Assembly: GCA_963752475.1 (NCBI GenBank)
Contig: CAVVYR010000006.1
Span: 1 to 64,000, forward strand
Direction: 5' to 3'
Length of the DNA stretch: 64,000 nucleotides
Source: an uncultured Chloroflexia bacterium
Lineage (GTDB): Bacteria; Chloroflexota; Limnocylindria; Limnocylindrales; CSP1-4
Part shown: piece by piece, positions 1-64,000 of the stretch
How positions within the stretch are numbered: the stretch's first letter is position 1
How the letters are laid out: each line of letters opens with the position of its first letter
Made by a program: the position numbers and the translations under genes
Notes under the pieces: model-generated
The model's input: the letters and a program-made list of their open reading frames with translations, nothing else
The model's database searches: none
What the model was told of the DNA's origin: nothing

Positions 1-78
1 CGGAGTAGGGGTAGTTCTGATGGAGCACACCCGTCTCACCCATGCCCCCGAGGCGCTCGGTCCCGTGCTCACGGAAGC

Positions 79-606
79 GTGAACTCGGTGCAAGCCATCG
101 CACCCGCAGGGATGGACTCGGCTGCCACGACCGGCACCTACGTCCTGGTGCTGAGCAGTCCGCGGACCGCTCGCATCGCCGTCGGCAAGCGGCTGCGGGT
201 GACGCTGGACGAAGGCTGCTACCTGTACGTCGGCAGCGCCTTCGGGCCGGGCGGGCTCGACGCCCGCCTGCGACGCCACCGGCGTGGCGACGGCCGGCGG
301 CACTGGCACGTCGACTACCTGCGTGCAGCGACCACCTTCGTCGGTGCCGTCGTCGAGCACGGCGACGAGCGGCGTGAGCACCTGTGGGCCGCCGAACTGG
401 AGGCCTGCGGGGAGTACGCGACCATCCCCGGGTTCGGCTGCGGCGACTGTCGCTGTGCGACGCACCTGTTCCACGCGGTCAGCGTGCCCGCGTCACTGCC
501 GAACCTGCTGAGTGGTGCACCGCGATGGTGGCTTCCGCAGCGAGAGCCAAGCATCAGGCGGGGATCCAGCGGTCATGGCGGTCCCCAAGGCGACACGATC
601 CGCTGA
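79..606 (+). CDS. DUF123-type GIY-YIG nuclease family protein
   Basis: GTYVL..YLYVGSAFGPGG..RLRRH..HWHVDYL..GFGCGDCRCATHLF motifs. The GTG start overlaps the TGA of an upstream partial ORF. Confidence 0.85.
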   Translation: MNSVQAIAPAGMDSAATTGTYVLVLSSPRTARIAVGKRLRVTLDEGCYLYVGSAFGPGGLDARLRRHRRGDGRRHWHVDYLRAATTFVGAVVEHGDERREHLWAAELEACGEYATIPGFGCGDCRCATHLFHAVSVPASLPNLLSGAPRWWLPQREPSIRRGSSGHGGPQGDTIR

Positions 607-816
607 TCGCGTTGCTTTCGTCCGCGACCTGAACGCGCGCATCTCCACTTCGGGCGTCTGCCTACCCATGGTGGTCAGGCTCTATCGAGGTGAGGGCCGG
701 CCCACAGCACGCGCACGGGCTGGGCGAGTCCGACTGCGATCCCAGGGCACTTCCATCACGCAGCACCCAAACGATGGCGAGTCCGTGCCTCTTGATAAGA
801 AGGGCTCGGGCCGCCC

Positions 817-2094
817 ATGATGACCGAGCACGACAAGGCAGTGGGGGATGGACACGTGGACACACGACAGCGGCTTTCGGGAGTGCTAGGCGCGGCCATG
901 GCGACGGTCCTGCTCCTGGCCTTATCGACACAAGCCGTGGCGCAGGGTGGCATCGGTGCACTCTTCCCCGGCGCGGAGCTGGAGCCACCCGAATGGGTGG
1001 TGCCGGGCACGCGGGTCACCTTCTACGCAGCCGGTACGTCGATCGCCAATGCCTCCAAGCAATGGCAGAAGGACCCCAACGGAGCGTGGGAGGATCCGGC
1101 CACCGGCGAGCGCTGGGGCCAGACCGACACCCCCACCCCGTCTGGCGAGGGTGTCTTCCAGGCCGACGTCGTGGGCGTGGACGACACGTCGGTCGGGCTG
1201 CAGTGGGTCCTCTATGGCTACGACCGCTTCGAGGAGCGGCTCTTCGGCGGCCTGACCGGTGGTGCCACCGATCCCGGTGCTGCGGCCGAGGAGATCTGGG
1301 TCCATCCCGAGCTCCTGGCTCGCCTGCCGGAAACGGACGCGGGCGAGCTCAAGATCCTGCGCGGCGAGTACGACCTCGAGGGAGTCACGTACCACGCGAT
1401 CGCCGTGGCCAACCTCGATCCGGCCGCCTACTCCTCGTGGATCTATGACACCGACACGGGCCTGCTGCTGTCGGGCACGACGCGCACGCAGGGTCGGGCC
1501 GCAGCGGTCCATGCCGAGGGCGAGGATCCACTGCCGGCCAGCACGCAGGTCACGCTCATCCGCTTCCTGGGTGTGCGGCAGCGGGACGGAGCCGGACTGG
1601 GGACCGCCCCGCCCGAGTGGGCGCAGCCAGGCACTTCGCTCGAGTTCAGCGGATCGTGGATCTTCGTCAACCCCTACGACCCCACGGGTCCACCGGTCGT
1701 GTACCCGGCCTGGCTGGGCGTCGCCTTCCAAGGCGGCGGTCCAAGCTGGCTGGAGTACGGCGCCGAGATGCTGGTGGACTTCGCGGGGGTCCCCAACCTG
1801 ACAACGGCCACCGGGGTGGCTGCGGGGGGCGGTCCCTACTGGATCGATCCGGCCACGCTGTCCTTCGCCCAGGAAGGCAAGGTCATCGACGAGGACCCCA
1901 TCACCGGCGAGGTCGTCTCGGTCGAGTGGGTCGGCCCCGGCCCTGCCGGGGAGGCGGTCACGATCGCTTCGCAGCTGCCCGGGATCTCGTCGCGAGCGAC
2001 CTACGACGTGGGTACCGGCGTCCTGCTCGGCGTCGAGCGTACCGAGGAGAGCAGCGGTATCACCACCCAGCTGGGCCTGGATTCGCTGCCCTAG
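817..2094 (+). CDS. Exported hypothetical protein with two-fold internal repeat
   Basis: Signal-peptide-like N-terminus (..LLLALSTQAVA). Repeated segments PPEWVVPGT/PPEWAQPGT and IYDTDTGLLL/TYDVGTGVLL. Confidence 0.75.
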   Translation: MMTEHDKAVGDGHVDTRQRLSGVLGAAMATVLLLALSTQAVAQGGIGALFPGAELEPPEWVVPGTRVTFYAAGTSIANASKQWQKDPNGAWEDPATGERWGQTDTPTPSGEGVFQADVVGVDDTSVGLQWVLYGYDRFEERLFGGLTGGATDPGAAAEEIWVHPELLARLPETDAGELKILRGEYDLEGVTYHAIAVANLDPAAYSSWIYDTDTGLLLSGTTRTQGRAAAVHAEGEDPLPASTQVTLIRFLGVRQRDGAGLGTAPPEWAQPGTSLEFSGSWIFVNPYDPTGPPVVYPAWLGVAFQGGGPSWLEYGAEMLVDFAGVPNLTTATGVAAGGGPYWIDPATLSFAQEGKVIDEDPITGEVVSVEWVGPGPAGEAVTIASQLPGISSRATYDVGTGVLLGVERTEESSGITTQLGLDSLP

Positions 2095-2357
2095 TCGAAA
2101 TGGAAGGACCGGAGCTCGCGCATCTATCGTGGATTGCTCGGGCCGCCTGAGCTCGCCCGCACAGTGCCACACACGGGAGGCCGGTCCATGTCCGAGCGCA
2201 CTCGCTTCATCCGTCTGGATGTCACAAGGCATCGATCATGGTTGCGGTCCTGCCGCCAGCTCTGCGGCGAGCCTCAGCCCGGGTGTCTTGGGTCACACTC
2301 TCCCTCCTGCCGACCATTCCCCACCCAGGTCTGCTCACGGCCCGGTCGGGGAGCGCG

Positions 2358-2615
2358 CTACCGGCGCGGTGGTTTGGTGCCCTGGACGGGACCCTTCGGT
2401 GTCACCGTGGGGGCCTGGGCGTGCAGCCCGAACCGGATCGCCTGGTCCGGCCACTCCGGATCGTCAGGTGTCCAGCGCTGCAACCTGGAGCCGTGGTCAT
2501 CGATGTGATCGATCGCGCCATCGGCTCCGAGGACGAGGCTGCCGCCGTCCGCGAGCTCGAGCTCATGTGGCTTGAAGCGGCGACCCCGGGTGGCGCGCAT
2601 CTGTGACATCGCCAT
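2358..2615 (-). CDS. Small hypothetical protein
   Basis: 85-aa ORF with protein-like composition and a GAAGG SD-like sequence upstream. Start is uncertain. Confidence 0.5.
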   Translation of the reverse strand: MAMSQMRATRGRRFKPHELELADGGSLVLGADGAIDHIDDHGSRLQRWTPDDPEWPDQAIRFGLHAQAPTVTPKGPVQGTKPPRR

Positions 2616-3031
2616 CCTTCCCTTCCCAGTGTGGCCGTGGAGTCCGCGACCTCCCGCCTCTACTCCAAAGCCCTGCGGACACGGCCGGCGAGAGTACGAC
2701 CCGGCGTGCGGGTGAGTTCCGGCGATGTGGAACTGCGATCAGCAGCGCCTCGCCAGTATTGCCCAGCGCGCCGAGTCCTCTCCATTGTGACCCAGGGGGC
2801 GGCCGTTGACGAGGGGTACGACGTTCTCTGGCCTCGCATCCGGGCGGCGCACTTCAGGAGATGCATGTCAGATGCTCGGGGGGCTCATGCTCGAGACGGG
2901 GGCCACGTGGGCGGTAACCGCCAGTGAATGGCGCGGCCGATCGCGGGTGAGCGCACAGGACCATGTCCGCACAACATGCGTCCATCGTGTGAGGGGCCAT
3001 GGCCCCGGGGCGACGCCAGGTAGGCTCGGTC

Positions 3032-3252
3032 CTGATGGAGCACACCCGTCTCACCCATGCCCCCGAGGCGCTCGGTCCCGTGCTCACGGAGGCGTGAGCA
3101 CGCCGTTGGGCGGTGTGCCGGCAGGGACCGACGGGGCTTCCACGACCGGCACCTCCGTCCTGGTACCTGTGGGCCGCCGAACTGGAAGCCTGCGGGGAGT
3201 ACGCGACCATCCCCGGGTTCGGCTGCGGCGACTGTCGCCGTACGACGCACCA
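3032..3252 (+). pseudogene. Internally deleted duplicate of the DUF123/GIY-YIG gene and its upstream gene end
   Basis: 3032-~3164 matches 17-~150 and 3165-3252 matches ~380-465, so about 230 bp are deleted. Confidence 0.85.
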
Positions 3253-3448
3253 ACGCGATCGCCGAGATCAGCGCGGCGATGATGCCGAGCCCGACGATGC
3301 CGTATGCGACGGTCACGAGCTTGCCCAAGTCGGTGCTGGGACTGAAGTCGCCGCAGCCGATCGTCGACAGCGTGATGAAGCAGAAGTAGAAGCTGTCGAC
3401 GAGGGAGTAACCCTCGATGATCATGAAGATGATCGTTCCGCCGCTCAT
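3250..3448 (-). pseudogene. Potassium-channel (2TM, Ion_trans_2) fragment
   Basis: SLVDSFYFCFITLSTIGCGDFSP..GKLVTVAY pore region. The filter reads TIGCGD, there is an in-frame stop upstream, and the 3' end runs into the DUF123 remnant. Confidence 0.7.
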
Positions 3449-3551
3449 AGAGACTCAAGCTGGGCACCGCCCAAGGTCGGGCGTCAGGGCCCATGCTGGG
3501 GCAGCCCGGCCCATCGCATGACAGCCACCGAGACAGGGAAGTCGATCGCCG

Positions 3552-4625
3552 ATGACAGCACAGCTGCGTGAACTCCTACGGCTCGACCTTGATGCGGTCG
3601 ACCTGCACAAGGGCCTGACGGGCCTGCTCTCGATCCTGGCCTTCGGTCTGTTCGTGGGGATCTTCGGCAGCATCGGCATGGTCGCCGCGCTGGCCACGCT
3701 CTTCGTGATCATGGCCGACCAGCCAGGGCCGCTGCGCGACCGGGTCATGGGCGTGCTCATCATGACCGTGGCCGGCTCGCTCATCGCGCTCGTCGGCATC
3801 CGGGCCGGACCCGAGCACGTCATCGCCGCCTCCATCCTGACCCTCGTGGTCGTGGCCCTTGCGACCCTGGTCGCCGGCCTGGGGTCGGTCTATGCGCTGC
3901 GCGGCTTGCTGCTCGCGGTCTGGGCCGTGGTCGCCATCAGCCTCGCGGGTGAGACCGAGACGGCGGTCCAGCTGGCGGTCGCCTTCGCCGGTGGTGGCCT
4001 CTTCGCCGCGGTCATCATCTGGTTGCGCACACGGGCCGAGCCTGCCCCCTCGATCGAGGAGGAGGCGCGGGTGAGCGAGCGAGACCTGGCCGCGATCATC
4101 CGCTCACCGCTGGGCTGGTTCGCGCTGCTGCGTGCCGCCGCCGCCGGCATCGCCATGTGGCTCGGTGCCTCGCTCTTCCCCGAGCACGCCATCTGGGCCG
4201 CGCTGACGGTCATCCTGGTGATGAAGCCCAGGGCCGGCGAGACCACGGTCTCGGGTTTGTTGCGCACCATCGGCACGCTGCTCGGCGTCATCGCCGCCGA
4301 GGCCCTCATCGCGGTCAGCGGTGGCGAGACCGTCATCGTGCTCATCGGCTTCCTGCTCGCAGCCTTCGGCATGGCCGCCCTGCAGAAGGTCAACTACGCG
4401 GTCTTCGTGGCCTGTCTCACGGCGCTGCTCGTGCTCTCGGACCAACTTGCCAGCGGCACCGGCGAGGCCACCGCGACCGACCGGCTGCTGGCCACGATGC
4501 TTGGTGCCGGCATCGCCTTCCTCGCCATCGGCATCGGGCGCGTGCTGCTGGGTCGCCCGGTCGCCAGCGTGGAGCCGGACCCACGCGGAGAGACCCGTCC
4601 TGGCGAGGACCGGACGCCCGGCTGA
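3552..4625 (+). CDS. FUSC-family membrane protein
   Basis: Polytopic; HAIWAALTVILVMKP..RTIGTLLG..NYA..DRLLAT pattern. Confidence 0.85.
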   Translation: MTAQLRELLRLDLDAVDLHKGLTGLLSILAFGLFVGIFGSIGMVAALATLFVIMADQPGPLRDRVMGVLIMTVAGSLIALVGIRAGPEHVIAASILTLVVVALATLVAGLGSVYALRGLLLAVWAVVAISLAGETETAVQLAVAFAGGGLFAAVIIWLRTRAEPAPSIEEEARVSERDLAAIIRSPLGWFALLRAAAAGIAMWLGASLFPEHAIWAALTVILVMKPRAGETTVSGLLRTIGTLLGVIAAEALIAVSGGETVIVLIGFLLAAFGMAALQKVNYAVFVACLTALLVLSDQLASGTGEATATDRLLATMLGAGIAFLAIGIGRVLLGRPVASVEPDPRGETRPGEDRTPG

Positions 4626-4682
4626 GACGTGAGGGATCGCTCGAGCGTGGCCTCGTTGTCGGATAGGCAGGGAGAGGACGTG

Positions 4683-4748
4683 GCGCACGGCACTCCCACG
4701 GAACTCCTGGTCCCTGTGTCCTGGGTTCGAACCTCAGCCGGCGCGTCA
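4683..4748 (+). other. Degenerate tRNA-like fragment
   Basis: T-arm CTGGG-TTCGAAC-CTCAG followed by CCGGCGC, which pairs with upstream GCGC(A)CGG. No D-arm is present. Confidence 0.3.
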
Positions 4749-5234
4749 CATTGCCTAGGCATCCCGTGCGTTTGGGCGAGGTCTTCTCTCGTGCGCACGA
4801 CGGTGCTCGAGATGCTTGCAACCCGAATGACGTGACTACTGACCACACACGCGGTTCCGTCGTTGGACTCCTGAAAGACGGTGGATGCGACTGAAACGCT
4901 TCTGCAAGACGCCCATGGCGCCGCCGGTGATGCGGGTTTGTCGGTAGACCTGCTTTGGTGAAAGCAGCCATCGATCGGTGGCCGCGATGCTTCCCGGATC
5001 TGCAGTGCCGACACGTCCCCAGACGCTCCGGCGCGCCGGGCTACGCGATGACAAGCGGCCGGATCGAGCGCATCGACGAGAGCCGATCAGTGGCATCGGA
5101 CGGACCGAGTACCGGCGGGTCTCACCTCCGTCGGGACTGCTCCGTCACCGTGGGCGCCGTGCCCAGACGCCGCATCTGGCATCGATGGGCCCGGCCTCGC
5201 GGCTTGCGATTCGAGTCCAGAAAGGGGGACACGC

Positions 5235-6864
5235 ATGACATCTACCGAAGGCACGAGGAAGACTGCTCGATGGGCGCCTCCAGTCGGTTCCGAACATGAC
5301 ACGCACGACGTGGAGCCGGTGAGTCGATCGTCGCGCAGAACTGGTCGGGCCATCAGGGCTGTGCTGCAGCGACTCTGGAACGACCGGCGGCTGGGCATCG
5401 TTGCGACGCTCGGCCTCGGCGTCAGCTGGGGGCTGATCGCGGCCTGGTGGACGCCGAGGGGGCCATTGACCACGGGCGAGGCGTTGTCATCGATGGCCAT
5501 CAGCATGGCGATCGGTTTGGGAGCCGGACTCCTGATGCGGTCGCGCTGGGCCATGTTGCTCACGCCGGTGGCCTTCGCGGTCGCGTTCGAGGTGGGCCGA
5601 CTCGGTGTCAAGTGGGCCCATGGTCGATAGCATCCACACCAGTTTCTATGGTCTCATCGCCCTCATCACCGGCCGCGGATTCCATGCCGTCCTATCGCTG
5701 CTGTGGATGACGCTCGGCGCGTTCGTCGGGGCCGCTCTGGCCCAGGAGATCGCAGCTCGTCAGGGCGACCGAGCAACGAGGGGTGGAGTCGGGACGTACG
5801 CTCGAAGGGCTTCGGTCGTGTTGATCGCGATCGTCTTCGTCGGCGCCTTCGCGTTGGTGGCCCAGCCCGCGACCACCGACCCCATCGTCGACGCAGACGG
5901 CAACGAGGTGCCGGGCAGTATCGCGGAGCTGACGGCCGTGGAGGCCAACGGCCACGACTTGGCGCTCATGATCCGTGGCCACAGCGTCGAGAACCCGGTG
6001 CTGCTGTACCTCGCGGGTGGACCGGGCGGCTCCGAGATGGGCTCGATGCGCAATCACCTGCCCGAGCTCGAGCAGCACTTCACGGTCGCCACATGGGACC
6101 AGCGTGGCGCAGGCAAGTCCTACCCAGAGCTGGACCCGACCGACACCATCACCCTGGACGGCTACGTCGATGACACGTTCATCGTCACTGACTACCTGCG
6201 GGAGCGTTTCGACCAGGATGAGATCTATGTGCTGGGCCAGTCGTGGGGCACCACCCTCGGCGTGCTCGCGGTCCAGCAACGCCCGGAGCTCTATCGAGCG
6301 TTCATCGGCACCGGGCAGATGGTGAGCCAGCGCGCCAGCGACCGGATCCTCTGGGAGGACACCCTCGCCTGGGCGCAGGCCAACGGTGACACCGGGCTCG
6401 CCGACCGGTTGACCGCCATCGGACCGCCGCCCTACGACCAGATACTCAGCTACGAGACGTCGAACTCCCACGAGATGAGCGTGTACCCCTACGACCACAG
6501 CATGAACTCGGAGGGCGAAGCACAGATGTCGGAGAACATCCTCGCGGACGAGTACACGCTCATCGACGAGGTCCACATCCTCGGAGCCTTCCTGGACACG
6601 TTCGCGGCGCTCTATCCCCAGCTCCAGGACATCGACTTCCGCGAGACCGCGACCGAGTTCGAGGTTCCCATGTTCTTCGCACAGGGTGCGCACGAGGCCG
6701 ACGCACGGGCCGAGCCGTTCGCCGAGTGGTACCCGATGATCGAGGCACCCATCAAGGAGCTGGAGACGCTCGAGACCTCGGGCCACCGCCCGCTGTTCGA
6801 GCAGCCGGACGAGTTCGTCGAGTTCATGGTCGGGGTCCTGGGCCGGACCTCGACGACCGCGTAG
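5235..6864 (+). CDS. Membrane-anchored alpha/beta hydrolase (prolyl-aminopeptidase-like), frameshifted near 5610
   Basis: GGPGG, WDQRGAG, GQSWG and SGH motifs. The N-terminal TM part (5235-5630) and the catalytic part (5605-6864) are in different frames. Confidence 0.8.
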
Positions 6865-7041
6865 TCACCGGTCGGCCTCGGTGCTAGCTCGGACAGCCGC
6901 GGGCCATCACTGTCCGTGACCCCGATCAGTTCGCAAGGCGGTGATCAGGATGTAGAGACGAGGCGGATCGTCACCGGACTGATCGCCGTGCTGCTGGCGC
7001 TGTCCTCGCAAGGGAGCGCTACGGCGCTGGGCCGAGACGAG

Positions 7042-8382
7042 CTAGAACTCGGTCGGCTGGATCGGCTCAGTTTCCGGCTCCGCGAGCTTGGGCTGAGGCT
7101 CGGAGGCCTCACGCTCCTCGACGCCGTGGAACCAGTGCCAGTAGAGCCACGTGCCCAGGCTGTAGAGGACGATGACCGTGACGAAGCTGACGGCGTAGCC
7201 ACCGTCGAAGCCGAGGTTGGCCTGCAGCAGGCTGTACCACGGGCCGGCGATGGCCCAGGCGAGCGACCAGAGCAGGCTGGCCGCGGCCGCGAACGGCGCG
7301 CGCTCCGCCGCCGGCAGGCGCTCCATGGCGAAGGCGTTGAAGAGTGGGTGACCCGAGTTCATGAGCGCGTTCCGCACGGTCATGGCGATGATCACCGTCC
7401 ACAGGACCGGGCTGAACCCGAGCACGAACAGGAAGGGGATGCTCACGCCCTGCACGAGGACCACGGTACCGACCTTGCCGAAGCGCGAGGCCAGGGCCGG
7501 CTGGGCCATCATCGCGAGCACGGTGCCTACGCCGGTGATGGCGAAGATGAAGTTGAGCGCGGTCAGGTCGAGGCCGAACTTGCCCTCGATGAAGACGTTG
7601 AGGTACGGGATGATCTGCCCCGCGCCCAGGGCGATGATGAAGTTCGGGATCAACAGCCGCGCGAACGTCCCGGGGTCCGACAGGTGTGGCAGGCGCGAAC
7701 GAAGGCCCCGACGCTCGCCCGAGACCCCGGCCTCGGCAACCGGCCTCGAGCGGGGTCGATCGTCGCGCAGGGCCACGACCGCCACACCGGCCAGCACCGC
7801 GGCCACGGTCATGACCGCCAGCAGCGTGCGGTACACCGCGGTGTCGTTGGAGTCGACCCCGAGGGTGGCGCTGATGGCCACGGCCACGAGCCCGCCGAGG
7901 ATGGCCGCACCGATGTTGGTGGCCGGCATGATCGCGGCCTGCAGCGAGAAGAGCTCGTTGCGATGTTCCGGGCGACTGTGCTCCATGAGCAGCGGCGACT
8001 GCAGCACGAAGAACGTCTGACTGGCGGCGCCCACCGCGGCAGAGCCGGCGATGATGGCCAGCGGGCCGGTGAAGAAGATGAGGCAGGCCGTCGCGAATGC
8101 CGCGACCACGGACCCTGTGATCATCACCACGCGTCGCCCGAGCCTGTTCGAGGCCATGCTCAGCGGGAGTGCTACCACGACGCCGGCGAGGGACCACGCC
8201 GCGCCCGTCAGGCCGATGAACGCGGGTTCGTACCCGAGGGCAGTGAGGTAGAGGTTGAAGTCGACCCACCAGAGGCTGAACAGCGTCCCGAAGGCCAGCG
8301 AGGCCAGCAGGAAGATCCGCGCATCCCGCTCGAAGCCGGTGAACTTGCGGGCATAGCGCACCAGGGCGCGCACGGGCCTCAA
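7042..8382 (-). CDS. MFS transporter
   Basis: About 12 TM segments; SNRLGRR and ASRFGKV loop motifs. Confidence 0.9.
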   Translation of the reverse strand: MRPVRALVRYARKFTGFERDARIFLLASLAFGTLFSLWWVDFNLYLTALGYEPAFIGLTGAAWSLAGVVVALPLSMASNRLGRRVVMITGSVVAAFATACLIFFTGPLAIIAGSAAVGAASQTFFVLQSPLLMEHSRPEHRNELFSLQAAIMPATNIGAAILGGLVAVAISATLGVDSNDTAVYRTLLAVMTVAAVLAGVAVVALRDDRPRSRPVAEAGVSGERRGLRSRLPHLSDPGTFARLLIPNFIIALGAGQIIPYLNVFIEGKFGLDLTALNFIFAITGVGTVLAMMAQPALASRFGKVGTVVLVQGVSIPFLFVLGFSPVLWTVIIAMTVRNALMNSGHPLFNAFAMERLPAAERAPFAAAASLLWSLAWAIAGPWYSLLQANLGFDGGYAVSFVTVIVLYSLGTWLYWHWFHGVEEREASEPQPKLAEPETEPIQPTEF

Positions 8383-8517
8383 GGGCGACGATCCTTTCGA
8401 GTGGTGCCGATCAGGCGATCAGGCGGTCAGGTCGGAACACGGTCGGGAGAGGAGGGGTCCGACCCCGGCACCATAGCTCCCGGAGGCCGCGCAACACGAC
8501 GGCCATCCGGCCTGTCG

Positions 8518-9342
8518 TCAGAAGAGCTTCGTCTCGATCCCGAAGACCTCGACCATCTCAGCGCTCTCCTCGTTCGTGAGGCCCTCGCCGCCGCCACCGA
8601 CCTGCAGATCCATGTACTCGTAGCGGCCGCCGGCCTCGGCGTACTCGATACGGTCGACTGCGCGCGTGACGGAGATGTCGCTGCGAGCCATGACGCCGTG
8701 CTTGGACCAGACCGTGATGCGGTGCTGCCGGAGCGACTCGACCGTGGCCGCCATCAACTCCTCGGAGCTGGGCAGCATGAAGGGCAGGATGCCGATCCCG
8801 GCCGGCAGCTGGACGACGGTCTCCGGTTGCCAGCGGATGAGTCGGCGGCTGAAGAGGTCCTCATCCTGGTACTCGGGTCGGTGGGACAGGTAGACCAGAT
8901 GCGGCGGCTGGGCGTGGACCACGGCGTGGAAGTTGGTGCCCGTTCGGGCGACGGTGTCGTCATGGACCGCGAGGTGTGAGTTCCACTCCGACGTGAGCAC
9001 CTCGAACTGGCGCGCGTTGGCGGTGTAGAGCGTGCCGTGGGTGCCGTCGTCGTGGACGACGACCGCGCCGATGGACTCGAGCGGCAGGCGGTCGAGGTCG
9101 CGCAGCCGGCGACCCGAGCCGGTGACGAGGACGGTGTGTCCGGGCAGGTTCGGTGCCGGGACCGGGAGCTCGATCTCCTCGGCCATGGGGAACTGTCTTC
9201 GGACCTCCATGGGCCAGCCGATGCAGACGGAGATGTTGCCGGCACCGCCTTCGGTCGCATCGATGGCCGCCAGCCGGCGTCCGCCGATGCCGATCGACTC
9301 GATGATCTCTTCAAGGCTGGGCAGGGGATCGGTGAGGGGCAT
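8518..9342 (-). CDS. rhaD: Class II aldolase, rhamnulose-1-phosphate aldolase-like
   Basis: EGGAGNIS, VTGSG, TSEWNSH, VHAQP and WSKHG Zn-aldolase motifs. Confidence 0.75.
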   Translation of the reverse strand: MPLTDPLPSLEEIIESIGIGGRRLAAIDATEGGAGNISVCIGWPMEVRRQFPMAEEIELPVPAPNLPGHTVLVTGSGRRLRDLDRLPLESIGAVVVHDDGTHGTLYTANARQFEVLTSEWNSHLAVHDDTVARTGTNFHAVVHAQPPHLVYLSHRPEYQDEDLFSRRLIRWQPETVVQLPAGIGILPFMLPSSEELMAATVESLRQHRITVWSKHGVMARSDISVTRAVDRIEYAEAGGRYEYMDLQVGGGGEGLTNEESAEMVEVFGIETKLF

Positions 9343-9375
9343 CAGGTTCTCCGGTTCGCGGGCGGTGTTACCCGA

Positions 9376-9389
9376 TGGTAGCGATGCCA
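9376..9389. promoter_or_regulatory. Candidate LacI operator (copy 3)
   Basis: TGGTAGCGATGCCA, about 35 bp upstream of the aldolase. It matches TGGTAnCGnTACCA with one mismatch. Confidence 0.6.
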
Positions 9390-9410
9390 CCCTATGTCCG
9401 GTCGCAAGCC

Positions 9411-10076
9411 TCAGCGCGACAGGGATCCCAGGGTCTCGAAGGTCACCAGGCCCGTCTGGTCGTGCGGCGCGGTCTGGCCTTCGAGGCGGACCCGGCACGA
9501 GAGCTCGGCGTCGAAGACCACGAGAGCGACGCGGAGCGCCTCGTCCTCAGCCTCGGCGTTCGCGCGTGCATCCTCCAGCTGATAGAGGACGTCTGCGTTG
9601 ATGCCGCGAGCTCCCCACTTGCAGTCGTAGGCCTCGGCCGCACCCGAACGCTCGACCGTCACGTCGTAGGGGTGGATCTCGGCCCGCACTCCATCGAACA
9701 GGATGCGTCGTTCGCGGTGGATGTCCGTGGCGCCGGTCCGGCGACCGAGCAGCTCCGCGGTCAGCTCTTCGACGAGGGCCCCGCGCAACTGGTTGCGCGT
9801 CTGGTCGCCTCTGTCGGCGATGGCCAGCGACACGGACAGGATGGCCTCGGATCGCTCTCGGTCTGGCGGCTCGACCATCGGCCCGAACAGCGTCGGGAAC
9901 ATGGTCCGCCAACCGTCGGGATCGACCGTCTCACCGTTCATCACGGCTCTTGCCAGCACCAGCTGTCCGGGAGTGGCATCGGCGAGGAGGCCGGCGGCCC
10001 GTGCGACCACCGGTTCGGCCTGGATGGCTGCGTACGTGACGGCGCGGGCATCCTGCGCGGCGTTCTGGAACCTCAT
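9411..10076 (-). CDS. Hypothetical protein, PD-(D/E)XK nuclease-like
   Basis: RGALVEE..PYDV..AYDCKW spacing resembles the restriction-endonuclease fold. Confidence 0.6.
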   Translation of the reverse strand: MRFQNAAQDARAVTYAAIQAEPVVARAAGLLADATPGQLVLARAVMNGETVDPDGWRTMFPTLFGPMVEPPDRERSEAILSVSLAIADRGDQTRNQLRGALVEELTAELLGRRTGATDIHRERRILFDGVRAEIHPYDVTVERSGAAEAYDCKWGARGINADVLYQLEDARANAEAEDEALRVALVVFDAELSCRVRLEGQTAPHDQTGLVTFETLGSLSR

Positions 10077-10378
10077 GACCGCTGGCCCAGGGCCATGAGC
10101 ACGATCTGCGGGAACGTCGAGAGCCAGTCGATGGCCCGGTGTGGGTCGCTGATGCGGCCGACCTCATCGACAGCGCGACCGATCGCTGCCGCCTCGAGCG
10201 CGGTCGTGGACTGCGCACCCTGGTCGTCGATGAGCTCCTCGATCTGCTCCTGCCAGGCAGCGGAGAGATCGTTCACGTACATCCACTCGTCCTCGATCTC
10301 CTCGGCAAGGCTCAGGAGTTCCTCATAAGCTGTCAGCGCTTCGCGCGCGAGGTCACCGACGGTATTGGCTGCATCCAT
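10073..10378 (-). CDS. Acidic helical hypothetical protein
   Basis: 101 aa; ATGA overlap with the downstream gene. Confidence 0.75.
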   Translation of the reverse strand: MDAANTVGDLAREALTAYEELLSLAEEIEDEWMYVNDLSAAWQEQIEELIDDQGAQSTTALEAAAIGRAVDEVGRISDPHRAIDWLSTFPQIVLMALGQRS

Positions 10379-10587
10379 GCCGCAAGACTACGTGAGCCGG
10401 GTGGCGATCACGACACGCGTCGACCGCGCGATGCGTCGTTGATACGGCCAAACCGGCGCGGGTCCGGGGTGCTTCTGGCCCTTCGGTACTACCGATTGGG
10501 CGGAGCGGCGTCGTCTGGAGGGGATGCGATGGGTACCGCTGATGGCTGCGCCCTGCTACAAGTAGGGGTACGAAGCTGCCGAGCGCT

Positions 10588-10887
10588 GTGCATTCGGAGC
10601 CTCGTGCGGTACACAAGGGGAATCAGGTGCGCGCTGAAGTCACCGGCCACGGAGGCCCCACCCCGGGCACCCAAGCCACCGCCGCGGCCGAGCCGAGCCC
10701 GACCGAGCTGATGGCCGAGCTTGCGAGCGCCGGCCTGGTCTCGATCGAGGTGCGCGACGATGGGGACGTCAGCTACGCGCTCACCGAAGCGGGTGAGTCG
10801 ACTGCCCGGTCGATGGCCATGAGCCGCCAACCCTATGCGCTCGTTCTGCTGGGCGCGCTGTTGGGCGCGGAGGAGTACCTCAACTAG
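10588..10887 (+). CDS. Small winged-helix-like hypothetical protein
   Basis: ELASAGLVS..YALTEAG wing motif. Start is uncertain. Confidence 0.55.
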   Translation: MHSEPRAVHKGNQVRAEVTGHGGPTPGTQATAAAEPSPTELMAELASAGLVSIEVRDDGDVSYALTEAGESTARSMAMSRQPYALVLLGALLGAEEYLN

Positions 10888-10931
10888 CACCACATCGGCT
10901 TGGCCGAACGCGCGGGTGGCGAAGCGTTCGC

Positions 10932-11411
10932 TCAGCCGACAGGCTTGGCCAGGTCCTCCATGGCCTCGGCGCCGAGTGCGATGAGGATGGACGGAGGCGC
11001 GTGCACCTTCCTGTCACGACTCCCTCCGCCAAGGATGATCCGTTCGCGCTCCATGACGCGGGCGTCGACCCATAGCGGCAGTCCATCGGGCAGGCCGACC
11101 GGCGTCACGCCGCCGATGGCCATGCCCGTCATCTCCTGGGTCTGCTCCGCGCTCGCGAACGAGGCCTTGCGCGTGCCGAGGCGCTTGCGCACGGCCTTGT
11201 TGACGTCGAGCCGAGTGGTGGCCAGCACGACGCAGGCGGCGAACACCGGAGGGTCGGCCTTGCCCACGACCACGATGGTGTTGGCCGAGTCCTCGGGGGC
11301 ATAGCCGTAGTGCTCGCAGAAGGCGGCCGTGTCGGCCAGCTCGGGATCGCAGGGGATGATCTCGTACTCGATGCCGGTGGCGTCGAGCCGCTCGATGAAA
11401 GGGTCGCTCAT
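10932..11411 (-). CDS. YbaK/EbsC aminoacyl-tRNA deacylase family
   Basis: ANTIVV..KASFAS..TGMAIGGVTPVG..GGGSR. Confidence 0.9.
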   Translation of the reverse strand: MSDPFIERLDATGIEYEIIPCDPELADTAAFCEHYGYAPEDSANTIVVVGKADPPVFAACVVLATTRLDVNKAVRKRLGTRKASFASAEQTQEMTGMAIGGVTPVGLPDGLPLWVDARVMERERIILGGGSRDRKVHAPPSILIALGAEAMEDLAKPVG

Positions 11412-11518
11412 CCCTCGATGGTAGGCGCCATCGCGGGTGTCTTGTCGCGAAGCCCGTGCCCGCCGCCAGCTGGGTATCGGTCAGGCCCTCGGTCGACCGA
11501 GCCAGCTACCATCGACCG

Positions 11519-12772
11519 GTGACGTCGATTCGACCTGCGTTGGCGATGCTCCTCGTGGCCGCCCTGATCCTTACGAGCGCTCTCGGCCCGTCGGTCGCGC
11601 CGGTCGCCGCCCAATCATCGCCGGCCGAGGTGTGTCTGCCGAGCCTGTCCGGTCCCACGCTCGAGCAACTCGTCGGCCAGAAGCTGATGATCACGATGGC
11701 CGGCCGCAAGCCCAGCCAAGCCCTGCTCCGGCGGGTCCGCCGAGGGCAGATCGGTGGTGTCGTCCTGCTCGCGCGCAACGTCGGTACGCGGGCCGGGGTC
11801 ACTCGACTGACACGCCAGCTCCAACGCGCAGCAGCCGAGGGAGGTCAGCCGCCGCTGCTCATCTCGATCGACCAGGAGGGCGGCACCGTGAAGCGTGTGT
11901 CGTGGGCGCCGCCGACAGTGACCGTGCCGGAGATGGGCCGGTTTCGGTCGACGCGGCTCGCCCGGACCCAGGGCGCGCGCACAGGAGAGGCCCTCCGCCG
12001 CCTCGGTATCAACATGGACCTTGCTCCGGTGGCCGACATCCCGCGCTCGGCAGCCTCGTTCATGCTCCGTCAGGGCCGCACGTTCTCGACCGATGCCGCT
12101 CTCACGAGCGAGCTTGCCAACGCCTTCGCTGACGGGCTCATCTCCCGTGGTGTGCTGCCGACGATGAAGCACTTCCCGGGCATCGGGCGCGCGACACGCA
12201 ACACCGACCGCTTCGTCGACACCGTAGCCGCGTCGAAGGCCGCGTTGCGCTCGGACCTACGGCCCTACCGCAAGGCGATCCGTCGCGACATCCCGCTGAT
12301 CATGCTTTCGAACGCCACGTACTCTGCCTACGATCAACGGAATGCGGCTGGCTGGTCGCGCAGGATCGCCACCGGCCTGCTCCGCCACGAACTCGGCTTC
12401 GAGGGCGTCTCCATCACCGACTCGCTGAACGGGACAGCCAACGCGCGCAGCACCACCGTCCGGCGACTTGCGTTCGAAGCGGCGCGAGCTGGCGTCGACA
12501 TGCTCCTCGTCACGGGCTCGGAGCGGGCCTCTGCCTGGCTCTACAGCCGGCTCCTCTCGGATGCCCGCCGTGAGCGGATCCGGCGGTCAGACCTGCGAGC
12601 CTCCTACGATCGGATCATGGCGCTCAAGGAGACGCTGCAGCCTCGTGGCTGGTCGCCCGCGCCCAGTGACTGTGAGCGGACCATCGGCGACTGGCTCCAG
12701 GAGCTCGCCGACCACATCCGCTCCACATACGGGTTCGGCGCGAGGCGCGAGCGAGCTGGAGAGCCACGCTAG
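11519..12772 (+). CDS. Secreted GH3 N-terminal-domain glycosidase (beta-N-acetylhexosaminidase-like)
   Basis: Signal peptide; DQEGG, LAPVAD, KHFPGIG and ITDSL motifs. NTD replaces the NagZ DSH motif. Confidence 0.85.
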   Translation: MTSIRPALAMLLVAALILTSALGPSVAPVAAQSSPAEVCLPSLSGPTLEQLVGQKLMITMAGRKPSQALLRRVRRGQIGGVVLLARNVGTRAGVTRLTRQLQRAAAEGGQPPLLISIDQEGGTVKRVSWAPPTVTVPEMGRFRSTRLARTQGARTGEALRRLGINMDLAPVADIPRSAASFMLRQGRTFSTDAALTSELANAFADGLISRGVLPTMKHFPGIGRATRNTDRFVDTVAASKAALRSDLRPYRKAIRRDIPLIMLSNATYSAYDQRNAAGWSRRIATGLLRHELGFEGVSITDSLNGTANARSTTVRRLAFEAARAGVDMLLVTGSERASAWLYSRLLSDARRERIRRSDLRASYDRIMALKETLQPRGWSPAPSDCERTIGDWLQELADHIRSTYGFGARRERAGEPR

Positions 12773-12833
12773 TGAGTGCCGAACCTGACTCGGACGGCCC
12801 CGAACAAGCCCCCCAACGTGTCATCATCGCGCC

Positions 12834-13286
12834 ATGAAGATCGCCGACGCAGAGACCTCATTCCGAAGCTACCTCGAGGCGCGCGACCTACGGGTGGATC
12901 ACGCTGACGCCGTCGACCTCATCCTGGCCATGATCGACTGGTACGAGGCCGAGCGCGCCGAGGACACGGTCGCCATCGAGGACGATGGCGACCAGCTGCT
13001 TTTCCAGTGGGGCACGTTCGACTGGGGTGACGGCCCAGCCCTGGAGGTCGGGATCTCTCGGCAGTTCATCAGTCTCGACTCTGACGGACCCATCCGCCAG
13101 CTGGCCCTCGTCTTCCGGTACCCGGCGTCCGCCGAGACCGAGAAGCTCTACGACGACGCCTGGTGGTGCCGCGGGCCGGTCGATGTCGCGGGGTTCCGCA
13201 AGGACGTCCGGTCGACCGATGTCGCGCGCTTCGCGACCCGTGGAACGCCGACCGCCAGGCAGCTCGCGTTCGGGAACGCCGGCTGA
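12834..13286 (+). CDS. Hypothetical protein
   Basis: 150 aa with a conserved-looking DGDQLLFQWGTFDW..ISRQF segment. Confidence 0.75.
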   Translation: MKIADAETSFRSYLEARDLRVDHADAVDLILAMIDWYEAERAEDTVAIEDDGDQLLFQWGTFDWGDGPALEVGISRQFISLDSDGPIRQLALVFRYPASAETEKLYDDAWWCRGPVDVAGFRKDVRSTDVARFATRGTPTARQLAFGNAG

Positions 13287-13336
13287 CTTCTGCCGGCGTC
13301 GGCCGAACACGCCCGACCATGTCTCCGCTACATGGA

Positions 13337-13377
13337 TAAGCCCCCGACGTCGACCGACAAGGTCGACATCGGGGGCT
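13337..13377. repeat. Long intergenic hairpin (REP-like or terminator)
   Basis: AGCCCCCGAcGTCGACC-gacaa-GGTCGACaTCGGGGGCT. Confidence 0.6.
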
Positions 13378-13694
13378 CTTGTCCGCCCGCCAAGGGAGTA
13401 GCGGGGTTCACCGAGTCGGAGGAGGTGGAGGAGTGGCCCGGCGAGGGCTCAAGCATCGCCTGCCGACGCGCCCGATTCAAGCGTCACTTCGGCGGCGTCT
13501 CGTTACCGTTTCGGGTTACGACTGGTTGCGCCTTGGCCCCGAACCATGAGTCCTTCCTGTTCGGCCCCGTCTCGATCTTCGGAGGCGCCCGCCGCCTCGA
13601 GCAGCCCACGGGTCGCGACCGGAGCACAGAGGGAGTCGATGGACTTGTCGATGCCGTCTTCAGGGTACCGGGTACCGTACGCACGAAGCGCATA

Positions 13695-13708
13695 TGGTAT
13701 CGTTACCA
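13695..13708. promoter_or_regulatory. Candidate LacI operator (copy 1)
   Basis: TGGTATCGTTACCA, a central-CG palindrome just upstream of the epimerase. Confidence 0.75.
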
Positions 13709-13746
13709 CCATTAGCACTCTGACCGCGAGCGAGGTACCCATCCCG

Positions 13747-14808
13747 ATGCCCCAGGACTTCAACGACACCATCCCCGGAACCGACGTCGCGCGGGGCATG
13801 AACAAGGATGACCTCATCGTCATCGCTGGCGCCGGTGGCTTCATCGCCGGCTCGCTGACCCGCTACTTCGCCGAGCAGGGCTACACCAACATCCGCGCCA
13901 TCGACCGCAAGCCGCTGCCCGACTGGTACCTCCGCGTCCCCGGCGTCGAGTCCATCTCGGCCGACCTCAGCGTCGAGGCCAACGCCATCGAGGCCGTCAA
14001 GGGCGCGGTGGAGGTGTACAACCTCGCCGCCGACATGGGCGGCATGGGCTTCATCGAGAACTTCCGCGTCGAGTGCCTGCGCTCGATCCTCGTGAACACG
14101 CACCTCACCGAGGCCAGCTACCGCGCCGGCGTCGGCCGCTACTTCTTCAGCTCCAGCGCCTGCGCCTACAACACCGACCTGCAGAAGACCAACGAGGTCG
14201 TCGCGCTCAAGGAGTCCGACGCCTACCCCGCGATGGCCGAGCGCGGCTACGGCTGGGAGAAGCTCGTCAGCGAGATGTTCTGCGAGGAGTACTGGGCCGA
14301 GCGTCAGCTCGAGACCCACATCGCCCGCTTCCACAACATCTACGGTCCCAACGGCACCTGGTTCGGCGGCCGCGAGAAGGCGCCGGCGGCGATGTGCCGC
14401 AAGGTCCTCGAGGCCCAGGACAGCGGCGACATGAAGATCGAGATCTGGGGCGACGGCGAGCAGACCCGCTCGTTCTGCTACATCGACGACTGCCTCCACG
14501 GCATCGACCTGATCATGCACACCGACGAGCTCATCGCCACGCCCATCAACCTGGGCTCCAGCGAGATGGTCTCGATCAACCAGCTCGTCGACATCGTCGA
14601 GGACATCGCCGGCGTCAAGCTCGAGCGCGAGTACGACCTCGATGCGCCCAAGGGCGTGGCCGGCCGCAACAGCGACAACACCTTCATCCAGGAGGTCCTC
14701 GGTTGGGAGCCCGACAAGCCGCTCCGTGACGGCATGGCCGAGACCTACGAGTGGATCAGCGAGCAGTTCGCCGCCCGCAAGGCCGGCAAGCGCGTCGTCG
14801 AAGGCTAG
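13747..14808 (+). CDS. GDP-mannose 3,5-epimerase-like NAD-dependent epimerase
   Basis: GAGGFIA, NLAADMGGMGFI, SSAC (catalytic Cys), YGWEK and GGREKAPAA (catalytic Lys), as in GME. Confidence 0.85.
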   Translation: MPQDFNDTIPGTDVARGMNKDDLIVIAGAGGFIAGSLTRYFAEQGYTNIRAIDRKPLPDWYLRVPGVESISADLSVEANAIEAVKGAVEVYNLAADMGGMGFIENFRVECLRSILVNTHLTEASYRAGVGRYFFSSSACAYNTDLQKTNEVVALKESDAYPAMAERGYGWEKLVSEMFCEEYWAERQLETHIARFHNIYGPNGTWFGGREKAPAAMCRKVLEAQDSGDMKIEIWGDGEQTRSFCYIDDCLHGIDLIMHTDELIATPINLGSSEMVSINQLVDIVEDIAGVKLEREYDLDAPKGVAGRNSDNTFIQEVLGWEPDKPLRDGMAETYEWISEQFAARKAGKRVVEG

Positions 14809-14815
14809 GACGGCG

Positions 14816-15628
14816 ATGACGGTGCCTACCAAGGCTCCGCCGACGTCCGCCAGTCTCCAGGGGGCGATCGGCAACTTCCCGTACCGACTTCAGATGGCGG
14901 GCGGCTGGATCGACCAGCCGTTCGTCTCGGAGGCCGACCCCGAGCCGCCGGGCTCGATGGTCGTGGTCTCGATGCTGCCGACCGTGCGCTACATGGAGCG
15001 CAGCGGCATGGCCACCGGCACCCGCCGAGTGGCGCAGCGACTGTGGGGTGACGCGCTCCCGGCCGATCGTGCGCCCGAGGAGCTCGTGCGCGAGCTCTAC
15101 GAGGCTGAGAACGAAGGTCTGGCCGACCCCTCGGGCTCGCAGGACATGTGCGGCCTCATCTATCCCGGCATCAGCCGGCTCGACTACGACGCCTCGGTCG
15201 AGGGCGGCTGGTTCCCCAGCCACATCGAGACCACTTGCGACCCGCAGGTCGTGGCTTGGCTCGAGCGGGTCATCCACCTGGTCCCGCTCGGCCCGCGACC
15301 CGACGGCTACAACCCGCTGCTCACCAAGAACATGGACCCCGCCTGGGTCAAGCGGCTGGGCGACTCGGGGGCGGCTTGCTACGACGCCATCGTGGCCATG
15401 GACCTCGCCGCGCTGGGCGAGTCGCTCAACGAGACCTCCCGTGCGTGGAGGACGATCCTGCCCCACATCTACGAGCACGAGACCATCAAGGACGACCTCT
15501 GGGGTCTGCTCGAGGGCTACATGGCGGAGCACGCCGGCGCCATGCAATCCGGCTGCGGCGGCGGCTACATCATCATCGTCTCGGACGAGCCGCCAGCCGG
15601 TTCCGCCCACATCACGGTGCGCACATGA
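14816..15628 (+). CDS. GHMP-kinase-like sugar kinase
   Basis: PYRLQMAGGWID, RSGMATG, SGSQD and SGCGGGY motifs. Confidence 0.7.
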   Translation: MTVPTKAPPTSASLQGAIGNFPYRLQMAGGWIDQPFVSEADPEPPGSMVVVSMLPTVRYMERSGMATGTRRVAQRLWGDALPADRAPEELVRELYEAENEGLADPSGSQDMCGLIYPGISRLDYDASVEGGWFPSHIETTCDPQVVAWLERVIHLVPLGPRPDGYNPLLTKNMDPAWVKRLGDSGAACYDAIVAMDLAALGESLNETSRAWRTILPHIYEHETIKDDLWGLLEGYMAEHAGAMQSGCGGGYIIIVSDEPPAGSAHITVRT

Positions 15629-16440
15629 CGGCTGGGCGCACGGTCGTCGAATCCAGCCTCGACGACCTTCGCTCCGACGACGTCCGCTTCCTCGAGGAGG
15701 CGGCCGGCGCCGGCGACCTGCACGTCCGCATCCCATCCGACGCTTTGGTGCAGGAGCTGACGGGTTCAGCCCCCAAGTTTCCCGACGCCGAACGCCTTTT
15801 CCTCGCCGAGTCGCTTCGCTGGGTGAGCTCGGCCGAGGTCGTGGACGCGCCGATCGGCTCGGTCATCGAAGCCGTGGCTGCCGAGGCGGGAACGCTCGCG
15901 GTGCGCGCCGAGGACGAGGATCCAGCACTCCGTTCGGCCGCCCGAGCGGCGGACCTCCAGGTCCGGGCCATCAGTCCCGAAGACCGCGCCGGCTTCCCGC
16001 CCATCGAGCCAGGGCCGCTGCCCGAAGGGGCCGAGACGGTCCTGGTCACCGGCTGCTTCGACTGGGTCCACTCGGGGCACATCCGCTTCTTCATGGATGC
16101 GGCCGAGTACGGTCCGCTCTACGTGGTCATCGGCAGCGATCGCAACGTCCGCCTGCTGAAGGGGGAGGGGCATCCGCTGCAGGGTGAGGATGAGCGACGC
16201 TACATGGTCGGCTCGATGAAGCCGGTCCACAGCTGCCTCGTCTCGACCGGTTCCGGCTGGATGGATGCCGAGCCGGAGGTGAAGCGCCTGAAGCCCACGT
16301 TCTACGTGGTCAACGAAGATGGCGACAAGCCGGAGAAGCGCGAGTTCTGCGCCGCGCACGGTCTGCGCTACACGGTCCTGGAGCGGGTTCCGCACGAAGG
16401 GCTGCCGGCCCGCTCGAGCACCGACCTGCGGGGGTTCTAG
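15625..16440 (+). CDS. Cytidylyltransferase-superfamily nucleotidyltransferase (duplicated domain)
   Basis: C-terminal domain has GCFDWVHSGH..SDR..RSST. The N-terminal domain is a degenerate copy. ATGA overlap with the kinase. Confidence 0.85.
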   Translation: MTAGRTVVESSLDDLRSDDVRFLEEAAGAGDLHVRIPSDALVQELTGSAPKFPDAERLFLAESLRWVSSAEVVDAPIGSVIEAVAAEAGTLAVRAEDEDPALRSAARAADLQVRAISPEDRAGFPPIEPGPLPEGAETVLVTGCFDWVHSGHIRFFMDAAEYGPLYVVIGSDRNVRLLKGEGHPLQGEDERRYMVGSMKPVHSCLVSTGSGWMDAEPEVKRLKPTFYVVNEDGDKPEKREFCAAHGLRYTVLERVPHEGLPARSSTDLRGF

Positions 16441-16469
16441 CCCGCGCATCCGGCCCGCGCGCCATTGGG

Positions 16470-16483
16470 TGGTTACGTTACCA
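16470..16483. promoter_or_regulatory. Candidate LacI operator (copy 2, autoregulatory)
   Basis: TGGTTACGTTACCA, immediately before the GGAGG SD of the LacI gene. Confidence 0.7.
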
Positions 16484-16492
16484 TCGGAGGTC

Positions 16493-17497
16493 ATGGCCAC
16501 CGTCCTCGATGTCGCCAAGCGCGCAGGTGTATCGCCGATGACCGTGTCCCGGGTCGTGAACGGCTCCGGGCCGGTCAGCCCCAAGCTGCGCGCGCGCGTC
16601 GAGAAGGCGCTGAAGGAGACGGGCTACGTGCCCAACTCGGTGGCGCGCAACCTGCGCACCAAGCGCACCGACACCATCGGCCTGGTCATGCCCGACATCA
16701 CCAACCCCTTCTTCACCCACGTCGTGCGCGGGATGGAAGTGACGGCGCGTGAGGCTGGGCTGCTGCTGCTGCTGACCAATACCGATCAGCGACAGGACGA
16801 GGAGACGCGCGTGGTCGCGATGCTGCTGCAACGCCAGGTCGACGGCATGCTGGCCATCCCTGCCGGGACCTGCGCCGACACCGCGCGACTGTGCAAGGAG
16901 GCCGAGGTGCCGCTGGTCATCGTCGACCGGCGACCGGAGACACCCGGAAGCATCGACGTCGTGCGTGCCGATGCCGAGGGTGGGGCGTACGAGCTCGGGA
17001 AGCTGCTCGCGGGCCTGGGGCATCAGCATGTGGCCGTCATCACCGGCCCCGAGTACGTGCCCACGGCGGTCGACCGCGCGGCCGGCTTCTCGAAGGCGAT
17101 GGAGGAGGAAGGGCTGCCGGCGCCGACCATCGTGCACGGCGACTTCTCGCTCGAAGGCGGCTATGACATGACCGTGGAGTTGATGAAGCGGGAGCCGCGA
17201 CCGACGGCCATCTTCGCGGCCAACAACTTCCTCGCCATCGGCACGCAGCATGCGATCGAGGAGATGGGCCTGCGGGTGCCGGAGGACGTGGCTCTCGTGG
17301 GCCTCGATGACCTGCCGGCCGAGATGGTGACCTTCCCGTTCCTGACGGTGGCGGCGCAGCCGGCCGAGGAGATGGGGCGCCGCGCGGTCGAACTGCTGCT
17401 CAAGCGCATCAAGGACCCCGAGGCAGCAGCCGAGGAGATCCTGCTCCCGACCGAGCTGACGGTCCGCCGTTCCAGCGGAGACCCACTCCCGGTCTAG
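16493..17497 (+). CDS. LacI-family transcriptional regulator
   Basis: TVLDVAKRAGVSPMTVSRVVN HTH, YVPNSVARNL hinge and a sugar-binding domain. Confidence 0.95.
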   Translation: MATVLDVAKRAGVSPMTVSRVVNGSGPVSPKLRARVEKALKETGYVPNSVARNLRTKRTDTIGLVMPDITNPFFTHVVRGMEVTAREAGLLLLLTNTDQRQDEETRVVAMLLQRQVDGMLAIPAGTCADTARLCKEAEVPLVIVDRRPETPGSIDVVRADAEGGAYELGKLLAGLGHQHVAVITGPEYVPTAVDRAAGFSKAMEEEGLPAPTIVHGDFSLEGGYDMTVELMKREPRPTAIFAANNFLAIGTQHAIEEMGLRVPEDVALVGLDDLPAEMVTFPFLTVAAQPAEEMGRRAVELLLKRIKDPEAAAEEILLPTELTVRRSSGDPLPV

Positions 17498-17769
17498 TGC
17501 TGGTCGGGACTGCTGGTCGGGACCCATCAGCGGCGACTGGCGCGCCTCCGCCGCCGTCCGCCGCCGTAGATCTGACCGTGGGTCTGGCTGTTCACTACGT
17601 GAGCAAACTCGACTGGCGTGGACCCAATCCTTGCCGTTCCTGCTCGCCCGGCGATCACCAGTGGCACTCCTGCTCGCCCACTGAACAGAACCTGCAGGTT
17701 TCCCGTCCGACACGTCGAGATTGCACGTCACATGAACAGCGGCGCAGAAGCAGCGGCCATACTCGGGGC

Positions 17770-18999
17770 ATGCCGCCCATCGCCGATCGACGTTCGTACG
17801 TTGCCCATCTCGAGGCCGCCATCGATGGCACGGTCCTGCCAGCCCGCACGGTGCAGACGACGCACGAGGGCCGGCCGCTGTGGGTGCGCTACGACCTCGA
17901 AGGCATCGCGGCAGCAGTCGATCGCAACGCCCTGCGCGACCGCCCCGACGGGATGTGGCGCTATGCGGAGTTACTGCCGCTCGAGGACGACGCGGCTCGA
18001 GTCTCCCTCGGCGAGCCGCAGACGCCACTCCTCGAAGCACCTCGCCTGGCCGAGCATCTCGGCCTGCGCAACCTGCTCATCAAGGACGAGTCGCGTCTGC
18101 CGACCGGATCGTTCAAGGCGCGCGGCATGGCCATGGCCGTGTCGATGGCCAGGGAGCTGGGCCTCGAGCGGCTGGCAGCTCCGACCGCGGGCAACGCCGG
18201 GAGCGCCCTCGCCGCCTACGCCGCTCGGGCCGGCCTGGAGGCGTACGTCTTCATGCCCGCGGATACGCCCATGGTCAACCGCTACGAGGCCGCGCTGTTC
18301 GGCGCCCAGGCCTATCTCGTCGACGGCCTCATCACCGACTGCGGCGCGATCGTTCGCGACGGCGTCGAAACCATGGGTTGGTTCGACATGAGCACGCTCA
18401 AGGAGCCGTACCGCATCGAGGGCAAGAAGACGATGGGCCTCGAGTTGGCCGACCAACTCGACTGGCGCCTGCCTGATGTCATCCTCTACCCCACCGGCGG
18501 CGGTACCGGCCTCATCGGCATGTGGAAGGCCTTCGCGGAGCTCGAGACGCTGGGCTGGCTCGAGGCGCCGGGCAAGCCGCGGCTCATCTCCTGCCAGTCC
18601 GATGGCTGCGCGCCCATCGCTACCGCCTACGCGGCCGGTGAGCGGTTCGCCGAGCCCGCCGCCGATGCCCACACCATCGCCAGCGGCATCCGCGTGCCGG
18701 CGGCCGTGGGCGACTTCATGATCCTCGACGCGGTCCGCGCATCCGGCGGAGCGGCGCTGGCCGCCGACGAGTCGAAGCTGACCGAGTGGATGCGCGAGGC
18801 CAACGCACTCGAGGGCATCGCGCTATGCCCCGAGGCTGCCGCCTGCCTGGACGTTCTCGCAGGCCTCGTGCGAGACGGCGACGTCGACCCCGACGAGCAG
18901 GTCGTCATCTTCAACACCGGCGCGGCGCAGAAGTACGTGGAGGCCATCGCCGTCGACCTCCCGACGGTCGAGCCGCCCGTGGACTACGGCTCTCTCTAG
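17770..18999 (+). CDS. thrC: Threonine synthase
   Basis: PTGSFKARG PLP lysine, TAGNAG, EPYRIEGKKT and PTGGGTG. Confidence 0.85.
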   Translation: MPPIADRRSYVAHLEAAIDGTVLPARTVQTTHEGRPLWVRYDLEGIAAAVDRNALRDRPDGMWRYAELLPLEDDAARVSLGEPQTPLLEAPRLAEHLGLRNLLIKDESRLPTGSFKARGMAMAVSMARELGLERLAAPTAGNAGSALAAYAARAGLEAYVFMPADTPMVNRYEAALFGAQAYLVDGLITDCGAIVRDGVETMGWFDMSTLKEPYRIEGKKTMGLELADQLDWRLPDVILYPTGGGTGLIGMWKAFAELETLGWLEAPGKPRLISCQSDGCAPIATAYAAGERFAEPAADAHTIASGIRVPAAVGDFMILDAVRASGGAALAADESKLTEWMREANALEGIALCPEAAACLDVLAGLVRDGDVDPDEQVVIFNTGAAQKYVEAIAVDLPTVEPPVDYGSL

Positions 19000-19494
19000 C
19001 CTCGATGGTCCGCGCGGTTCGGGTCCCAGAACCCTTCGTGCACGGTGGCCGCTTCCGGTAGGTCGGCCGGTCCCTCGACCTCGATCTCGCGTTGACCAGC
19101 CGCGAGGACCGTCTTCGCCGAGAGGTGCATCGTGGGGTTCTCGGGGTCGGCGCCGGTGAACTCGCCCAAACGCGATTCCGGCAGGGCGTAGACGACACGA
19201 CCGATGCCGCTCCAGTAGATGCCGCCGGCGCACATGGCGCAGGGCTCGGTGCTGCTGTAGAGCGTGGTCTCGGCCAGTTCGGCCTCGGTGAAGCGCCCGG
19301 ACGCGAGGCGCACGAGGTTCAGCTCGGCGTGGCCGGTCACATCGCGTTCGGTGGTGACGGTGTTCTCCGCCTCCAGCAGCACGTCGCCCGACGGTGAGGT
19401 GAGCACGGCGCCGAACGGGATGGTTGCCGGCATCACGTGCCCGAGCGGCCACATCGATAGCCAGGCGAAGCGATCGAAGATCGTCGGCATCCAT
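18996..19494 (-). CDS. Nucleoside deaminase (cytidine-deaminase superfamily), frameshift near 19418
   Basis: HAE and EPCAMC motifs. The N-terminus MDADD..AGNHP continues as FGAVL in another frame. Confidence 0.85.
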
Positions 19495-19523
19495 GGCCCG
19501 ATGGTAGCGGCATGCAGCCGTCG

Positions 19524-20050
19524 CTATGCTCGTGTGACAAGGAGGGAGTTCAGCCGGCCGGCAGCCTCGTTCTCGAACGACCAGCTCGCCACGGCCGCGG
19601 TGCAGGCGTCATCGCCGGTGCCGGGTCGCGTGTCCGGCCCGAAGGGCGAGACGTCCTCCGCGGGGCAGGTCCAGGCGCTGACGGTCTTGCGTGCGAGGAC
19701 CATTGCCTCGAGCTCCTTGGGATAGAGCCGCAGCTTGACCTCGCCGCTCGGTGCCGGGGCCGTGGTGGTGGCCCGCTTCACGCTGGGCTGCACGATCTTC
19801 GTCTTGACGTTCGCCGCACTCGGGCCGATGGGCACGAAGCGGATGGCATCGGCAGCGACCATCCGACGCAGCCGGCGCTTCTCACCGGTCTTGTCGGTCA
19901 GGCGGACCGTGCCCCACCAGCCGAAGTCGAAGGCGCCGAGGTTGACCCAGCGGCCGCGACTGGCCTTCTGGTTGCGAGCGCGAGTGACCTTGCCGCTCGT
20001 CGTCCAGATCGTGTACACCGCGCGGCGCGTGGTGGCGTGGCGCTTGGGCA
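19524..20050 (-). pseudogene. Golvesin/xanthan-lyase CBM-like domain, probably 5'-truncated
   Basis: AVYTI..NQ..GRWVNLGAFDF..VRLTD..VAADAIRFV. No clear start; abuts the divergent SIP gene. Confidence 0.5.
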
Positions 20051-20072
20051 ATGTGGTCGACAAGGAAGGAAG

Positions 20073-20877
20073 ATGCCCACACGTTCGGTCGAGCTCATCA
20101 AGCACCCCATGCGCGTGCGCACGCTCGAGGTCAGGACCATCAAGCGGCCCGGTCCGCTATACCAGCTGCTCACGCTGGGCGGTGACGATCTGGCCGACTT
20201 CCAGACGCTGAGCCCGACCGACCACGTCGGACTGGTGCCGCCGACCGAGAACGGCCTGATCCTGCCCGAGGTCGTCGACGACCGGCTGCGCTGGCCCGAC
20301 GGCGACCGACCTCCGATGCGCGAGTACACCGTGCGCCGCTTCGACCCCGACGCCCGAGAGCTCGACGTGCGCGTCCTGCTCCACGGCAACGGCCCGGTCG
20401 CTCGCTGGGCGGCCGACGCCGCAGGTCGGCGACCAGGTCGGCATCACCGGCCCTCGAGCCTCCAAGGTCATGCCCGACGGCTTCGCCAACTACCTGCTCG
20501 TCGGTGACCTCACCGCGGTCCCGGCCATCGCCCGCTGGCTCAGCGAGCTGCCCGACGGTGCCATGGCCCAGGTGCTCATCGCCGCCCACACCGACGACGA
20601 TGTCATCGAGCTCAAGTGCGCCCAGCCGATCTGGGTGCTGTGGCTGACCCACCTCTCGATCCCGGAGGCCGACCACCTCCCGCTCGCACTCGAGCAGCTG
20701 AAGCTCTACTCCGAGGACACGTTCGCCTGGGCCGCCGGCGAGGCCGTGGCCATGAAGGAGGTCCGTCGCGTGCTCCTCGAGCAGCACGGCCTGCCCAAGG
20801 AGAACGTCAAGGTCACCGGCTACTGGCGCCGTGAGCAGCCCGACTTCGACTACGACGCCCCGCTCTCGCCCGACTGA
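20073..20877 (+). CDS. Siderophore-interacting protein, frameshift near 20420
   Basis: DHVGL, REYTVRRFD, HGNGP, GDLTAVPA, WAAGE and TGYWR motifs split across two frames. Confidence 0.85.
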
Positions 20878-20913
20878 TCTCGGCAGACTTCGGCCGACTG
20901 ATGCTGCCGCCGG

Positions 20914-22062
20914 CTACCCGTCCGCGACCACGCGATAGATGTAGCCGCCCTTGTCGTCCGAGACGTAGAGCGCACCGTCAGCGCCGACGGTGACGCCCGC
21001 TGGCCGCCCGCTGGCATCGCCCGTCTCGGGATCGAGGAACCCACCGATGAGCGTCACCGGCGGACCCGAAGGCCCGTCGTCCCAGGGCAGCCACCAGACC
21101 TCGTAGCCGACCTTCTCCGAGCGGTTCCAGGAACCGTGGAAGGCGATGACCGCGCCGTCATCCCAGAAGGTGATGCCGAGCGGCGCCATGTGGGCCTGGA
21201 ACTTCGCGTCCGGCGGGACCACGCCCTCGCAGCCCACGAGGCCGGTCCGCGGATCGGGCTCGTCCCCGAAGTCGGGATCGACGATGTCGCCAGCGTGGCA
21301 TCGCGGCCAGCCGGCATCGGCGCCGTCGACCACGCGGTAGAGCGTCTCCGGCGGCACGTCGTCACCCATCAGGTCGCGGCCGTTCACGGTGGCCCAGGCC
21401 GTGCCGGTCGCCGGGTCGACCGCCACCCCCACGGCGTTGCGGAGTCCGCGCATGAGTACCCGCCACTCGCCCCCTTCGGGCGGGGCCGTGATGATCGAAG
21501 CTCGCTCCTCGTCCTCCTCCCAGCACACGTTGCAGCTCGAACCGTGGCTGACGAGCAGGTCGCCGTCGGGCTCGATGGCGATCGTGCGCGTGGAGTGCTG
21601 GCCGCTCGGCGCGTAGTCGGAGGATCTCATCGCGCCCGGCTTCGGTCCGTGCCTCGTCGAGCGTCAGTCGGAAGAGCGTGCCGCTGCCCGCGACCAGCAG
21701 CGATCCGTCAGGGGCAAAGGCGAGCGAGTGCGCCACGTCGTAGTCTCGCCCGACCTCGATGACCTCGTCCGCTCGACCGTCACCGTCAGCATCCGGGAGC
21801 GCCACGACGCGGTTCTCGCCGGCTCGGCCACGAAGAGCGTGCCGTCGGGCGCCACGGCCATGAAGCGCGGGTGGTCGAGCCCCGAGGCGAAGACGCCGGC
21901 GCTGTAGCCCTCGGCCAGCACCAGCTCGGTCTCGCCGGCAGCGCCCCGGTCCAGGTTGATCCCAACCGCCCGGAGCAGCGGCTCACGGAAGAGATACGCC
22001 GCACCGAGCAGCACCACGACCACGACGATCGCGAAGAGCCCGAGCCGAAGGACCCGCGTCAT
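20914..22062 (-). CDS. Glucose/sorbosone dehydrogenase family (PQQ-type), two frameshifts
   Basis: GLDHPRF, HSTR, GSSCNVC, GLRNAVG, HMAPLG, FHGSWNR and GRPAG..DGALYVSDD across three ORFs. Confidence 0.85.
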
Positions 22063-22069
22063 CCCGCGG

Positions 22070-22393
22070 TCAGCCGCTGTGCTTGAGCAAGTGCAGCAGC
22101 AGCACCACCGGAGTCTTGGCTACCACGCTGTGTGGCGTGTTCGCGGGCATGTGCATCCAGGTCCCGGCCGGGGCCTCGACCGAATCGTCTCCGAGCGTGA
22201 TGGTGGCCTCACCCTCGACCACCTCCAGCGTCACCGGCCACGGGGCGGTGTGGTCGGAGAGCTGCTGGCCCGGAGCGAACGAGAAGTGGACCACGCGCAC
22301 GTCGTCGTCGTTGTAGATGGCTCGGCTGACGATGCCGTCATCGGGCGTCTCGACCGGAGCGCGCAGGTCGACGATGGTGGTGGAGTCGGACAT
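22070..22393 (-). CDS. Cupin domain protein
   Basis: FAPGQQLSDHTA..EGE..MPANTPHS. Confidence 0.9.
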   Translation of the reverse strand: MSDSTTIVDLRAPVETPDDGIVSRAIYNDDDVRVVHFSFAPGQQLSDHTAPWPVTLEVVEGEATITLGDDSVEAPAGTWMHMPANTPHSVVAKTPVVLLLHLLKHSG

Positions 22394-22460
22394 CAGGGGT
22401 CTCCTTCTCGTTGGCGGTCGTAGCTGGCGAGGGCGGCGATGAGCGTCCGGCGTGACTCGC

Positions 22461-22928
22461 TCACCGTAGCCGCTTCTCCATCCAGTGGGTCGCGAACGGC
22501 TCACGGTTGAAGGGCGGCACCTCGATGTAGCCGCGTGCCCGATACATGCGCACCGCAGCACTCAGCCGGCCGTTGCTGTCGAGTCGTGTCCGCTCGCAGC
22601 CCTCGGCGAAGGCTGCGGACTCGAGCGCATCGAGCAGCCGACCGCCCAGGCCGCGCCCGCGAGCCTCCTTCGCGATCCACATGCGCTTGATCTCACCGAT
22701 CCCGCCTTCGAGCAGCTTCACGGCGCCACAACCGACGGCCGGTCCGACCTCGCCCCGACGCACGATCAGCACCAGGCCGTGCGGTCGCGTCAGGTCATCG
22801 ACAGCCAACGGCAGCGCCTCATCCGACTTGTAGCCGAACAACGCGCCGAGCTCGCTGTAGTACTGCTCGAAGCACCAGCGGACGTCGTCACTGTCGGCCG
22901 GCTCCTCGCGGAACACGAAACGGTCCAT
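22461..22928 (-). CDS. GNAT acetyltransferase
   Basis: EIKRMW..ARGRGLG..MYRARGY. Confidence 0.9.
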   Translation of the reverse strand: MDRFVFREEPADSDDVRWCFEQYYSELGALFGYKSDEALPLAVDDLTRPHGLVLIVRRGEVGPAVGCGAVKLLEGGIGEIKRMWIAKEARGRGLGGRLLDALESAAFAEGCERTRLDSNGRLSAAVRMYRARGYIEVPPFNREPFATHWMEKRLR

Positions 22929-22968
22929 GCACCGTGAGTATCGCCGTTCTGCGCCGTACCATCGCAGG

Positions 22969-24900
22969 ATGAGCGAACCGCAGACACTGCCCTACGGCTC
23001 TTGGCCGTCTCCCATCAACATCGACCTCGCCGTCGGCTCATCACGCGGACTGTCGGAACCCCGCCAGGACGGAGATGACATCTACGTGCTCGAGTCACGT
23101 CCAGAGGAGAAGGGTCGCGTCGTGCTGCTGCGTCGGACTCCCGACGGCGAGCTGGCCGACATGGCGCCCGGACTCAACGTGCGCACGCGCGTGCACGAGT
23201 ACGGCGGCGGCGCCTACACCGTGACCGACGGTGTCATCGCCTTCAGCGAGTTCGACGACAACCGGCTGCTGCTCAAGGGTTCGCCTTCGGCCGAGCCGAC
23301 CGAGCTGGTGACTGACCCTGCGCTGCGCTTCGCCGACATGGCACTCGACCTCGTGCGCGACCGCGTCTACGCGGTGATGGAGGACCAGACCGATTCGGCC
23401 ATCGAGGCGCGCAACCTGCTCGTGGCCGTCTCGCTGGCCGACGGCTCGATCACCGAGCTGGCCAGCGGCCACGACTTCTACTCGGACCCCGTCCTGTCTC
23501 CCGATGGCGCACGACTCGCGTTCCTCACCTGGGACTTCCCTCGCATGCCCTGGGACGGCACCGACCTGTGGGTGGCTGAGATCGCGGACGACGGTTCGCT
23601 GAGCGAGCCGGTCCACGTCGACGGCGGTGCGACCGAGTCGATCTGCCAGCCCAAGTGGTCGCCCGACGGCTCGCTCGTCTACGCCTCCGACAGCAGCGAC
23701 TGGTGGAACCTCTACCGCTGGCGCGTGGGCGCTTCGGGCGCCTCGGAGATCGCGCCCATGGAGGCCGAGGTCGGCGGTCCGCAGTGGGTCTTCGGCCTGT
23801 CGGAGTACGACATCGACGCTGACGACACCATCTACGCCTTCGCCCACGGCCCTGATGGCGCACGGCTGCTGGCGCTGGGTCAGTCCACCGCACCGCGCGA
23901 GATCGAGTTCGAGGAGAACGGGCTCTCCTACGTGCGCGTGTCGGACGGCGTGCTCACGGCGCTCGCCGGTTCGTTCACTCGGCCGACCGCGCTGGTGCGC
24001 ATCGATCTCGCCAGTGGGGCCGAAGAGCGGCTGCTGCAGGCTAACGAGCTGACCATCGACGAGGCCTACCTCTCGACGCCACGGCACGTGGCTTACCCGA
24101 CGTCGGGCGACCGCACCGCCTACGGCTGGTACTACCCGCCGACGAACCCGGATGTCGTCGCGCCCGCAGGCACGGCGCCGCCGCTGGTGGTCATGCTCCA
24201 CGGTGGCCCCACCAGCCAGGCGCGGACCTCGCTGAGCCTGCAGCGGCAGGCCTTCACCAGTCGCGGCTTCGCCGTGATGGACGTCGACTACGGTGGCTCC
24301 ACCGGCTACGGCCGAGCTTTCCGCGATCAGCTGCGAGAGCAGTGGGGTGTCGTCGACGTGGACGACTGTGCCGCGGCTGCGACCTGGTTGGCAGAGCAGG
24401 GGCTGGCCGACCCGGAGCAGCTGGCCATCCGCGGCGGCAGCGCAGGCGGCTACACCACGCTGGCCGCGCTCTGCTTCAAGGACGTCTTCGGCGCCGGCAA
24501 CTCGTTCTACGGCCTCGGCGACCTGGAGGCCTTCGTCGACATCACCCACAAGTTCGAGTCGCGCTACATGGACTATCTCATCGGGCCCTATCCCGAGACC
24601 GCCGAGCGGTACCGCGAGCGCTCACCCAACCACTACAGCGATCGCATCAGCTGCCCGGTGCTGGTGATGCAGGGCGCCGACGACAAGGTCGTGCCACCGT
24701 CCCAGGCCGAGGGCATCGTGCGGGCGTTGCAGCAGAACGGGCTGCCGCACGCATACCTCCTTTTCGAGGGGGAGGGGCACGGATTCCGAATGGCCCCGAA
24801 CCAGCAGCGGGCGCTGGAGGCGGAGCTCTCCTTCTACGCGCAGGTCTTCGGCTTCGAGCTGGCGGATGACTTCGAACCACTCGAGGTCACCGGTCTGTAG
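22969..24900 (+). CDS. S9 prolyl oligopeptidase family peptidase
   Basis: PYGSWPSP, HGGPT, GGSAGG, DKVV and EGHGF motifs. Confidence 0.95.
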   Translation: MSEPQTLPYGSWPSPINIDLAVGSSRGLSEPRQDGDDIYVLESRPEEKGRVVLLRRTPDGELADMAPGLNVRTRVHEYGGGAYTVTDGVIAFSEFDDNRLLLKGSPSAEPTELVTDPALRFADMALDLVRDRVYAVMEDQTDSAIEARNLLVAVSLADGSITELASGHDFYSDPVLSPDGARLAFLTWDFPRMPWDGTDLWVAEIADDGSLSEPVHVDGGATESICQPKWSPDGSLVYASDSSDWWNLYRWRVGASGASEIAPMEAEVGGPQWVFGLSEYDIDADDTIYAFAHGPDGARLLALGQSTAPREIEFEENGLSYVRVSDGVLTALAGSFTRPTALVRIDLASGAEERLLQANELTIDEAYLSTPRHVAYPTSGDRTAYGWYYPPTNPDVVAPAGTAPPLVVMLHGGPTSQARTSLSLQRQAFTSRGFAVMDVDYGGSTGYGRAFRDQLREQWGVVDVDDCAAAATWLAEQGLADPEQLAIRGGSAGGYTTLAALCFKDVFGAGNSFYGLGDLEAFVDITHKFESRYMDYLIGPYPETAERYRERSPNHYSDRISCPVLVMQGADDKVVPPSQAEGIVRALQQNGLPHAYLLFEGEGHGFRMAPNQQRALEAELSFYAQVFGFELADDFEPLEVTGL

Positions 24901-25113
24901 CGTTCGATGGCTCGCGCCGGCCGCTCATCACATGGAGGCTGAACTCGACGCGTCGACGCTCGAAGTGCCCGTTCTCAGCCGCACGGAGCCTGATGCTGAC
25001 GATCTCAGCCTGACCGGGGCTGAGAGGCGACAGTCGCCGTGCCGACCGGCCCAGTTCAGCCAGCAGGGGATGGGCGTTCGCTCTCGTCGCTCATGGCCCG
25101 CCAGACAAGGGAA

Positions 25114-25144
25114 GACGGCCGCCGGAAGGGGGCCGGCGGCCGTC
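25114..25144. terminator. GC-rich hairpin between convergent genes
   Basis: GACGGCCGCCGG-aaggggg-CCGGCGGCCGTC. Confidence 0.65.
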
Positions 25145-25169
25145 GTTGACGAGGGGGTGAACTCGGGTT

Positions 25170-25860
25170 CTAGGCGTCGGTCGCGGCGGCGTCCTCGGTC
25201 GTCTCCTCGGCGGCGTCTTCGGTTTCCTCGGCGGCCTCCTCGGCCTCGACGTCTTCCTCGGCCGCGGCCGGCTTGACCACGATGCGGGAGGCGACGAACT
25301 CGGCATCGTCCTCCGCGTCAGACCTGACCACGACCTCGGTGCCCGGCCTCGATCTCGGTGGTCTCGATCTCCGTGGGGGCGAGACGCGTGCGGCTCAGAC
25401 CACGCCGGCTGGTGATCTCCTGCTCCTCGAAGGCGACGGCCTCGGTGTCATCGTCGATGACGACGGTGACGGTCTCGCCGCTCGCGAGCGAGAAGCTCAG
25501 GCTCTCAGCGGCGGCGCTGTCCACGACGCCCTGCTCGACGCGCATGGTGGTGATGCCGTCAGCGGTCTGGACGGTGCGCTCGGTGCGCTCGACGTCGGCA
25601 TCGAGACCGCGCATGCCGCCGCCCATGCCGCGATCGCCCATGCCGCGATCGCCCATGCCACGAGCGCGCATCTCGCCGCCCATGCCGGGGCCACCCTTCA
25701 TGCCGCCCATGCCGGCCTTGGCGCCCATCTGCGGGCCGCCGCTCATGCCCCGGTCGTCGTTCCGATCACGTGGGCCGGCTGCCGCGACCGCGGCGGTGCC
25801 GCCGATCACGAGCGCCAGCGTGGTGCCGACGACAGCGGTGGTGCGAGTGGTCTTGTTCAT
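25170..25860 (-). CDS. Exported protein with a Gly/Met-rich region and acidic tail, frameshift near 25340
   Basis: Signal peptide and GMGDR repeats. The reading continues as EVVVRSDAEDD..AAATDA* in another frame. Confidence 0.7.
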
Positions 25861-26002
25861 GTCGTTCCTGACCTCAGGTTCTGCCCGACGGCGCCAGGAG
25901 AGTGCGCCGGTCCACCGTTCGGTGTGACGCAATGAACGATGGAAGTCCAACGTACGTCGCACCACGGGGCGGTGTAATCGTGGCGTAAGGCCGTGCCGAA
26001 AC

Positions 26003-28404
26003 GCGGTGCGCAGTTGGCGTCGGGAAAGTCCGTGTAACGTCAACACAAGTGAATTGAGCTGTGTTGGGGTTACATCGCCGGACCATCCCTTGGCAGCCGC
26101 CCTTGTCGAAGAGCCCTGGGGTGCCGGACACCTGCTGTCCTAGTGCCATGTGGCCTGTTGACTAGCGATGGGAAGGTCTCGATATCCGCATCCCCGCTGA
26201 ACGACGCGCGCGCTTGCGCCAACGCTGGTCGAGGCCACGCAGGGAACGCACGGCGCGGAGGTGGACCCTGGCGTCGGCGCGGGCCTGTTCCAGGGCGATG
26301 AGTTGGTCGGTGAGGGCGGCGGTATCCATGCCGCACCGTCGGCCGAAGGACGTCTGCCGTCAATCGCGCTCTGGCGGATCGAGCGTGTCGATCATCACCT
26401 CCCAGGTGTAGACGTCGCTGTCGCCGCAGTGGGAATAGGTCGTGCCCGACAGCGTCGTGCCGTCGAAGGAGAAGGTATCGCGGTCACAGTCGCTCTTGGG
26501 CGTGAACGTGAGCGGGCTCTCGGTATACGCCCCCCGGGACAGCCAGGCGAAGCCCTCGTCGCCGCCGCAGGCGAACCGGCTGCCTTCGAGGTGGTGCCAG
26601 CTATCGCCCCCGTAGGTGACGGAATACTCCCGACCGTCTATCTCGAGCGTGGCCGAGCCGTCGAACGGGCACACCAGCTCGGTCTTGCCCTCCTCGTCGG
26701 GGTCGAGGCCGAAGAGCGTGTGCACCAGCCGCGCGGTCCCGCTGGGGGTAGCATCGGAGGCCTCGATCCGCGCGCGGAACGTGGCGCCGGCGTCCTTGGC
26801 GATGGCCACGATGCGGACCTCGCCGATGTCGGACCCCTCGATGATGGGCTCGATGACGAGCTCGGCACCACCGTCGTGCTCGATGATGGGCCCGCCGTCG
26901 ATGCGGAACATGAAGGGCGGTCCGGGCTCGATGGTCAGTTTCGCCGGCTTGGCGGGCGGGTACGTGCCCTCCCAGGCAGCGTAGCGCGAACCGCTCACGA
27001 CCGTGAGGGCATAGACGCTGTTCGCCTGCATGACCGCCTTGACCGTGCCGGCGGCGCGATCGATCTGCGGCTTGTCGTTGTTGCCCAACAGGCGCATGCC
27101 ATCGCCGGCCTTGCCGTTCCGCTCGGCGACGATGCCGATGAAGTCACCGAACCAGATGCCTGACTCGATGGGCGCGACGATGCCGAAGCCGGGGAGCGAC
27201 CCGGTCAGCAGGTACTCGGCGTATTCCCTGATGGCGGCACGGAAGCGTTGCGGCCAGCCTGTCGCGTAGACGATGAAGGTGCCCTTGTTCACTGCCTGCA
27301 CGAAGTCCGCGACCGTCATCGTCGGATCGGACGCATACATCGAGGCCAGCAGGCGTTGGGCGTGCTGGTAGAACTCGTCTGCCGGCCACTGGTTCGGACC
27401 GAGCTGGCTGACGTTGCGTGATCCATAGGTCGAGCGGCCGTAGAGGTGCGCGTTGCGTGGCGCGCCGGCGGGTTCGATGAGGAACGTAGCGACCTCGGCG
27501 GTCGTCTCCATCCACCAGGTGTCGGCACCATTGGTCGCAGCGAGGCCCATGAAGTAGTGCTCGTCCTGGATCCAGTGGAACAGCTCGTGCCACAGTTCCA
27601 TGCGCGCCGAGAGCGAGGGCCCGGCCTCGGAGCCGGCCAGCTGTTTCGCCGCACCCTCGCCGAGATAGACGACGCCGCTCTTCCAGCTGTAGTACGGGTC
27701 CCCGTCGCCGGGCTCGATGGCGATGACGAGCGGGTTCTTCTTGCCGATGGCCGCAGCCGTGAAGCCGAGGGTGCGATACCGATGCATGCCCTCCCAGCCC
27801 GCGCGGATGACCTCGCGCACCGCGGCCGGTGTGGCCTTGGACTTGCCGAAGACGACCCGTACCGAGCCGTCGGATGCCTGGAGGCAGTCCTTGCGCTTGC
27901 CCTTGCCCGACACCTTGGGACACTTCTTCGCCTTCCAGCCGGGGTTGTCAGGGGAGTAGCTGATCGGCGGCGCGCCCTCCATCACGAGGGGCTCGTCGGC
28001 TGCGGCCGGCTCGGCCCCGACGGCGGACAGGCTGGTCACGACCATGGCCGTGATGGTGAGTAGAAGACTGGTCGTCCGGCGGTACGCGCGCATCGATGAG
28101 ACCCCCATATGTCATCCCGCGTCGGCAGGATGCGCTGTGATCGCTGCGACAAGTATCGGCCGGGGCCGATCCGGCGGCAAGATGTCCACGTCCGCACTGT
28201 GCCGGCCTCTGACTGTTCGGTTTCTTCGCTTTGGGCGGATCCTTGGATCCCAGGATGACCGCAGCCCTGGAGATGCCCCCCTGAGCTTTCCAAGCTTCCC
28301 TACGCGAGTCGCGCCGCGCGTGAGGCCATCCATGTAACCCCAACACAACTCAATTCACTTGAGTTGGGGTTACACCGACTTCCCCGACGCAGAATGCGCA
28401 CCCC
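26003..28404. mobile_element. Candidate non-autonomous cassette with ~73-bp imperfect terminal inverted repeats
   Basis: 26003-26075 is approximately the reverse complement of 28332-28404. GCCGAAAC flanks both ends (25995-26002 and 28405-28412). Confidence 0.55.
26360..28108 (-). CDS. Secreted HExxH (gluzincin-like) metalloprotease-like protein
   Basis: Signal peptide, HELFH plus downstream WWME..AE, and Cys-containing C-terminal domains. Confidence 0.7.
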   Translation of the reverse strand: MGVSSMRAYRRTTSLLLTITAMVVTSLSAVGAEPAAADEPLVMEGAPPISYSPDNPGWKAKKCPKVSGKGKRKDCLQASDGSVRVVFGKSKATPAAVREVIRAGWEGMHRYRTLGFTAAAIGKKNPLVIAIEPGDGDPYYSWKSGVVYLGEGAAKQLAGSEAGPSLSARMELWHELFHWIQDEHYFMGLAATNGADTWWMETTAEVATFLIEPAGAPRNAHLYGRSTYGSRNVSQLGPNQWPADEFYQHAQRLLASMYASDPTMTVADFVQAVNKGTFIVYATGWPQRFRAAIREYAEYLLTGSLPGFGIVAPIESGIWFGDFIGIVAERNGKAGDGMRLLGNNDKPQIDRAAGTVKAVMQANSVYALTVVSGSRYAAWEGTYPPAKPAKLTIEPGPPFMFRIDGGPIIEHDGGAELVIEPIIEGSDIGEVRIVAIAKDAGATFRARIEASDATPSGTARLVHTLFGLDPDEEGKTELVCPFDGSATLEIDGREYSVTYGGDSWHHLEGSRFACGGDEGFAWLSRGAYTESPLTFTPKSDCDRDTFSFDGTTLSGTTYSHCGDSDVYTWEVMIDTLDPPERD

Positions 28405-28447
28405 GCCGAAACGCCCGGAGGCGGGGTTGGCCACGGTTGGAGCCATG

Positions 28448-28456
28448 TGCTATAGT
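28448..28456 (+). promoter_or_regulatory. Extended -10 promoter of tRNA-Met
   Basis: TGcTATAGT, 5 bp before the tRNA. Confidence 0.6.
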
Positions 28457-28461
28457 TTTTC

Positions 28462-28536
28462 GGCGAGGTGGAGCAGTGGTAGCTCATCGGGCTCATAACC
28501 CGAAGGTCGGCGGTTCGAATCCGTCCCTCGCAACCA
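28462..28536 (+). tRNA. tRNA-Met(CAT), initiator type
   Basis: Cloverleaf fold; anticodon arm TCGGG-CTCATAA-CCCGA with three G-C pairs, A11-U24, unpaired 1:72 and encoded CCA. Confidence 0.95.
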
Positions 28537-28553
28537 ACGATTTCTGACGTGAG

Positions 28554-28587
28554 AACCCCGGGTCCCGCCCCCGGGGTTTTCCTTTTT
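28554..28587 (+). terminator. Intrinsic terminator
   Basis: AACCCCGGG/CCCGGGGTT stem followed by a T-rich tail. Confidence 0.8.
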
Positions 28588-28650
28588 CCTCCTGTTTCGG
28601 GCACTTCGTCCCATGCGGCGTATTCGGGTGGGACGTACTCTCTGGGCACG

Positions 28651-30012
28651 ATGACACGACGCACTTCCCTCTTCCTGATCCTGTCCGTCCTCCTCGCCCT
28701 GCTCGCGACACCCGTCGTCGCGCAAGAGGAGGCCACGCCCGAAGCCGAGGTCACGGCTGCGCCCACCGCGGCTGCCGAATCCGAAGCGACCGAGCCCGAA
28801 GCGGCCGAGCCCGAAGCGGCCGAGACGCCCGAGGGCCAGGCCGAAGCCGACGAACCCGTCGCGCCCGCCGCGATCCTCGCTGCCGACGGGCCGTTCGCCC
28901 AGGCCGTCTTCTACTTCTCACCGACGTGCGGCCACTGTGAGTACGTCATCACCAACACGCTCCCCGGCCTCTTCGCTGACAACGGCGGCGATTACGCGGT
29001 CACCTACGACGAGACCGTCCTGCCCGATCAGCCGTCGTTCTACCTCATGAGCAACGGCGCGCTACAGCTGCTCATGGTCGATACCTCTACCGCTGCCGGC
29101 AACGAGATGTTCAGCGAGGACACCGACCGTCTCGGCATCGACTCGCCCGGCGTGCCGCGTCTGAGCTTCAACAACGAGGACTACCTCGTCGGATCCGGTG
29201 ATATCCCGGACCTGTTCCCCGGTGTCGTGGCCGACAGCCTGGCCGCGGACGGCATGGGCTGGCCGCCGGTCCCAGGGATCGATGAGGCGCTCGCGCCGTT
29301 CATCGAGGAGGGCTCTGTGGTCGACCCCGACGCCGAGGCGAGCGAGGCTTCCGAGGAAGCTGGCGACGAGGTCGATGAGGCTTTGGCGGTGCTTCCGCTC
29401 GGCGGTGGCGACGAGGGCTGGACCGACCGCTTCGGCAACGATGTCGTCGGCAACAGCATCTCGGTGGTGGTGCTGGCCCTGCTGCTTCTGACCGCCATCG
29501 CGGCGCCCATCCTGGCCATCCGCGGCTCACTGCCCAGCTTCCCCGGCTGGGTCGTGATCGTGCTGGCCGTGATCGGCATCGGGGTCGCGGCCTACCTGGC
29601 CAACGTGGAGACCACCGGCAGCGCCGCCGTCTGTGGTCCGGTCGGTGATTGCAACGCGGTCCAGCAGAGCGAGTACGCCAAGCTCTTCGGTATCCCCATC
29701 GGGGTCCTGGGCGTCCTCGGCTACGCTGCCATCGGTGGGCTCTGGATCGTCTCTCGGGTGGCCAAGGGCACCGCGGCCGACGCCTCGACCGTGCTCATCG
29801 GCATGGGCGCCTGGATCGGCACGCTCTTCTCCGTCTACCTTACGTTCCTGGAGCCCTTCGTCATCGGTGCCACCTGCATGTGGTGCATCACGTCGGCGGT
29901 GGTGATGATGGCGCTGCTGTGGGTCTCCGCCGGGCCGGCCATCGAAGCGTGGCACCGCCTGCGCGGCGACCCGACCCAGCCCGCAGCGGCGGCGCCCAGC
30001 CTTCGCGCCTAG
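28651..30012 (+). CDS. Thioredoxin-like (CGHC)-VKOR fusion protein
   Basis: Signal peptide, SPTCGHC, VKOR loop cysteines CGPVGDC..SEY and CMWC. Confidence 0.85.
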   Translation: MTRRTSLFLILSVLLALLATPVVAQEEATPEAEVTAAPTAAAESEATEPEAAEPEAAETPEGQAEADEPVAPAAILAADGPFAQAVFYFSPTCGHCEYVITNTLPGLFADNGGDYAVTYDETVLPDQPSFYLMSNGALQLLMVDTSTAAGNEMFSEDTDRLGIDSPGVPRLSFNNEDYLVGSGDIPDLFPGVVADSLAADGMGWPPVPGIDEALAPFIEEGSVVDPDAEASEASEEAGDEVDEALAVLPLGGGDEGWTDRFGNDVVGNSISVVVLALLLLTAIAAPILAIRGSLPSFPGWVVIVLAVIGIGVAAYLANVETTGSAAVCGPVGDCNAVQQSEYAKLFGIPIGVLGVLGYAAIGGLWIVSRVAKGTAADASTVLIGMGAWIGTLFSVYLTFLEPFVIGATCMWCITSAVVMMALLWVSAGPAIEAWHRLRGDPTQPAAAAPSLRA

Positions 30013-30027
30013 CCCCAGCGCCTAGCG

Positions 30028-30060
30028 CTAACGGCGCCAGAAGTCGAAGCGATCCTTCCC
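30028..30060 (-). repeat. Duplicate of the PHP gene 3' end
   Basis: 31/33 identical to 30887-30919; both encode GKDRFDFWRR*. Confidence 0.85.
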
Positions 30061-30496
30061 GGGGGTCTCTTGCTGTCCGGCGAGTGGCTCAGTCGACGGG
30101 GCGTGGTCCCGGCTCTGCGGACAGTGGTGTGCGCCGTGGTGGTGCCCGCGCGTGCTCCAGCCGGTGCCGGATGGTCTGGGGATGTGTTGCTGTCAACAAC
30201 AAGCAAGACGGCGGTTCGTGCCTGGGTTCTCTCGGGCGGCGGAGTCGCTGGTGCCGCTGATGTGGCCACCTGTCGCTCCCGCCGACGCTAGGCATGCTCG
30301 TAGCCACCGAATCGAGGTAGAGGGGCCGAGTCCGGCCCGGCGCTGAGCGTGACCGGGCATGGCCAAGGCCGCGGACGCGCGGATCAGTGGCGCTTGAACG
30401 TGCGCTTGTGCGTCTACCGTCGACCCGGGCGACAACTGTCTACAGCGGACGGTCGGACGGGCCCGTAGCGTCGACGCCAGCGACGTCTGACTACAT

Positions 30497-30836
30497 GCGA
30501 CGACAGGGGCGACGTCAACCCGCGACGACAGGGGCGGTGCGAACCACTCGCGACGATAGGGGCGACGTCAACACCCGCGACGACAGGGGCGGTGCGAACC
30601 ACTCGCGACGATAGGGGCGACGTCCAACACCCGCGACGACAGGGGCGGTGCGAACCACTCGCGACGACAGGGGCGACGTCCAACACCCGCGACGACAGGG
30701 GCGGTGCGAACCACTCGCGACGACAGGGGCGACGTCCAACACCCGCGACGACAGGGGCCGTGCGAACCACTCGCGACGACAGGGGCGACGCGAGGCCACA
30801 GGGCGACGCGAAGCACCCGCGACGACAGGGGCGACT
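30497..30836. repeat. Tandem array: 16-bp core with two alternating 12-bp linkers (56-bp period)
   Basis: About 12 copies of CGCGACGACAGGGGCG, alternating with GTGCGAACCACT and ACGTCCAACACC. Confidence 0.95.
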
Positions 30837-30886
30837 CGAGGGGAAGCTCCGGCGAGCGAAGTCGTTGCCTCGCGAGCGCTACGGGT

Positions 30887-31753
30887 CTAGCGGCGCCAGA
30901 AGTCGAAGCGGTCCTTCCCAGGCCTGAACCCCGAAGCCTCGGCCACGGCTGTCGCGTCAGCGAAGCCGATGCCTACGCGCACGTCCGTGTGCGCGTCCGA
31001 CCCGAAGGACACGGCCGGACCACCGACGTCGTGCCACAAGCGCAGCACGCGCTCGTCGAGCGGTAGCCGCGTGTTGATCTCCAGGGCGCGGCCCGAACGA
31101 GCCAGGCTGCCGAGGGTCTCGCGGTACTCGGCCTCGAAGGCGAGCGGGTCGTGCTCGCGGCCGGAGGCCACGATGTGGCGGACGAGGTAGTCGATATGGG
31201 CGAAGACCTCGAAGTGGTCGTCGGCCTCGATCATGGTCACGGCTTCGGCGAGGTAGGCGCGGACGGCCTGGGCTTCGGTGGGGCCTTCGATCTCGGCGGT
31301 GTAGAACCACTCGTCGATCGCGCGCGGCCGGCCGTCGATGCGTGCCGAGTGGAGCGAGCCGAGGATTCGCTCGAAGCGGCCGCTCGAGATGAGTTCGTCC
31401 ACTTGCGCCGGGAACCAGTGCGGCTCGCCGATCTCGAGGCCGGTCAGGATGCGCAGTGTCGGATACGCCGCACGGCAGCGCTCGACCGATTCGAAGTAGG
31501 CCGTGAAGTCGATGGCCGGGGCATGGAAGGTGGAGGTCTCGTCGACGAAATCGGCGCCCTCGCGCGGGAACATGTGCAACGCGTCGGGTGGCACGTACCA
31601 GGGCGTCAGGTCCAGATGCTCGGTGAACGCGACCGAGGGCAGGCCCAGCTCCACGGCTCGGGCGCAGGCGGCATCCATCGAGCCGCGGCCGGCGGCATCC
31701 CAGCTGAACTGGGAGTGGACGTGGTTATCTGCAGGAAGTGTCGGTGGAGTCAC
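30887..31753 (-). CDS. PHP-family phosphatase (HisJ/HisK-like)
   Basis: DNHVHS, FTEH, GLE, GSLH, AHID and GSDAH motifs. Confidence 0.9.
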   Translation of the reverse strand: MTPPTLPADNHVHSQFSWDAAGRGSMDAACARAVELGLPSVAFTEHLDLTPWYVPPDALHMFPREGADFVDETSTFHAPAIDFTAYFESVERCRAAYPTLRILTGLEIGEPHWFPAQVDELISSGRFERILGSLHSARIDGRPRAIDEWFYTAEIEGPTEAQAVRAYLAEAVTMIEADDHFEVFAHIDYLVRHIVASGREHDPLAFEAEYRETLGSLARSGRALEINTRLPLDERVLRLWHDVGGPAVSFGSDAHTDVRVGIGFADATAVAEASGFRPGKDRFDFWRR

Positions 31754-31757
31754 GCCC

Positions 31758-33152
31758 CTACTGTGCCACGGCTGCGATGACGCGAGCGAGCTCGCGCTCA
31801 CCGGTGGCGTTGATATCGAGGACCAGGCCGCGCGCTGGATGGGGCAGCTGCTGGTAGTAGCTCAGCGCCTCGCAGGCGATGCCGTCGGCCTTGAGTCGAT
31901 CGGCCACGGCCTGGTCGTTCGGCAGGTCGGCACGGATGCAGAGCGAGAGGCCGGCGTCGAGCCCGCCCACGTCGAGCCCAGGTGCCTCGGCCTCCAGTCG
32001 CGCGGCGAGGCGCGCGCGTTGGCGTCGATAGCGGGCACGGCTGAGCCGCAGATGTCGGTCGAAGCCACCACTGCGCAGCAGCTCGGAGAAGGTCGCCTGG
32101 CTCAGCACCTGCGTGCCCAGGTCGAAGGCGGCCTTGAGCTCCACCGCCGAGTCGATGAGCGCCCGTGGCAGCACCATCCAGCCAAGGCGCAGTCCGGGCG
32201 CGAGCGTCTTGGAGATCGACGAGCCGCTGATCACGCGCTCGGGATCGAACGGCTGGATGGAGCCGATGGGGTTGCTGTCGTAGCGGAACTCGGCGTCGTA
32301 GTCGTCCTCGATGACGTAGCGACCGTCGGCGGCTCGGACCCATTCGAGGAGCTCGCGACGCCGCTCGGGTGCCAGCACCACGCCGGTGGGGTAGTGATGC
32401 GCCGGGGTCACCAGCACGGCCATCGCACCCGAACGCTCCAGGTCTTCGACGACCAGCCCATGACGGTCGACGCGCACCGGCGGCGTCTCGACGCCCCAGG
32501 TTCGCAGCTGCTCTCGCGCTCCGGTGGAGCCGGGCTCCTCGACCGCGATGGCCGCTACGCCATGGGCCGGCAGGATCCGCGCCAGCACCGCGAAGCCCTG
32601 GGCCAGCCCGTTGACGATGAGGATGTCGCCCGCGCCGGCACGCAGGCCTCGCACGCGGCCGAGATACGAGGCCAGCTCGCGGCGGAGCGGCTCGTAGCCC
32701 TGCGGGTGGCCGTAGCGCAGGTCGGCGTCCGGGAGGGTCTCGAGCATGCGTCGGTGTGCGCGTAGCCACTCCCGTCGTGGGAAGAGGCCGGTGTCGGGCA
32801 GACCGGGGTTGTGGTGGATGGGGGAGGGGCGGACGGCAGTGGCCGTCGCACTGACGGTCGGCCTGATGTCGGCCACGCTCGTACCCGAGCCGCGTCGGCT
32901 CTCGAGGTATCCCTCCGCCGTTAGCTGCTCGTAGACGCCGACGGCGATCCCCCGCGAGACGCCCAGGTCGTGTGCCAGCGAGCGCGTGGACGGCAGGCGT
33001 ACGCCGGGTGCGAGGGCTCCGCCTCGTATCGCGTCACGGAGCTGCTCAGCGAGGGTCATGGACCACTGCCCGCGGGGCGCCCCTTCGACGGACACGAGCA
33101 GGTCGCGGCCGAAAGTGGTCCAGTCACAACCTTGTGGAGTGGTTCTACTCAC
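31758..33152 (-). CDS. MocR/GabR-family regulator (GntR HTH plus PLP domain)
   Basis: LPSTRSLA..SRRGSGT, TPAHHYPTG, EDDYD and SISKTLAPGLRLGW. Start is uncertain. Confidence 0.92.
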   Translation of the reverse strand: MSRTTPQGCDWTTFGRDLLVSVEGAPRGQWSMTLAEQLRDAIRGGALAPGVRLPSTRSLAHDLGVSRGIAVGVYEQLTAEGYLESRRGSGTSVADIRPTVSATATAVRPSPIHHNPGLPDTGLFPRREWLRAHRRMLETLPDADLRYGHPQGYEPLRRELASYLGRVRGLRAGAGDILIVNGLAQGFAVLARILPAHGVAAIAVEEPGSTGAREQLRTWGVETPPVRVDRHGLVVEDLERSGAMAVLVTPAHHYPTGVVLAPERRRELLEWVRAADGRYVIEDDYDAEFRYDSNPIGSIQPFDPERVISGSSISKTLAPGLRLGWMVLPRALIDSAVELKAAFDLGTQVLSQATFSELLRSGGFDRHLRLSRARYRRQRARLAARLEAEAPGLDVGGLDAGLSLCIRADLPNDQAVADRLKADGIACEALSYYQQLPHPARGLVLDINATGERELARVIAAVAQ

Positions 33153-33161
33153 AGGACCACT
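33114..33161. promoter_or_regulatory. MocR-type operator (two direct boxes plus one inverted)
   Basis: AGTGGTCC (33114), AGTGGTTC (33138) and GGACCACT (33154) between the divergent regulator and EamA genes. Confidence 0.7.
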
Positions 33162-33181
33162 CTGCCACTACCGTGCAAGCC

Positions 33182-34093
33182 ATGCAGTCACGTTCGTTCG
33201 GCGTCTTCGGTGCCATCGTGGCCATGCTCGCGGTGGGCACCGGGATCACCGTCTCTGCCGAGCTCGTCGACTACCCGGTGTTCGGTGCCCAGGCGCTCCG
33301 CTACCTGGTGGCCACGGCCATCCTCGCGGGTGCCGTGTCGTTGTTCCGCCGGCCGTTGCCCCGACCACGCGGAACGGACTGGCTCTGGCTCATCGGTGTC
33401 GCTGCCACCGGCCTCGTGCTCTTCAACATCGCCGTCATCCGCTCGGTCGAACATGCCGAGCCGGCCGCGGTGGCCATCCTCATCAGTGCCGTCCCGCTCA
33501 TCCTGCTCGTGGGGGAGTCGGTCCGCGTCCGCCGGCGCCCGTCACCGCAGCTGGTGGCCGGTGTCGTGCTCGTGGTCATCGGTGCCGCGCTCGTCCAGGG
33601 TGGCGGACGCGCCACGATCGAAGGCCTCGCCTGGGCCTTCGTGGCGCTCGTGTGCGAAGCCGCCTTCACGCTGCTCGCGGTGCCGGTGCTCGGACGGTTG
33701 GGTGCGGTCGGCGTGTCCATCCACACGTGTTGGATGGGCGCCCTCATGTTCGGCGTGCTGGCGCTCGGCATCGATGGCGCCGACGCGGTCACGACGATGC
33801 ATACCGGCGCGCTGCTGGCGCTGGCCTACCTGGCCGTGGTCCAGACGGCCATCGCCTTCTCGCTCTGGTACAGCGCGGTGAACATCCTGGGAGCTGCGGT
33901 CGCGGGCCTCTTCGTCGGCCTCATGCCCATCGGTGCCGCGGTCAGCGGCCTGGTCCCGGGGCTGACGACCGTGACCCCGGCGGTCATCGGCGGCGCGGTC
34001 CTCGTGGGGGTCGGCATCGCCGTGGGGCTGAGCGCCCGATTGGCAGCGGGGTCGCCCGAGCCCACGCCGCACACGGTTACGATGGAGGCATGA
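33182..34093 (+). CDS. EamA/DMT transporter
   Basis: Ten TM segments in two EamA repeats. Confidence 0.9.
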   Translation: MQSRSFGVFGAIVAMLAVGTGITVSAELVDYPVFGAQALRYLVATAILAGAVSLFRRPLPRPRGTDWLWLIGVAATGLVLFNIAVIRSVEHAEPAAVAILISAVPLILLVGESVRVRRRPSPQLVAGVVLVVIGAALVQGGGRATIEGLAWAFVALVCEAAFTLLAVPVLGRLGAVGVSIHTCWMGALMFGVLALGIDGADAVTTMHTGALLALAYLAVVQTAIAFSLWYSAVNILGAAVAGLFVGLMPIGAAVSGLVPGLTTVTPAVIGGAVLVGVGIAVGLSARLAAGSPEPTPHTVTMEA

Positions 34094-34902
34094 GCACCGG
34101 ACCTGCCGATCGCTACACCCATGGACACCACGATTCGGTGCTGGCGTCCCATCGCACGCGTACGGTGGCCAACTCGGCGGCCTATCTGCTGCCACGCCTG
34201 GGCCCTGGCCAGCGGCTGCTCGATGTCGGCTGCGGTCCAGGCACCATCACCGTCGATCTCGCTGCGCGCGTGGCTCCAGGCGAGGTCGTGGCCCTCGATC
34301 GTGAAGCCGACATGCTGGCCGAGGTCGCGCGGCTGGCCGCCGACAACGGCGCCTTCAACGTGACTCCGACCGTCGGCGACGTCTATGACCTTGGATACCC
34401 TGAGGGCGTCTTCGACGTCGTCCATGCCCACCAGGTCCTGCAACACCTATCCGATCCAGTGGCGGCGCTGCGCGAGATGCGCCGCATCACGCGCCCGGGC
34501 GGGCTCGTGGCAGCACGCGATGCCGACTACGCGGCCATGATCTGGTACCCGCTCGACCCACGCCTCGACCGATGGCTGGAGATCTACCACGCGGTCGCGC
34601 GCGCCAACCGGGCCGAGCCCGATGCCGGTCGCCGGCTCCTCGCCTGGGCACACGCGGCCGGGTTCTCCGACGTCGCCCCCAGTGCCTCGACGTGGGTCTT
34701 CGCCGACGAGGCCAGTCGTCGATGGTGGGGCGAGACCTGGGCCGAACGCACGCTGAGCTCGGACCTCGCCGGGCAGGCACTGGACAGGCGCATCGCCACT
34801 CGTGCGGAGCTCGAGGACGTGGCTGCCGGCTGGCGGTCCTGGCTGGCACACCCGGACGCCTGGTTCAGCGTCCTCCACGGGGAGATCCTGGCGACGCCCT
34901 AG
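34090..34902 (+). CDS. Class I SAM-dependent methyltransferase
   Basis: YTHGHH..LDVGCGPG..FDVVHAHQVLQH; ATGA overlap. Confidence 0.9.
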   Translation: MSTGPADRYTHGHHDSVLASHRTRTVANSAAYLLPRLGPGQRLLDVGCGPGTITVDLAARVAPGEVVALDREADMLAEVARLAADNGAFNVTPTVGDVYDLGYPEGVFDVVHAHQVLQHLSDPVAALREMRRITRPGGLVAARDADYAAMIWYPLDPRLDRWLEIYHAVARANRAEPDAGRRLLAWAHAAGFSDVAPSASTWVFADEASRRWWGETWAERTLSSDLAGQALDRRIATRAELEDVAAGWRSWLAHPDAWFSVLHGEILATP

Positions 34903-35720
34903 TTGCTGATCGAGCGGTACTTGCGCACTCCCAGCGGGGCGAACACCGCCAACATCACCACCATCCAGCCCATGGTCACCAGGACCGGGTACTCACCCGG
35001 GATGCCCTGGGCCGGGAACGGGTTGGGGTTGCCCCACAACTCTCGCAGCGACGCGGTCAGCGTGCTCACCGGGTTCCAGGCGGCGACCGGCTGGAGCCAG
35101 TCCGGCAGCGTGCCGATGGGCACGAAGACGTTGGACACGAAGGTCAGCGGCAGGATGACGATGAACGAGACCTGCTGGGCGACCTCGACCGACGGCAGCC
35201 GCAGGCCCAGCCAGACCCCCACCCACGACATGACGAAGGCATAGGCCAGGGCGCCACCGATGCCGAGCAGGAGCCCGATGAGGCCGGTGTTCACGGTCCA
35301 GCCCACGACGAAGCCCGAGATCATCAGCACCATGAGGATGCCGCCGTTGTAGATGACGTCCGAGACGGAGCGCCCGAAGAGCACGGCCGAGCGCGCCATG
35401 GGCAGGGAGCGGAAGCGGTCGATGATGCCCTTGTGCAGGTCCTCGGTCATGCCGATGGCGGTGGTGGCCGAGGCGAACGTCAGCGTCTGCACGAAGATGC
35501 CCGGCATCAGGTACTCGGTGTAGCTGGCGCCGCCGGGCAGGGGGATGGCGCCGCCGAACACGACCGAGAACAGCAGCACGAACATGATCGACTGGAGGAT
35601 GGCGAAGATGGCCAGCTCGGGGATGCGCGGGATGCGCTTGAGGTAGCGCCACGTCAGCATCAGCCCGTCGTCGACCGCACCTCGCAGCCCTCGGTCCGCG
35701 GCTGGTGCGGGGGCGCTCAC
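34899..35720 (-). CDS. ABC-2 permease (DrrB-like); GTG start created at the IS junction
   Basis: GIIDRFRSLPM and WNPVS motifs. Confidence 0.9.
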   Translation of the reverse strand: MSAPAPAADRGLRGAVDDGLMLTWRYLKRIPRIPELAIFAILQSIMFVLLFSVVFGGAIPLPGGASYTEYLMPGIFVQTLTFASATTAIGMTEDLHKGIIDRFRSLPMARSAVLFGRSVSDVIYNGGILMVLMISGFVVGWTVNTGLIGLLLGIGGALAYAFVMSWVGVWLGLRLPSVEVAQQVSFIVILPLTFVSNVFVPIGTLPDWLQPVAAWNPVSTLTASLRELWGNPNPFPAQGIPGEYPVLVTMGWMVVMLAVFAPLGVRKYRSISN

Positions 35721-37269
35721 TGGTGCACCCTCTTCCTGTCGGTAGTCGCAGATCGACTGCCGATGCACCCGAGGTGCCGTCGGGTCACTGCCCCGCTCGC
35801 TCGAACCTTCGAGGTCCAGCATGAGTTCCGCAGGACCCGGCGGTCATCCGGGACGCCGTGACCGTCGACAGGGCTGTGCGCCATGGCCATCACCGGCCGG
35901 GAGCGCCGATCAGTGAGCTGACAGGCAGATGCGTCCCGGCACCGAGATGCGGGTGCCTCCCCACTGGGATCAGCAGCGAGGAGGCTGACATGCAGTCTGC
36001 CAGTATCACCCCGAGTCGGGGCTCGTCCGACCAGCCCGTCAGCGTCGCCGTCACCGGTGGCGTGGACTGGGCCAGCGCCGATCATGCCGTGGCCGTCGTC
36101 GACGACGATGGCCGCCAGCTCGCCCGCGAGCGCGTCGAGCACACCGCCGCGGGCCTGCGGGCGATGGTGCGGTTCCTGGCCGATCATGGCGTGGCCGAGG
36201 TCGCCATCGAGCGTGGCGACGGCCCGGTGGTCGAGGCCCTGCTCGACGCCGGGCTGACCGTCGTCGTCATCAGCCCCAACCAGCTCAAGGGCCTCCGTTC
36301 GCGCTACGGCTCGGCCGGCAACAAGGACGACCGCTTCGACGCCTTCGTGCTCGCCGACACCCTGCGCACCGACCGGGCCCGGCTTCGCCCGCTGACCCAG
36401 GACACCGAGGCCACGCGGACCCTGCGCGCCACCGTGCGGGCCCGTCGCGACCTGGTCAGGCACCGCGTCGCGGTGTGCAACCAGCTTCGCGCCCACCTGC
36501 AGGCCACCTTCCCCGGCGTGGTCGGCCTGTTCGCAGAGCTGGACTCGCCGATCAGCCTGGCCTTCCTGGCCCGCTTCGACTCCCAGGCACGTGCCGACTG
36601 GCTCTCCCCCGGGCGGCTGGCGGCCTGGCTGGCCAGCGTCGGCTACAGCGGCCGCAAGGACCCCGCCGACCTCCATGCCCGACTGCAGGCCGCACCCCGG
36701 GGCCCGGTCGGACCCGACGGTGCCGCCCGGGCCCATGTCACCCGCGCCCTGCTCAGCGTGCTCGACGGCCTGGTCGAGCAGATCGGGACCCTCGAGGCGC
36801 AGATCACCGAGCAGCTCGCCCTTCACGCCGACGCCCACATCTTCCGGTCCCTGCCCCGCAGCGGCACCGTCCGCGCCGCCCGGCTGCTCGCCGAGATCGG
36901 CGACGTCCGCGCCCGCTTCCCCGACGCCGCCTCCCTGGCCTGCCTGGCCGGCGTCGCGCCCTCGACCAGACAGTCCGGCAAGCACCGAGCCGTCACGTTC
37001 CGCTGGGCGGTCGACAAGGAGCTCCGCGACGCGGTCTGCGACTTCGCCGGCGACTCCCGACGCGCCAACCCCTGGGCCGCGAAGATCTACGACGACGCCA
37101 TCGCCCGGGGCAAGGACCACCCCCACGCGACCCGCATCCTGGCCCGTGCCTGGCTCGGCGTGATCTGGCGCTGCTGGCAGGATGACGCCGCCTACGAACC
37201 CGCCCGACACCACGCCCTCCAGGCCATGCAGGACACCGCCATGGCGGCCCAGGGTTGACACAGGGCTAC

Positions 37270-37273
<4 letters not shown>
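35717..37273 (-). CDS. Antisense host-initiated ORF across IS110 (hed-like)
   Basis: 518 codons from the original permease ATG to a TGA overlapping the new GTG. Confidence 0.45.
35760..35925 (+). ncRNA. Putative IS110 bridge RNA
   Basis: The non-coding end contains GCATGAG (rc of target CTCATGC), ACAGGGCT (donor left) and CAGTGAG (rc of donor CTCACTG) within stem-loop contexts. Boundaries are approximate. Confidence 0.7.
35990..37258 (+). CDS. IS110 DEDD recombinase/transposase
   Basis: GVDW, AIE, KDDRFDA and GVAPSTRQSG motifs; GAGGAGG SD. Confidence 0.95.
   Translation: MQSASITPSRGSSDQPVSVAVTGGVDWASADHAVAVVDDDGRQLARERVEHTAAGLRAMVRFLADHGVAEVAIERGDGPVVEALLDAGLTVVVISPNQLKGLRSRYGSAGNKDDRFDAFVLADTLRTDRARLRPLTQDTEATRTLRATVRARRDLVRHRVAVCNQLRAHLQATFPGVVGLFAELDSPISLAFLARFDSQARADWLSPGRLAAWLASVGYSGRKDPADLHARLQAAPRGPVGPDGAARAHVTRALLSVLDGLVEQIGTLEAQITEQLALHADAHIFRSLPRSGTVRAARLLAEIGDVRARFPDAASLACLAGVAPSTRQSGKHRAVTFRWAVDKELRDAVCDFAGDSRRANPWAAKIYDDAIARGKDHPHATRILARAWLGVIWRCWQDDAAYEPARHHALQAMQDTAMAAQG
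37255..37260 (+). promoter_or_regulatory. -35 box for an IS circle-junction promoter
   Basis: TTGACA near the element end. After circularisation CACCCT would lie 18 bp downstream. Confidence 0.55.
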
Positions 37274-38265
<992 letters not shown>

Positions 38266-38606
38266 GTGGTCGATGTACCCTCTCGTTCACGGCTGGGCCC
38301 CCCGTGAAGGTTGCAGCATAGCGGCCCCACGCGATCGGCTCGTGACAGTGCCCCTTGGCGCCGACGGTGATCTCTCCGCGGATGCTGTCAGCCGGGCACC
38401 ACGGTAGTGCGGGTGGCGCAGTGGGTGTGTCCACCCGCCAGGCTTCATGGGCATCCGTCGCCTCCACCGACGTGGCGGATCCACGCCGGGCGACTTCGAG
38501 CCCGATGTCGACCGAGGCGACGTAGATGGCCGATCCGGGCGACTCCTGTAGTCACCTGTCGACGAGGCCGACGCAAGTCCAACAGAGTTCAGGTCGTTGT
38601 TGGACC

Positions 38607-38729
38607 AGCGTCGATGGGAGCGACGTGTGTCCACCATCAACGGCCCTTCGGACGCGGTCGGACGCTCGCCCAGAACGGAGGGGCTCCGCCGCGTGACTAC
38701 AAGGGTCGATAGCGTCGATGGGAGCGACG
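38607..38729. repeat. Two copies of the 19-bp hairpin AGCGTCGATGGGAGCGACG
   Basis: Copies at 38607-38625 and 38711-38729. The reverse complement matches the 45.3-kb repeat unit at 18/19. Confidence 0.75.
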
Positions 38730-38851
38730 GATGTCCATCGCCAGGGTCCGCCGTCGCGCGGGCCGATCTCATGGGTGGCACGTCGGTCCACTCATCCAGA
38801 ACGACGCATGGCCAAGAAGGCGCGAAGGAACCGGCCTGACGCGATAAGGTC

Positions 38852-41179
38852 TTGTCCGTGGTACTTCCCATCGCGGTGGCGTCGGGCTTCGTCCTGGCGC
38901 TGCTGGTCCCGCTCGTTCGCCGCTCCCTTGGCCGATGGGCCTACCTCGTGTTTGCGGCCGTGCCCGCGTTGCTGGCCCTCCTCTTCGTCAGCCTCGCGCC
39001 AGGCGTGCTCGACGGCGAACCCGTGCGCTCGACGAGCGAGTGGGTGCCGCAGCTGAACTTGTCCCTGTCGTTCTCGCTCGATGGGCTCGCGCTGCTCTTC
39101 AGCCTGCTCATCACCGGCATCGGCGTGGCCGTCATCCTCTACGCCGAGCACTACCTTCACGGCCACGCCGAGATCGACCGTTTCCACGCCCTGGCGTTGG
39201 CCTTCATGGCCTCGATGCTCGGGCTCGTCCTGGCTGATGACCTCCTCCTCGTCCTCGTCTTCTGGGGCCTGACGGGCGTCACCTCTTACCTGCTCATCGG
39301 CTTCGAGCACTCGATGGGCACCTCCCGGCTCTCGGCCCAGCAGGCACTGCTCGTGACCGTCACCGGCGAGCTGGCGATGATCGCCGGTCTCGTGCTGCTG
39401 GGCTACGCCGGCGACAGCTTCATCATCTCGGAGGTGCTGGCAGCCGGGGAGACCGTCCAGGCGGACGCGCGCTACGGCCTGCTGACGCTCCTCATCCTGC
39501 TCGGGGCGCTGGCCAAGTCGGCCCAGTTCCCCTTCCACTTCTGGCTGCCCAACGCCATGGCTGCGCCGACCCCGGTCAGCGCCTACCTCCACTCGGCCAC
39601 CATGGTCACGGCCGGTGTCTACCTCGTCTCGCGCCTGACACCGGTCCTCGGGGGCACCGAGCTGTGGACGGTCGTGCTCACCGTCAGCGGCGGCCTGACG
39701 ATGCTGATCGGCAACATCCTGGCACTGCGCCAGCACGATCTGAAGCTCGTGCTGGCCTACTCCACGGTGGGCGCGCTGGGCACGATGGTGCTGCTGGTGG
39801 GCCTCGGCTCGGACACCGCCTTCACCGCGGCCATGGCGCTGCTGCTGGCCCACGCCCTGTACAAGGCGGGGCTCTTCCTCGTCACCGGCATCATCGACCA
39901 CGAGATGGGCACCCGCGAGCTGGACCGCTTCAGCGGGCTCGCTCGGATCATGCCCCTGACCGCGGCCGCTGCCGCGTTGGGTGCGGTCTCGATGGCCGGC
40001 ATCCCGCCCGTGATCGGCTTCGCGGCCAAGGAGCTGGGCCTCAAGTCGGCCTTGGTGGTCGAGGGGTCGGCGATCCTCGTCACCGCTGCTCTGGTGGTCG
40101 CAGGGGCGGCCACCGTGGGTGTCGCGGCCATCGCCAGCCTCGGTCCGTTCACCGGTCCGCTGCGCACGGCCCGTGACGGCGGGCACGATCCATCGTGGGC
40201 GATGTGGCTGGGCCCCATCGCCATCGGCGTGGTAGGCGTGCTCGCAGGCCTCGTCCCGGCACTCGGGTCGGGCCAGCTCGTGGCTGCGGCCGCCGATGCC
40301 ATCGGCACGGGACAGTCGAAGTACGCCGTCGAGCCCTGGTATGGCGTCGATCTGGCCCTCGGCCTGAGCGTCCTGAGCATCGTGGTCGGCGCCGTCCTCT
40401 TCTGGCGACGGCTGGCCATGCGCGAGCTGGTGGCGCGCGTCGACTGGGGCCACCGCATCGGCCCCGAGAAGGCCTACGTGCTCATGGAACTCAAGATGCT
40501 CAGCTTCACCAAGCGCTTCACGGCCATCACCCAGCACGGCAAGCTGCGCCTCTATCTGCTCATCGTGGTGGCCACGATGGCCGCGCTGGTGTGGCTCGTG
40601 CTGCTGTACGCCGGCGGCCTGCCGACCATCGAGCTGGAGTGGGACCTGTACCCGTGGGAGGCCATCATCGCGGCGCTCATCGCCGGTGGCGCTGGTGTGG
40701 CCGTGACCGCACGCTCGCGCCTGGGCGCGGTGACGGCTCTGGGCGTGGTCGGCTACGGCATCGCGCTGGTCTATGTGCTCTTCAGCGCGCCCGACCTGGC
40801 CATCGCCCAGATCCTCGTCGAGTCGCTGACGGTGCTGCTCTTCGTGCTGGCCTTCTATCACATGCCCAAGTTCGGGGTCGAGGCAGGGCGGGGTTCGCGG
40901 CTGCGTGACGCGGCCGTGGCCACCGCGGCCGGCGTGCTCGTGACGCTCTTCGTGCTCGCGGCCTCGGGCACCATGACCGAGCCGGTGTCGACCTGGTTCA
41001 ACGAGAACAGCTACCCGCTGGCCAAGGGCCAGAACGTGGTCAACACCATCATCGTGGACTTCCGCTCGCTCGACACATTGGCCGAGGTGGCGGTGTTGGC
41101 GATCGCCGGCTTCGGCGTCTACGCGTTGCTCAAGCTACGCACCAGGACGCGTGACGCTGAAGGGGAGGGCGAGGCATGA
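38852..41179 (+). CDS. mrpA: Mrp Na+/H+ antiporter subunit A
   Basis: [31 protein letters not shown] and [15 protein letters not shown]. Confidence 0.95.
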
Positions 41180-41595
41180 GAGGCCTCATCCTGCCCACCG
41201 CCACCACCTACCTCATGCCCGTGCTGGTGCTGCTCTCGCTGTTCCTGCTGCTACGCGGACACAACGAACCCGGCGGTGGCTTCGCCGGTGGCCTGGTGGC
41301 GGCCGCGGCTTTCGTCCTGCTCTCGGTCGCGAGCGGGGTGAACGCCGCCAAGCGTGCCTTGCCGCTGGACTCGCGCACCTTGATCGGCCTGGGCCTGCTG
41401 CTGATGCTCGGCGCCGGTGCCATCGCGCCACTGCTCTACGGCGAGCCCTACCTCACGTCGCACTGGTGGACCTTTCCGGTCGGTGACTACGACGTCGCGG
41501 TGGGTACGCCGTTGCTCTTCGATATCGGTGTCTACCTCGCGGTCGCGGGCACGGTCCTGCTCATCGCCTTCTCGCTGGAGGAGGAGGACGAATGA
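41176..41595 (+). CDS. mrpB: Mrp subunit B
   Basis: [15 protein letters not shown]. Confidence 0.95.
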
Positions 41596-41942
41596 CCCTG
41601 CTGTTGGCGATCGTGGCCGGCGTGCTCTTCGCGGCCGCCATCTATCTCATGCTGCGCCGGTCGGTGCTGAAGCTGGCGCTGGGCCTGTCGTTGCTGGCCA
41701 ACGCGGCCAACCTGGTCATCTTCGTGGCTGCCGGGCTGACCCGCGGCGAACCACCGCTCATCGCCGAGGGTGCCACCGCGGCGCCGCCGGGCGCGGCCGA
41801 TCCGTTGCCGCAGGCGATGGTCCTGACGGCCATCGTCATCGGCTTCAGCGTGCTCGCCTTCACGCTCACGCTCATGCACCGCGTCTACCAGGAGGGCGGC
41901 TCGGACGACGTGGATGACCTGTCCGAGGCGGACGTCCAGTGA
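41592..41942 (+). CDS. mrpC: Mrp subunit C
   Basis: [14 protein letters not shown]. Confidence 0.95.
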
Positions 41943-43468
41943 GCGCGCTCGTGCTTCTCCCGGTGCTGGTCCCCCTGACGGCCGCGGCACTGGGCCTGCT
42001 GGCCTGGCGCTCGGCTTCGGCCCAGCGCTTCATCGCGCTGGCGGGGTCGGCGGTCCTGCTCGCGGTCGGCATCGTGCTGCTCGTGGTCGTGGAGCGCGAG
42101 GGCTACCTGGTGCTCCAGATCGGCGACTGGCAAGCGCCCTACGGCATCACCATGGTGGCCGACATCTTCAGCGCCATCCTCATCCTGCTCACCGGCGTGC
42201 TGGCCGTGGCCATCGTGCTCTACTCCACCGCCACCATCGACAGCGGCCGTGCGCGCTATGCCTACTACCCGCTGACGATGGTGATGCTGGCGGGCGTGGC
42301 CGGCACGTTCCTGACCGGCGACCTCTTCAACCTCTACGTCTGGTTCGAGGTCCTGCTCATCGCCTCCTTCGTGCTCCTGGCGCTGGGTGGCGGACGTGCG
42401 CAGCTGGAGGGCGCGCTCAAGTACGTGGCCCTGAACCTCGTGGCCTCGGCCGTGCTGCTGGTGACCATCGGTGTCATCTACGGGCTCACCGGAACGGTCA
42501 ACCTGGCCGATCTCTCTGGCCGCATGGCCGAGGTGGACCCGGGGCTCTCGGCCGGCATCGCAGCCATGCTGCTCATCGCCTTCGGCATCAAGGCGGCGCT
42601 GGTGCCGCTCTTCTTCTGGCTGCCAGCCTCGTATCACACGCCACCGGTGGCGGTCTCGGCGCTCTTCAGCGGCCTGCTCACCAAGGTCGGCATCTACGCC
42701 CTGGTGCGAGTGTTCACGCTGCTCTTCGCCGACCAGGCCGCCGACTTCCAGCCGCTGCTGCTGACGGTGGCTGGGCTGACCATGGTCGTCGGCGTCTTCG
42801 GGGCGGTGGCGCAGCATGAGATGCGGCGGCTACTCTCGTTCCACATCATCAGCCAGATCGGCTACCTCGTGATGGGCCTGGCGCTGTTCACGGTCAACGC
42901 CATGGCGGGCCTCATCTACTTCCTCGTGCACGTGGCCCTGGCCAAGTCGACGCTGTTCCTGGTGGCCGGCACGGTCAAGCAGCTGACGGGCTCGTTCGAG
43001 CTGGCCAAGACCGGCGGGCTGTGGGTGCTCAAGCCGGGCCTGGCGGTACTCTTCGGCATCGCCGCCATGTCGCTTGCGGGCATCCCGCCGTTCAGCGGCT
43101 TCCTGGCCAAGCTCGCGCTGATCGAGGCCGGCCTCGAGGTCGACCACCTGCTTATCGTGCTGGTGGCGCTCGCGGTCAGCCTGCTCACGCTCTACTCGAT
43201 GCTCAAGATCTGGAACGCGACCTTCTGGAAGCCGCTGCCGACCGATCTGGGGACCTTCGGTGATGGTGCCGCCGCGGTCACGCCCGAGCGCGTTGCGAGC
43301 ACTCGCCTGGCGCTGGCGATGGTGGTGCCGATCGTCTTGCTGGTGGGCTGCTCGGTGGCGCTGACGGTGGCCGCCGGCCCCGCCTTCGAGCTGGTCGAGA
43401 TGGCTGCGGTGCAGCTGATGGAGCCGGCCGGGTATATCGAGGCCGTGCTCGGCGGAGGCGGCCGATGA
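41939..43468 (+). CDS. mrpD: Mrp subunit D
   Basis: [23 protein letters not shown] and GIPPFSGF. Confidence 0.95.
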
Positions 43469-43980
43469 CCGCGCCCAAGTCCACCGCTTCAGGGGGTCTG
43501 TCGGCCTCGGCCATGTTCGCGGGCAACCTGCTGCTGGCGTTGTTCTGGGTCGCCATGAGCGGTCACTTCGACGTGCTCAACCTGCTGGTCGGCTTCGCCT
43601 TCGGCTACCTCATCCTCTATCTGCTGCAGCGCGTGATCGGCCGCTCCTCGTACTTCTCGCGTTCGGTCGTGCTGGTGCGCTTCGCCGGCTTCTACGCGGT
43701 CGAGGTCGTGCGTGCCAACCTGCGAGTGGCCCACGACGTGGTGACCCCGACCATCCACGCCAAGCCCGGCGTGGTGGCGGTGCCGCTCGATGCCGAGACC
43801 GATGCCGAGATCACGTTGCTCTCCAACCTCATCACCATGACACCCGGCTCGCTGGCGGTGGACGTGGCCGACGACCGCAGCGTCATCTACGTCCATTCGA
43901 TGTTCCTCGACGACCCTGACGAGCTGCGCCGCGAGATCAAGGACGACCTGGAACGGCGCGTGCTGGAGCTGCTCCGATGA
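43465..43980 (+). CDS. mrpE: Mrp subunit E
   Basis: NLITMTPGS..YVH. Confidence 0.95.
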   Translation: MTAPKSTASGGLSASAMFAGNLLLALFWVAMSGHFDVLNLLVGFAFGYLILYLLQRVIGRSSYFSRSVVLVRFAGFYAVEVVRANLRVAHDVVTPTIHAKPGVVAVPLDAETDAEITLLSNLITMTPGSLAVDVADDRSVIYVHSMFLDDPDELRREIKDDLERRVLELLR

Positions 43981-44264
43981 TGGGCCAGATCGAGGGCGTG
44001 CCCGACACCTTCATCGAGCTCGCGCTGGTGGCCTTGGCCGTGGCCATCGTGCTGGCCTTCGTGCGTCTGGTGCGCGGCCCCAGTCTGATGGATCGGGTGA
44101 CCGCGCTCGAGCTCATCGCCAGTCTCGTCGCGGGCATCGTCGCCGTCTATGCCATCGGTACGGACGACCCCGCCCTCATCGACGTGGCCATCGCGCTCGC
44201 GTTGGTGGCGTTCATCGGTGCCGTCGCCTTCGCGCGCTACGCCGAACTGCGAGAGCGACCATGA
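43977..44264 (+). CDS. mrpF: Mrp subunit F
   Basis: RLVRGPSLMDRV. Confidence 0.95.
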   Translation: MMGQIEGVPDTFIELALVALAVAIVLAFVRLVRGPSLMDRVTALELIASLVAGIVAVYAIGTDDPALIDVAIALALVAFIGAVAFARYAELRERP

Positions 44265-44668
44265 CCGACTGGCCAGCCACGATCGCGGTGGGCCTGGGTG
44301 TCGCCTTCTGCGTGCTCAGCGCCGTCGGCGTCCTGCGCATGCCGGACGTCTACATCCGCCTGCAGGTGGCCTCGAAGGCTTCCTCGCTGGGTATCGCGCT
44401 GCTGATGCTGGGGGTGGCCCTGCACTTCGGCGAGCTGAGCGTGACCATCCGGGCATTGCTCGTCGTGGTCTTCCTCTTCCTGACCGCGCCCGTGACCGCC
44501 CACGTCCTCGGCCGTGCTGCGTACATCACGGGTACGCCGCTGGCGCCCGGCTCGCGCCCTGACGAGCTGGCCGGGGCCTATGACGCGGAGACGGGTCGAC
44601 TGGCTGGCCTGGAGGGCCGACCGGACGGGGCCGATGCGCCCACCGGAGAGGACGCCGGTCACTCGTAA
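44261..44668 (+). CDS. mrpG: Mrp subunit G
   Basis: RMPDVYIRL..SK..TAPVTAH. Confidence 0.95.
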   Translation: MTDWPATIAVGLGVAFCVLSAVGVLRMPDVYIRLQVASKASSLGIALLMLGVALHFGELSVTIRALLVVVFLFLTAPVTAHVLGRAAYITGTPLAPGSRPDELAGAYDAETGRLAGLEGRPDGADAPTGEDAGHS

Positions 44669-44762
44669 CCGAGGCGCTTCGGCACCTGTGGGCGGACGGC
44701 CGCGGTTCGACAATGATCACTACCGGTCTGACCTTTGCCTCAAGCACGGAGTGCTATCCCCC

Positions 44763-45269
44763 ATGTCCAACATCGGTCTCTTCTTCAGCAGTTCCACGGG
44801 TAACACCGAGGAGGCTGCGGACGCCATCAAGGCCGCCTTCGGCGGTGGCGTCGACATCTACTCGGTGGCTGACACGGCCGTCGACAAGATGCTCGAGTAC
44901 GACAACCTCATCATCGGCATCCCCACCTGGGAGATCGGCGAGCTCGAAGCCGACTGGGACGCGGTCGTCGACGACTACGCCGGGCTCGACCTCTCGGGCA
45001 AGAAGATCGCGATCTTCGGCCTGGGCGACCAGGTCAACTACCCCGACACCTACCAGGACGGCGTAGGCATCCTGGCCAAGAAGGGCCGGGACGCCGGAGC
45101 CACGATCGTGGGCTATACCAGCACCGATGGCCACGAGTTCGATGACTCTTTCGGCCTCGAGGATGGCAAGTTCATGGGCCTCTGCCTGGACAACGACAAC
45201 CAGGCTGACATGACCGACGATCGCATCGCCGCCTGGGTCGAGCAGCTCAAGGGCGAGTTCGGCCTCTAG
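44763..45269 (+). CDS. fldA: Long-chain flavodoxin
   Basis: SSSTGNT, PTW, FGLGDQ and GLCLDNDNQ motifs. Confidence 0.92.
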   Translation: MSNIGLFFSSSTGNTEEAADAIKAAFGGGVDIYSVADTAVDKMLEYDNLIIGIPTWEIGELEADWDAVVDDYAGLDLSGKKIAIFGLGDQVNYPDTYQDGVGILAKKGRDAGATIVGYTSTDGHEFDDSFGLEDGKFMGLCLDNDNQADMTDDRIAAWVEQLKGEFGL

Positions 45270-45295
45270 GCCTTCTTCTCTCGATCGCAGCTCCA

Positions 45296-45321
45296 GGGCT
45301 CCGGAGTCGACTCCGGAGCCC
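45296..45321. repeat. Perfect 26-bp palindrome
   Basis: GGGCTCCGGAGTC|GACTCCGGAGCCC downstream of fldA; may act as a terminator. Confidence 0.85.
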
Positions 45322-45341
45322 CTTCCTATGCCCGGCGCCGG

Positions 45342-45522
45342 CGCGGCCCTGCGGTAGCCACCCGTCGCTCCCACCGACGCTGTGGCCGGGATCGCGGCCC
45401 TGCGGTAGCCACCCGTCGCTCCCACCGACGCTGTGGCCGGGATCGCGGCCCTGCGGTAGCCACCCGTCGCTCCCACCGACGCTGTGGCCGGGATCGCGGC
45501 CCTGCCGTAGCCACCCGTCGCT
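45342..45522. repeat. 51-bp tandem repeat, about 3.5 copies
   Basis: Units start at 45342, 45393, 45444 and 45495, each with an internal GCCAC..CGTCG/CGACG..GTGGC hairpin. Confidence 0.95.
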
Positions 45523-45815
45523 GGGGTCGACGGTCGTCCAACAGCACATGCGTGCACGTAGGACTACGGTCGGTGAGGGCGACGCGTGACTACGACGAGG
45601 TCGTCGGAGCGGAGTTGGCGGACCGATCCGGGTCCGCGCCGTGACTACAGGTCCCGGTTGCGTCGACCCCAGCGACGATCGTCCACATTCCACGGCCGCC
45701 ACTCGCCAACCGGGCTGATGCGCACAGCGATGCCCACCGCGAACGCCGGACATCACGACGCCCGGAGGACTCTCCCTTGACCTCCGGGCGTCGTCGGGAA
45801 TCGTTCGACTAGGGG

Positions 45816-47480
45816 TTACGCGTCGGCAGCCCGGCCTCCATTGGAGTCGCGGCCGTCGCGGTCATGCGCCAGGTGCATGAAGTGGTCGACGGCGCCCACG
45901 TCCTTGGTGACAAGGCTGACGATGATGCCCGCCAGGAACGCCGCCGGCACGCCGTAGAGCGCCGGGTTGACCAGCACGGGCAGGCCCACGAGCGTCTCGA
46001 CGCCCATGTACTTGGCGGCTGTGTAGGCCAGTGACACGATTAGGCCCACGACGAAGGTGGCCACCACGCCCTGCCGGGTATAGCGGGTCCACCACACCGT
46101 CATCAGCAGGACCGGCGCGAAGGTGCTCGCAGCGATGCCGAAGGTCAGGCCCACGAGCTGGGCCACATTCTCTTCCTTCAGGACGATCGAGAGCAACACC
46201 GCGATGACCGTGAGCACGATGCCGGCACCGCGGGCCACCAGCACGCGCTGCGCCTCCGAGGATTCCGGCCGCAGCAGGACGGTGTAGCCGTCGTGCGCCA
46301 CGGTCGTGGTCATCTGGATGAGCAGTCCGACCGCCGAGCTAAGGATGGCGGCCATGGCGCCCGCGAGCACGATGCCTAGGAGCACCTGCCCGCCGAGCAG
46401 GTCGCCCAGCTCGGCGACCGCGGTATTGGTCGCCTTGCCCACGTCACCGCTGCTGATGAGCTCGGTGAGCAGCGGATACAGCAGCACCATGGCCGCGAAG
46501 CCCACGAACAGCGTGAGCGTGTAGAAGATGGCCAGGCTGATGATCGTCAGCTCGGTCGACTTCCTGGCGGCCACGGCGTCCTTCACGGTATACAGGCGGA
46601 TGAGCACGTGCGGCAGGCCGACCACGCCCAGGAACAGGCCCAGCACCAGGCTCAGCTGGTTGGGCAGGTCCTTGACGTTCACGCCCGGCGTCAGCGCGCT
46701 GGTCTCCTCTGGCAGGATCTCGCCCGAGTACAGCGCCGCCTCCATGGCCTCGTCGCCGCTGCTCTCGACGGGATAGTCGGACAGGATCTGGTCCGCCGCG
46801 CCGTTGTCCACGACCTGTGTCGGGGTGACCACGTTGTCGGCCTCGGTGAGCATGTTCAGCGGGTTCCAGTTGAAGTACATGAACGTCGCCAACACGAACA
46901 GCAGGATCATGGCGCCGAAGATGATGATGCCCTGGAACGCCTGGTTGTAGGACGTGCCGCGCATGCCGCCCATGACCACGATGACCGCGGTCATGCCGCC
47001 GGCGACGGCGACCCAGAAGATGTAGTCCAAACCTGGCACGAGCAGGTTGAAGAGGTGGCCCGCACCGACCAGCTGGGGCACCAGGTAGAGCACGCCGATG
47101 GTGAGGCCGGCGACGATGGTGAGGAATCGGATCTCGGATCCGGAGAACCGCTCGCGGAGGGCGTCGGCAACCGTGTACTTGCCCGATCGCCGCAGCGGGC
47201 TGGCAAGGATGAGCACGACCACGACCCAAGCGGCGAAGAAGCCCAGAGCCAGCCACCAGTTGTCGATGCCGAAGATGGCGATGGCGCCGGCTACACCCAG
47301 GAAGCTTGCCCCACTGGCGTAGTTGCTGAACATGGCCACACCGTTGAGCTTCCAGGGGATCTGACCGCCGGCCACGTAGAACTCTGCTGTGGACTTGGTC
47401 CAGCGCCGGCTGTAGATGCCGATGAGGAAGAAGGTGGCCATCCCAACGATGAGGATGGCGAGGGCGACGATGTTGTCCAT
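45816..47480 (-). CDS. actP: Sodium:solute symporter (ActP-like)
   Basis: FYVAGG, NYASGASFLG, YLVPQLVGAG, GGMRGT and GLPHVLIRLYT. Confidence 0.85.
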   Translation of the reverse strand: MDNIVALAILIVGMATFFLIGIYSRRWTKSTAEFYVAGGQIPWKLNGVAMFSNYASGASFLGVAGAIAIFGIDNWWLALGFFAAWVVVVLILASPLRRSGKYTVADALRERFSGSEIRFLTIVAGLTIGVLYLVPQLVGAGHLFNLLVPGLDYIFWVAVAGGMTAVIVVMGGMRGTSYNQAFQGIIIFGAMILLFVLATFMYFNWNPLNMLTEADNVVTPTQVVDNGAADQILSDYPVESSGDEAMEAALYSGEILPEETSALTPGVNVKDLPNQLSLVLGLFLGVVGLPHVLIRLYTVKDAVAARKSTELTIISLAIFYTLTLFVGFAAMVLLYPLLTELISSGDVGKATNTAVAELGDLLGGQVLLGIVLAGAMAAILSSAVGLLIQMTTTVAHDGYTVLLRPESSEAQRVLVARGAGIVLTVIAVLLSIVLKEENVAQLVGLTFGIAASTFAPVLLMTVWWTRYTRQGVVATFVVGLIVSLAYTAAKYMGVETLVGLPVLVNPALYGVPAAFLAGIIVSLVTKDVGAVDHFMHLAHDRDGRDSNGGRAADA

Positions 47481-47483
47481 GGA

Positions 47484-47780
47484 CTAGTTCTCGATCCTCG
47501 CGAGGTAGACGCGCGTGATGATGAGGCCGGCGACGATGAGGCCCAGGCCGAGCCAGATGCCCAGCGGCAGGCCCAGGACCATCTGCGCCGCGAACTCCGC
47601 GAACTCGGCCGAGGTGAGCACGGCGACGACGAAGTAGATCGCCGAGAACAGAGCCATCAGCCCCCAGGCCCAGCGGGCTCGTGAGGTACTGAACGGGCTC
47701 CAGTTCTCGCTCGGGGTCGTCTCCGGCTCAGGCGTCCCTGGCGACCCCTGGCCCTCGGCCTGGTCGGTTGTCGGATCCAA
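47484..47780 (-). CDS. Small membrane partner of ActP (DUF485-like)
   Basis: Two TM segments, directly upstream of the symporter; TTG start with a GGGAG SD-like sequence. Confidence 0.75.
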   Translation of the reverse strand: MDPTTDQAEGQGSPGTPEPETTPSENWSPFSTSRARWAWGLMALFSAIYFVVAVLTSAEFAEFAAQMVLGLPLGIWLGLGLIVAGLIITRVYLARIEN

Positions 47781-47945
47781 TGCGCATCTCCCTCTACTGC
47801 AGGACCGTTCCCATATGCACCTATCGGCTATGCACCTATCGGCCCAATCTCGCGTGCGCGTACGTGGCATGCATGGGCCGTCGGACACGGCAGTGCGGGC
47901 CGGAACGCCTGTCTACGACCCAACCGGATTCGGCATCATGCGGAC

Positions 47946-49376
47946 ATGAGCACCGCACCCTCCGCCCGCACCACTCGACGGACCAAGTTGGTGGCCACCA
48001 TCGGCCCCGCCAGTATCGGTATGGTCGATCGCCTCATCGAGGCCGGCCTTGACATCGCTCGCATCAACTTCTCGCACGGCACACCCGAGGATCACCTCCA
48101 CACCGCCGAGGTCGTTCGCGCCGCAGCCGACGCCGCCGGCCGGACCATCGGCATCCTGGCCGATCTGCCTGGCCCCAAGCTGCGCCTGGCCACGCTGCAC
48201 GAGGACCCCGTCGTGCTCGAGTCAGGTGCCACGGTGGCGCTGTCGGGTCCCGCTACGCCGGCTACCGAGCACGACCTCCCGCTCAGCGACCCCGAGCTGG
48301 CAGGACGGCTGGAACCGGGCGATCGCGTGCTCTTGGCCGATGGCGCGGCCGAGCTGCGCGTCGGCGCTATCCAGGACGGAGCGGCCATCTGCGAGGTCGT
48401 GCGTGGTGGGCCCGTGCGCAGCCGTCAGGGCGTGAGTGTGCCGGCCGAGCGCATGTCACCCGATGCCCTCGATACTGCTGATGCCGCGGCCATCCCGCAC
48501 CTGCTCGAGGTCATGCCCGACTTCGCCGGCCAGTCGTTCGTACGCTCGGCGGCCGATGTCAACCTGCTCCGCTCGCGTATCCCGGAGTCGATCCGCATCG
48601 TGGCCAAGATCGAGACCCAGCCGGCGCTCGAGGACATCGAGGCCATCCTCGAGGCCGCCGACGGCATCATGGTCGCGCGGGGCGACCTTGGCGTGGAGCT
48701 GCCGTTCGAGCGGGTGCCGCTGGCGCAGAAGGACCTCGTGCGGGCCGCGCTGATGGCCGGCAAGCCGAGCATCGTGGCCACGCAGATGCTCGAGTCGATG
48801 GTGACCGCACCCCGGCCCACGCGCGCGGAAGCCAGCGACGTGGCCAACGCCATCATCGACGGCGCCGATGCGGTGATGCTGTCGGGTGAGACGGCCGTGG
48901 GAGCCTGGCCCCTGGAGGCGGTCCGGGCCATGGCCGACATCGCACAGCAGACCGACACGTACAAGGCACCGACGCGGCCACCGGCGGGAACCCCGTCCTT
49001 CGGCCCTGACGTGGACGCACGAGCCCTGGCGCTGGCCGCGGTCTCGATGGCCGACTCCGACCCCGACGTCGTGGCCATGGCCTGCTACACGCACTCGGGC
49101 CGCACCCCCCGCCGGCTGGCCTCGCTGCGGCCAGGCCGTCCCATCGCCGCCTTCACGCCGACCGAGGAGATCGCTCGCTCGCTCACGCTCGTGCGTGGCG
49201 TACTCCCATTCGTCATGCAGGTGGAGCCGGAGGAGCCGACGTCCATCACCGAGGCCGTCATCTCGGCACTTCGCGCCGGCAAGATCGAGATCGGTCTGGG
49301 TGAAGACGACGCGATCGTGTTGGTCCAGACCAGCGTGCGCGGCGGCCCCAACGCGCTCGAGCTCCTGCGCACCTGA
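47946..49376 (+). CDS. pyk: Pyruvate kinase
   Basis: RTKLVATIGP, RINFSHG, AKIE, MVARGDLGVE, ATQMLESM and MLSGETA. Confidence 0.97.
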   Translation: MSTAPSARTTRRTKLVATIGPASIGMVDRLIEAGLDIARINFSHGTPEDHLHTAEVVRAAADAAGRTIGILADLPGPKLRLATLHEDPVVLESGATVALSGPATPATEHDLPLSDPELAGRLEPGDRVLLADGAAELRVGAIQDGAAICEVVRGGPVRSRQGVSVPAERMSPDALDTADAAAIPHLLEVMPDFAGQSFVRSAADVNLLRSRIPESIRIVAKIETQPALEDIEAILEAADGIMVARGDLGVELPFERVPLAQKDLVRAALMAGKPSIVATQMLESMVTAPRPTRAEASDVANAIIDGADAVMLSGETAVGAWPLEAVRAMADIAQQTDTYKAPTRPPAGTPSFGPDVDARALALAAVSMADSDPDVVAMACYTHSGRTPRRLASLRPGRPIAAFTPTEEIARSLTLVRGVLPFVMQVEPEEPTSITEAVISALRAGKIEIGLGEDDAIVLVQTSVRGGPNALELLRT

Positions 49377-49423
49377 ACGAACACTAGACAAACACTAAAC
49401 GACCAGGCTACAATGGTCGCATC

Positions 49424-49822
49424 ATGCAGTACATCGACACCAACGACTCGAGCTACCAGCCGGGCGTCTGTAACATCGGCCCCGCCGAGATCCGCCGCCG
49501 TCGCCAGATCGGTTTCATCGGCCTTATCGGCGCCGTCGCCCTTGCCGGCCTGCTGCTGGCCATCGACGCGCCCGCCTGGACGCGCCTGGCGCTGGCGCTC
49601 CCGATGGTCATGGCGCTCGAAGGCTTCATCCAGGCGCGCGAGCGCTTCTGCGCTGGGTTCGCCATGGCCGGCCTCCAGAACATGGGCGATCTCGGCTCGG
49701 AGACCGCGATCGAGGATGACGAAGCCTTGGCAGCTGACCGACGCAAGGCCCTGCGCATCCACGCCACAGCCATTGCCGGTGCTCTCGCGGCCGGCGTCGC
49801 CTTTGCGCTCCTGCCCCTCTAG
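49424..49822 (+). CDS. Small membrane hypothetical protein
   Basis: YQPGVCNIGPAEIRRRR followed by three hydrophobic segments. Confidence 0.8.
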   Translation: MQYIDTNDSSYQPGVCNIGPAEIRRRRQIGFIGLIGAVALAGLLLAIDAPAWTRLALALPMVMALEGFIQARERFCAGFAMAGLQNMGDLGSETAIEDDEALAADRRKALRIHATAIAGALAAGVAFALLPL

Positions 49823-49875
49823 ATACCCACCTCGCTCCATCGCGGAGCAAGACCGTTGCCCCTCCCACCCGTCCA

Positions 49876-49912
49876 CGACGCCCCGCTCGACCCGAGCGGG
49901 GCGTCGTTGATT
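49876..49912. repeat. 37-bp hairpin, copy 1
   Basis: CGACGCCCCGCTCG-acc-CGAGCGGGGCGTCGTTGATT, identical to 50993-51029. Confidence 0.9.
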
Positions 49913-50239
49913 TCGGAGAGAGGTCGGCTACGCCCTGGCAGGCCGGCAGAACCTGGGCGAGCTGGGAGAAGAGCAGCTCATCGAAGAAGAGGCCGCAAGA
50001 CGGGCCGACCGCCGGCGTACCCTCGCGATGCAGAGGCGACGACCGGTGGCCTGATCGCCGGGCTCCTCTTCTGGCGCGCGAAGGCGTAGACGAGGACACA
50101 TCCCTCTCCCGCTCCTGGGCCGTGGCTTTCCTTGCTGCGGGTGAGAGAATCGATCGGTCAGCCCCCCGGCAGTCGCCGAGTCGTAGCACCGTGAACTGGT
50201 TCTTCCCGTTGCCCGGTCGGCGAGCGCGGAGGAGAAACG

Positions 50240-50971
50240 GTGCAGATCGCAGCATCCATCCTCGGGCAACCAGGTGTCGCGGCGGCGTCGCTCAGGGCCT
50301 TGGTCCTGGCGCTGGCGTTCATCTTCCTCGTGCAAGGGCCGGCTGAGGCTGCCTCGGCCAAGGTCGTGCGCCACGGACCGCGCTCCAGCAACGGCGTCGC
50401 GCTCACCTTCGATGACGGCTGGGGTGTCGACTCATGCGAGCAGATCTCCAAGACGCTGACGCGGATGGGTGCGACGGCCACGTTCTTCATCAATGGCAAC
50501 CATCTCCGCGCGGACCCGGCACGCTGGCGCCGCATCCTCAAGGACTTCCCCGTGGGCAACCACACGCGCTCGCACTTGTGGCTCACGCGGGTCTCGAAGC
50601 ACAAGATCCGCGGTCAGCTCCGCAACAACCAATGGATCCACCACTGGGTCCTCGGCCGCAGGATGACAAGGGTCTTCCGGCCGCCCTACGGCGCCTACAA
50701 CCACCTGGTGCGGAGGGTGGCAGGTCGGTGGGGCTACAACCATCTGGTGCTCTGGAGCCACTCTTCAGGGGACACCTCGCCGGCGGCGACCGTCTCGTCG
50801 ATCATCCGACACACGACAGGTGCGCCGCGTGGCTCCATCATCCTGATGCACTGTGGGCCCAGCGTGACGGCGCGGGCGCTGCCGGCAGTCATCCGCTACT
50901 ACCAGCGGCGAGGGATCAGGCTGATCGGCCTCGACGAGATGCTCCGTCTGGGCGAATACGCGACCCGTTGA
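50240..50971 (+). CDS. Secreted polysaccharide deacetylase (NodB/CE4)
   Basis: TFDDG, NHTRSH, RPPYG and LMH motifs. Confidence 0.9.
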   Translation: MQIAASILGQPGVAAASLRALVLALAFIFLVQGPAEAASAKVVRHGPRSSNGVALTFDDGWGVDSCEQISKTLTRMGATATFFINGNHLRADPARWRRILKDFPVGNHTRSHLWLTRVSKHKIRGQLRNNQWIHHWVLGRRMTRVFRPPYGAYNHLVRRVAGRWGYNHLVLWSHSSGDTSPAATVSSIIRHTTGAPRGSIILMHCGPSVTARALPAVIRYYQRRGIRLIGLDEMLRLGEYATR

Positions 50972-50992
50972 GTCGAGCACCGATGAGATAGC

Positions 50993-51029
50993 CGACGCCC
51001 CGCTCGACCCGAGCGGGGCGTCGTTGATT
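50993..51029. terminator. 37-bp hairpin, copy 2, between the convergent deacetylase and xylA
   Basis: 14-bp perfect stem. Confidence 0.8.
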
Positions 51030-51047
51030 CGTCGATCAGGCCCGAGA

Positions 51048-52205
51048 CTAGCGAGCGCCGAGCATGTGCTCGATGGCCAGCTGGTCGATCCGCCCGAAGC
51101 TCATCGAGCGCTTGCCGACCGCGACCGCGTCGATCTCCTCGGCGCGAAGTGCCTCGATGGTCTCGCCATCGGACATGGTGGGCACGCCGAGCTGATCCAC
51201 GCGGGCAGCCTTGAGCGCTTCCTGCACCTCGGGGTCGCGACGGAAGGCGGCCGCTCGCTCCTTGAGGATGAGGTAGGTGCGCATGTTGGACTCGGCCGTG
51301 ACCCAGACGTCGTCGCCGATGTCCGTGCGCAGCGGCTTGTAGTCGAAGTGGCGGGGGCCTTCGTAGTCCGAGTTCTCGAGCAGGTCGACCAGGTAGAACG
51401 CGCTCTGCAGGTCACCGTGACCGAAGACGAGATCCTGGTCGTACTTGATGCCGTGCTGGCCGTTGAGGTCGATGTGGAAGAGCTTGCCCTGCCACAGGGC
51501 CTGGGCCACTCCGTGCACCATGTTCAGCCCGGCCATCTGCTCATGGCCGACCTCCGGGTTCAAGCCCACCATCTCGGAGTGCTCGAGCGTCTCGATGAAG
51601 GCCATGGCGTGGCCGATCGTGGGCAGGAACATGTCACCGCGCGGCTCGTTGGGCTTGGGCTCCAGCGCGAAGCGGATCTTGTAGCCCTGGTCGATGGCGT
51701 AGCGGCAGAGGATGTCGAATGCTTCCTTGAAGCGGTCGAGCGCCGCCGTCATGTCCTTCGTGCCGTCGACCTCCGCTCCTTCGCGGCCACCCCAGAAGAC
51801 GTACGTCTCGGCTCCGAGCTCGGCCGCAAGGTCCAGGTTCTTCATGACCTTCTGCAGCGCGAAGCGTCGGACCTCACGGTCGTTGGCGGTGAACGCACCG
51901 TCCTTGAAGATGGGGTGGAAGAAGAGGTTCGTGGTCAGCATCGGGGCCTTCAGCCCCGTCTTCTCGAGCGCGTCCTTGAAGCGTCGGACGTGTTCGTCAC
52001 GCGCGGCCTCGTCCGAGCCGAAGGGGACCAGGTCGTCGTCATGGAAAGTGACGCCGTAGGCACCCAGGTCGGCCAGTCGGTACACGGCCTCGACCGGGTC
52101 GAGCGCGGCACGCGTGGGAGCGCCGAAGGGGTCGCCCGCGCGATAGCCCACGGTCCACAGACCGAAGGTGAACTTGTCAGCAGGGGTGGGCTTGAACTCG
52201 GTCAT
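51048..52205 (-). CDS. xylA: Xylose isomerase (class I, Streptomyces/Thermus type)
   Basis: [33 protein letters not shown] and HFDYK; GAGGAGG SD. Confidence 0.97.
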
Positions 52206-52338
52206 CGTTCCTCCTCGAGCCGCCGAGCGCTCGGCGGCGATCCTCACAGATGTAGTGCCCTCATCCTACGACGGGCTGCGAGCGCCTCAGGGGGCCGTCG
52301 GTCAGGCTCTGGTATGACGTTCTGCTCGGCTGCTGCCG

Positions 52339-53121
52339 TCAGTCGCGCAGGCGGGCGACCCAGATCTCCTCGGGCGGCCACTTGCGGCCCCACTCGGCGG
52401 TGATGTCGCCGTAGTACTCGTGCGTCTCGGCAGCCTCGGGGACTTGCAGCTCGATCAGATCCTCGACTTCGAAGCCGTGGCGCCGCAGGAGCCGGATCCG
52501 CTCGCCGTGGGGGAGGTGGTACTCGGTCCCGGGGTCGCCGGGCCAGCGCAGGGCATGCAGGCCGTGGAGCGGGCGCTGCAGCGTCTCGGTGACGGGACCC
52601 ACATCCGGGAAGCACAGCTGCACCAGGATCGACGAGGTCAGGAACACGAGTCGGCCGTCGGGTCGGAGCACACGTGCAGCCTCGGGGATCCAGGCGTACG
52701 GATCGGCCCACAGCGACGCTCCGTACTCGGAGAGCACCATGTCGAAGGACCCTGCAGGGAAGGGGAGCGCTTCGCCGACGCCCTCGACGAGGGGGAACTC
52801 GATCCCGGTCTCGGCCTGCGTGCGTCGAGCCGTCTCCAGCTGTGCCGGCGTGGGGTCCAGCCCGACCGGCCGGGCGCCTCGGCGCGCGAGCCAGGCACTG
52901 AAGTAGCCCGTCCCGCAGCCGGCATCGAGGATGTCGAGTCCGGATACGTCGCCCAGCGGTGAACCGATGTCCGCCTCACGTACCCCGAACTGGCCCCAGC
53001 TGATCTCCTCGGCCAGCCATGTGCGTGCGGCGGTGGCATCGCCGTATTCCTCGTTGACCTTGGTCCATTGCTCGATGTTGCCGGCCACGGAGGCGCGCGT
53101 GCCAGCGGGGAGGTCGCTCAT
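52339..53121 (-). CDS. Class I SAM-dependent methyltransferase
   Basis: LDAGCGTG..SEYGASLWADP. Confidence 0.9.
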   Translation of the reverse strand: MSDLPAGTRASVAGNIEQWTKVNEEYGDATAARTWLAEEISWGQFGVREADIGSPLGDVSGLDILDAGCGTGYFSAWLARRGARPVGLDPTPAQLETARRTQAETGIEFPLVEGVGEALPFPAGSFDMVLSEYGASLWADPYAWIPEAARVLRPDGRLVFLTSSILVQLCFPDVGPVTETLQRPLHGLHALRWPGDPGTEYHLPHGERIRLLRRHGFEVEDLIELQVPEAAETHEYYGDITAEWGRKWPPEEIWVARLRD

Positions 53122-53480
53122 GTGGGCTCCTGGTCGTCAGGTGGTGTCAGGGCAGTCTGGGCCTGCCGGACGGCGAGCGCCAGCAGGCCGCCGGTGATGA
53201 GACCCGCGACGATGAGGATGATCAGCCAGTCCTCGAGCTTCTCCGGCGGCGCGGCGATGAGGGCGACGCCCAGCAACAGCGGCGGCCCGGCGGCGGCGAT
53301 GAGTGCGGCACCAGCGGCTCGGTGCCCGATGCGCCAGCTCTCGTCGTCCTCTCGCACCGCGGCGGTGCGCAACCCGATCCAGCGGTTGCGTGGCAGTCGC
53401 TCCAGGACGCCGGCCAGGCCGACCACGGCGAGCCCCAGCGCCAGCGCCAGCAGCGCGATCGCGACGAGCGTCGTCTCCAC
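53118..53480 (-). CDS. SdpI/YhfL-family membrane protein
   Basis: LPRNRWIGLRT..W..GHR. Confidence 0.8.
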   Translation of the reverse strand: METTLVAIALLALALGLAVVGLAGVLERLPRNRWIGLRTAAVREDDESWRIGHRAAGAALIAAAGPPLLLGVALIAAPPEKLEDWLIILIVAGLITGGLLALAVRQAQTALTPPDDQEPT

Positions 53481-53484
53481 CGGC

Positions 53485-53751
53485 CTACCAGACCGCGATG
53501 GTGCGACCAGCCGGGTGATCGAGCAGGCGCTGGTCCTTGGTCACCAGCTGCTGGATCCGGCCGAGCCAGGCCCGGACAGGCTCCTTCGGGTGCACGCGGC
53601 CACCCCGCACCAGCAAGGCCATCTCGAACCAGGTGATGGCGGCGACCGCGATGTGAGCCCGACGGAGGAGCCTGCGGGCCTCCTTGCTGAGTGAGCCGGG
53701 TTCGATGTCGAGCCAGATCAGGGCATTGGTGTCCACCAGGACCGTGCTCAC
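53485..53751 (-). pseudogene. vapC: VapC/PIN toxin with an internal deletion
   Basis: VLVDTNALIW..ITWFE..LVTKD, but only 88 aa and lacking the DPxDR helix. Confidence 0.75.
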
Positions 53752-53999
53752 AGGTCGTCGAACTTCCTGAGCCACGCCTCCCGGTCCCACTCGACTCCGT
53801 AGATGAGCTCCTCATCGGTCGCGTCGATCGTGACCACGCCCTCGTGCAGTCCCCAAAGGGCCATGCCACCGGTTGCGGGCTCGAGTCGAGCGACCCGACG
53901 ACCGTGGCGTGTGATCACGACCTCCTCGCCATTCTCGACATCGTCCAGCAGGGCCAGGAGCTTGGCCTTGGCCTCGGTTGCGGTGACTTCTCGGACCAT
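53748..53999 (-). CDS. Phd/YefM antitoxin
   Basis: EAKAKL..LLDDVENGEEVVITRHGRRVARL; GTGA overlap with vapC. Confidence 0.9.
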   Translation of the reverse strand: MVREVTATEAKAKLLALLDDVENGEEVVITRHGRRVARLEPATGGMALWGLHEGVVTIDATDEELIYGVEWDREAWLRKFDDL

Positions 54000-54025
54000 A
54001 TGGTCATCGTAATGGTCATGTGGCC
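53994..54025. promoter_or_regulatory. TA autorepression operator
   Basis: Perfect palindrome GACCATATGGTC plus the related GGTCATGTGGCC at the antitoxin start. Confidence 0.6.
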
Positions 54026-54131
54026 CGAAATGAAGAGGCGGATCCATGTGGCAAGCGTGGCGAGCGACATCCGCCGAGGTCTTCGCCACCGTTTGCCGGC
54101 AGGTTCGCTCGGCTGTGGATAGGCTGGGCCG

Positions 54132-54884
54132 ATGTCCGCTACTGCCGACCGTCCGCATGTCGTCATCATCGGGGGCTTCCTGACCGAGTCACTGCAGTAC
54201 CGTCCCATGCGTCAGCGCCTGCTCGAAGCCGGAGCCAGGCGCGTGACCATCGCGCCGATCCACCTGCCCGACTGGGCGGTCATGGGGCTCGTCGGGCTCG
54301 GGCCGCTGCTGCTCCGCGGCGCTCGCGCGATCCGCGAAGCGCGGCGTGCGTCATCCGAGCCGGTGATCGTCATCGGCCACTCGATGGGCGGGCTCATCGC
54401 CCGGCTGGCCACGTGCGAGGTACCCCTCGATGGCCGCGTGGCTCACGTCGCGGATGACGTGGGCTGTCTGGTAACGCTGGGCACCCCGCATGCGTTCGAG
54501 CCACGGATGGGCTGGAGTCATGCCGGCGTCCGCGCCGCCGAGCATCTGGCACGCCATTGCCCGGGCGCCTTCCAGTCGCCACGGAGCGGCTATCTCACGG
54601 TCGGCTCGGATTTCGTCAAGCCCGGCCATCGCGCGTCGCGTCGCGCCCCGCTGCACTGGTTCAACGCCCTGCTGCGCGACCTCGTGGGCGAGACCCCCGG
54701 TATCGGCAGTGACGGCCTCGTCGATGCCCAGCGCTGCCGGCTCGCTGGTGCCCGCCACGTCGAGCTCGACGACATCCTGCACGGGACGGTCTACGGACCG
54801 TGGTACGGCGACACCATCGCCATCGACCGCTGGTGGCCGGCCGCGGTGGAGGAGTGGGAGCGCGCGCTCGCTACTCGGGGATGA
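54132..54884 (+). CDS. Alpha/beta hydrolase (lipase/PGAP1-like)
   Basis: GHSMGG, TLGTPH and SDGLV motifs. Confidence 0.85.
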   Translation: MSATADRPHVVIIGGFLTESLQYRPMRQRLLEAGARRVTIAPIHLPDWAVMGLVGLGPLLLRGARAIREARRASSEPVIVIGHSMGGLIARLATCEVPLDGRVAHVADDVGCLVTLGTPHAFEPRMGWSHAGVRAAEHLARHCPGAFQSPRSGYLTVGSDFVKPGHRASRRAPLHWFNALLRDLVGETPGIGSDGLVDAQRCRLAGARHVELDDILHGTVYGPWYGDTIAIDRWWPAAVEEWERALATRG

Positions 54885-55407
54885 TGGTGGCCAGCTGGCG
54901 CTCGAGGCCCTCCTCGGTGAACGGCCCCAACGAGAATGCCTGCACGATGCCGTCGGCATCGACGAAGAACGAGGTCGGCTTGCCCAGGCCCAGATAGGCC
55001 TCCCAAGCCTCGTCGTCGGCGTCGTAGAGCATCGGCCATTCGGCGCCCATGTCCTCGGCGAACGCCGCCCCACCCTCGACCGTGTCGTCGTGGAGGATGC
55101 CCAGGATCTCGAGCCCGTCCTCGGCCCGCGCCTCGTATGTCTCGACCATCAGCGGGAACTCATCGCGGCACGGCCCACACCACGTGGCCCAGAAGTTGAT
55201 GAGCACCGGCCGGCCGCGGAGTGAGGAGAGCGTCATGCGCTGGCCATCGAACGTCTCGAGGTCGATCTCGGGGGCCGGCTCACCAGAGAGCGGGTGTCCG
55301 CCGACAGCGATGGGCGAGCCTTCGGCATCGTCGGCCTCCGGTGCGCAGGCCGCGACAGCCAGGGCCAGGACGCAGATCGCCGCGATCGGGCTGAGGGCCG
55401 TACGCAT
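54871..55407 (-). CDS. TlpA/ResA thiol-disulfide oxidoreductase lipoprotein
   Basis: Lipobox-like VAAC and NFWATWCGPC. Confidence 0.9.
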   Translation of the reverse strand: MRTALSPIAAICVLALAVAACAPEADDAEGSPIAVGGHPLSGEPAPEIDLETFDGQRMTLSSLRGRPVLINFWATWCGPCRDEFPLMVETYEARAEDGLEILGILHDDTVEGGAAFAEDMGAEWPMLYDADDEAWEAYLGLGKPTSFFVDADGIVQAFSLGPFTEEGLERQLATIIPE

Positions 55408-55424
55408 CGGTAGCCGGGTGATCG

Positions 55425-56219
55425 CTAGGAGTTGCTGCCGGGAAGCAACGAGAGGAGCCACGGCAGCAGCGTCAGGCCGATGGCGAAGGCGCCGACGATG
55501 AAGTAGACCGGGATGAGGCGGACGGGCCAGGCCTTCTCTGGGTCGCGGTCGGCCTGCGTGGGGTGTCCGTGCTCCTCGACATCGTCGAGTTCCCGTCCTG
55601 CATCGAGCAGCCAGCCGATGATGGCGATGGTGGCCATGAGCGCGCCGCCGATGAACATGGCCGCCCCGAAGACAAGGCCCGAAGCCAGGAACAGCAGCCC
55701 CACCGGGGCCAGCAGCGGCCAGGCCGAAGGGCCGGGAAGATGGATGCCGTCAGGCGGTGTCAGCGACCAACCCGGGATGTCGGCGGTCTCGTCGGGGGTG
55801 CCGTGTCCGCCGGCCTCGACGGCCACGTACTCCTTGCCCGCATCGAGGTACCAGCCCACGATGCCGACGACCGCGACGGTCACGCCGAAGAGCAGGACGA
55901 TCATGTTGAGGGCCGACTCGAGCGGCCCGAGGGCGACGGCGAAGAGGATGAAGAGCAGGCCCACGGGACCCACGAGGGGCCAGAACGAGGGGCCGGGCAG
56001 GTGCATGTCCTCCGGCTTGCGGCCTGGCGGGATGGGCTTGGGCACGCGCGAGGCGTTGCCCTCGGCGTTGACGCGCCACATCCAGATGACCGCACCGACG
56101 ACGCCCAGGATGGCGAACACGACCAGCAGCGGCAAATACTGGATGAGGTCATTCCAGACCGGGATGATGATCGCCGCGGTCGTCTCGAGGATCCAGGTCC
56201 AGAGCTCGTTGAGGTTCAC
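55425..56219 (-). CDS. Cytochrome c oxidase subunit IV (CtaF)-like protein with a duplicated module
   Basis: HLPGPS(F/A)WPL plus two TM segments plus GW, occurring twice; located in the cox operon. Confidence 0.65.
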   Translation of the reverse strand: MNLNELWTWILETTAAIIIPVWNDLIQYLPLLVVFAILGVVGAVIWMWRVNAEGNASRVPKPIPPGRKPEDMHLPGPSFWPLVGPVGLLFILFAVALGPLESALNMIVLLFGVTVAVVGIVGWYLDAGKEYVAVEAGGHGTPDETADIPGWSLTPPDGIHLPGPSAWPLLAPVGLLFLASGLVFGAAMFIGGALMATIAIIGWLLDAGRELDDVEEHGHPTQADRDPEKAWPVRLIPVYFIVGAFAIGLTLLPWLLSLLPGSNS

Positions 56220-56264
56220 ACGCTTCCCTGTGGCTTGATCGTCAGGCCGATGCTACCGCGAGCC

Positions 56265-56462
56265 CTAGAGGTCGCGTGCGCCGCGCAGGATGACCAGGAA
56301 GCCGAAGCCCATCGAGACGCCAAGGCAGATGAGCAACAATGCTCCGCCCGGATCGATGATGGTTCCGTCACCGCTCATCTCCTGCAGCACGAAGTAGAGG
56401 ATGCCGATGACGACGGGGATGATGCCCATGAGCAGGGCCGCCAGCGTCTGGGTCCGGGTCAT
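56265..56462 (-). CDS. Small 2-TM protein in the cox operon
   Basis: 65 aa with an SD upstream. Confidence 0.75.
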   Translation of the reverse strand: MTRTQTLAALLMGIIPVVIGILYFVLQEMSGDGTIIDPGGALLLICLGVSMGFGFLVILRGARDL

Positions 56463-56473
56463 GTCCTTCCCCC

Positions 56474-57109
56474 CTACTTGATGATGTAGATGGTCACGAA
56501 CAGCAGGATCCAGACCACGTCCACGAAGTGCCAGTAGTAGTGGACGGCCTCGACCGCCACGTGGTGCTTCTTCGTGAACTGACCCGCGATGCCTCGGCTG
56601 AGGATGACCACGAGGCCGATGACGCCACCCAGCACGTGCGCGCCGTGGAAGCCGGTCATGGTGTAGAAGAGCGTGCCGTAGACACCGCTGTCGATACCGA
56701 AGTCATCGTGCGTGATGAGCACGTAGTAGTCGTATGCCTGGATGGCCAGGAAGACGAGGCCGAGGATGAGCGTGATGCCCACCGCGCGGTTGAGGCCGGT
56801 GCGGTCGCCCTGGCGGATCCGGCTCGTGCCCCACTGCATGGTGAACGAGCTGATGACCAGGATGATCGTGCCGATCAGCGGCAGGCCCCAGGGATCGATG
56901 AACTCGGTGCCCTCGGGCGGGAAGACCGGCAGCGTGGCCTTGGCGTTGAAGTAGGCCGCGAACAGCGCCGCGAAGAACATCACCTCGGAGGCGATGAACA
57001 GCATCATGCCCAGCAGCGCTGGGTCCATGCCGCCGCGCTTGGCGTCGTGCCCGGAGACGAGCTCCTCCTCGGACATCTGTGGTTCGAGTGCTTCGGTGTT
57101 CGCCGTCAC
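56474..57109 (-). CDS. ctaE: Cytochrome c oxidase subunit III
   Basis: FIASEVMFF, TGFHGAHV and YWHFVDVVW. Confidence 0.95.
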   Translation of the reverse strand: MTANTEALEPQMSEEELVSGHDAKRGGMDPALLGMMLFIASEVMFFAALFAAYFNAKATLPVFPPEGTEFIDPWGLPLIGTIILVISSFTMQWGTSRIRQGDRTGLNRAVGITLILGLVFLAIQAYDYYVLITHDDFGIDSGVYGTLFYTMTGFHGAHVLGGVIGLVVILSRGIAGQFTKKHHVAVEAVHYYWHFVDVVWILLFVTIYIIK

Positions 57110-58773
57110 GATGCGGCCCCCTCGGTCTCCGGCTCCGGTTCAGGTGTCGCCCCGTGTCCCACGCCGGGGTACTTCTGATCGAACACCGGGCGCTCCGAGT
57201 GGATCTCCGGCAGCTTGTCGAAGTTCCACGGCGGCGGCGGGCTGGTCGTGGCCCACTCGAGGGTGCTGGCATCCCAGGGGTCGGACTCGCTGTCAGCCGG
57301 CTTGCGCAGGGTGACGAAGACGTTCCACAGGAAGATGGGCACGCTCGCGGCGATCATGAAGGCGCCGACCGTGGACAGGAAGTTGAGCTCCGTCCAGCCG
57401 GCGTTGCCCGAGTAGTCGGAGATGCGCCGGATCATGCCGTCGAGCCCGAGCATGTGCTGCGGGAAGAAGGCCAGGTTGGTGCCGATGAAGAGGACCCAGA
57501 ACTGGACCTTGCCCATGCGCTCGTCCAGCTTGCGCCCCGACATCTTGGGGAACCAGTAGAAGAGCGAGGCGAAGATGGCGAAGACCGCGCCGGCCACCAG
57601 GACGTAGTGGATGTGCGAGACGACCCAGTACGTGGAGTGGACCATGAAGTCGAAGGGCACGACCGCCAGGAAGGCGCCGTCGAGGCCACCGATGAGGAAG
57701 AGCGCGATGAAGCCGACCGCGTAGAGCATGGGCGTGTCGAAGCGCAGGTGGCCGCCCCACATCGTGGCCAGCCAGTTGAAGAACTTCACGCCGGTGGGAA
57801 CGGCGATGAGGAAGGTGAAGAAGCTGAAGAAGGGGAGGTAGACCGCACCGGTCGCGAACATGTGGTGGGCCCAGACGGTGAAGCCGAGGGCGCCGATGGC
57901 CGCGGTCGCGATGACGAAGGCCTTGTAGCCGAAGAGCGGCTTGCGGCTGAAGACCGGGATGATCTCGCTGATGATGCCGAAGGCCGGCAGGATCAGGATG
58001 TACACCTCCGGATGGCCGAAGAACCAGAAGATGTGCTGCCACAGCACGGGGCTGCCGCCCACCGCGGGATCGAAGAAGCCTCCGCCGTAGTTGCGGTCGA
58101 TGAAGATCATGATCAGGCCCGCGGCGATGACCGGCAGGCTGAAGAGCAGCAGGACCGAGGTCACCAGCGACGTCCAGCAGAACATCGGCATACGCAGCAG
58201 GCCCATGCCCGGCGCGCGCATCTTGAAGATGGTGACGATGAAGTTGATGGCGCCGAAGATCGAGCCGAAGCCCAGGACCACAAGGCCCAGCAACAGCAGG
58301 TCGACGCCCGTCTCAGGCGTGAAGTCGGTGTTGCCCGCCAGCGGCACGTAGAGCGTCCAGCCGGTGGGTGCGCCGCCGAAGGCGAAGGCGCTGACGATGA
58401 GGATGGCGCCCACGACGAGCATCCAGAACGAGAGGGCGTTGATGCGCGGGAAGGCCATGTCCGCGGCGCCCAGCTGCAGCGGCACGATGTAGTTGGCGAG
58501 GCCCGTGGTCATGGGCATCACGAACAGGAAGATCATCATGATCGCGTGCATGCCGAAGAGCTGGTTGTAGAGGCTCTGGTCGATGAACTGCAGGCCCGGG
58601 ACCGCCAGCTCGGAGCGGATGCCGAGGGCGAGGACGCCGCCCAGCATGAAGAACAGGAACGACGTGATGATGTACATCACGCCGATCTTCTTGTGATCGG
58701 TCGTGGTCAGCCACTCGAGGACGGTGGAGCGGCGGCTGACGTGAGTGCCCGCGTGCGCGGTCGCGGTGCCCAT
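57106..58773 (-). CDS. ctaD: Cytochrome c oxidase subunit I (type A1)
   Basis: TDHKKIG, WFFGHPEVY, WAHHM and HIHY. Confidence 0.97.
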   Translation of the reverse strand: MGTATAHAGTHVSRRSTVLEWLTTTDHKKIGVMYIITSFLFFMLGGVLALGIRSELAVPGLQFIDQSLYNQLFGMHAIMMIFLFVMPMTTGLANYIVPLQLGAADMAFPRINALSFWMLVVGAILIVSAFAFGGAPTGWTLYVPLAGNTDFTPETGVDLLLLGLVVLGFGSIFGAINFIVTIFKMRAPGMGLLRMPMFCWTSLVTSVLLLFSLPVIAAGLIMIFIDRNYGGGFFDPAVGGSPVLWQHIFWFFGHPEVYILILPAFGIISEIIPVFSRKPLFGYKAFVIATAAIGALGFTVWAHHMFATGAVYLPFFSFFTFLIAVPTGVKFFNWLATMWGGHLRFDTPMLYAVGFIALFLIGGLDGAFLAVVPFDFMVHSTYWVVSHIHYVLVAGAVFAIFASLFYWFPKMSGRKLDERMGKVQFWVLFIGTNLAFFPQHMLGLDGMIRRISDYSGNAGWTELNFLSTVGAFMIAASVPIFLWNVFVTLRKPADSESDPWDASTLEWATTSPPPPWNFDKLPEIHSERPVFDQKYPGVGHGATPEPEPETEGAAS

Positions 58774-59768
58774 CAGGCGGCCTCCCCCTCGGTCTCGTCA
58801 GTGGTCTCTTCGTCGTTGCCGTCCGCTTCGGGCTCGGTCTCAGCCGCGGGTCCCTCAGCGTCAGCGGACTCGGCGTCCGTAGCCTCGGCCGCAGCCTCGG
58901 CCGCAGCGGGCGTGCCGCCGGTCATCTCAGCGACCCATGCATCGTACTCATCCGCGGGGATGGCGTTGACGCTGAAGAACATGTCGCCGTGGGCCAGGCC
59001 GCAGAACTCGGCGCACTGACCGCCGTAGACGCCCGGCTCCTCGATGGTGATCTGGAACTCGTTGACGCGACCGGGGATGGCATCGCGCTTGAAGAAGAAC
59101 GAGGGGACGTACCAGGAGTGGATGACGTCCGCGGCGGTGAGGCGGATGAGCACCGGCTCGCCCACGGGTAGGGTCATCTCCGGGGCGCCTTCACGGCCGC
59201 CACCGCTGATGGTGATGCCGTTGGGCTCGTAGGTGCCCGCCTCCTCGTCCAGCGTCTCGGGGTCCATGTAGTCGAAGATCCAGCCGAAGCGGAAGGCGTT
59301 GACATCGACGACGGCGCCGTGGTCTTCCGACTTGGCTTCGACGTCGTTCATGAGCACGTTGGTGCTGACAACGAAGAGCACGAAGACCGTGACCATGGGG
59401 ATGGCGGTCCAGATGATCTCGAGCAGGTTGTTGCCGTGCGTCTGCTCAGGCAGGTCGTCGCCCTTGCTGCGCTTGCGGTAGCGCAGGATGAGGTAGAGCA
59501 GCAGGCCTTCGACGATGACGAAGATGATCACTGCGATCAGGAAGATCGGCAGGTACAAGCCAGCCGAGGCGATACCCTCGGTGGTGACGACCTCGTGTGG
59601 GAACCCGAAGCCGTTGCTGGTCTCGCCGAAGAGGTTGGGCGCGGCGTCGTCGCCGGTCGGGTTGCTGTTGGACTGCTCGGTGCAGGCTGCGATGATGGCG
59701 CCCACCAGCGGGATCGTGGCGAGCTTGGCAAGGCGACCTCGCCAGGCGCCGGATGCCGGGTAACGCAA
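58773..59768 (-). CDS. ctaC: Cytochrome c oxidase subunit II (CuA, lipoprotein)
   Basis: IAAC lipobox, LEIIWT, DVIHSW and CAEFCGLAHGDM. Confidence 0.95.
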   Translation of the reverse strand: MRYPASGAWRGRLAKLATIPLVGAIIAACTEQSNSNPTGDDAAPNLFGETSNGFGFPHEVVTTEGIASAGLYLPIFLIAVIIFVIVEGLLLYLILRYRKRSKGDDLPEQTHGNNLLEIIWTAIPMVTVFVLFVVSTNVLMNDVEAKSEDHGAVVDVNAFRFGWIFDYMDPETLDEEAGTYEPNGITISGGGREGAPEMTLPVGEPVLIRLTAADVIHSWYVPSFFFKRDAIPGRVNEFQITIEEPGVYGGQCAEFCGLAHGDMFFSVNAIPADEYDAWVAEMTGGTPAAAEAAAEATDAESADAEGPAAETEPEADGNDEETTDETEGEAA

Positions 59769-59824
59769 GAACTTTCCCCCGTCTCTGTGTTCCTTCTTCA
59801 GGACCGGGATACTATAGCGTGAAG

Positions 59825-60859
59825 ATGCACATTAGCGTGCGCCGTTTCACCGCCCCGCCATACGGACGGCAGGCGCACCGAGAGACCCCCCGTCTCGGAT
59901 ACCGACTCTTCGCGCCGCTCATCGTCGCTGCGGCGGCTGCCTTCCTGACCCCGGCCGTGGCGTACGCGCATGGCCGGGCGCCCATCGAGCCGACACCGGC
60001 GATCCTCGTCGAAGGCTGGTCGTTCATGGTCGATGTGTGGCTGCCGGTCATCCTCGCGGCGCTCATCTTCTGGGCCATGTACTCGCAGGTGAACCGACTG
60101 CACCCCACCAACCCGGTGCCACGGATGCGGCTGTGGTTCTGGCTCGGCGGTCTGGCCGCGATCATCCTCGCGCTGGCCTCACCCATCGAGTTCTACGACA
60201 CCACCCTCTTCTCGGTGCACATGGTCCAGCACCTGCTGCTCTCGTTCGTGGCGGCTCCCTTGTTGGTGCTGGCTGCGCCCATCACGTTGTTGCTGCGCTG
60301 GGCCTCGCCGACGGCGCGGCGGAAGTGGATCCTGCCCGTGCTGGAGTCGCGCGTGGTGAAGGTCATCTCACATCCGCTGGTAGCTTGGTGCCTCTTCGCG
60401 GGTGTGATGTGGTTCTCGCACTTCTCACCGCTGTTCGACGCGGCTCTGGATGACTTCACGCTGCACCGGCTGGAGCATGCGCTGTTCCTGGGCTCGGCGC
60501 TGCTGTTCTGGTGGCCGGTGGTGGGTGCCGATCCGAGCCCACACCGCATGACGTACCCAGGGCGGATCCTGTACCTGGCACTGGGCATGCCGCTGTCATC
60601 ACTGCTGGGGTTGGTCATCTTCTCCGCGCGGCAGCCGCTATACCCGCACTACGAGGACCTCGTGCGTGACTGGGGTCCGACGGTGATGGAGGACCAGGCC
60701 CTTGCCGGCGGCATCATGTGGGCCGGCGGCGATGCCGCGTTCGTGTTGGCGCTGGTGCTGGCGGTTGCCGCGTGGCTGCGGCACGAGGAACGCGAGAACA
60801 AGCGGGAGGACGCCCGGTTGGCCCGTCGGCGGGCACAGGAGGCGGCACGAGCGGAGTAG
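59825..60859 (+). CDS. ctaG: Caa3-type CtaG oxidase assembly factor
   Basis: FSVHMVQHLLL..APLLVL, WFSH, EH..FWW and DQ..AGGIMW. Start is uncertain. Confidence 0.88.
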   Translation: MHISVRRFTAPPYGRQAHRETPRLGYRLFAPLIVAAAAAFLTPAVAYAHGRAPIEPTPAILVEGWSFMVDVWLPVILAALIFWAMYSQVNRLHPTNPVPRMRLWFWLGGLAAIILALASPIEFYDTTLFSVHMVQHLLLSFVAAPLLVLAAPITLLLRWASPTARRKWILPVLESRVVKVISHPLVAWCLFAGVMWFSHFSPLFDAALDDFTLHRLEHALFLGSALLFWWPVVGADPSPHRMTYPGRILYLALGMPLSSLLGLVIFSARQPLYPHYEDLVRDWGPTVMEDQALAGGIMWAGGDAAFVLALVLAVAAWLRHEERENKREDARLARRRAQEAARAE

Positions 60860-61004
60860 GCGCCGCGGAGTCGAGCAGAACCCCCTCTGTGGGACAGGCC
60901 TCCGTTCGCTCGCCAGTGTCAAGCCCTGCTCTGAGTCTTCAGGATCGGCGCTGGACAGTCGATCGAACCCTCGTCGTCCGCTCGGGCAGACGCGCTGACA
61001 CGGG

Positions 61005-62006
61005 CTATGGCGTGAAGTAGAACTCGACGTCGATGAATCGGTCGTCGCCGGGTCCCGGAGCGGACGTCTCGAGGATCTCCTTGGTCGGCTGGCTCGGGGA
61101 GCCTGCGAGAAGCTCCAGGGAATCCTGGACCCCGGTCCCGACCTTGTCCTCGAAGTCGCTCTCGACCGTGATCCATTCCGAGTACTCGTCGTATTGGTCG
61201 GGATCCGGGCTATCGGACCACCACCAGTGAGTGCCGCCGATGGTGGTCGTGACCCGTACCTCGGTCAGGTCCGCCTGCCCGATGTCGGCGATCTCGTGGC
61301 TCTTGACGCCCCAATCCGCAAAGTCGGCCGGTCCGGGGTTCGTGCTGGTGGGATAGCGCCCCATCAGGATGCTGTCGCCCTTGCTGGGGACGCCATCTTC
61401 GACCGTATCGACGATCTTGCTGATCATCACGTCGCCGGCATCGAAACCGTGGTTGCCGTTGAGGTCCGAGTACGCGATGACGAGCGTCGGCGGCTCGGGT
61501 GGTGGTGGCGCTGCGGGTGGTGGTGGCGCCGGCAGCTCACAGCGCACGACGGGCCCGGTGCCCAGGTTCTGGAAGCAGCGGTCGGTACCACGGCCACCGT
61601 CGAGGACGTCTCGGCCGGGTCCGCCACTCAACAGATCACTGCCCACGCCCGCGAAGAGGCGGTCGGGTCCGGGGCCACCGAAGAGGCGGTCGGGTCCGCT
61701 GTTGCCGAGGAGCTTGTCGATGCCCGGGCCACCGACGATGCGGTCGGCGCCGCCACCACCACAGATGAGGTCGTTGCCACCACGGCCGAAGATGCGGTCG
61801 GCCCCACCCTTGGCCACGATGATGTCGCGCTTGTTGGTACCCACGATGCGCTCGCCCTTGTTGGTGCCCACGATCGTGGCGGGCTTGCCGAAGCACTTGG
61901 GCTTGGCCGCGCTCGCGGGTGTGGCGACGCTGGCCACCGATAGCGAAGCCAGCACTGCGGCTGACGTGACGACCGCGATCGTGCGGCGGAGCCGGTCGGT
62001 GTGCAT
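61005..62006 (-). CDS. Secreted protein with hemolysin-type Ca-binding repeats
   Basis: Signal peptide, C.GK.ATIVGT, GGxGxD repeats, a Pro linker and an acidic C-terminal domain. Confidence 0.85.
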   Translation of the reverse strand: MHTDRLRRTIAVVTSAAVLASLSVASVATPASAAKPKCFGKPATIVGTNKGERIVGTNKRDIIVAKGGADRIFGRGGNDLICGGGGADRIVGGPGIDKLLGNSGPDRLFGGPGPDRLFAGVGSDLLSGGPGRDVLDGGRGTDRCFQNLGTGPVVRCELPAPPPPAAPPPPEPPTLVIAYSDLNGNHGFDAGDVMISKIVDTVEDGVPSKGDSILMGRYPTSTNPGPADFADWGVKSHEIADIGQADLTEVRVTTTIGGTHWWWSDSPDPDQYDEYSEWITVESDFEDKVGTGVQDSLELLAGSPSQPTKEILETSAPGPGDDRFIDVEFYFTP

Positions 62007-62118
62007 GGTGCAGAGGTCCCTCCCGTGGCAGGTCAGCGCGACCAGGAGGCGGGCGCCCGACCCGTGCGTGGGAAGGTACAGCGACTCGATGCGAATCGCC
62101 AGCCCGATACGAGCCGAG

Positions 62119-62436
62119 CTAGTGGGCCTCGTCGTCGAGCTGGGTCACGACGAGGCGGTCCCCATCGGTCTTGTAGGTGACCTCGATGACGTCACCGATG
62201 ACCTTGTGCTCGGTCAGGTGTGACGCCGGGAACTCGGAGCGGAACTCCAGCTCGGTGGTGTCGAACGTGAGCCGCTCGCCGTCACCCGAGACGAGCACGA
62301 AGCTGTCCACGCGCCCGAGGGCAGGGGAGTCGACGTCGATGACCACGCCTCTCTCCTGCTGGAGCGTGGGCTCGCAGGCGACGACGGCCAGGGCACCCGC
62401 GAGCGCGACCAGCGCCAACCGCATCGGCCGGATCAT
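62119..62436 (-). CDS. Small lipoprotein, OB-fold-like
   Basis: VVAC lipobox and a beta-rich body with HLxEH. Confidence 0.7.
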   Translation of the reverse strand: MIRPMRLALVALAGALAVVACEPTLQQERGVVIDVDSPALGRVDSFVLVSGDGERLTFDTTELEFRSEFPASHLTEHKVIGDVIEVTYKTDGDRLVVTQLDDEAH

Positions 62437-62440
62437 GGCC

Positions 62441-64000
62441 CTAGGCCAGCGGGATGAAGACGGCGACGTCGAGGATGATCAGCGCGAACAGCGCCGTCAG
62501 GTAGGTGATCGAGAACTTGTACATCTTGACCGCACGCGCGTCCGTGCCCTCGCGGGCCATGGCGAAGGCCTGGAACAGGAAGAGCCCGCCCAGCACCAGC
62601 GCGCCACCCAGGAACAGCAGCCCCATCTCGGCGATGGCGAAGAAGATCAGGGTGAGCGCGACCATCAGCACCGAGTAGAGCGCGATCTCCTGCGTCGTCC
62701 GCTTCACGCCGTGTGTCACCGGCAGCATGGGCACGTTGGCGGCCTTGTAGTCGTCCTTGATGCGCAGTGCCAGCGCCCAGAAGTGTGGCGGCGTCCAGTA
62801 GAAGACGATGAGGAAGAGGAACACCGCCGGCAGCGCGATGTTGCCCGTGACCGCGGCCCAGCCGATCATCGGGGGCAACGCCCCGGCCGCTCCGCCGATG
62901 ACGATGTTCTGCGGCGTCGAGCGCTTGAGCAGCAGCGTGTAGACGATGACGTAGAAGGCGATGGCCAGGAGCGCGAGGAAGGCCGCCACGAGGTTGGTCG
63001 TGAAGGCCAGCCAGGTGAACGAAACGACCGTGAGGACGAGTCCGAAGAGGAGTGCGTCCTGCGGCTCGATCGAGTGCGCCGGCAGTGGCCGACGCTGCGT
63101 CCGCACCATGAGCATGTCGATGTCGCGGTCGATGTAGTTGTTGATGGCGTTGGCGGCGCCCGCGGCCACCGAGCCACCGATGAGCGTGGCGATGACGAGC
63201 CACGTGAACTCCGCCGGCGAGATGCCCTCGGTGAAGCGCCAGGCGAGGACCATCGCGGGCACGGTCGTGACCAGCAGCAGCTCGATGATGCGCGGCTTGG
63301 TCAGCGCGATGTAGGCACGCGCCTTGGCGCGGAAGGGTACGGCGTTGGAGACAGGCTCGGCCGGGCTGTCAGATGGCCCGGCAGCGGCCTCGACCTCGTC
63401 CAGGAGCTCGCCGTTCGCTGGAGCGACCTCGCCCACGCGAGCGTCGTACCAGGCGTAGAGCGTGCCTGCAGCCATCAGGCCCCAGATGGCACCACCGAGC
63501 GCGAGGTGTGCGGAGACGGCCCAAGCCGCCAGCGTGGTCCAGATCTGGAAGGCGCCGACCACGACCTGCACGACGTATAGCGCGGCTGCGGTGCCGACGA
63601 GGCTGAAGAGCCGGTTGGCCGACGCCGACCGGGCTTCACCCTCTGACGCGGCGTCTCGGGCCGCACGCCAGGTCACGATCGTGGCCCAGAGCATGATCAG
63701 GCCCACGATGGCAGCCACGATGCGATGCGCGAAGTGGTGCATCTGGAGTAGCGCCGCGTCAGGGTTCTCGTTCCAGGTGGGGATGAGCTGGCCGTCGAAC
63801 AGCGGCCAGTCGGGGAAGACGAGCGAGGCGGCATTCACGGTCACGTTGGAGCCGAACAGCATCAGCACGTAGATCGAGGCCGCGGCGAACGCGACGATGA
63901 GCGTCATGCGCTGGGAGCCGCCACCCATGGGCAGCTCGACCGGGTAGCGCGAGCGGACGAAGACGAAGATGGCCGCGCCCAGCAGGATCATCGAGGTCGC
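62441..64000 (-). CDS. ctaB: CtaA(COX15)-like / heme o synthase fusion, 5'-partial
   Basis: N-part has DWPL, HFAHR and H..L. C-part has LTKPRI, DRDID.LM.RT..RPL, NIVIGG and WTPPHFWAL. Confidence 0.9.
   Translation of the reverse strand, partial: ATSMILLGAAIFVFVRSRYPVELPMGGGSQRMTLIVAFAAASIYVLMLFGSNVTVNAASLVFPDWPLFDGQLIPTWNENPDAALLQMHHFAHRIVAAIVGLIMLWATIVTWRAARDAASEGEARSASANRLFSLVGTAAALYVVQVVVGAFQIWTTLAAWAVSAHLALGGAIWGLMAAGTLYAWYDARVGEVAPANGELLDEVEAAAGPSDSPAEPVSNAVPFRAKARAYIALTKPRIIELLLVTTVPAMVLAWRFTEGISPAEFTWLVIATLIGGSVAAGAANAINNYIDRDIDMLMVRTQRRPLPAHSIEPQDALLFGLVLTVVSFTWLAFTTNLVAAFLALLAIAFYVIVYTLLLKRSTPQNIVIGGAAGALPPMIGWAAVTGNIALPAVFLFLIVFYWTPPHFWALALRIKDDYKAANVPMLPVTHGVKRTTQEIALYSVLMVALTLIFFAIAEMGLLFLGGALVLGGLFLFQAFAMAREGTDARAVKMYKFSITYLTALFALIILDVAVFIPLA

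Follow-up and report, generated by a model that had tools for sequence, protein, structure and literature searches.

What is a homologue of GME (GDP-mannose 3,5-epimerase) doing in an operon that is followed by a sugar-type repressor gene? The known GMEs, those of plants and of Methylacidiphilum fumariolicum, have been described as biosynthetic, serving ascorbate and cell wall formation, with LPS synthesis proposed for the bacterium (in the available part of PMC6678494), whereas the homologue studied here belongs to a putatively inducible sugar operon and would work in the reverse physiological direction. The locus lies in the window, i.e. the whole stretch of 64,000 nucleotides of DNA from an uncultured Chloroflexia bacterium that was analysed, and comprises the following features:

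13695..13708, strand., predicted operator O1, TGGTATCGTTACCA, a LacI-type palindrome with CG at its centre; the epimerase ATG (13798) lies 103 nt downstream
13798..14808, + strand, GDP-mannose 3,5-epimerase homologue, 336 aa, with an alternative in-frame ATG at 13747
14816..15628, + strand, putative anomeric sugar kinase of compact GHMP fold, fucokinase-like, 270 aa
15625..16440, + strand, tandem cytidylyltransferase (CT)-fold protein, putative sugar-1-phosphate nucleotidyltransferase, 271 aa
16470..16483, strand., predicted operator O2, TGGTTACGTTACCA, with the lacI ATG 10 nt downstream
16493..17497, + strand, LacI-family repressor with PF00356 and Peripla_BP_1/3/4

The tight cluster of epimerase, kinase, nucleotidyltransferase and LacI described by the first-pass annotation is thus present with all four genes on the + strand; 8 nt separate the epimerase stop from the start of the GHMP-fold gene, and the transferase start overlaps the end of the kinase-like gene (ATGA). 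Position 13695, where that annotation let the locus begin, is the first base of the 14-bp palindrome, out of frame with the epimerase and no coding start.

The epimerase has the extended-SDR fold (PF01370, E 1.9e-31), shows about 50% identity with plant GME and matches the GME entries of the PDB with E values of 3e-79 (8sg0) and 6e-77 (2c59), its GAGGFIA aligning with the N-terminal glycine motif of GME. The eight GM35E fingerprint residues given in the available part of a review (PMC8787198) are all kept, namely S143, C145, Y174, K178, N203, K217, R243 and R306 in AtGME numbering. The catalytic triad S143/Y174/K178 is matched by S120 and by the Tyr and Lys of YGWEK (numbering of the 2c59 chain is +2), and the GME Cys, YxxxK and Lys previously recognized in the translation do align, as SSAC, YGWEK and GGREKAP, to C145, Y174/K178 and K217 of the Arabidopsis enzyme, while GDGEQTRSF and FHNIYGP align at R243 (diphosphate contact) and N203, and GVAGRNSDN at Arg306. 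According to the same portion of the review, Cys145 is the acid and Lys217 the base of GM35E, Lys217 and Arg306 separate it from GDP-fucose synthase, which has His and Lys in their place, and the equilibrium is reported to be unfavourable towards L-Gal (PMC8787198). Identity as a heptose epimerase is disfavoured, the heptose_epim model giving 45 bits against a cut-off of 274.6.

The product of the second gene gave no sequence match in Pfam (E <= 0.01), NCBIfam or the PDB. Fold and profile bear out its earlier designation as a GHMP kinase, which is limited to these two levels because the Pfam GHMP models miss the protein. The AF2 model (pLDDT 81.8) produced 74 PDB matches at E <= 0.001 in Foldseek, and all among the matches listed belong to the GHMP family, with the heptokinases WcbL and 3k85 and FKP's fucokinase portion at the top (TM about 0.5). 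The best match of the family profile was the L-fucokinase domain of Bacteroides fragilis FKP (9iip, E 1e-14), with heptokinase 3k85 at E 1e-8. The residues compared in FKP are the general base Asp762, Arg592 and the fucose contacts Trp599, Asp601, Thr602, Gly759 and Gln761; FKP also accepts L-galactose and converts it to GDP-L-Gal (PMC11982464). Six of these seven residues are kept, R24, W31, D33, G107, Q109 and D110 corresponding to FKP R592, W599, D601, G759, Q761 and D762, and Thr602 is replaced by Gln34. Judged from the profile and the aligned residues, this is a distant relative of L-fucokinase in which the predicted pocket for sugars of L-fuco/galacto configuration is conserved.

It could be argued that this protein is no kinase, but assists the transferase in a regulatory or non-catalytic role, or catalyses some other reaction: besides escaping the Pfam GHMP models, it is about 70 residues shorter than the solved sugar kinases, which it superposes with a TM of only about 0.5, and its phosphate loop is deviant. 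RSGMATG (residues 62-68), noted in the first-pass annotation as a non-canonical ATP loop, was indeed found and turned out to be the family's own conserved loop (consensus RSGMATSTR); RSGMATGTR, RSGMATSTR in the family, is invariant or nearly so and lies outside the stretches aligned to FKP. On the other hand, GHMP motif III, SGCGGGY in the window and SGAGGGGY in the wider family, aligns in both forms to GAGGGGY of FKP, and little or no variation is seen across the kinase family in this motif, in the residues that match the general base and the Arg, or in the Gly/Ser/Thr-rich loop, so that a protein devoid of kinase activity appears distinctly improbable.

Domain fusions were surveyed in 28 members picked from 150 listed family representatives (22 with extra N-terminal sequence and 6 full-length distant members). 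In 17 of them PF01467 precedes the kinase-like domain, one of these fusions carrying in addition an L-rhamnose mutarotase domain; PF08544 was matched by 4 of the 28, and in distant members the fusion partner is a GT2 or GT-DXD domain. In the window, the kinase-like gene stands by itself, with no fused NTP_transferase/beta-helix GDP-fucose pyrophosphorylase, and is partnered by the gene of the CT-fold protein.

In this transferase, PF01467 matches residues 141-232 only (E 7.8e-11), and the C-terminal half carries the HxGH motif as HSGH. The degenerate duplicated N-terminal domain postulated earlier was borne out by hhalign, which aligned the two halves with 97.2% probability (E 4.3e-11, 122 columns): the N-terminal half (approximately residues 1-128) has the same fold and has lost HxGH, with DDLRSDD where the C-terminal half has DWVHSGH. 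The AF2 model (pLDDT 90.9) matched human ECT, a tandem-domain protein, along its entire length (TM 0.75), its single domains matching HldC and TagD, and rfaE_dom_II scored with E 1.7e-16, below the model cut-off. CT-fold enzymes of known specificity use CTP or ATP and are not known to use GTP; for this reason, the proposal of GDP as the nucleotide comes from the GME homology and the ManC neighbours described below, not from the fold.

The resemblance of the C-terminal half to HldC and rfaE_dom_II, together with the heptokinases that top the Foldseek list of the kinase model, might indicate a pathway for heptose or another nucleotide sugar destined for LPS, capsule or S-layer, as with HddA or HldE plus HldD. 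The ADP-heptose pathway (HldE kinase/adenylyltransferase plus HldD) does resemble the present set in combining a kinase and an SDR epimerase with a CT-fold transferase whose substrate is a beta-sugar-1-phosphate, but the HldE kinase is of the PfkB type whereas a GHMP protein is found here, and the epimerase is GME-type. Moreover, all these scores fall below the family cut-offs, the fucokinase is ahead in the profile search, and neither GmhA/GmhB nor other heptose genes, LPS or capsule clusters were found in the neighbourhoods scanned. A heptose pathway is consequently regarded as extremely improbable.

Relatives of the kinase-like protein were found in 560 stretches of species-representative genomes, and gene neighbourhoods were counted in the best 80 of these loci by similarity, which represent at least 6 phyla, many being related to one another. 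Of the 80, 76 have the epimerase, which lies directly upstream of the kinase-like gene in 68, and 68 have the transferase, placed directly downstream in 65; both adjoin the kinase-like gene in 57, evidencing that the three-gene set is conserved across phyla. No CT gene was found in 12 of the 80 loci, two of which end the contig just after the kinase-like gene; in the other ten no replacement was recognized. By tblastn, the same 80 loci contain the mutarotase FucU (15), fucosidases of GH29 (9) and GH95 (2), the GDP-mannose pyrophosphorylase ManC (12), AraC regulators (12), and binding proteins (9) and permeases (9) of sugar ABC transporters. Some of these genes are part of the operon, as in the order epimerase-kinase-CT-FucU-ManC (L054, L049, L070), with ManC directly after CT (L031, L037, L060, L065, L075) or GH29 inside (L028, L055, L063, L068).

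This context bears on whether the operon consumes or supplies a nucleotide sugar. In an anabolic scheme, ManC and GME would provide GDP-L-galactose (or GDP-L-fucose) de novo, kinase and transferase would recycle free L-Gal or L-Fuc in the manner of Bacteroides FKP, and the product would pass to glycosyltransferases encoded elsewhere. FKP, the closest solved relative of the kinase, serves glycan fucosylation; ManC, in or beside the operon in the 12 loci, suits GDP-mannose supply for the forward, biosynthetic reaction just as well; GT2 or GT-DXD fusions occur in distant kinase-family members; and for the sole bacterial GME that has been characterised, a role in LPS synthesis was deduced from its neighbours (available part of PMC6678494). 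The earlier observation that no glycosyltransferase or export gene lies nearby was confirmed among the window ORFs scanned (~800 to 31900). Against the anabolic scheme, neither glycosyltransferase clusters nor polysaccharide export genes were detected among 115 ORFs of 11 related loci and 40 ORFs of 14 loci; a location of the homologous clusters mainly in LPS or capsule loci, which the first-pass annotation had named as an outcome that would refute its reading, was not found. In the opposite sense, a few envelope genes were seen in the flanks (LpxI/LpxB in L077, LptD in L027 and, in L068, a piece resembling PMT_2). Also speaking against an anabolic role, the neighbours are sugar-responsive regulators, importers, a mutarotase and exo-glycosidases, co-induction of salvage and de novo branches as one operon would be unneeded, and the equilibrium disfavours GDP-L-Gal (available part of PMC8787198). 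Altogether, the anabolic scheme is considered unlikely.

The LacI protein combines a HTH (PF00356, E 3e-18) with a periplasmic-binding-protein-like effector domain (Peripla_BP_1/3/4), and the NCBIfam models of RbsR, CytR and PurR cover its full length, all below their cut-offs. Two copies of the 14-bp palindrome flank the operon, and in the 4.25 Mb genome only 9 sites have <=1 mismatch to TGGTANCGNTACCA, these two included. Among related loci, the palindrome lies upstream of the epimerase or lacI gene in 32 of the 33 with LacI near the kinase-like gene versus 1 of 43 without LacI, and the position of O2 is conserved in L001, L002 and L003. Control of the operon by LacI, as predicted from these motifs, is therefore supported by a conserved operator footprint.

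With regard to the sugar, L-fucose deserves consideration, as it would give GDP-L-fucose and then GDP-6-deoxy-D-mannose (GDP-D-rhamnose) or another 6-deoxy product. The pocket residues are fucose binders in FKP, the annotations of FucU, GH29 and GH95 are those of fucose enzymes, and L-fucose is plentiful in nature, L-galactose being far rarer. However, L-fucose would leave ManC in the operons without a role, the GM35E fingerprint is complete in the epimerase, and we know of no onward route from GDP-D-rhamnose; L-fucose as the substrate is thus deemed improbable.

Based on the available evidence, and with a slight lean in favour, it can be proposed that this LacI-repressed operon channels a hexose of L-galacto configuration, L-galactose being the most likely one, into mannose metabolism via nucleotide sugars. 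The fucokinase-like GHMP protein would phosphorylate the anomeric OH to yield beta-L-Gal-1-P, the tandem CT-fold enzyme would form the NDP-sugar, most likely GDP-L-Gal from GTP, and the GME homologue would convert GDP-L-Gal to GDP-D-mannose, the thermodynamically favoured direction. GDP-mannose pyrophosphorylase, phosphomannomutase and mannose-6-P isomerase would then lead to fructose-6-P; elsewhere in the genome, ManC lies 2 kb away from a PMM-type mutase, and a PMI candidate is encoded. LacI would bind both flanking palindromes, presumably being released by the sugar or an intermediate. The sequence of steps suggested in the first-pass annotation, from an L-sugar to sugar-1-P, NDP-sugar and the D-mannose nucleotide, is supported by the remote fucokinase homology, the CT fusions and the conserved three-gene set, and the salvage reading gains from FucU, GH29/GH95, ABC importers, sugar regulators and ManC nearby and from the conserved operator with LacI. 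Counted against catabolism were the GT2/GT-DXD fusions, the envelope genes in few flanks, the lack of an adjoining transporter, glycosidase or mutarotase within the window, the loci lacking a CT gene and the scarcity of L-galactose. The sole GH29-like match in this genome is weak (32 bits).

The operon would work like the Leloir route (GalK, GalT, GalE) and its Isselbacher pyrophosphorylase variant without being a member: a GHMP anomeric kinase, a nucleotide sugar and an SDR epimerase leading to a common hexose nucleotide recur under a LacI-family repressor (GalR/GalS-like). In contrast to the Leloir route, no HIT-family hexose-1-P uridylyltransferase (GalT) occurs in the operon or the neighbours scanned, a pyrophosphorylase-type enzyme would attach the nucleotide, probably GDP, and epimerisation would be double (C3 and C5), from the L to the D series. 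B. fragilis FKP (L-fucokinase / L-fucose-1-P guanylyltransferase) likewise couples an anomeric GHMP kinase, with the same pocket and catalytic residues, to nucleotide-sugar formation; yet its transferase is of an unrelated fold (NTP_transferase plus beta-helix), whereas the kinase here is compact and has its own gene, with a linked GME epimerase and a sugar-utilisation context instead of glycan fucosylation. L-galactose is catabolized oxidatively by Bacteroides vulgatus, starting with L-galactose dehydrogenase and passing through L-galactonate. Likewise, in Luteolibacter LG18, L-galactose dehydrogenase acts first and the route continues via L-galactonate (available part of PMC12632266). The same substrate is proposed here, but the oxidative routes involve no nucleotide sugar. 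No description of such an L-galactose-to-GDP-mannose route was found in the literature searched.

In its broadest form, the proposal is of a widespread, hitherto undescribed Leloir-type L-galactose catabolism in bacteria, in which many bacterial GMEs would find their main physiological role in the reverse reaction, the favoured one, served by two uncharacterised enzyme families, a compact fucokinase-like GHMP kinase lacking a Pfam model and the first GTP-using, pseudo-dimeric CT-fold sugar-1-phosphate guanylyltransferase; this formulation is tentative, falling a little short of an even chance. If true, an L-hexose would have a new way into central metabolism, as a nucleotide sugar and not by oxidation, and the presumed role of bacterial GMEs would shift from LPS synthesis to sugar utilisation. 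A function would be provided for two large families, with >7,800 and >4,800 database matches, currently annotated as "hypothetical protein" or "cytidyltransferase-like", and the kinase/pyrophosphorylase/epimerase set would be of direct use in making GDP-L-galactose and other L-sugar nucleotides enzymatically. L-galactose from plant pectin/xyloglucan and from algal galactans would then be a substrate in soils and sediments for members of the Chloroflexota, Planctomycetota, Verrucomicrobiota, Latescibacterota and Acidobacteriota.

The segment 13695-17497 of the window, whose G+C content is 65-72%, holds a tandem run of four + strand genes, and the next gene after lacI encodes threonine synthase. 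The features of the operon and of the segment upstream of it are as follows:

11456-12772: GH3 NagZ-like hydrolase, upstream of the operon
12834-13286, + strand: ORF of 150 aa, directly upstream of the operator
13798-14808, + strand: SDR epimerase, with a second in-frame ATG at 13747
14816-15628, + strand: kinase-like protein, 270 aa
15625-16440, + strand: protein with a cytidylyltransferase (CT) fold, 271 aa, its ATG overlapping the stop of the kinase-like gene (ATGA)
16493-17497, + strand: LacI-family regulator

Position 13695, given as the start coordinate in the first-pass annotation, is not a coding start; a palindrome, TGGTATCGTTACCA, begins there. Contigs from RNA libraries (four runs) cover small shares of the window and are 90-99% alike to it, probably deriving from relatives. 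Two of them from two studies, X1 (14571-14887) and X5 (14738-14888), 99-100% alike, span the junction from the epimerase stop to the start of the kinase gene; they would fit co-transcription in a close relative, and possibly DNA carry-over, and do not in themselves show a transcript.

Scanning a single genome for each species detected at least 560 relatives of the kinase-like protein, and the neighbourhood counts cover the best 80 of these loci, many of them mutually related, from Chloroflexota, Latescibacterota, Verrucomicrobiota, Planctomycetota, Acidobacteriota, Armatimonadota and Lentisphaerae. The carriers include a cultured organism, Fontivita pretiosa B-254 (L051). The epimerase gene is present upstream of the kinase-like gene in 76/80 loci (directly adjacent on the same strand in 68) and the transferase gene downstream of it in 68/80 (65 directly adjacent on the same strand), both being adjacent in 57/80; in six further loci one gene, for GH29 or FucU, separates the epimerase gene from the kinase-like one. 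The transferase was not seen in 12/80 loci, in two of which (L030 and L062) the contig ends just past the kinase-like gene, and no substitute nucleotidyltransferase was recognised in the ten uncut loci lacking the CT gene. The GH3 NagZ-like gene and the 150-aa ORF, which shows a good codon-position G+C bias and no match in Pfam or NCBIfam, were rejected as parts of the system, with counterparts in 0/80 related loci.

The pattern TGGTANCGNTACCA occurs nine times at one mismatch or fewer in the 4.25-Mb genome, and two of these sites flank the operon, at 13695-13708 (103 nt before the epimerase ATG) and at 16470-16483 (10 nt before the lacI ATG). A LacI gene lies near 33/80 loci, in one case as a fragment only. 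A search of the 400 nt preceding the epimerase and the 250 nt preceding lacI, at up to two mismatches, detected the operator motif in 32 of the 33 LacI-bearing loci, often as the perfect palindrome TGGTAACGTTACCA (the match in L055 is poor), and in 1 of the 43 loci without LacI. This distribution is a phylogenetic footprint for the predicted direct control of the operon by LacI. A third operator-like site, TGGTAGCGATGCCA (+ strand), is located at 9376-9389, about 35 nt upstream of the first of two genes:

8518-9342, - strand: RhaD-like class II aldolase (rhamnulose-1-P-aldolase-like; NCBIfam 146 bits, cut-off 170)
7042-8382, - strand: MFS transporter, after the aldolase

The same LacI might act here as well; the site was left out of the regulon because it is not conserved in L001, the sole relative with the aldolase. 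No link to the system is claimed for the only FucU homologue of the genome (L084:8871-9320; 84 bits with the L-fucose mutarotase model, under its cut-off), which lies on another contig (C26) with no operator nearby and adjoins genes for a CUT1 ABC transporter, FGGY and PfkB kinases, BtpA and SIS proteins.

The epimerase matches the solved plant GDP-mannose 3,5-epimerases (GM35E or GME) with E-values of 3e-79 and 6e-77 over residues 7-329, and its identity across the phyla of the best 80 of at least 560 loci is 68-95%. The residues described as separating GM35E from GalE and GDP-fucose synthase comprise the triad S143, Y174 and K178, the acid C145, the base K217 (His in the synthase), R306 (Lys in the synthase), R243 and N203 (PMC8787198). 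All eight are kept in the alignment of the window protein to 2c59 (chain numbering +2), bearing out the GME signature claimed at first reading, and scores with the GDP-fucose synthase, GalE and heptose epimerase models of NCBIfam were all far under the cut-offs. The enzyme would interconvert GDP-L-Gal and GDP-Man. The GM35E equilibrium is reported to be unfavourable towards L-Gal (PMC8787198), thus the direction from GDP-L-Gal to GDP-Man would be downhill. For the sole bacterial GME reported as characterised, that of Methylacidiphilum, a role in LPS synthesis was assigned from neighbours unlike these (PMC6678494).

Single-sequence searches of the kinase-like protein returned nothing in Pfam, NCBIfam or PDB, and it could be placed only through its fold and through a family profile. 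Its relatives make up 7846 of the 8000 scored database candidates; a separate scan of 50%-identity cluster representatives gave 622 at E <= 0.001, and the best 120 database relatives (68-100% identical) carry 'hypothetical protein' as their sole name. The AF2 model (pLDDT 81.8) adopts a GHMP fold, the top Foldseek matches being the heptokinase WcbL, 3k85, a Campylobacter sugar kinase and the fucokinase part of Bacteroides fragilis FKP, at TM of about 0.5 and 11-13% identity. A profile built from 29 family members (A2) has its best match in the L-fucokinase domain of FKP (E 1e-14), followed by heptokinases (1e-8 to 1e-5) and then mevalonate kinases. This ranking, together with the type of epimerase and the genomic context, disfavours a pathway acting on a heptose, which we regard as very improbable.

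In FKP, D762 acts as general base, R592 stabilises the leaving group, and W599, D601, T602, G759 and Q761 contact the fucose (PMC11982464). These correspond, in that order, to D110, R24, W31, D33, Q34, G107 and Q109 of the window protein, so that six of the seven are identical (T602 is replaced by Q34), all six being invariant or nearly so family-wide. Such a sugar pocket would select the L-fuco/galacto configuration at C2-C4. FKP was reported to phosphorylate L-galactose, with a Km of 3345 uM vs 34 uM for L-fucose, the product being taken to GDP-L-Gal (PMC11982464). The RSGMATG motif, formerly described as a non-canonical ATP loop, is present; it is the family's own conserved Gly/Ser/Thr loop, located outside the stretches aligned to FKP, and is a putative ATP loop.

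The Pfam cytidylyltransferase model covers only residues 141-232 of the transferase. When an alignment of 119 homologues was split at residue 128 and the halves were compared by hhalign, they matched with 97.2% probability (E 4.3e-11, 122 columns), with DDLRSDD in the N-half opposite DWVHSGH of the C-half. The N-half is thus a duplicated domain without HxGH, though strongly conserved in its own right, in agreement with the degenerate duplication that the first-pass annotation had proposed. The AF2 model (pLDDT 90.9) superposes full-length on human ethanolamine-phosphate cytidylyltransferase, a tandem-domain pseudo-dimer (TM 0.75), and the single domains resemble HldC (heptose-1-P adenylyltransferase) and TagD in Foldseek searches; the match to HldC indicates that CT-fold enzymes can act on a beta-sugar-1-phosphate.

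From 150 listed representatives of the kinase-like family, 28 members were chosen: 22 that extend N-terminally beyond the kinase-like domain and 6 distant ones of full length. PF01467 is located N-terminal of the kinase-like domain in 17/28, fusions which argue that the kinase-like protein and the transferase probably work together. One of the 17 adds an L-rhamnose mutarotase domain (P0277, mutarotase+CT+kinase), one of the 28 adds a PNP_UDP domain (P0309, phosphorylase+CT+kinase), and two other members are fused to GT2 (P0289, GT2+kinase) or GT-DXD (P0328, GT-DXD+kinase). This variety suggests that the kinase/CT module may act on a number of different sugars and, in certain lineages, contribute to the synthesis of glycans.

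Neighbour ORFs, called by a crude longest-ORF rule that picks wrong strands in high-G+C DNA, were clustered and Pfam-scanned, and their families were then counted by tblastn in the 80 loci:

Gene families near the trio, in loci of the best 80
RbsD/FucU mutarotase: 15/80
GH29 alpha-L-fucosidase: 9/80
GH95: 2/80
GH2: 4/80
ManC-type GDP-mannose pyrophosphorylase: 12/80
AraC regulator: 12/80
CUT2 ABC binding protein: 9/80
CUT2 ABC permease: 9/80
At least one of FucU, GH29, GH95, ManC and ABC parts: 30/80

A Chthonomonadales locus (L054) carries lacI, epimerase, kinase, CT, FucU and ManC on a single strand; the order CT-FucU-ManC recurs in L049 (ManC seen by tblastn only) and L070, and ManC is directly 3' of CT in L031, L037, L060, L065 and L075. 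GH29 is found within the operon in L028, L055, L063 and L068, and GH95 adjoins it in L057, with a rhamnogalacturonan lyase close by. In the Chloroflexota locus L068 (9829-11304), lacI is followed by the epimerase, GH29, the kinase, a 354-aa ORF without assigned family and an SGSH-like sulfatase, a hint that the source polymer may be a sulfated fucan or galactan. In Latescibacterota (L026, L029, L032, L035, L036, L039, L040, L043, L044 and L046) the trio forms a conserved block without sugar gene or regulator, its neighbours being a PcfJ-like protein, type III pantothenate kinase, malate synthase G and a heparinase II/III-like protein; regulation and gene setting in these loci are unlike those in other phyla.

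As first noted from the sequence, no glycosyltransferase or export genes were found among the ORFs scanned in the window (about 800 to 31900). Across the 115 ORFs surveyed in 11 loci and the 40 surveyed in 14 loci, neither a glycosyltransferase cluster nor polysaccharide export genes were seen, so that these homologous clusters do not lie mainly in LPS or capsule loci, a point that the first-pass annotation had left to be checked. Envelope-related neighbours comprise LpxI/LpxB in L077 (about 2.7 kb downstream), LptD in L027, Lgt in L057 and a weak PMT_2 match in L068. This context bears on the main alternative, an anabolic operon combining de novo and salvage branches to supply GDP-L-Gal or GDP-L-Fuc; ManC and the distant kinase-family relatives fused to GT domains would fit it, whereas the neighbours are those of sugar utilisation and include no glycosyltransferases, and we consider it possible but rather unlikely.

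ManC in the operons would offer a way out of, or into, GDP-mannose. In the simplest chain using all parts, GH29/GH95 would cleave an alpha-L-galactoside to L-Gal, FucU would supply its beta anomer, the kinase-like protein would form beta-L-Gal-1-P, the CT-fold enzyme would convert this to GDP-L-Gal, the GME homologue would yield GDP-Man, and ManC would release Man-1-P, onward to Man-6-P and Fru-6-P; we infer the activities, the nucleotide and the direction alike. The genome encodes ManC, a PMM-type mutase 2 kb from it and a type-I PMI candidate. A route from L-fucose as substrate to GDP-D-rhamnose as product would leave ManC without a role and appears improbable; to our knowledge, GDP-D-rhamnose has no onward route.

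The proposed L-galactose chain would work like the Leloir route, closer still its Isselbacher variant, and like FKP salvage; having neither GalT nor an FKP-type pyrophosphorylase, the operon belongs to neither. Those L-galactose routes of bacteria that were found in published work are oxidative (PMC12632266). No paper on a bacterial L-galactokinase, L-galactose-1-phosphate guanylyltransferase or GDP-L-galactose pyrophosphorylase was found in the literature searched, which more broadly yielded plant ascorbate work, oxidative bacterial routes, and GME and FKP studies. Altogether, the trio and its context are well supported as a conserved functional unit, with a putative chemistry.

Follow-up and report, generated by a model that had tools for sequence, protein, structure and literature searches.

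In the window that we analyzed, meaning the whole stretch of 64,000 nucleotides, a bridge-RNA-guided insertion sequence of the IS110 family occupies the exact point at which the stop codon of an ABC transporter ATPase gene overlapped the start codon of its permease gene, and a frame free of stops crosses the entire element on the strand opposite to the transposase. Comparison with homologs revealed that this frame is open and in phase in nearly all elements that target start codons and is lost in those that have changed target. Selection thus appears to act on the open, in-phase frame and not on the peptide that it spells. The best reading of these sequences, which we favor with modest confidence, is that host ribosomes would be relayed across the element and that insertions in operons would thereby be kept non-polar.

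The upstream host gene (37270..38265, minus strand) encodes a DrrA-like ATPase with PF00005 and PF13732 domains, the C-terminus of which matches that of uninterrupted orthologs. Its stop codon, TGA (37272-37270), overlaps the original permease start, ATG (37271..37273, minus strand), as ATGA; on the plus strand these are TCA at 37270-72 and CAT at 37271-73. The host Shine-Dalgarno (SD) sequence GAGGAGG (37281..37287, minus strand) lies 7 nt 5' of this ATG, and both now serve an antisense ORF of 518 codons plus a TGA stop (35717..37273, minus strand), which has the ATG as codon 1 and pairs codon-for-codon with the transposase. At the far junction the stop of this ORF, TGA (35719-35717), overlaps a new permease start, GTG (35720-35718), forming GTGA (35717..35720, minus strand). 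The end of the element supplies the SD-like motif AGGAAGAGGG (35728..35737, minus strand; duplex energy -12.5 kcal/mol) 7 nt 5' of the GTG, the left end reading AGGAAGAGGG-TGCACCA-GTGAGC on that strand. An earlier note on this DNA had described the stop-free frame from the ATG at 37273 to a TGA made by the core, and the overlapping GTG with its SD-like motif, and we recovered each of these in the sequence. The downstream host gene (34899..35720, minus strand), an ABC-2 permease of 273 aa (Pfam ABC2_membrane), is intact and, from codon 2 onward, 93-95% identical to its closest uninterrupted orthologs. Since two full copies of the element in the host genome differ at only 3 of 1555 bases, the insertion is recent and the intact permease tells little. 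All three copies in this genome follow ORFs of at least 330 codons that end in ATGA. A promoter and terminator scan of both strands of 35500-37500 was empty, with no terminator-like site, which is weak evidence.

The element proper (35718..37268, plus strand) lies between two CT cores, at 35716-17 and 37269..37270 (both plus strand), the second of which is followed by the target bases CAT; its limits were taken from homolog ends and from an assembly break. Counting one core it measures 1553 bp, and CTCA stands at both ends (35716-19 and 37269-72) with a spacing of 1553 bases. In 80 homolog loci the right end ..TTGACACAGGGCTA-CT is conserved and is followed by variable sequence. The 422-aa transposase, or bridge recombinase (35990..37258, plus strand), matches PF01548 (2e-36, residues 24-175) and PF02371 (1.2e-18, residues 283-367) and so has the DEDD/RuvC-like N-terminal and Tnp C-terminal domains of the IS110 family. 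Neither of the ends CACTGGTGCACC.. and ..ACAGGGCTA is an inverted copy of the other, and the CT core, the absence of terminal inverted repeats and the longer left end are likewise those of IS110 elements. In sequencing run X1 the assembly breaks at the element, leaving a separate contig of 1561 nt (35715-37275). An ATGA overlap before insertion, which the same note had reconstructed, was borne out in two ways. In all nine uninterrupted orthologous loci from genomes of the same genus the ATPase stop overlaps the permease start (ATGA in seven, GTGA in two), and a contig of run X4 carries the allele without the element, joining 35716 straight to 37270. The runs were consulted as four sets of Logan contigs, which carry no RNA strand, ends or level; portions of the element are present in contigs of libraries labelled as RNA.

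The left end, which the earlier note had taken to be non-coding, is open in the antisense frame as claimed but contains a gene for a bridge-RNA-like structured RNA whose guide encodes the start-codon target. This gene (35740..35989, plus strand; extent approximate) was delineated with RNAalifold on 28 homologs, which gave a fold of 67 pairs, 27 of them with compensatory changes, and two internal loops. An Rfam scan of 35400-37600 with E values up to 1 returned only a chance match, EAV_LTH (E = 1), and no bridge RNA family. On the 3' side of the first internal loop sits the target guide GCATGAG (35819..35825, plus strand), the reverse complement of core plus right target, CTCATGC, and this position covaries with the target among homologs (CGTGAG, CTGTGAG, ACTGAG, TAAGAG). 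A tentative left-target guide, GCTCGCT (35795..35801, plus strand), was placed on the 5' side of the same loop from the fold and from other homologs; it matches just CG-CT or G-CT of this genome's own targets, and a search against those targets gave weak matches (5-8 of 9) at scattered places. The donor-binding loop (35867..35918, plus strand) was recognized from sequence and fold. It holds GACAGGGCTG (35867-76) in the same sense as the right end and GATCAGTGAGC (35908-18), the reverse complement of a left end resembling CT-CACTGATC. As donor guides, GACAGGGCTG and CAGTGAG fit the element ends. The loop is kept in 27 of the 28 aligned homologs, the remaining one (L028) being masked there. The RNA therefore has both loops of an IS110 structured RNA, matching target and donor. 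Of a promoter that might be rebuilt across the circle junction, a -35-like TTGACA is conserved in the right end, and the left end showed no clear -10.

Across homolog loci the conserved target is G-CT-CA[TC]-[GC], with the crossover adjoining the start codon. An ATGAG or GTGAG junction was present in 53 of 66 elements, with the transposase invariably antisense to the start, and a predicted enrichment of targets for such starts and overlaps was recovered. Insertions are enriched at operon junctions: ORFs of at least 100 codons flank the junction on both sides at 17 of 36 distinct start-group targets, compared with 16.5% of GCATGAGC sites in the host genome. A long downstream ORF is missing at 15 of these 36 targets, and some targets adjoin only the stop of an upstream gene. 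A host-side SD was found at 17 of 45 start-group targets and at none of 13 others.

Taken by itself, the locus is weak evidence. The caution that an antisense frame is often open in GC-rich genes proved apt, since 68 of 539 host ORFs of similar length, and 580 of 2736 random 423-codon gene windows, lack any stop in the codon-aligned antisense frame, which amounts to 13-21% of comparable host genes. The 270-nt left end has no stops in the antisense frame and 1-3 in each of the other five frames, and dinucleotide shuffles leave it open in 21% of cases. A matching phase is expected once in three by chance, and the single-locus chance of the whole arrangement is roughly 1-2%. The comparative data, in contrast, make the feature far more than chance. 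From 456 relatives 80 were kept as the homolog set, and counts at the level of elements rest on the 66 of 83 transposase-match loci in which both ends could be defined; the 17 others were dropped because of a contig end or a non-matching end, and of these at least L026, L043 and L049 have a different right end. The loci include records of Jiangella anatolica (L030), Kribbella sp. (L074) and Nocardioides zhouii (L009) and the Streptomyces plasmids L097 and L104, all candidate carriers of an intact copy.

An antisense ORF extends without a stop from the junction codon as far as the left-junction TGA in 49 of 53 ATGAG/GTGAG elements and in none of the 13 others (Fisher p 1.2e-10, a value that overstates the association because the loci are kin). 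Of 21310 transposase codons in the start-targeting elements, none would place a stop on the other strand (TCA, CTA or TTA), whereas the rates in host genes predict 79-107; the remaining elements have 53 such codons among 5226. Even start-group members of low GC3 (0.76-0.80) are open, and the retargeted L022 and L028 (GC3 0.86-0.90) are not. On the transposase tree the retargeted state arose independently at least four times (4-5), stops appearing every time, and each retargeted lineage carries 3-5 stops opposite the transposase. Retargeted elements sit in repeat-like targets that are not translated. Homologs that insert away from start codons, vary in phase and carry antisense stops, which had been named beforehand as evidence against a link between frame and target, do exist (13 of 66), but these are the same elements each time, and they support the link instead of refuting it.

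Phase is preserved through variation in length. CT stands at both junctions in the 66 loci, with left ends of 253-310 nt and right ends of 13-28 nt, and in the open start-targeting set there are 18 different element lengths, all of them 3n+2, which bears out the expectation that length modulo 3 is conserved. Between the core and the transposase start, a purely non-coding stretch, 14 different lengths occur with a single phase in 49 of 52 start loci; five of the 13 others share that phase. Antisense stops, which the earlier note had expected to be depleted in the left end, are absent from it in 49 of 52 start-targeting elements. Measured against L001, the net indel in the left end is a multiple of 3 in 24 of 24 start-group ends, and in 20 of these the single indels include ones that are not multiples of 3 and are compensated elsewhere. 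Such compensated frameshifts move up to ~200 nt of homologous sequence into another frame between lineages. Of 27 distinct start-group ends, 21 have an SD-like motif of -8.6 kcal/mol or lower before the rebuilt start, compared with none of seven retargeted ends. The left-junction GTG and TGA occur in retargeted elements too because the donor end is conserved, and to that extent they are also what coincidence would give.

Equivalent elements were found at greater distance. In a Streptomyces/Embleya plasmid clade of 39-42% identity, all six scored loci have the same design with other end sequences: the ORF runs from a junction ATG or GTG and stops at a TAA sharing bases with the rebuilt ATG (TAATGAGC), in unchanged phase, and in five Streptomyces/Embleya records annotated genes begin exactly at the TAATG junction. 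The nearest mycobacterial plasmid relatives are 45-46% identical. The antisense frame is open in five of six other distant plasmid relatives. In five more distant relatives the ORFs from the overlapping start are short (13-40 codons), a point against the relay. A relative on an M. avium plasmid (L096) was scored for the antisense frame only, an annotated gene there ending just 66 nt before the transposase start.

The antisense ORF is of the hed type, as described for IS900, an IS110-family element of an actinobacterium (PMC8141618). According to that article, which refers to Doran et al. (1997, Microbiology 143:547) for the hed ORF, IS900 inserts in one orientation at translation initiation signals, its motif holding CATG and the complement of a ribosome-binding site (RBS), and hed spans the whole element opposite the transposase with neither an RBS nor a start of its own. 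These descriptions agree with what the earlier note had stated on start-site insertion and hed; the function of hed was still called unknown there in 2021. The ORF studied here similarly spans the whole element with no RBS or start of its own, and insertion is oriented at translation initiation signals (53 of 66). The two differ in their motifs, since CATGNNNNNNTCTCCTT of IS900 includes the RBS complement, and the IS900 target as given in PMC8141618, CATG-N6-TCTCCTT, does not fit the G-CT-CA[TC]-[GC] found here. Unlike in IS900 as described, the crossover here falls inside ATG|AG and the start codon is duplicated (ATGAG ... GTGAG); the element ends, compared by way of IS900's description, also differ. 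The display of hed and RBS for each locus in Supplementary Figure 3 of PMC8141618 may be relevant to this comparison. Our literature search found a description of hed solely in that article.

The name and published interpretation of hed in the text of PMC8141618 are those of a working protein, Hed, which would be expressed from a borrowed host promoter, SD and ATG and would be the reason why frame and end point are conserved. Consistent with this, the frame is open in nearly all start-targeting elements and in most of the distant plasmid relatives given above, and it decays in elements that have given up the start-codon target, the fate expected of a gene whose expression has become impossible. 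The sequence of the ORF does not behave like that of a protein gene. Synonymous-site identity over expectation was 1.13-1.15 in pairs of start-targeting elements and 1.10-1.15 in pairs of a start-targeting element with another, so that transposase synonymous sites show no extra constraint between these kinds of pairs. Codon periodicity was absent from the left end (entropies 0.415, 0.515 and 0.416; permutation p 0.77), compensated frameshifts recast long parts of it in other frames, and a Pfam search of the ORF gave no match. Relatives devoid of the ORF are identical elements present in multiple copies at different sites, which indicates that the ORF is dispensable for transposition. Nor would a protein lead one to expect an SD-like motif at the far end, or the overlap of stop and start there, which is GTGA or TAATG according to clade. 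It may be a protein whose function tolerates almost any sequence, but on this evidence we regard a functional Hed product as unlikely.

The open frame could instead serve the element's own regulation, if ribosomes on host read-through RNA altered the encounter of this antisense RNA with transposase mRNA or bridge RNA, for example by blocking duplex formation, by preventing transcriptional interference or by coupling transposition to expression of the target gene. The ORF does lie opposite both transposase and bridge RNA, its openness is constrained while its sequence is not, and the frame is lost in targets that are not translated. We nevertheless give this explanation a low probability, as it leaves unaccounted for the exact overlap of stop and rebuilt start, the SD-like motif and the enrichment at operon junctions. 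An origin by chance and composition, with a GC-rich antisense frame and end points set by coincidence of the CTCA core, is barely credible and is already contradicted by the stop-making codons missing from one group within a single family, the many lengths in one phase, the compensated frameshifts, the independent losses on retargeting and the same design with other end sequences in the clade of about 40% identity.

Insertion sequences in operons are normally assumed to be polar, and ATGA and TAATG overlaps are known for translational coupling in bacterial operons. The guide of the present element spells a start codon followed by AG(C), the target being G-CT-CAT when read on the strand of the transposase and ATGAGC on that of the gene, and the element thus lands, in one orientation, on the starts of Met-Ser genes. 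Such a start often overlaps the stop of the preceding gene (ATGA), which retains its TGA after insertion. The host SD and ATG then open a stop-free antisense frame through the whole element, bridge RNA gene included, which closes at a core-made TGA overlapping an element-borne GTG with an SD-like motif 7-10 nt upstream, so that the target gene is rebuilt as GTG-AGC.... In the ribosome relay that we favor, host ribosomes would cross the element in this frame and, at the far junction, would terminate and reinitiate on the rebuilt gene. The passage of ribosomes would prevent polarity due to untranslated RNA (e.g., Rho-dependent termination), downstream genes of the operon would stay expressed, and the proposed consequence is that insertion costs the host little. 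Translation of ~500 extra codons per passage would be costly, which we counted against the relay. The SD-like motif coincides with the expected promoter or transcript start of the bridge RNA, which could be what conserves it.

Both junctions of the element are of the same kinds as coupled operon overlaps, uninterrupted orthologs having ATGA or GTGA; they differ in that a spacer ORF of ~500 codons with no evident protein function here separates the coupled genes. Engineered non-polar cassettes end with an RBS and a start in frame with the remainder of the disrupted gene. The end of this inserted DNA similarly supplies an SD and a start for the remaining gene and operon, but the element is natural, and its full length would be read through where a cassette has stops and then a restart.

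To us it is nearly an even matter whether a broad branch of bridge-RNA IS110 elements, in Actinomycetota and possibly Pseudomonadota, is built to be translationally transparent, hed of IS900 being a ribosome conduit and not a protein gene. In such a branch the start codon would be hard-coded in the guide, the whole element would form an open opposite-strand frame indifferent to sequence, and the far end would rebuild SD, start codon and stop-start overlap, with ribosomes relayed across 1.5 kb. If this is true, the antisense hed frame gains a function, which would be served by being translated and not by what translation makes, and natural selection for an open frame would operate separately from selection on a peptide, in a frame laid over a structured RNA gene. 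It would also mean that natural bridge-RNA guides can be tuned beyond repeats to a functional signal, the start codon at operon junctions, and this would suggest a rule by which programmable insertions into operons could be designed so as not to disrupt them. For annotation, ORFs of 450-520 codons opposite IS110 transposases would then be selected frames and probably not protein genes.

Bridge-RNA IS110 elements of the IS621 type are reportedly also the subject of work by Hiraizumi et al. in 2024. With the IS621-type elements described by Durrant et al. 2024 (PMC11208160), the present element shares a recombinase that combines DEDD and Tnp domains, the CT core, a TTGACA resembling a -35 box in the right end, and a long left end that folds into target and donor loops whose guides match target and donor. 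The main text of PMC11208160 does not contain 'start codon', 'antisense' or 'IS900', and in that of PMC11187229 neither start-codon targeting nor an antisense ORF is mentioned in any relevant way. Whereas IS621-type elements are described in PMC11208160 as targeting repeats such as REP, the guide here has a start codon as its target, and an open frame that appears to be under selection runs opposite the RNA gene.

The element in the window is an IS110-family insertion sequence (35716-37273), with CTCA repeated 1553 bases apart at its two junctions. Its transposase (422 aa; 35990-37258, plus strand) carries PF01548 and PF02371. On the minus strand, the ABC ATPase gene (37270-38265; PF00005, PF13732) terminates in a TGA that overlaps the ATG at 37273-37271. 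This ATG opens an antisense ORF of 518 codons, which pairs codon-for-codon with the transposase, crosses the entire element and stops at the TGA at 35719-35717. The latter overlaps the GTG (35720-35718) of an intact ABC-2 permease ORF (34899-35720, minus strand; PF01061), ahead of which the minus strand reads AGGAAGAGGG-TGCACCA-GTG. Within the 270-nt non-coding end the antisense frame is open, while the remaining five frames hold one to three stops each. The earlier note had described the ATGA overlap, the 518-codon ORF, the GTG/TGA overlap, the open non-coding end and the CTCA repeats, all of them correctly. The antisense ORF had no Pfam match. A scan of the element region found no terminator-like site, which lends slight support to a non-polar relay of ribosomes across the element.

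The pre-insertion ATGA junction reconstructed in the earlier note was backed by uninterrupted relatives. In nine genomes of the same genus the ATPase and permease orthologs are uninterrupted, with a stop/start overlap in every case (ATGA in seven, GTGA in two), and one ortholog reads ATG AGC GCT CCC, as reconstructed for the window. Moreover, a 1289-nt contig from X4, an RNA-labelled sediment library, is about 5% diverged (about 95% identity) and joins 35716 straight to 37270 at the permease-ATPase junction; this allele, from a related strain, lacks the IS. In X1, the likely source run, the assembly breaks at the element ends and the element contig has about twice the depth of its flanks, which fits the second full copy in the genome (3 of 1555 bases differ). 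All three genomic copies follow long ORFs ending in ATGA. Besides the ATPase/permease pair, the targets are a 2-oxoacid dehydrogenase E1 gene followed by a 79-aa lipoyl-domain gene and, for a decayed third copy outside the window (contig C6:339362-340419; 1501-2558 of locus L003), two Opp/Dpp-type ABC ATPase genes. The third copy has lost the element's first 499 nt together with the start of the downstream gene, and its right end misses one base (TTGACAAGGG versus TTGACACAGGG); its right junction is an ATGA overlap too, after an ORF of at least 500 codons.

In the host genome (68% GC), 68 of 539 ORFs of 380-480 codons have no stop in the codon-aligned antisense frame, nor do 580 of 2736 gene windows of 423 codons chosen at random. 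Dinucleotide shuffles of the non-coding end are stop-free in 21% of cases, and the phase is expected by chance once in three. The window finding alone is a 1-2% event, picked after the fact, and the case rests on comparison. Scanning one genome per species for relatives yielded 456, from which we kept 80 loci of 67-93% identity, nearly all from Actinomycetota. Since the right end (..TTGACACAGGGCTA-CT) and the left end (CT-CACTGGTGCACC.., nearly always with G before CT) are conserved, the core is CT; the CA that follows comes from the element at the left and from the target at the right. Both ends were present in 66 of 83 loci with a transposase match, and 17 were dropped for a contig end or a non-matching end. 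Among the loci left out of scoring, L026, L043 and L049 have in common another sequence downstream of the transposase stop codon (..CTTGACACCGGGCCGGTCCGCTGCC..) and possibly represent a sub-family whose right end differs. The base that follows the right CTCA, which derives from the target, served to group the 66, read on the gene strand: 53 were start-targeting (ATGAG or GTGAG), and 13 formed an "other" group (CTGAG, AAGAG, CCGAG, TCTAG or TTGAG).

The frame was stop-free from the junction ATG/GTG to the left-junction TGA in 49 of 53 start-targeting loci and in 0 of 13 others; in start-targeting elements this TGA overlaps a GTG (ATG in L031). The remaining four start-targeting loci seem to be copies in decay or otherwise changed: indels with stops occur in L035 and L051, L068 has its left CTCA altered to CTGA, and L048 is stop-free with a core-to-core length of 1518 (phase 0), its antisense frame entering a 95-codon downstream ORF in frame, which would give a fusion. 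Codons opposite stops (TCA, CTA, TTA) are absent from the 21310 transposase codons of start-targeting elements, where host-gene rates predict 79-107, versus 53 in 5226 in the other group. GC3 differs between the groups (0.88 versus 0.80), but GC3 was rejected as the cause of the open frame: start-group members at 0.76-0.80 are open, and L022 and L028 at 0.86-0.90 carry stops, the count in the partly N-masked non-coding end of L028 (Kribbella) being a lower bound. On a maximum-likelihood transposase tree the "other" state requires five changes, at least four forced by well-supported branches, and the frame was lost repeatedly upon retargeting. Off-target insertion was ruled out for the "other" sites; retargeting is real because the guide in the non-coding end changed along with the target. 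The antisense frame is under selection where the target is a start codon. Flanks of nine retargeted, ORF-less loci (L066, L067, L071, L072, L075, L085, L044, L047, L059) carry a repeat of the kind TTTGCCCGCCTC-[TC]GAG-CGACAA that recurs at several sites within an assembly and resembles an intergenic repeat.

Length modulo three, which the earlier note had singled out together with the scarcity of antisense stops, also proved conserved: measured core to core, intact elements come in 18 lengths (1520-1631), every one of them 3n+2. A mere triplet constraint on the transposase was ruled out by the interval between the left core and the start codon of the transposase, an interval with 14 lengths (253-310) and a single phase in 49 of 52 start-targeting loci; 5 of 13 in the other group share that phase. 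The right end (13, 19, 25 or 28 nt) is likewise in phase. In A1, the alignment of non-coding ends, all 24 start-group ends differ from the window's copy by a net multiple of three, and 20 of these hold individual indels whose length is not divisible by three and which are compensated elsewhere, sometimes about 200 nt away. Homologous sequence between compensated indels is read in another frame, likewise open. Some lineages carry duplications at the left end (L017, L019, L025, L027, L037), where the left terminus and first hairpin, about 45 nt, are repeated in tandem, or at the right end (L037, L057, L062, L077), where TTGACACAGGGC is repeated; all retain the 3n+2 phase. In L019 the transposase region is 63 nt longer.

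The non-coding end is a bridge-RNA-like gene that specifies the start codon as target, so that the open frame overlies a structured RNA gene on the opposite strand. A consensus fold of 28 left ends has 67 pairs, 27 with compensatory changes, arranged as a terminal hairpin and two long stems, each around an internal loop. Within the second loop lie GACAGGGCTG, equal to the right end, and GATCAGTGAGC, complementary to the left end. In the first loop GCTCGCT, a candidate guide, is followed on the loop's 3' side by N-[A/G]TGAG, the reverse complement of the core plus right target; the window's first-loop guides lie at 35795-35801 and 35819-35825. The 3'-side guide tracks the target from CATGAG to CGTGAG, CTGTGAG, ACTGAG and TAAGAG. 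An Rfam scan of the element region matched no family.

At the far end, 21 of 27 distinct left ends in the start group and 0 of 7 others carry an SD-like motif (AAGGA, GAGGA, AGGAAG) 7-10 nt ahead of the rebuilt start, at a cut-off of -8.6 kcal/mol or lower against the anti-SD sequence; about 5% of random host 18-mers bind as strongly (5th percentile, -9.1 kcal/mol). L022 has lost both motif and frame, and its nearest relatives keep both. The motif sits where the promoter or 5' end of the bridge RNA should be, so it may have another cause. A second clade, on Streptomyces and Embleya plasmids (39-42% identity), has other ends (CT-CATTAGAGGACC.. and ..TTGACTCAGGAAA-CT). In 6 of 6 scored loci the antisense frame opens at the junction ATG/GTG and, after 494 codons, closes at a TAA overlapping a rebuilt ATG (TAATGAGC); the phase is the same (D = 1481), GAAGGGATGG or AAAGGATGG lies upstream, and the other two frames hold 9-20 stops. 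L106, a seventh locus whose end is a variant, reads the same way. The annotated downstream gene begins exactly at the junction in five records, and the annotated upstream gene terminates in ATGA in two. In three Streptomyces plasmids (L104, L105, L106; locus 251-901) the rebuilt left-junction gene has the same length, 216 codons, and is annotated in one record as a DDE-type integrase/transposase, so insertion at the start of another mobile-element gene may be recurrent in this clade. Among six further relatives (34-46% identity), the codon-aligned antisense frame is stop-free in five (GC3 0.77-0.90), from M. avium, M. intracellulare, Variovorax, Mesorhizobium and S. atratus plasmids, and has three stops in the Pseudonocardia relative. 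The five ORFs (446-502 codons, between putative element ends) finish at a stop overlapping a start-like codon, from which short ORFs of 13-40 codons run; we read them only as pointing to an old and widely distributed frame.

We propose that the guide steers the element, in a single orientation, onto [A/G]TGAGC. Recombination at CT leaves the upstream stop, host SD and start in place, now leading the antisense frame, and sets the element's SD-like motif and GTG (or ATG) before AGC..., the target gene's second codon, at the other junction. Ribosomes starting or restarting at the host ATG would translate across the element, halt at the TGA/TAA and reinitiate within one or two bases; being translated, the spacer would escape the polarity that hits untranslated RNA. 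That antisense translation instead serves the element's own regulation is less likely; it too leaves the stop-start overlap unexplained. A functional Hed protein encoded by the antisense ORF is disfavoured. Where residues matched, the ratio of codon identity to expectation was 1.13-1.15 in start-targeting pairs versus 1.10-1.15 in pairs with ORF-less elements, revealing no extra conservation of transposase synonymous sites. The non-coding end showed no codon periodicity in the antisense frame (column entropy 0.415, 0.515, 0.416; permutation p 0.77) and contains the compensated frameshifts. Furthermore, single assemblies hold two or three identical copies of an ORF-less element at separate sites (L066 = L071 = L072, L067 = L075, L044 = L047), so that these elements transpose without the ORF, and a Hed protein does not predict the far-end signals. 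Selection therefore appears to act on openness, not on a protein. Chance is excluded by the comparative counts.

The element works like a hed-bearing element; its crossover point differs from that of IS900, however, and the likeness does not imply kinship. For IS900, with target motif CATGNNNNNNTCTCCTT, PMC8141618 describes hed as an ORF opposite the transposase that spans the whole element without RBS and start codon, and assigns it no function. The searched passages of the bridge RNA and seekRNA papers mention neither start-codon targets nor an antisense ORF, and our literature search found nothing on a ribosome relay or on non-polarity. New here are the proof, by comparison, that openness and phase are selected, the frame loss upon retargeting, the open frame overlapping a bridge RNA gene, the start codon encoded by the guide and the far-end stop-start overlap in two clades.

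Finally, we surveyed the start-group targets flanked by 400 nt or more on each side, 36 of them distinct. Of these, 21 head an ORF of at least 100 codons, 22 are preceded by one ending at the overlapping TGA, and 17 have both, versus 16.5% of 339 GCATGAGC sites and 5% of 8304 [AG]TGAGC sites (binomial p 1.7e-5 against 0.165, the background being one genome, that of the host). This enrichment at ATGA junctions, suggested in the earlier note, would be expected from survival of harmless insertions and could also reflect further target preferences. No long downstream ORF was present at 15 of the 36, some lying only at the upstream gene's stop. A host SD precedes the junction codon at 17 of 45 start-group targets and 0 of 13 others. 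The left flanks of L036 and L063, from two assemblies and different branches of the transposase tree, are apparently the start of the same gene (120-codon ORF, ATGAGCGT[GT]CTGGTGTGGGT...), which suggests independent hits on one preferred target.

Follow-up and report, generated by a model that had tools for sequence, protein, structure and literature searches.

Positions 35716-37270 of the window (the whole stretch of 64,000 nucleotides analysed here) are one insertion sequence of the IS110 group, active or recently active and an ordinary member of this known family of RNA-guided jumping genes. The element is 1,553 bp long, not counting the CT core dinucleotide at each junction. Its left end (272 nt) very probably specifies a bridge RNA built from a 5′ stem-loop and two further loops, one binding the target and one the donor, as judged from sequence comparison: its helices carry compensatory changes across the family, and guide segments in its loops covary with the flanks and ends of related elements. 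The right target guide points at a start codon, and most elements aimed at start codons keep an antisense frame open. We give an even chance to the reading that host ribosomes may pass through this frame and restart the interrupted gene. Of at least 457 relatives, 80 were retained for analysis; carriers of family members include named isolates such as Planobispora rosea, Kribbella qitaiheensis and Cellulomonas fimi SB.

Element anatomy, copies and host site

The element and its insertion site comprise the following features.

35716..37270, plus strand: IS110-group insertion sequence; junctions read, further copies in the genome, empty-site contig
35716..35717, plus strand: left copy of the CT core; CT precedes CACTGG in 77/77 left ends found
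35718-35722, plus strand: RD (CACTG), directly after the left core; agrees with the right donor guide in 76/76 elements
35990..37258, plus strand: transposase (bridge recombinase) gene, 422 aa, with GAGGAGG upstream
37260..37270, plus strand: left donor (ACAGGGCTA) and right copy of the CT core, from the junction and family comparison
37271..37275, plus strand: right target CATGC; 37273-37271 on the minus strand is the permease ATG
34899..35720, minus strand: ABC-2 permease gene (Pfam ABC2_membrane, 3.7e-27)
37270..38265, minus strand: ABC transporter ATPase gene (Pfam ABC_tran, 1.7e-32), intact and upstream in the same operon as the permease gene

The left junction reads GGGGGCG-CT-CACTGG (core at 35716-17) and the right junction ACAGGGCTA-CT-CATGC (core at 37269-70); CT at both marks a precise insertion at a shared core dinucleotide, free of further duplication, as in the IS110 group. 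The non-coding left end is long (35718-35989) and the right end extends 12 nt past the transposase stop codon; excerpts of Durrant et al. 2024 (PMC11208160) describe the group by such a long left and short right end without long subterminal inverted repeats. The insertion point is the overlapping stop and start codons between the ABC ATPase and ABC-2 permease genes, where the permease ATG (37273-37271, minus strand) overlaps the ATPase stop codon (37272-37270), and the element now lies between the permease gene and the Shine-Dalgarno sequence and ATG that belong to it. The same genome holds two full copies, 100% identical, and one 5′-truncated copy, and CATGC adjoins all three. An empty site was also seen: one contig from a DNA run joins 35715 to 37269, skipping 1,553 bases (with 4 ambiguous letters), and the element is thus polymorphic for insertion.

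The transposase gene starts with the ATG at 35990 and ends with the stop codon at 37256-58; transposase queries started 9 nt upstream of the ATG, at 35981. Its product has the N-terminal DEDD RuvC-like domain (Pfam DEDD_Tnp_IS110, PF01548, 2.1e-36) and C-terminal Tnp domain (Transposase_20, PF02371, 1.2e-18) of the IS110 group, and matches the NCBIfam model NF033542, ‘IS110 family RNA-guided transposase’, with a score of 180 bits where the cut-off is 140. The family transposases share near-invariant acidic residues and serines, in a pattern that fits DEDD-plus-Ser when set beside the IS621 catalytic residues given in excerpts of Hiraizumi et al. 2024 (PMC11208158). An earlier note, made from the sequence alone, had proposed an IS110 recombinase with a two-loop bridge-RNA left end, on which Pfam, NF033542 and the family covariation agree; its observation of an IS110-type left end with guides is real, with every string that it quoted lying where it was placed.

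Bridge-RNA structure and guides

Structural modules and guides were assigned in the left end as follows, together with two candidate promoter boxes.

35726..35731, plus strand: candidate -10 box CACCCT; family consensus CACCAT; 18 nt after the right-end TTGACA across the circle junction
35738..35764, plus strand: 5′ stem-loop, 10 bp (helix 1; both-side changes in 7/10 pairs, 99% of cells paired)
35765..35777, plus strand: small conserved hairpin GCACC / GGTGC (helix 2; 99.3% paired)
35778..35842, plus strand: target-binding loop module; 13-bp outer stem, 35778-91 with 35830-42
35794..35801, plus strand: left target guide (LTG) CGCTCGCT, placed by homology; same sense as the top-strand left target plus core
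35803..35816, plus strand: inner hairpin of the target-binding loop (helix 4; both-side changes in 3/4 pairs)
35819..35825, plus strand: right target guide (RTG) GCATGAG, reverse complement of core plus RT (CT-CATGC)
35826..35827, plus strand: target-loop handshake guide TT; the first base would pair with donor position 7 (A at 37268)
35851..35936, plus strand: donor-binding loop module (helices 5, 6 and 8)
35868..35875, plus strand: left donor guide (LDG) ACAGGGCT, which changes in step with the right end
35911..35917, plus strand: right donor guide (RDG) CAGTGAG, reverse complement of core plus RD; matches 76/76 elements
35918..35919, plus strand: donor-loop handshake guide CT; the first base, C, would pair with target position 7 (G)
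37255..37260, plus strand: candidate -35 box TTGACA; each base at least 90% conserved among 55 distinct junctions; overlaps the transposase stop

In a family alignment of 60 homologues, 28/49 predicted base pairs carry compensatory changes, paired cells reach 98.7% compared with 30.5-46.6% when partners are slid, and 0/500 shuffled alignments match the observed pairing values. The same alignment displays the two-loop architecture typical of the IS110 group. Folding, a check that the earlier note had suggested, gave a modest result for the window sequence alone (z = -2.54; 3/200 shuffles fold equally well), and the minimum-energy fold pairs the guides with one another. The single-sequence fold barely beats its shuffles, so the structural case rests on the family alignment, where covariation bears the fold out.

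Individual helices differ in how much they vary. The closing stem of the target-binding loop pointed out previously, CGGGTC.CTGC (35781-35791) with GCAG.GACCCG (35830-35839), is present and extends to 13 pairs (helix 3), with both-side changes in 10/13 and an invariant bulged A at 35787. Within this loop, one pair of the inner hairpin is A-G in the window, and a 6-bp hairpin drawn in the earlier note is possible as an alternative. The donor-binding loop is built from outer stems at 35851-56 with 35931-36 and 35862-64 with 35923-25 and an inner stem at 35878-81 with 35903-06; helix 5 has both-side changes in 5/6 pairs. Helix 2 barely varies, so covariation gives no test of it. A scan of 35500-37500 against Rfam 15 at E-values up to 10 returned six chance-level matches and nothing related (best E-value 0.9; all far under gathering scores).

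Comparison of the guides with the flanks of homologues, also recommended in the earlier note, was run here, and segments of the first loop covary with the target and segments of the second with the donor, in the strand sense expected for IS110 elements. GCATGAG, put forward as the right target guide, follows the flanking sequence through some 60-70 related elements: agreement at target positions 10-14 is seen in 56-59/59 elements, a level reached by 0/10,000 permutations, and with 20 distinct right-guide 7-mers the flanks are exactly as predicted in 58/67. The adjoining handshake base (a concept taken from excerpts of PMC11208158) is complementary to donor position 7 in 67/68 elements (T-A 40, A-T 26, G-C 1). 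The proposed left donor guide changes with the right end across the family, co-variants being ATAGGGCT in 8 elements and ACAGGACT in L081, with five one-base exceptions; it pairs with donor positions -1 to 6, ending 3 nt before the core. The right donor guide was likewise correctly named, agreeing with the left end throughout, and its sole variant, CAATGAG in L084, has a corresponding left-end change. The donor-loop handshake C lies opposite a target G in 59/61 elements, with variation too low for covariation on either side.

Two readings would deny these segments a role as RNA guides. The first is that the matches between left end and flanks arose by chance: when the 263-nt left end was shuffled 20,000 times with its dinucleotides preserved, GCATGAG appears in 5.7%, CAGTGAG in 5.8% and ACAGGGCT in 0.4%, so a single 7-mer is found in about 6% of shuffled left ends. 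Both 7-mers, however, occur together in 0.26% and all three motifs in 0/20,000, and the strong family-wide covariation of guides with flanks refutes chance, leaving it a probability close to nil. The second is that the segments work as DNA, or as protein-binding end repeats, without RNA. Covariation between left end and flank cannot separate RNA from DNA pairing, but the segments occupy the internal loops of helices kept via G-U intermediates and compensatory changes, the mark of a single strand folded on itself. The layout is also that of IS621, for which excerpts of PMC11208160 report that RNA is necessary in vitro, and NCBIfam puts the protein in an RNA-guided IS110 equivalog; we regard a mechanism free of RNA as highly improbable.

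The left target guide behaves differently from the other three. CCCGCTC, the segment first suggested, lies 4-5 nt too far 5′, and homology gives CGCTCGCT at 35794-35801 instead; the accompanying suggestion of relaxed specificity stood up. Across the whole family, the guide matches the left target at a mean of 3.41 positions versus 3.00 when permuted (0/10,000 permutations as high). Covariation is confined to variant lineages (such as L057/59, L058/60, L080, L081, L044 and L056), where homologues of 8-9 nt match at 5-6/7 positions, and is weak in the main class. The window’s guide matches its own left target at 5/8 positions (CGCT plus one more), and its two known left targets at 5/8 and 4/8. 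Among 49 elements that share the guide core GCTCGCT, target position 7 is fixed (49/49), position 6 is seen 25 times against 18 expected and position 5 is seen 15 times against 7.3, whereas positions 1-4 are at background composition. These sequence comparisons support relaxed left-arm specificity in the start-codon lineage, with the left guide beyond position 7 probably largely ignored. Because positions 1-4 are at background, the idea that a C-run 5′ of the guide pairs with G-rich left targets (window, copy 2, L006, L053 and L077) was dropped. The longer resemblance to the host Shine-Dalgarno region that the earlier note pointed out lies outside the guide, as target positions 15 and 16 match in only 4/59 and 14/59 elements. 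Start-codon targets and a loose left arm characterize the branch to which the window’s element belongs. In a side branch (L058/L060/L081), left and right guides match fully, and the flanks are near-identical and apparently repeated.

We infer from its sequence that the bridge RNA is produced. Three RNA-labelled runs hold contigs from this region: X16 (35774-36013), X17 (35745-35929) and X5 (35714-36029), the last with a foreign left flank. They were not counted as evidence of transcription: strand, ends and level cannot be read from them, and RNA libraries can hold DNA. The 185-nt X17 contig was ruled out as a marker of RNA ends, because the adjacent contig overlaps with it. Among the contigs matching the element, none was reported to span the circle junction.

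A conserved antisense frame in start-codon-targeting elements

On the gene strand the target reads GC-ATG-AGC, a start codon, as the earlier note had recognized. From this host ATG (37273-37271), which is preceded by a host GAGGAGG, a minus-strand frame runs across the whole element and ends where the element supplies a new potential start.

35717..37273, minus strand: antisense open frame of 518 codons, from the host ATG start to a TGA stop (35719-35717)
35718..35720, minus strand: GTG from the element left end; overlaps the antisense TGA, in the frame of the interrupted permease gene

The insertion site supplies both the start codon and the ribosome-binding site, which the frame itself lacks. 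The left end that supplies the GTG is invariant except in L084, where it gives ATG. Since this GTG lies in the permease frame, it would stand in for the original ATG and may serve as the restart codon.

Openness of this frame is conserved in start-codon-targeting elements. It is open end to end in 51/68 family members, whereas the two other antisense frames contain 1-25 stops, and it is open in 48/54 elements aimed at a start codon versus 3/14 aimed elsewhere. ATG or GTG occupies the entry position in 54/68 elements. On a tree, 7 independent retargeting events were counted; the state of the frame follows in about 6 and does the opposite in 0 (sign test, median p = 0.031; an intact transposase was defined as one of at least 380 aa). 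Retargeted elements, with neither ATG nor GTG at entry, carry 1-5 internal stops or frameshifts in the antisense frame, and their transposase frames are intact. An exception is the non-start element L067/68/76, with entry codon CTG, which still has an open frame; in this group the upstream open length is 11-469 codons.

The bridge-RNA reading could be right and the frame still be a roleless shadow ORF of a GC-rich gene, with start-codon targeting an accident of the inherited guide. The antisense frame is in codon register with the transposase frame, and shadow frames in such register are often open when a gene is GC-rich. In the same relative frame, ordinary genes of the window show a density of about 1.9 stops per 500 codons, and 6/18 contain no stop. 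Start-codon targeting is also incomplete: a Shine-Dalgarno-like motif accompanies only about half of the start-type targets (18/36), and only 23/36 of these targets lie before an open frame of at least 100 codons, against 15/36 for a control frame. Against this reading, the left end is non-coding on the plus strand, so the shadow effect cannot operate there, yet the antisense frame alone is stop-free in 62/67 distinct left-end sequences compared with 0-6/67 for the five other frames. All 18 distinct left-end lengths among the 49 open elements preserve the frame (18/18), and the decay in retargeted elements described above also speaks against a shadow effect. We hold a roleless frame to be unlikely.

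The frame might alternatively encode a functional protein, a counterpart of the ORF known from IS900 as hed, with start codons targeted so that the protein is expressed rather than the host spared. The IS900 ORF has the same layout in excerpts of PMC8141618, which cites Doran et al. 1997. In the left-end part of the frame, however, there is no sign of amino-acid constraint: entropy is 0.43, 0.55 and 0.42 at codon positions 1-3, with no wobble-type variation, and GC content by codon position is 0.63, 0.67 and 0.69, with no GC3 excess. No Pfam match was found for the frame’s product. The absence of both a codon-position signal and a Pfam match would equally suit a shadow ORF, and RNA structure and the overlapping transposase confound tests of constraint, which makes those tests weak against a functional protein. 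We consider a functional protein less likely still than a roleless frame, and prefer read-through with restart, under which the frame would matter for being open.

Proposed mechanism and relation to known elements

The promoter, catalysis, antisense translation and restart are steps that we infer, in the following order. By analogy with IS621, the excised circle would join the right end to the left end, and TTGACA (37255-60), an 18-nt spacer and CACCCT (35726-31) would form a promoter across the circle junction that drives the bridge RNA. The donor-binding loop would hold both sides of that junction through ACAGGGCT (35868-75) and CAGTGAG (35911-17), and the DEDD/Ser recombinase would exchange strands at the CT core. 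After the first exchange, 35826 and 35918 would pair with position 7 of the opposite DNA. The right guide, core and position 7 would set the target GC-ATG-AGC and leave the remaining left guide largely ignored; position 7 (G) would lie opposite two bases, the donor-loop handshake base and the left-guide base immediately before the core. Insertion would thus fall two bases past an ATG or GTG that precedes AGC. The host ribosome-binding site and captured host ATG would then drive translation of the stop-free antisense frame through the element, and ribosomes would terminate at the TGA that overlaps the GTG in the host gene’s frame. With this overlap the interrupted gene could restart, its residues after the initiator unchanged, and restart at the element’s GTG would avoid operon polarity. 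Selection would act on the openness of the frame, not on an encoded protein, and a guide reprogrammed to a non-start target would let the frame decay. We see balanced odds that a clade of IS110 elements from actinobacteria is ‘translationally transparent’ in this sense.

IS621, as described in excerpts of Durrant et al. 2024 (PMC11208160) and Hiraizumi et al. 2024 (PMC11208158), is the closest reference for the RNA-guided part. Both elements pair a DEDD plus Tnp-domain recombinase with a long left and a short right end, and both RNAs combine a 5′ stem-loop with separate target- and donor-binding loops. In either element, left guides read as the top strand and right guides are complementary to it, the core is CT and handshake bases lie 3′ of the right guides. 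The bulged A in the loop stem recalls the flipped-out A nucleotides in the IS621 loop modules of those excerpts, and the right-end TTGACA could rebuild a circle promoter of the kind that excerpts of PMC11208158 describe for the IS621 circle. The two differ in guide geometry: the right target guide here is a fixed 7 nt; the left target guide fixes 1-3 core-adjacent bases in most lineages, compared with a 9-nt guide in the IS621 excerpts; and the left donor guide ends before the core, whereas that of IS621, as read from the pairings in the published excerpts, reaches it. The linker between catalytic domains is longer here (422-aa protein), and the target is a start codon rather than the repeated intergenic sequence of IS621.

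Two preprints bear on the arms, each as far as its excerpts go. ISPpu10 and other IS110 elements target repeats (bioRxiv 10.64898/2026.03.19.712850), which resembles the side branch L058/L060/L081 with its full guide matches in apparently repeated flanks and differs from the loose-left-arm, start-codon branch of the window’s element. IS621 half-match substrates can recombine, as reported for excision and off-target events (bioRxiv 10.64898/2026.08.31.748434); natural insertions here likewise combine a full right-arm match with a poor left-arm one, but in this family target choice seems normally to work this way, to judge from natural insertion sites alone. Within the library of papers searched, none mentions both ‘bridge RNA’ and ‘IS900’.

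IS900 of Mycobacterium avium subsp. paratuberculosis, like the family studied here, is described as an actinobacterial IS110-family element, and it inserts between the ribosome-binding site and the ATG. The present family, in contrast, inserts two bases past the ATG, so that the host ATG would start the antisense frame, and its element end gives the host gene a GTG overlapping the antisense TGA. In excerpts of PMC8141618 (citing Doran et al. 1997), an IS900 ORF complementary to the transposase spans the whole element, is called ‘host expression dependent’ (hed) and lacks a ribosome-binding site and start codon of its own. By its sequence layout the minus-strand frame at 35717-37273 resembles this ORF: it too spans the element opposite the transposase, and both appear reliant, on the hed side according to those excerpts, on host translation signals at the insertion site. 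A likeness between the two products in sequence would be bound up with the transposase genes that overlap them.

This element adds a well-resolved natural bridge RNA, predicted from comparative sequence, from the high-GC Actinomycetota, whose guides are directly readable and are borne out by covariation. The family indicates that target choice can depend almost wholly on the right arm, with 7 nt and one additional base, which bears on the off-target rules of bridge recombinases as genome-editing tools. Programming of guides for start codons accompanies an antisense frame open through the whole element and a terminal stop-start overlap, a finding that links the bridge-RNA mechanism of 2024 with the ‘hed’ puzzle of 1997 and offers a testable idea of how an insertion sequence could occupy an operon without silencing it. 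If translational transparency is true, it would account both for the long-unexplained hed ORF of IS900-like elements and for the tolerance of a loose left guide.

The element, its copies and its relatives

The region 35760-35925, which an earlier note had read as bridge-RNA guides aimed at a start codon, lies within the non-coding left end of an IS110-group insertion sequence that splits a minus-strand operon, running from an ABC ATPase gene into an ABC-2 permease gene. The transposase matches Pfam DEDD_Tnp_IS110 (2.1e-36) and Transposase_20 (1.2e-18); in NCBIfam it reaches 180 bits, above the 140-bit cut-off, with the equivalog NF033542, 'IS110 family RNA-guided transposase'. The reference protein used began at 35981, 9 nt 5' of the ATG, adding 3 residues and leaving other results unaffected.

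Element and interrupted operon
35716-17, plus: core of left junction, GGGGGCG-CT-CACTGG
37269-70, plus: core of right junction, ACAGGGCTA-CT-CATGC
35990-37258, plus: transposase gene from its ATG, 422 aa, downstream of the non-coding left end
37270-38265, minus: ABC ATPase gene, its terminal TGA overlapping the permease ATG
37273-37271, minus: ATG of the ABC-2 permease gene, overlapping the ATPase stop TGA
35720 down to 34899, minus: resumed body of the interrupted permease gene

Three copies are present in the same genome, of which copy 2 is full length and 100% identical to the window element and copy 3 (L003) is 5'-truncated. All three have CT-CATGC at the right, followed by a Shine-Dalgarno complement at the usual spacing, which puts each of them on a start codon of the minus strand. 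The gene broken by copy 2, 79 codons long and preceded by another gene in an operon, looks by eye like one for a lipoyl/biotinyl-domain protein. L003 (contig C6:339362-340430) lacks its first ~515 bases and 1 base near the right end, and directly adjoins an ABC ATPase-like reading frame, which suggests that a deletion took the left part of the element together with neighbouring host DNA. An empty site was found in X1, a DNA run that may derive from the source sample of the window: one contig (depth 6.3, its shorter side 26 letters long) fuses 35715 to 37269, omitting 1,553 bases. Occupied-junction contigs have depths of 4.9-6.3; empty and occupied sites thus coexist, and the insertion is polymorphic in X1.

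One genome per species was scanned. Of 593 candidate stretches 457 proved to be relatives, and 80 of these were kept (67-93% amino-acid identity), mostly from Actinomycetota. Among 82 elements examined, the left end was found in 77, the right in 71 and both in 68. The closest kept relatives, L006 and L008 (92-93% amino-acid identity, guides identical), are in metagenome-assembled genomes labelled Chloroflexia, with the remaining family in Actinomycetota; this distribution could reflect horizontal transfer, or a binning or labelling problem.

Predicted RNA structure of the left end

Folded alone, the window's own left end is only modestly better than shuffles (z = -2.54), and Rfam gave no relevant match. 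The family alignment (60 distinct left ends, 6 near-duplicates having been dropped from 66) bears out across homologues the two-loop architecture that the earlier note had proposed: RNAalifold predicted 49 pairs, 28 of which stay paired while both partners change, and standard pairs fill 98.7% of cells against 30.5-46.6% with partners slid by 1-3 columns. None of 500 shuffles matched any of five structure measures.

Predicted left-end RNA (from the family alignment)
35738-64, plus: 5' stem-loop
35765-77, plus: small conserved hairpin
35778-91 with 35830-42, plus: outer stem of the first internal loop, 13 bp, bulged A at 35787
35803-16, plus: inner hairpin of the first internal loop
35851-56 with 35931-36, and 35862-64 with 35923-25, plus: outer stems of the second module
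35878-81 with 35903-06, plus: inner stem of the second module

This layout is that of IS621, in which a 5' stem-loop precedes a target-binding and a donor-binding loop (PMC11208160; PMC11208158, both in excerpt). The bulged A at 35787, invariant in 60/60 left ends, recalls the flipped-out A nucleotides in the loops of IS621. Bridge RNAs of IS110 elements are established, with predictions by Durrant et al. for 85.7% of the elements in the IS110 group (PMC11208160, in excerpt), so the predicted bridge RNA of the window belongs to a known kind. A helix pairing the two donor guides (35874-77 with 35911-14) was predicted, showed no covariation and is not relied on.

The inner hairpin of the donor loop holds a lineage-specific insert (35882-35902; 0 to ~27 nt across the family), which in the window forms a small GGCC/GGCC hairpin of its own. 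The stretch from the donor loop to the transposase ATG (35937-35989) contains a conserved GGCACC...GGTGCC hairpin whose loop varies, followed by a nearly invariant TCCCCACTGGG and then the ribosome-binding site; this hairpin might serve to terminate the bridge RNA or to control translation. In L017, L035, L050, L056, L058 and L081, ~44 nt at the start of the left end are tandemly duplicated (alignment A1, columns 1-44), giving an extra copy of a 5' stem-loop-like segment and the GGTGCACCATC motif.

A candidate promoter would span the circle junction. TTGACA at the right end (37255-60) overlaps the transposase stop codon, with every base at least 90% conserved among 55 distinct junctions. In circle geometry it would stand 18 nt before CACCCT (35726-31; family consensus CACCAT), and the 5' stem-loop starts a few bases beyond. 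Circularization would join the two into a rebuilt promoter, as the IS621 circle rebuilds a sigma-70-like promoter (PMC11208158, in excerpt).

Guides and target choice

The motif strings that the earlier note reported are all present at its positions. When the left end was shuffled 20,000 times with dinucleotides preserved, each 7-mer alone recurred in ~6% of shuffles, the 8-mer in 0.4% and all three motifs in none. In IS621, each loop's 3' side is complementary to the top strand over the core and right target or donor, and once the first strands have been exchanged, the two bases 3' of the right guide pair with the other DNA at its positions 7 and 6 (PMC11208160; PMC11208158, both in excerpt).

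The right target guide covaries with the flanks. In the 59 elements whose right flank is 9 nt or longer (L056 and L081, with junction register off by one, were left out), the RNA matches target positions 10 to 14 in 59/59, 58/59, 56/59, 59/59 and 56/59, and positions 15 and 16 in 4/59 and 14/59; the observed mean match was reached by 0/10,000 permutations. This sets the guide length at exactly 7 nt (GCATGAG, 35819-25), as in the earlier note, and the longer match towards the host Shine-Dalgarno sequence proposed earlier does not hold. Twenty distinct 7-mers occur, and the flank is exactly as predicted in 58/67 elements, the other nine deviating by one base or one register each. The handshake base 35826 and donor position 7 are complementary in 67/68 (T-A 40, A-T 26, G-C 1); in 59/61 the C that follows the right donor guide (35918) is opposite a G at target position 7, both sides being near-invariant.

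Both donor guides change together with the element ends, in agreement with the earlier reading. The right donor guide CAGTGAG (35911-17) fits the left end in 76/76 elements, its sole variant (one element) having a matching change on both sides. The left donor guide ACAGGGCT (35868-75) changes with the right end in eight elements (ATAGGGCT) and in one further element (ACAGGACT), and has a one-base mismatch in five. It spans donor positions -1 to 6 and stops before the core, whereas that of IS621, by our reading of the pairings in PMC11208158 (in excerpt), reaches it.

The left target guide had been placed at CCCGCTC, with relaxed specificity; the relaxed specificity stands, in a corrected register, and the location does not. 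Variant lineages (for example L057/59, L058/60, L080, L081, L044, L056 and L027) match the left target at 5-6 of 7 positions, through a block of 8-9 nt ending in GCT just 5' of the inner hairpin. Its homologue in the window is CGCTCGCT (35794-35801, plus strand), and CCCGCTC is not the homologous segment. CGCTCGCT matches left target plus core at 5/8 positions in the window and 4/8 in copy 2. Over positions 1-7 in 61 elements, the mean match is 3.41 against 3.00 permuted (0/10,000 reach 3.41). In 49 elements sharing the guide core GCTCGCT, target position 7 is G in 49/49 (17 expected), position 6 is C in 25/49 (18 expected), position 5 is T in 15/49 (7.3 expected), and positions 1-4 have background composition. 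IS621 is reported to act on substrates that match only half of the bridge RNA (2026 preprint, 10.64898/2026.08.31.748434, in excerpt), and natural sites of this family look like that mode. In a side branch (L058, L060 and L081), left and right guides are both full matches and flanks are almost identical at different sites, as if these elements target a repeated intergenic sequence; their antisense frame has 5 stops. Taken together, sequence comparisons support the core of the bridge-RNA interpretation, with two details corrected.

The antisense frame and the host start codon

Insertion falls two bases past the host ATG, and the left end supplies CAC after the core, so that the host gene regains a start at the same place with its own second codon next. 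Start-codon targeting is real, not absolute.

Antisense frame
35717-37273, minus: ORF of 518 codons, host ATG to TGA (35719-35717), spanning the whole element
35720-35718, minus: GTG in the interrupted permease frame, overlapped by the antisense TGA

Reconstructed insertion sites
Start-type, n=36: entry codon (the first, flank-supplied codon) followed by an open frame of 100 codons or more in 23 (control frame 15); Shine-Dalgarno-like motif in 18
Non-start, n=14: entry codon followed by an open frame of 100 codons or more in 1; Shine-Dalgarno-like motif in 2

The frame is open from flank codon to terminal TGA in 51/68 elements (507-544 codons); the other two antisense frames have 1-25 stops. 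It is open in 48/54 elements with an ATG or GTG entry codon, the six closed ones all being of a length that is not a multiple of three, and in 3/14 with another entry codon, those three being copies of one element. A tree of 65 transposases yields seven independent pairs with unlike entry-codon types; frame state follows the type in ~6/7 and opposes it in none (sign test, median p = 0.031); transposase frames of retargeted elements are still long (at least 380 aa).

It may be objected that this is a shadow ORF of the transposase gene, with which it has common codon boundaries. Frames so placed are often open when a gene is GC-rich, and in ordinary window genes the same frame has 1.9 stops per 500 codons and is stop-free in 6/18. 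However, the shadow effect cannot act in the left end, because there is no plus-strand coding there, and there the antisense frame is stop-free in 62/67 distinct sequences (mean 0.09 stops), against 0-6 of 67 for the five other frames (mean 1.9-2.8). Left ends of 18 distinct lengths occur among 49 open elements, and every one of these lengths keeps the frame. An ORF described for IS900 is hed, a whole-element, host-expression-dependent antisense ORF without its own ribosome-binding site or start codon and without known function (PMC8141618, in excerpt, citing Doran et al. 1997). Against a functional Hed-like protein, the frame in the left end lacks both wobble-type variation (entropy at codon positions 1-3: 0.43, 0.55 and 0.42) and a GC3 excess (0.63, 0.67 and 0.69), and it has no Pfam match. 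On our reading, the frame would be kept open so that ribosomes can pass, not for its product; we give this about even odds against its two rivals taken together, the shadow ORF and the Hed-like protein. Under ribosome passage, ribosomes would enter at the host start codon, their transit would prevent polarity, and they would hand over to the GTG at the terminal stop-start overlap.

In literature that excludes most subscription journals, no paper was found joining 'bridge RNA' and IS900, and the matches listed for IS110 with start codon, antisense or host-expression-dependent ORF had unrelated titles. What might be new to a specialist is how guide programming, an open antisense frame and the stop-start overlap at the element's end are linked.
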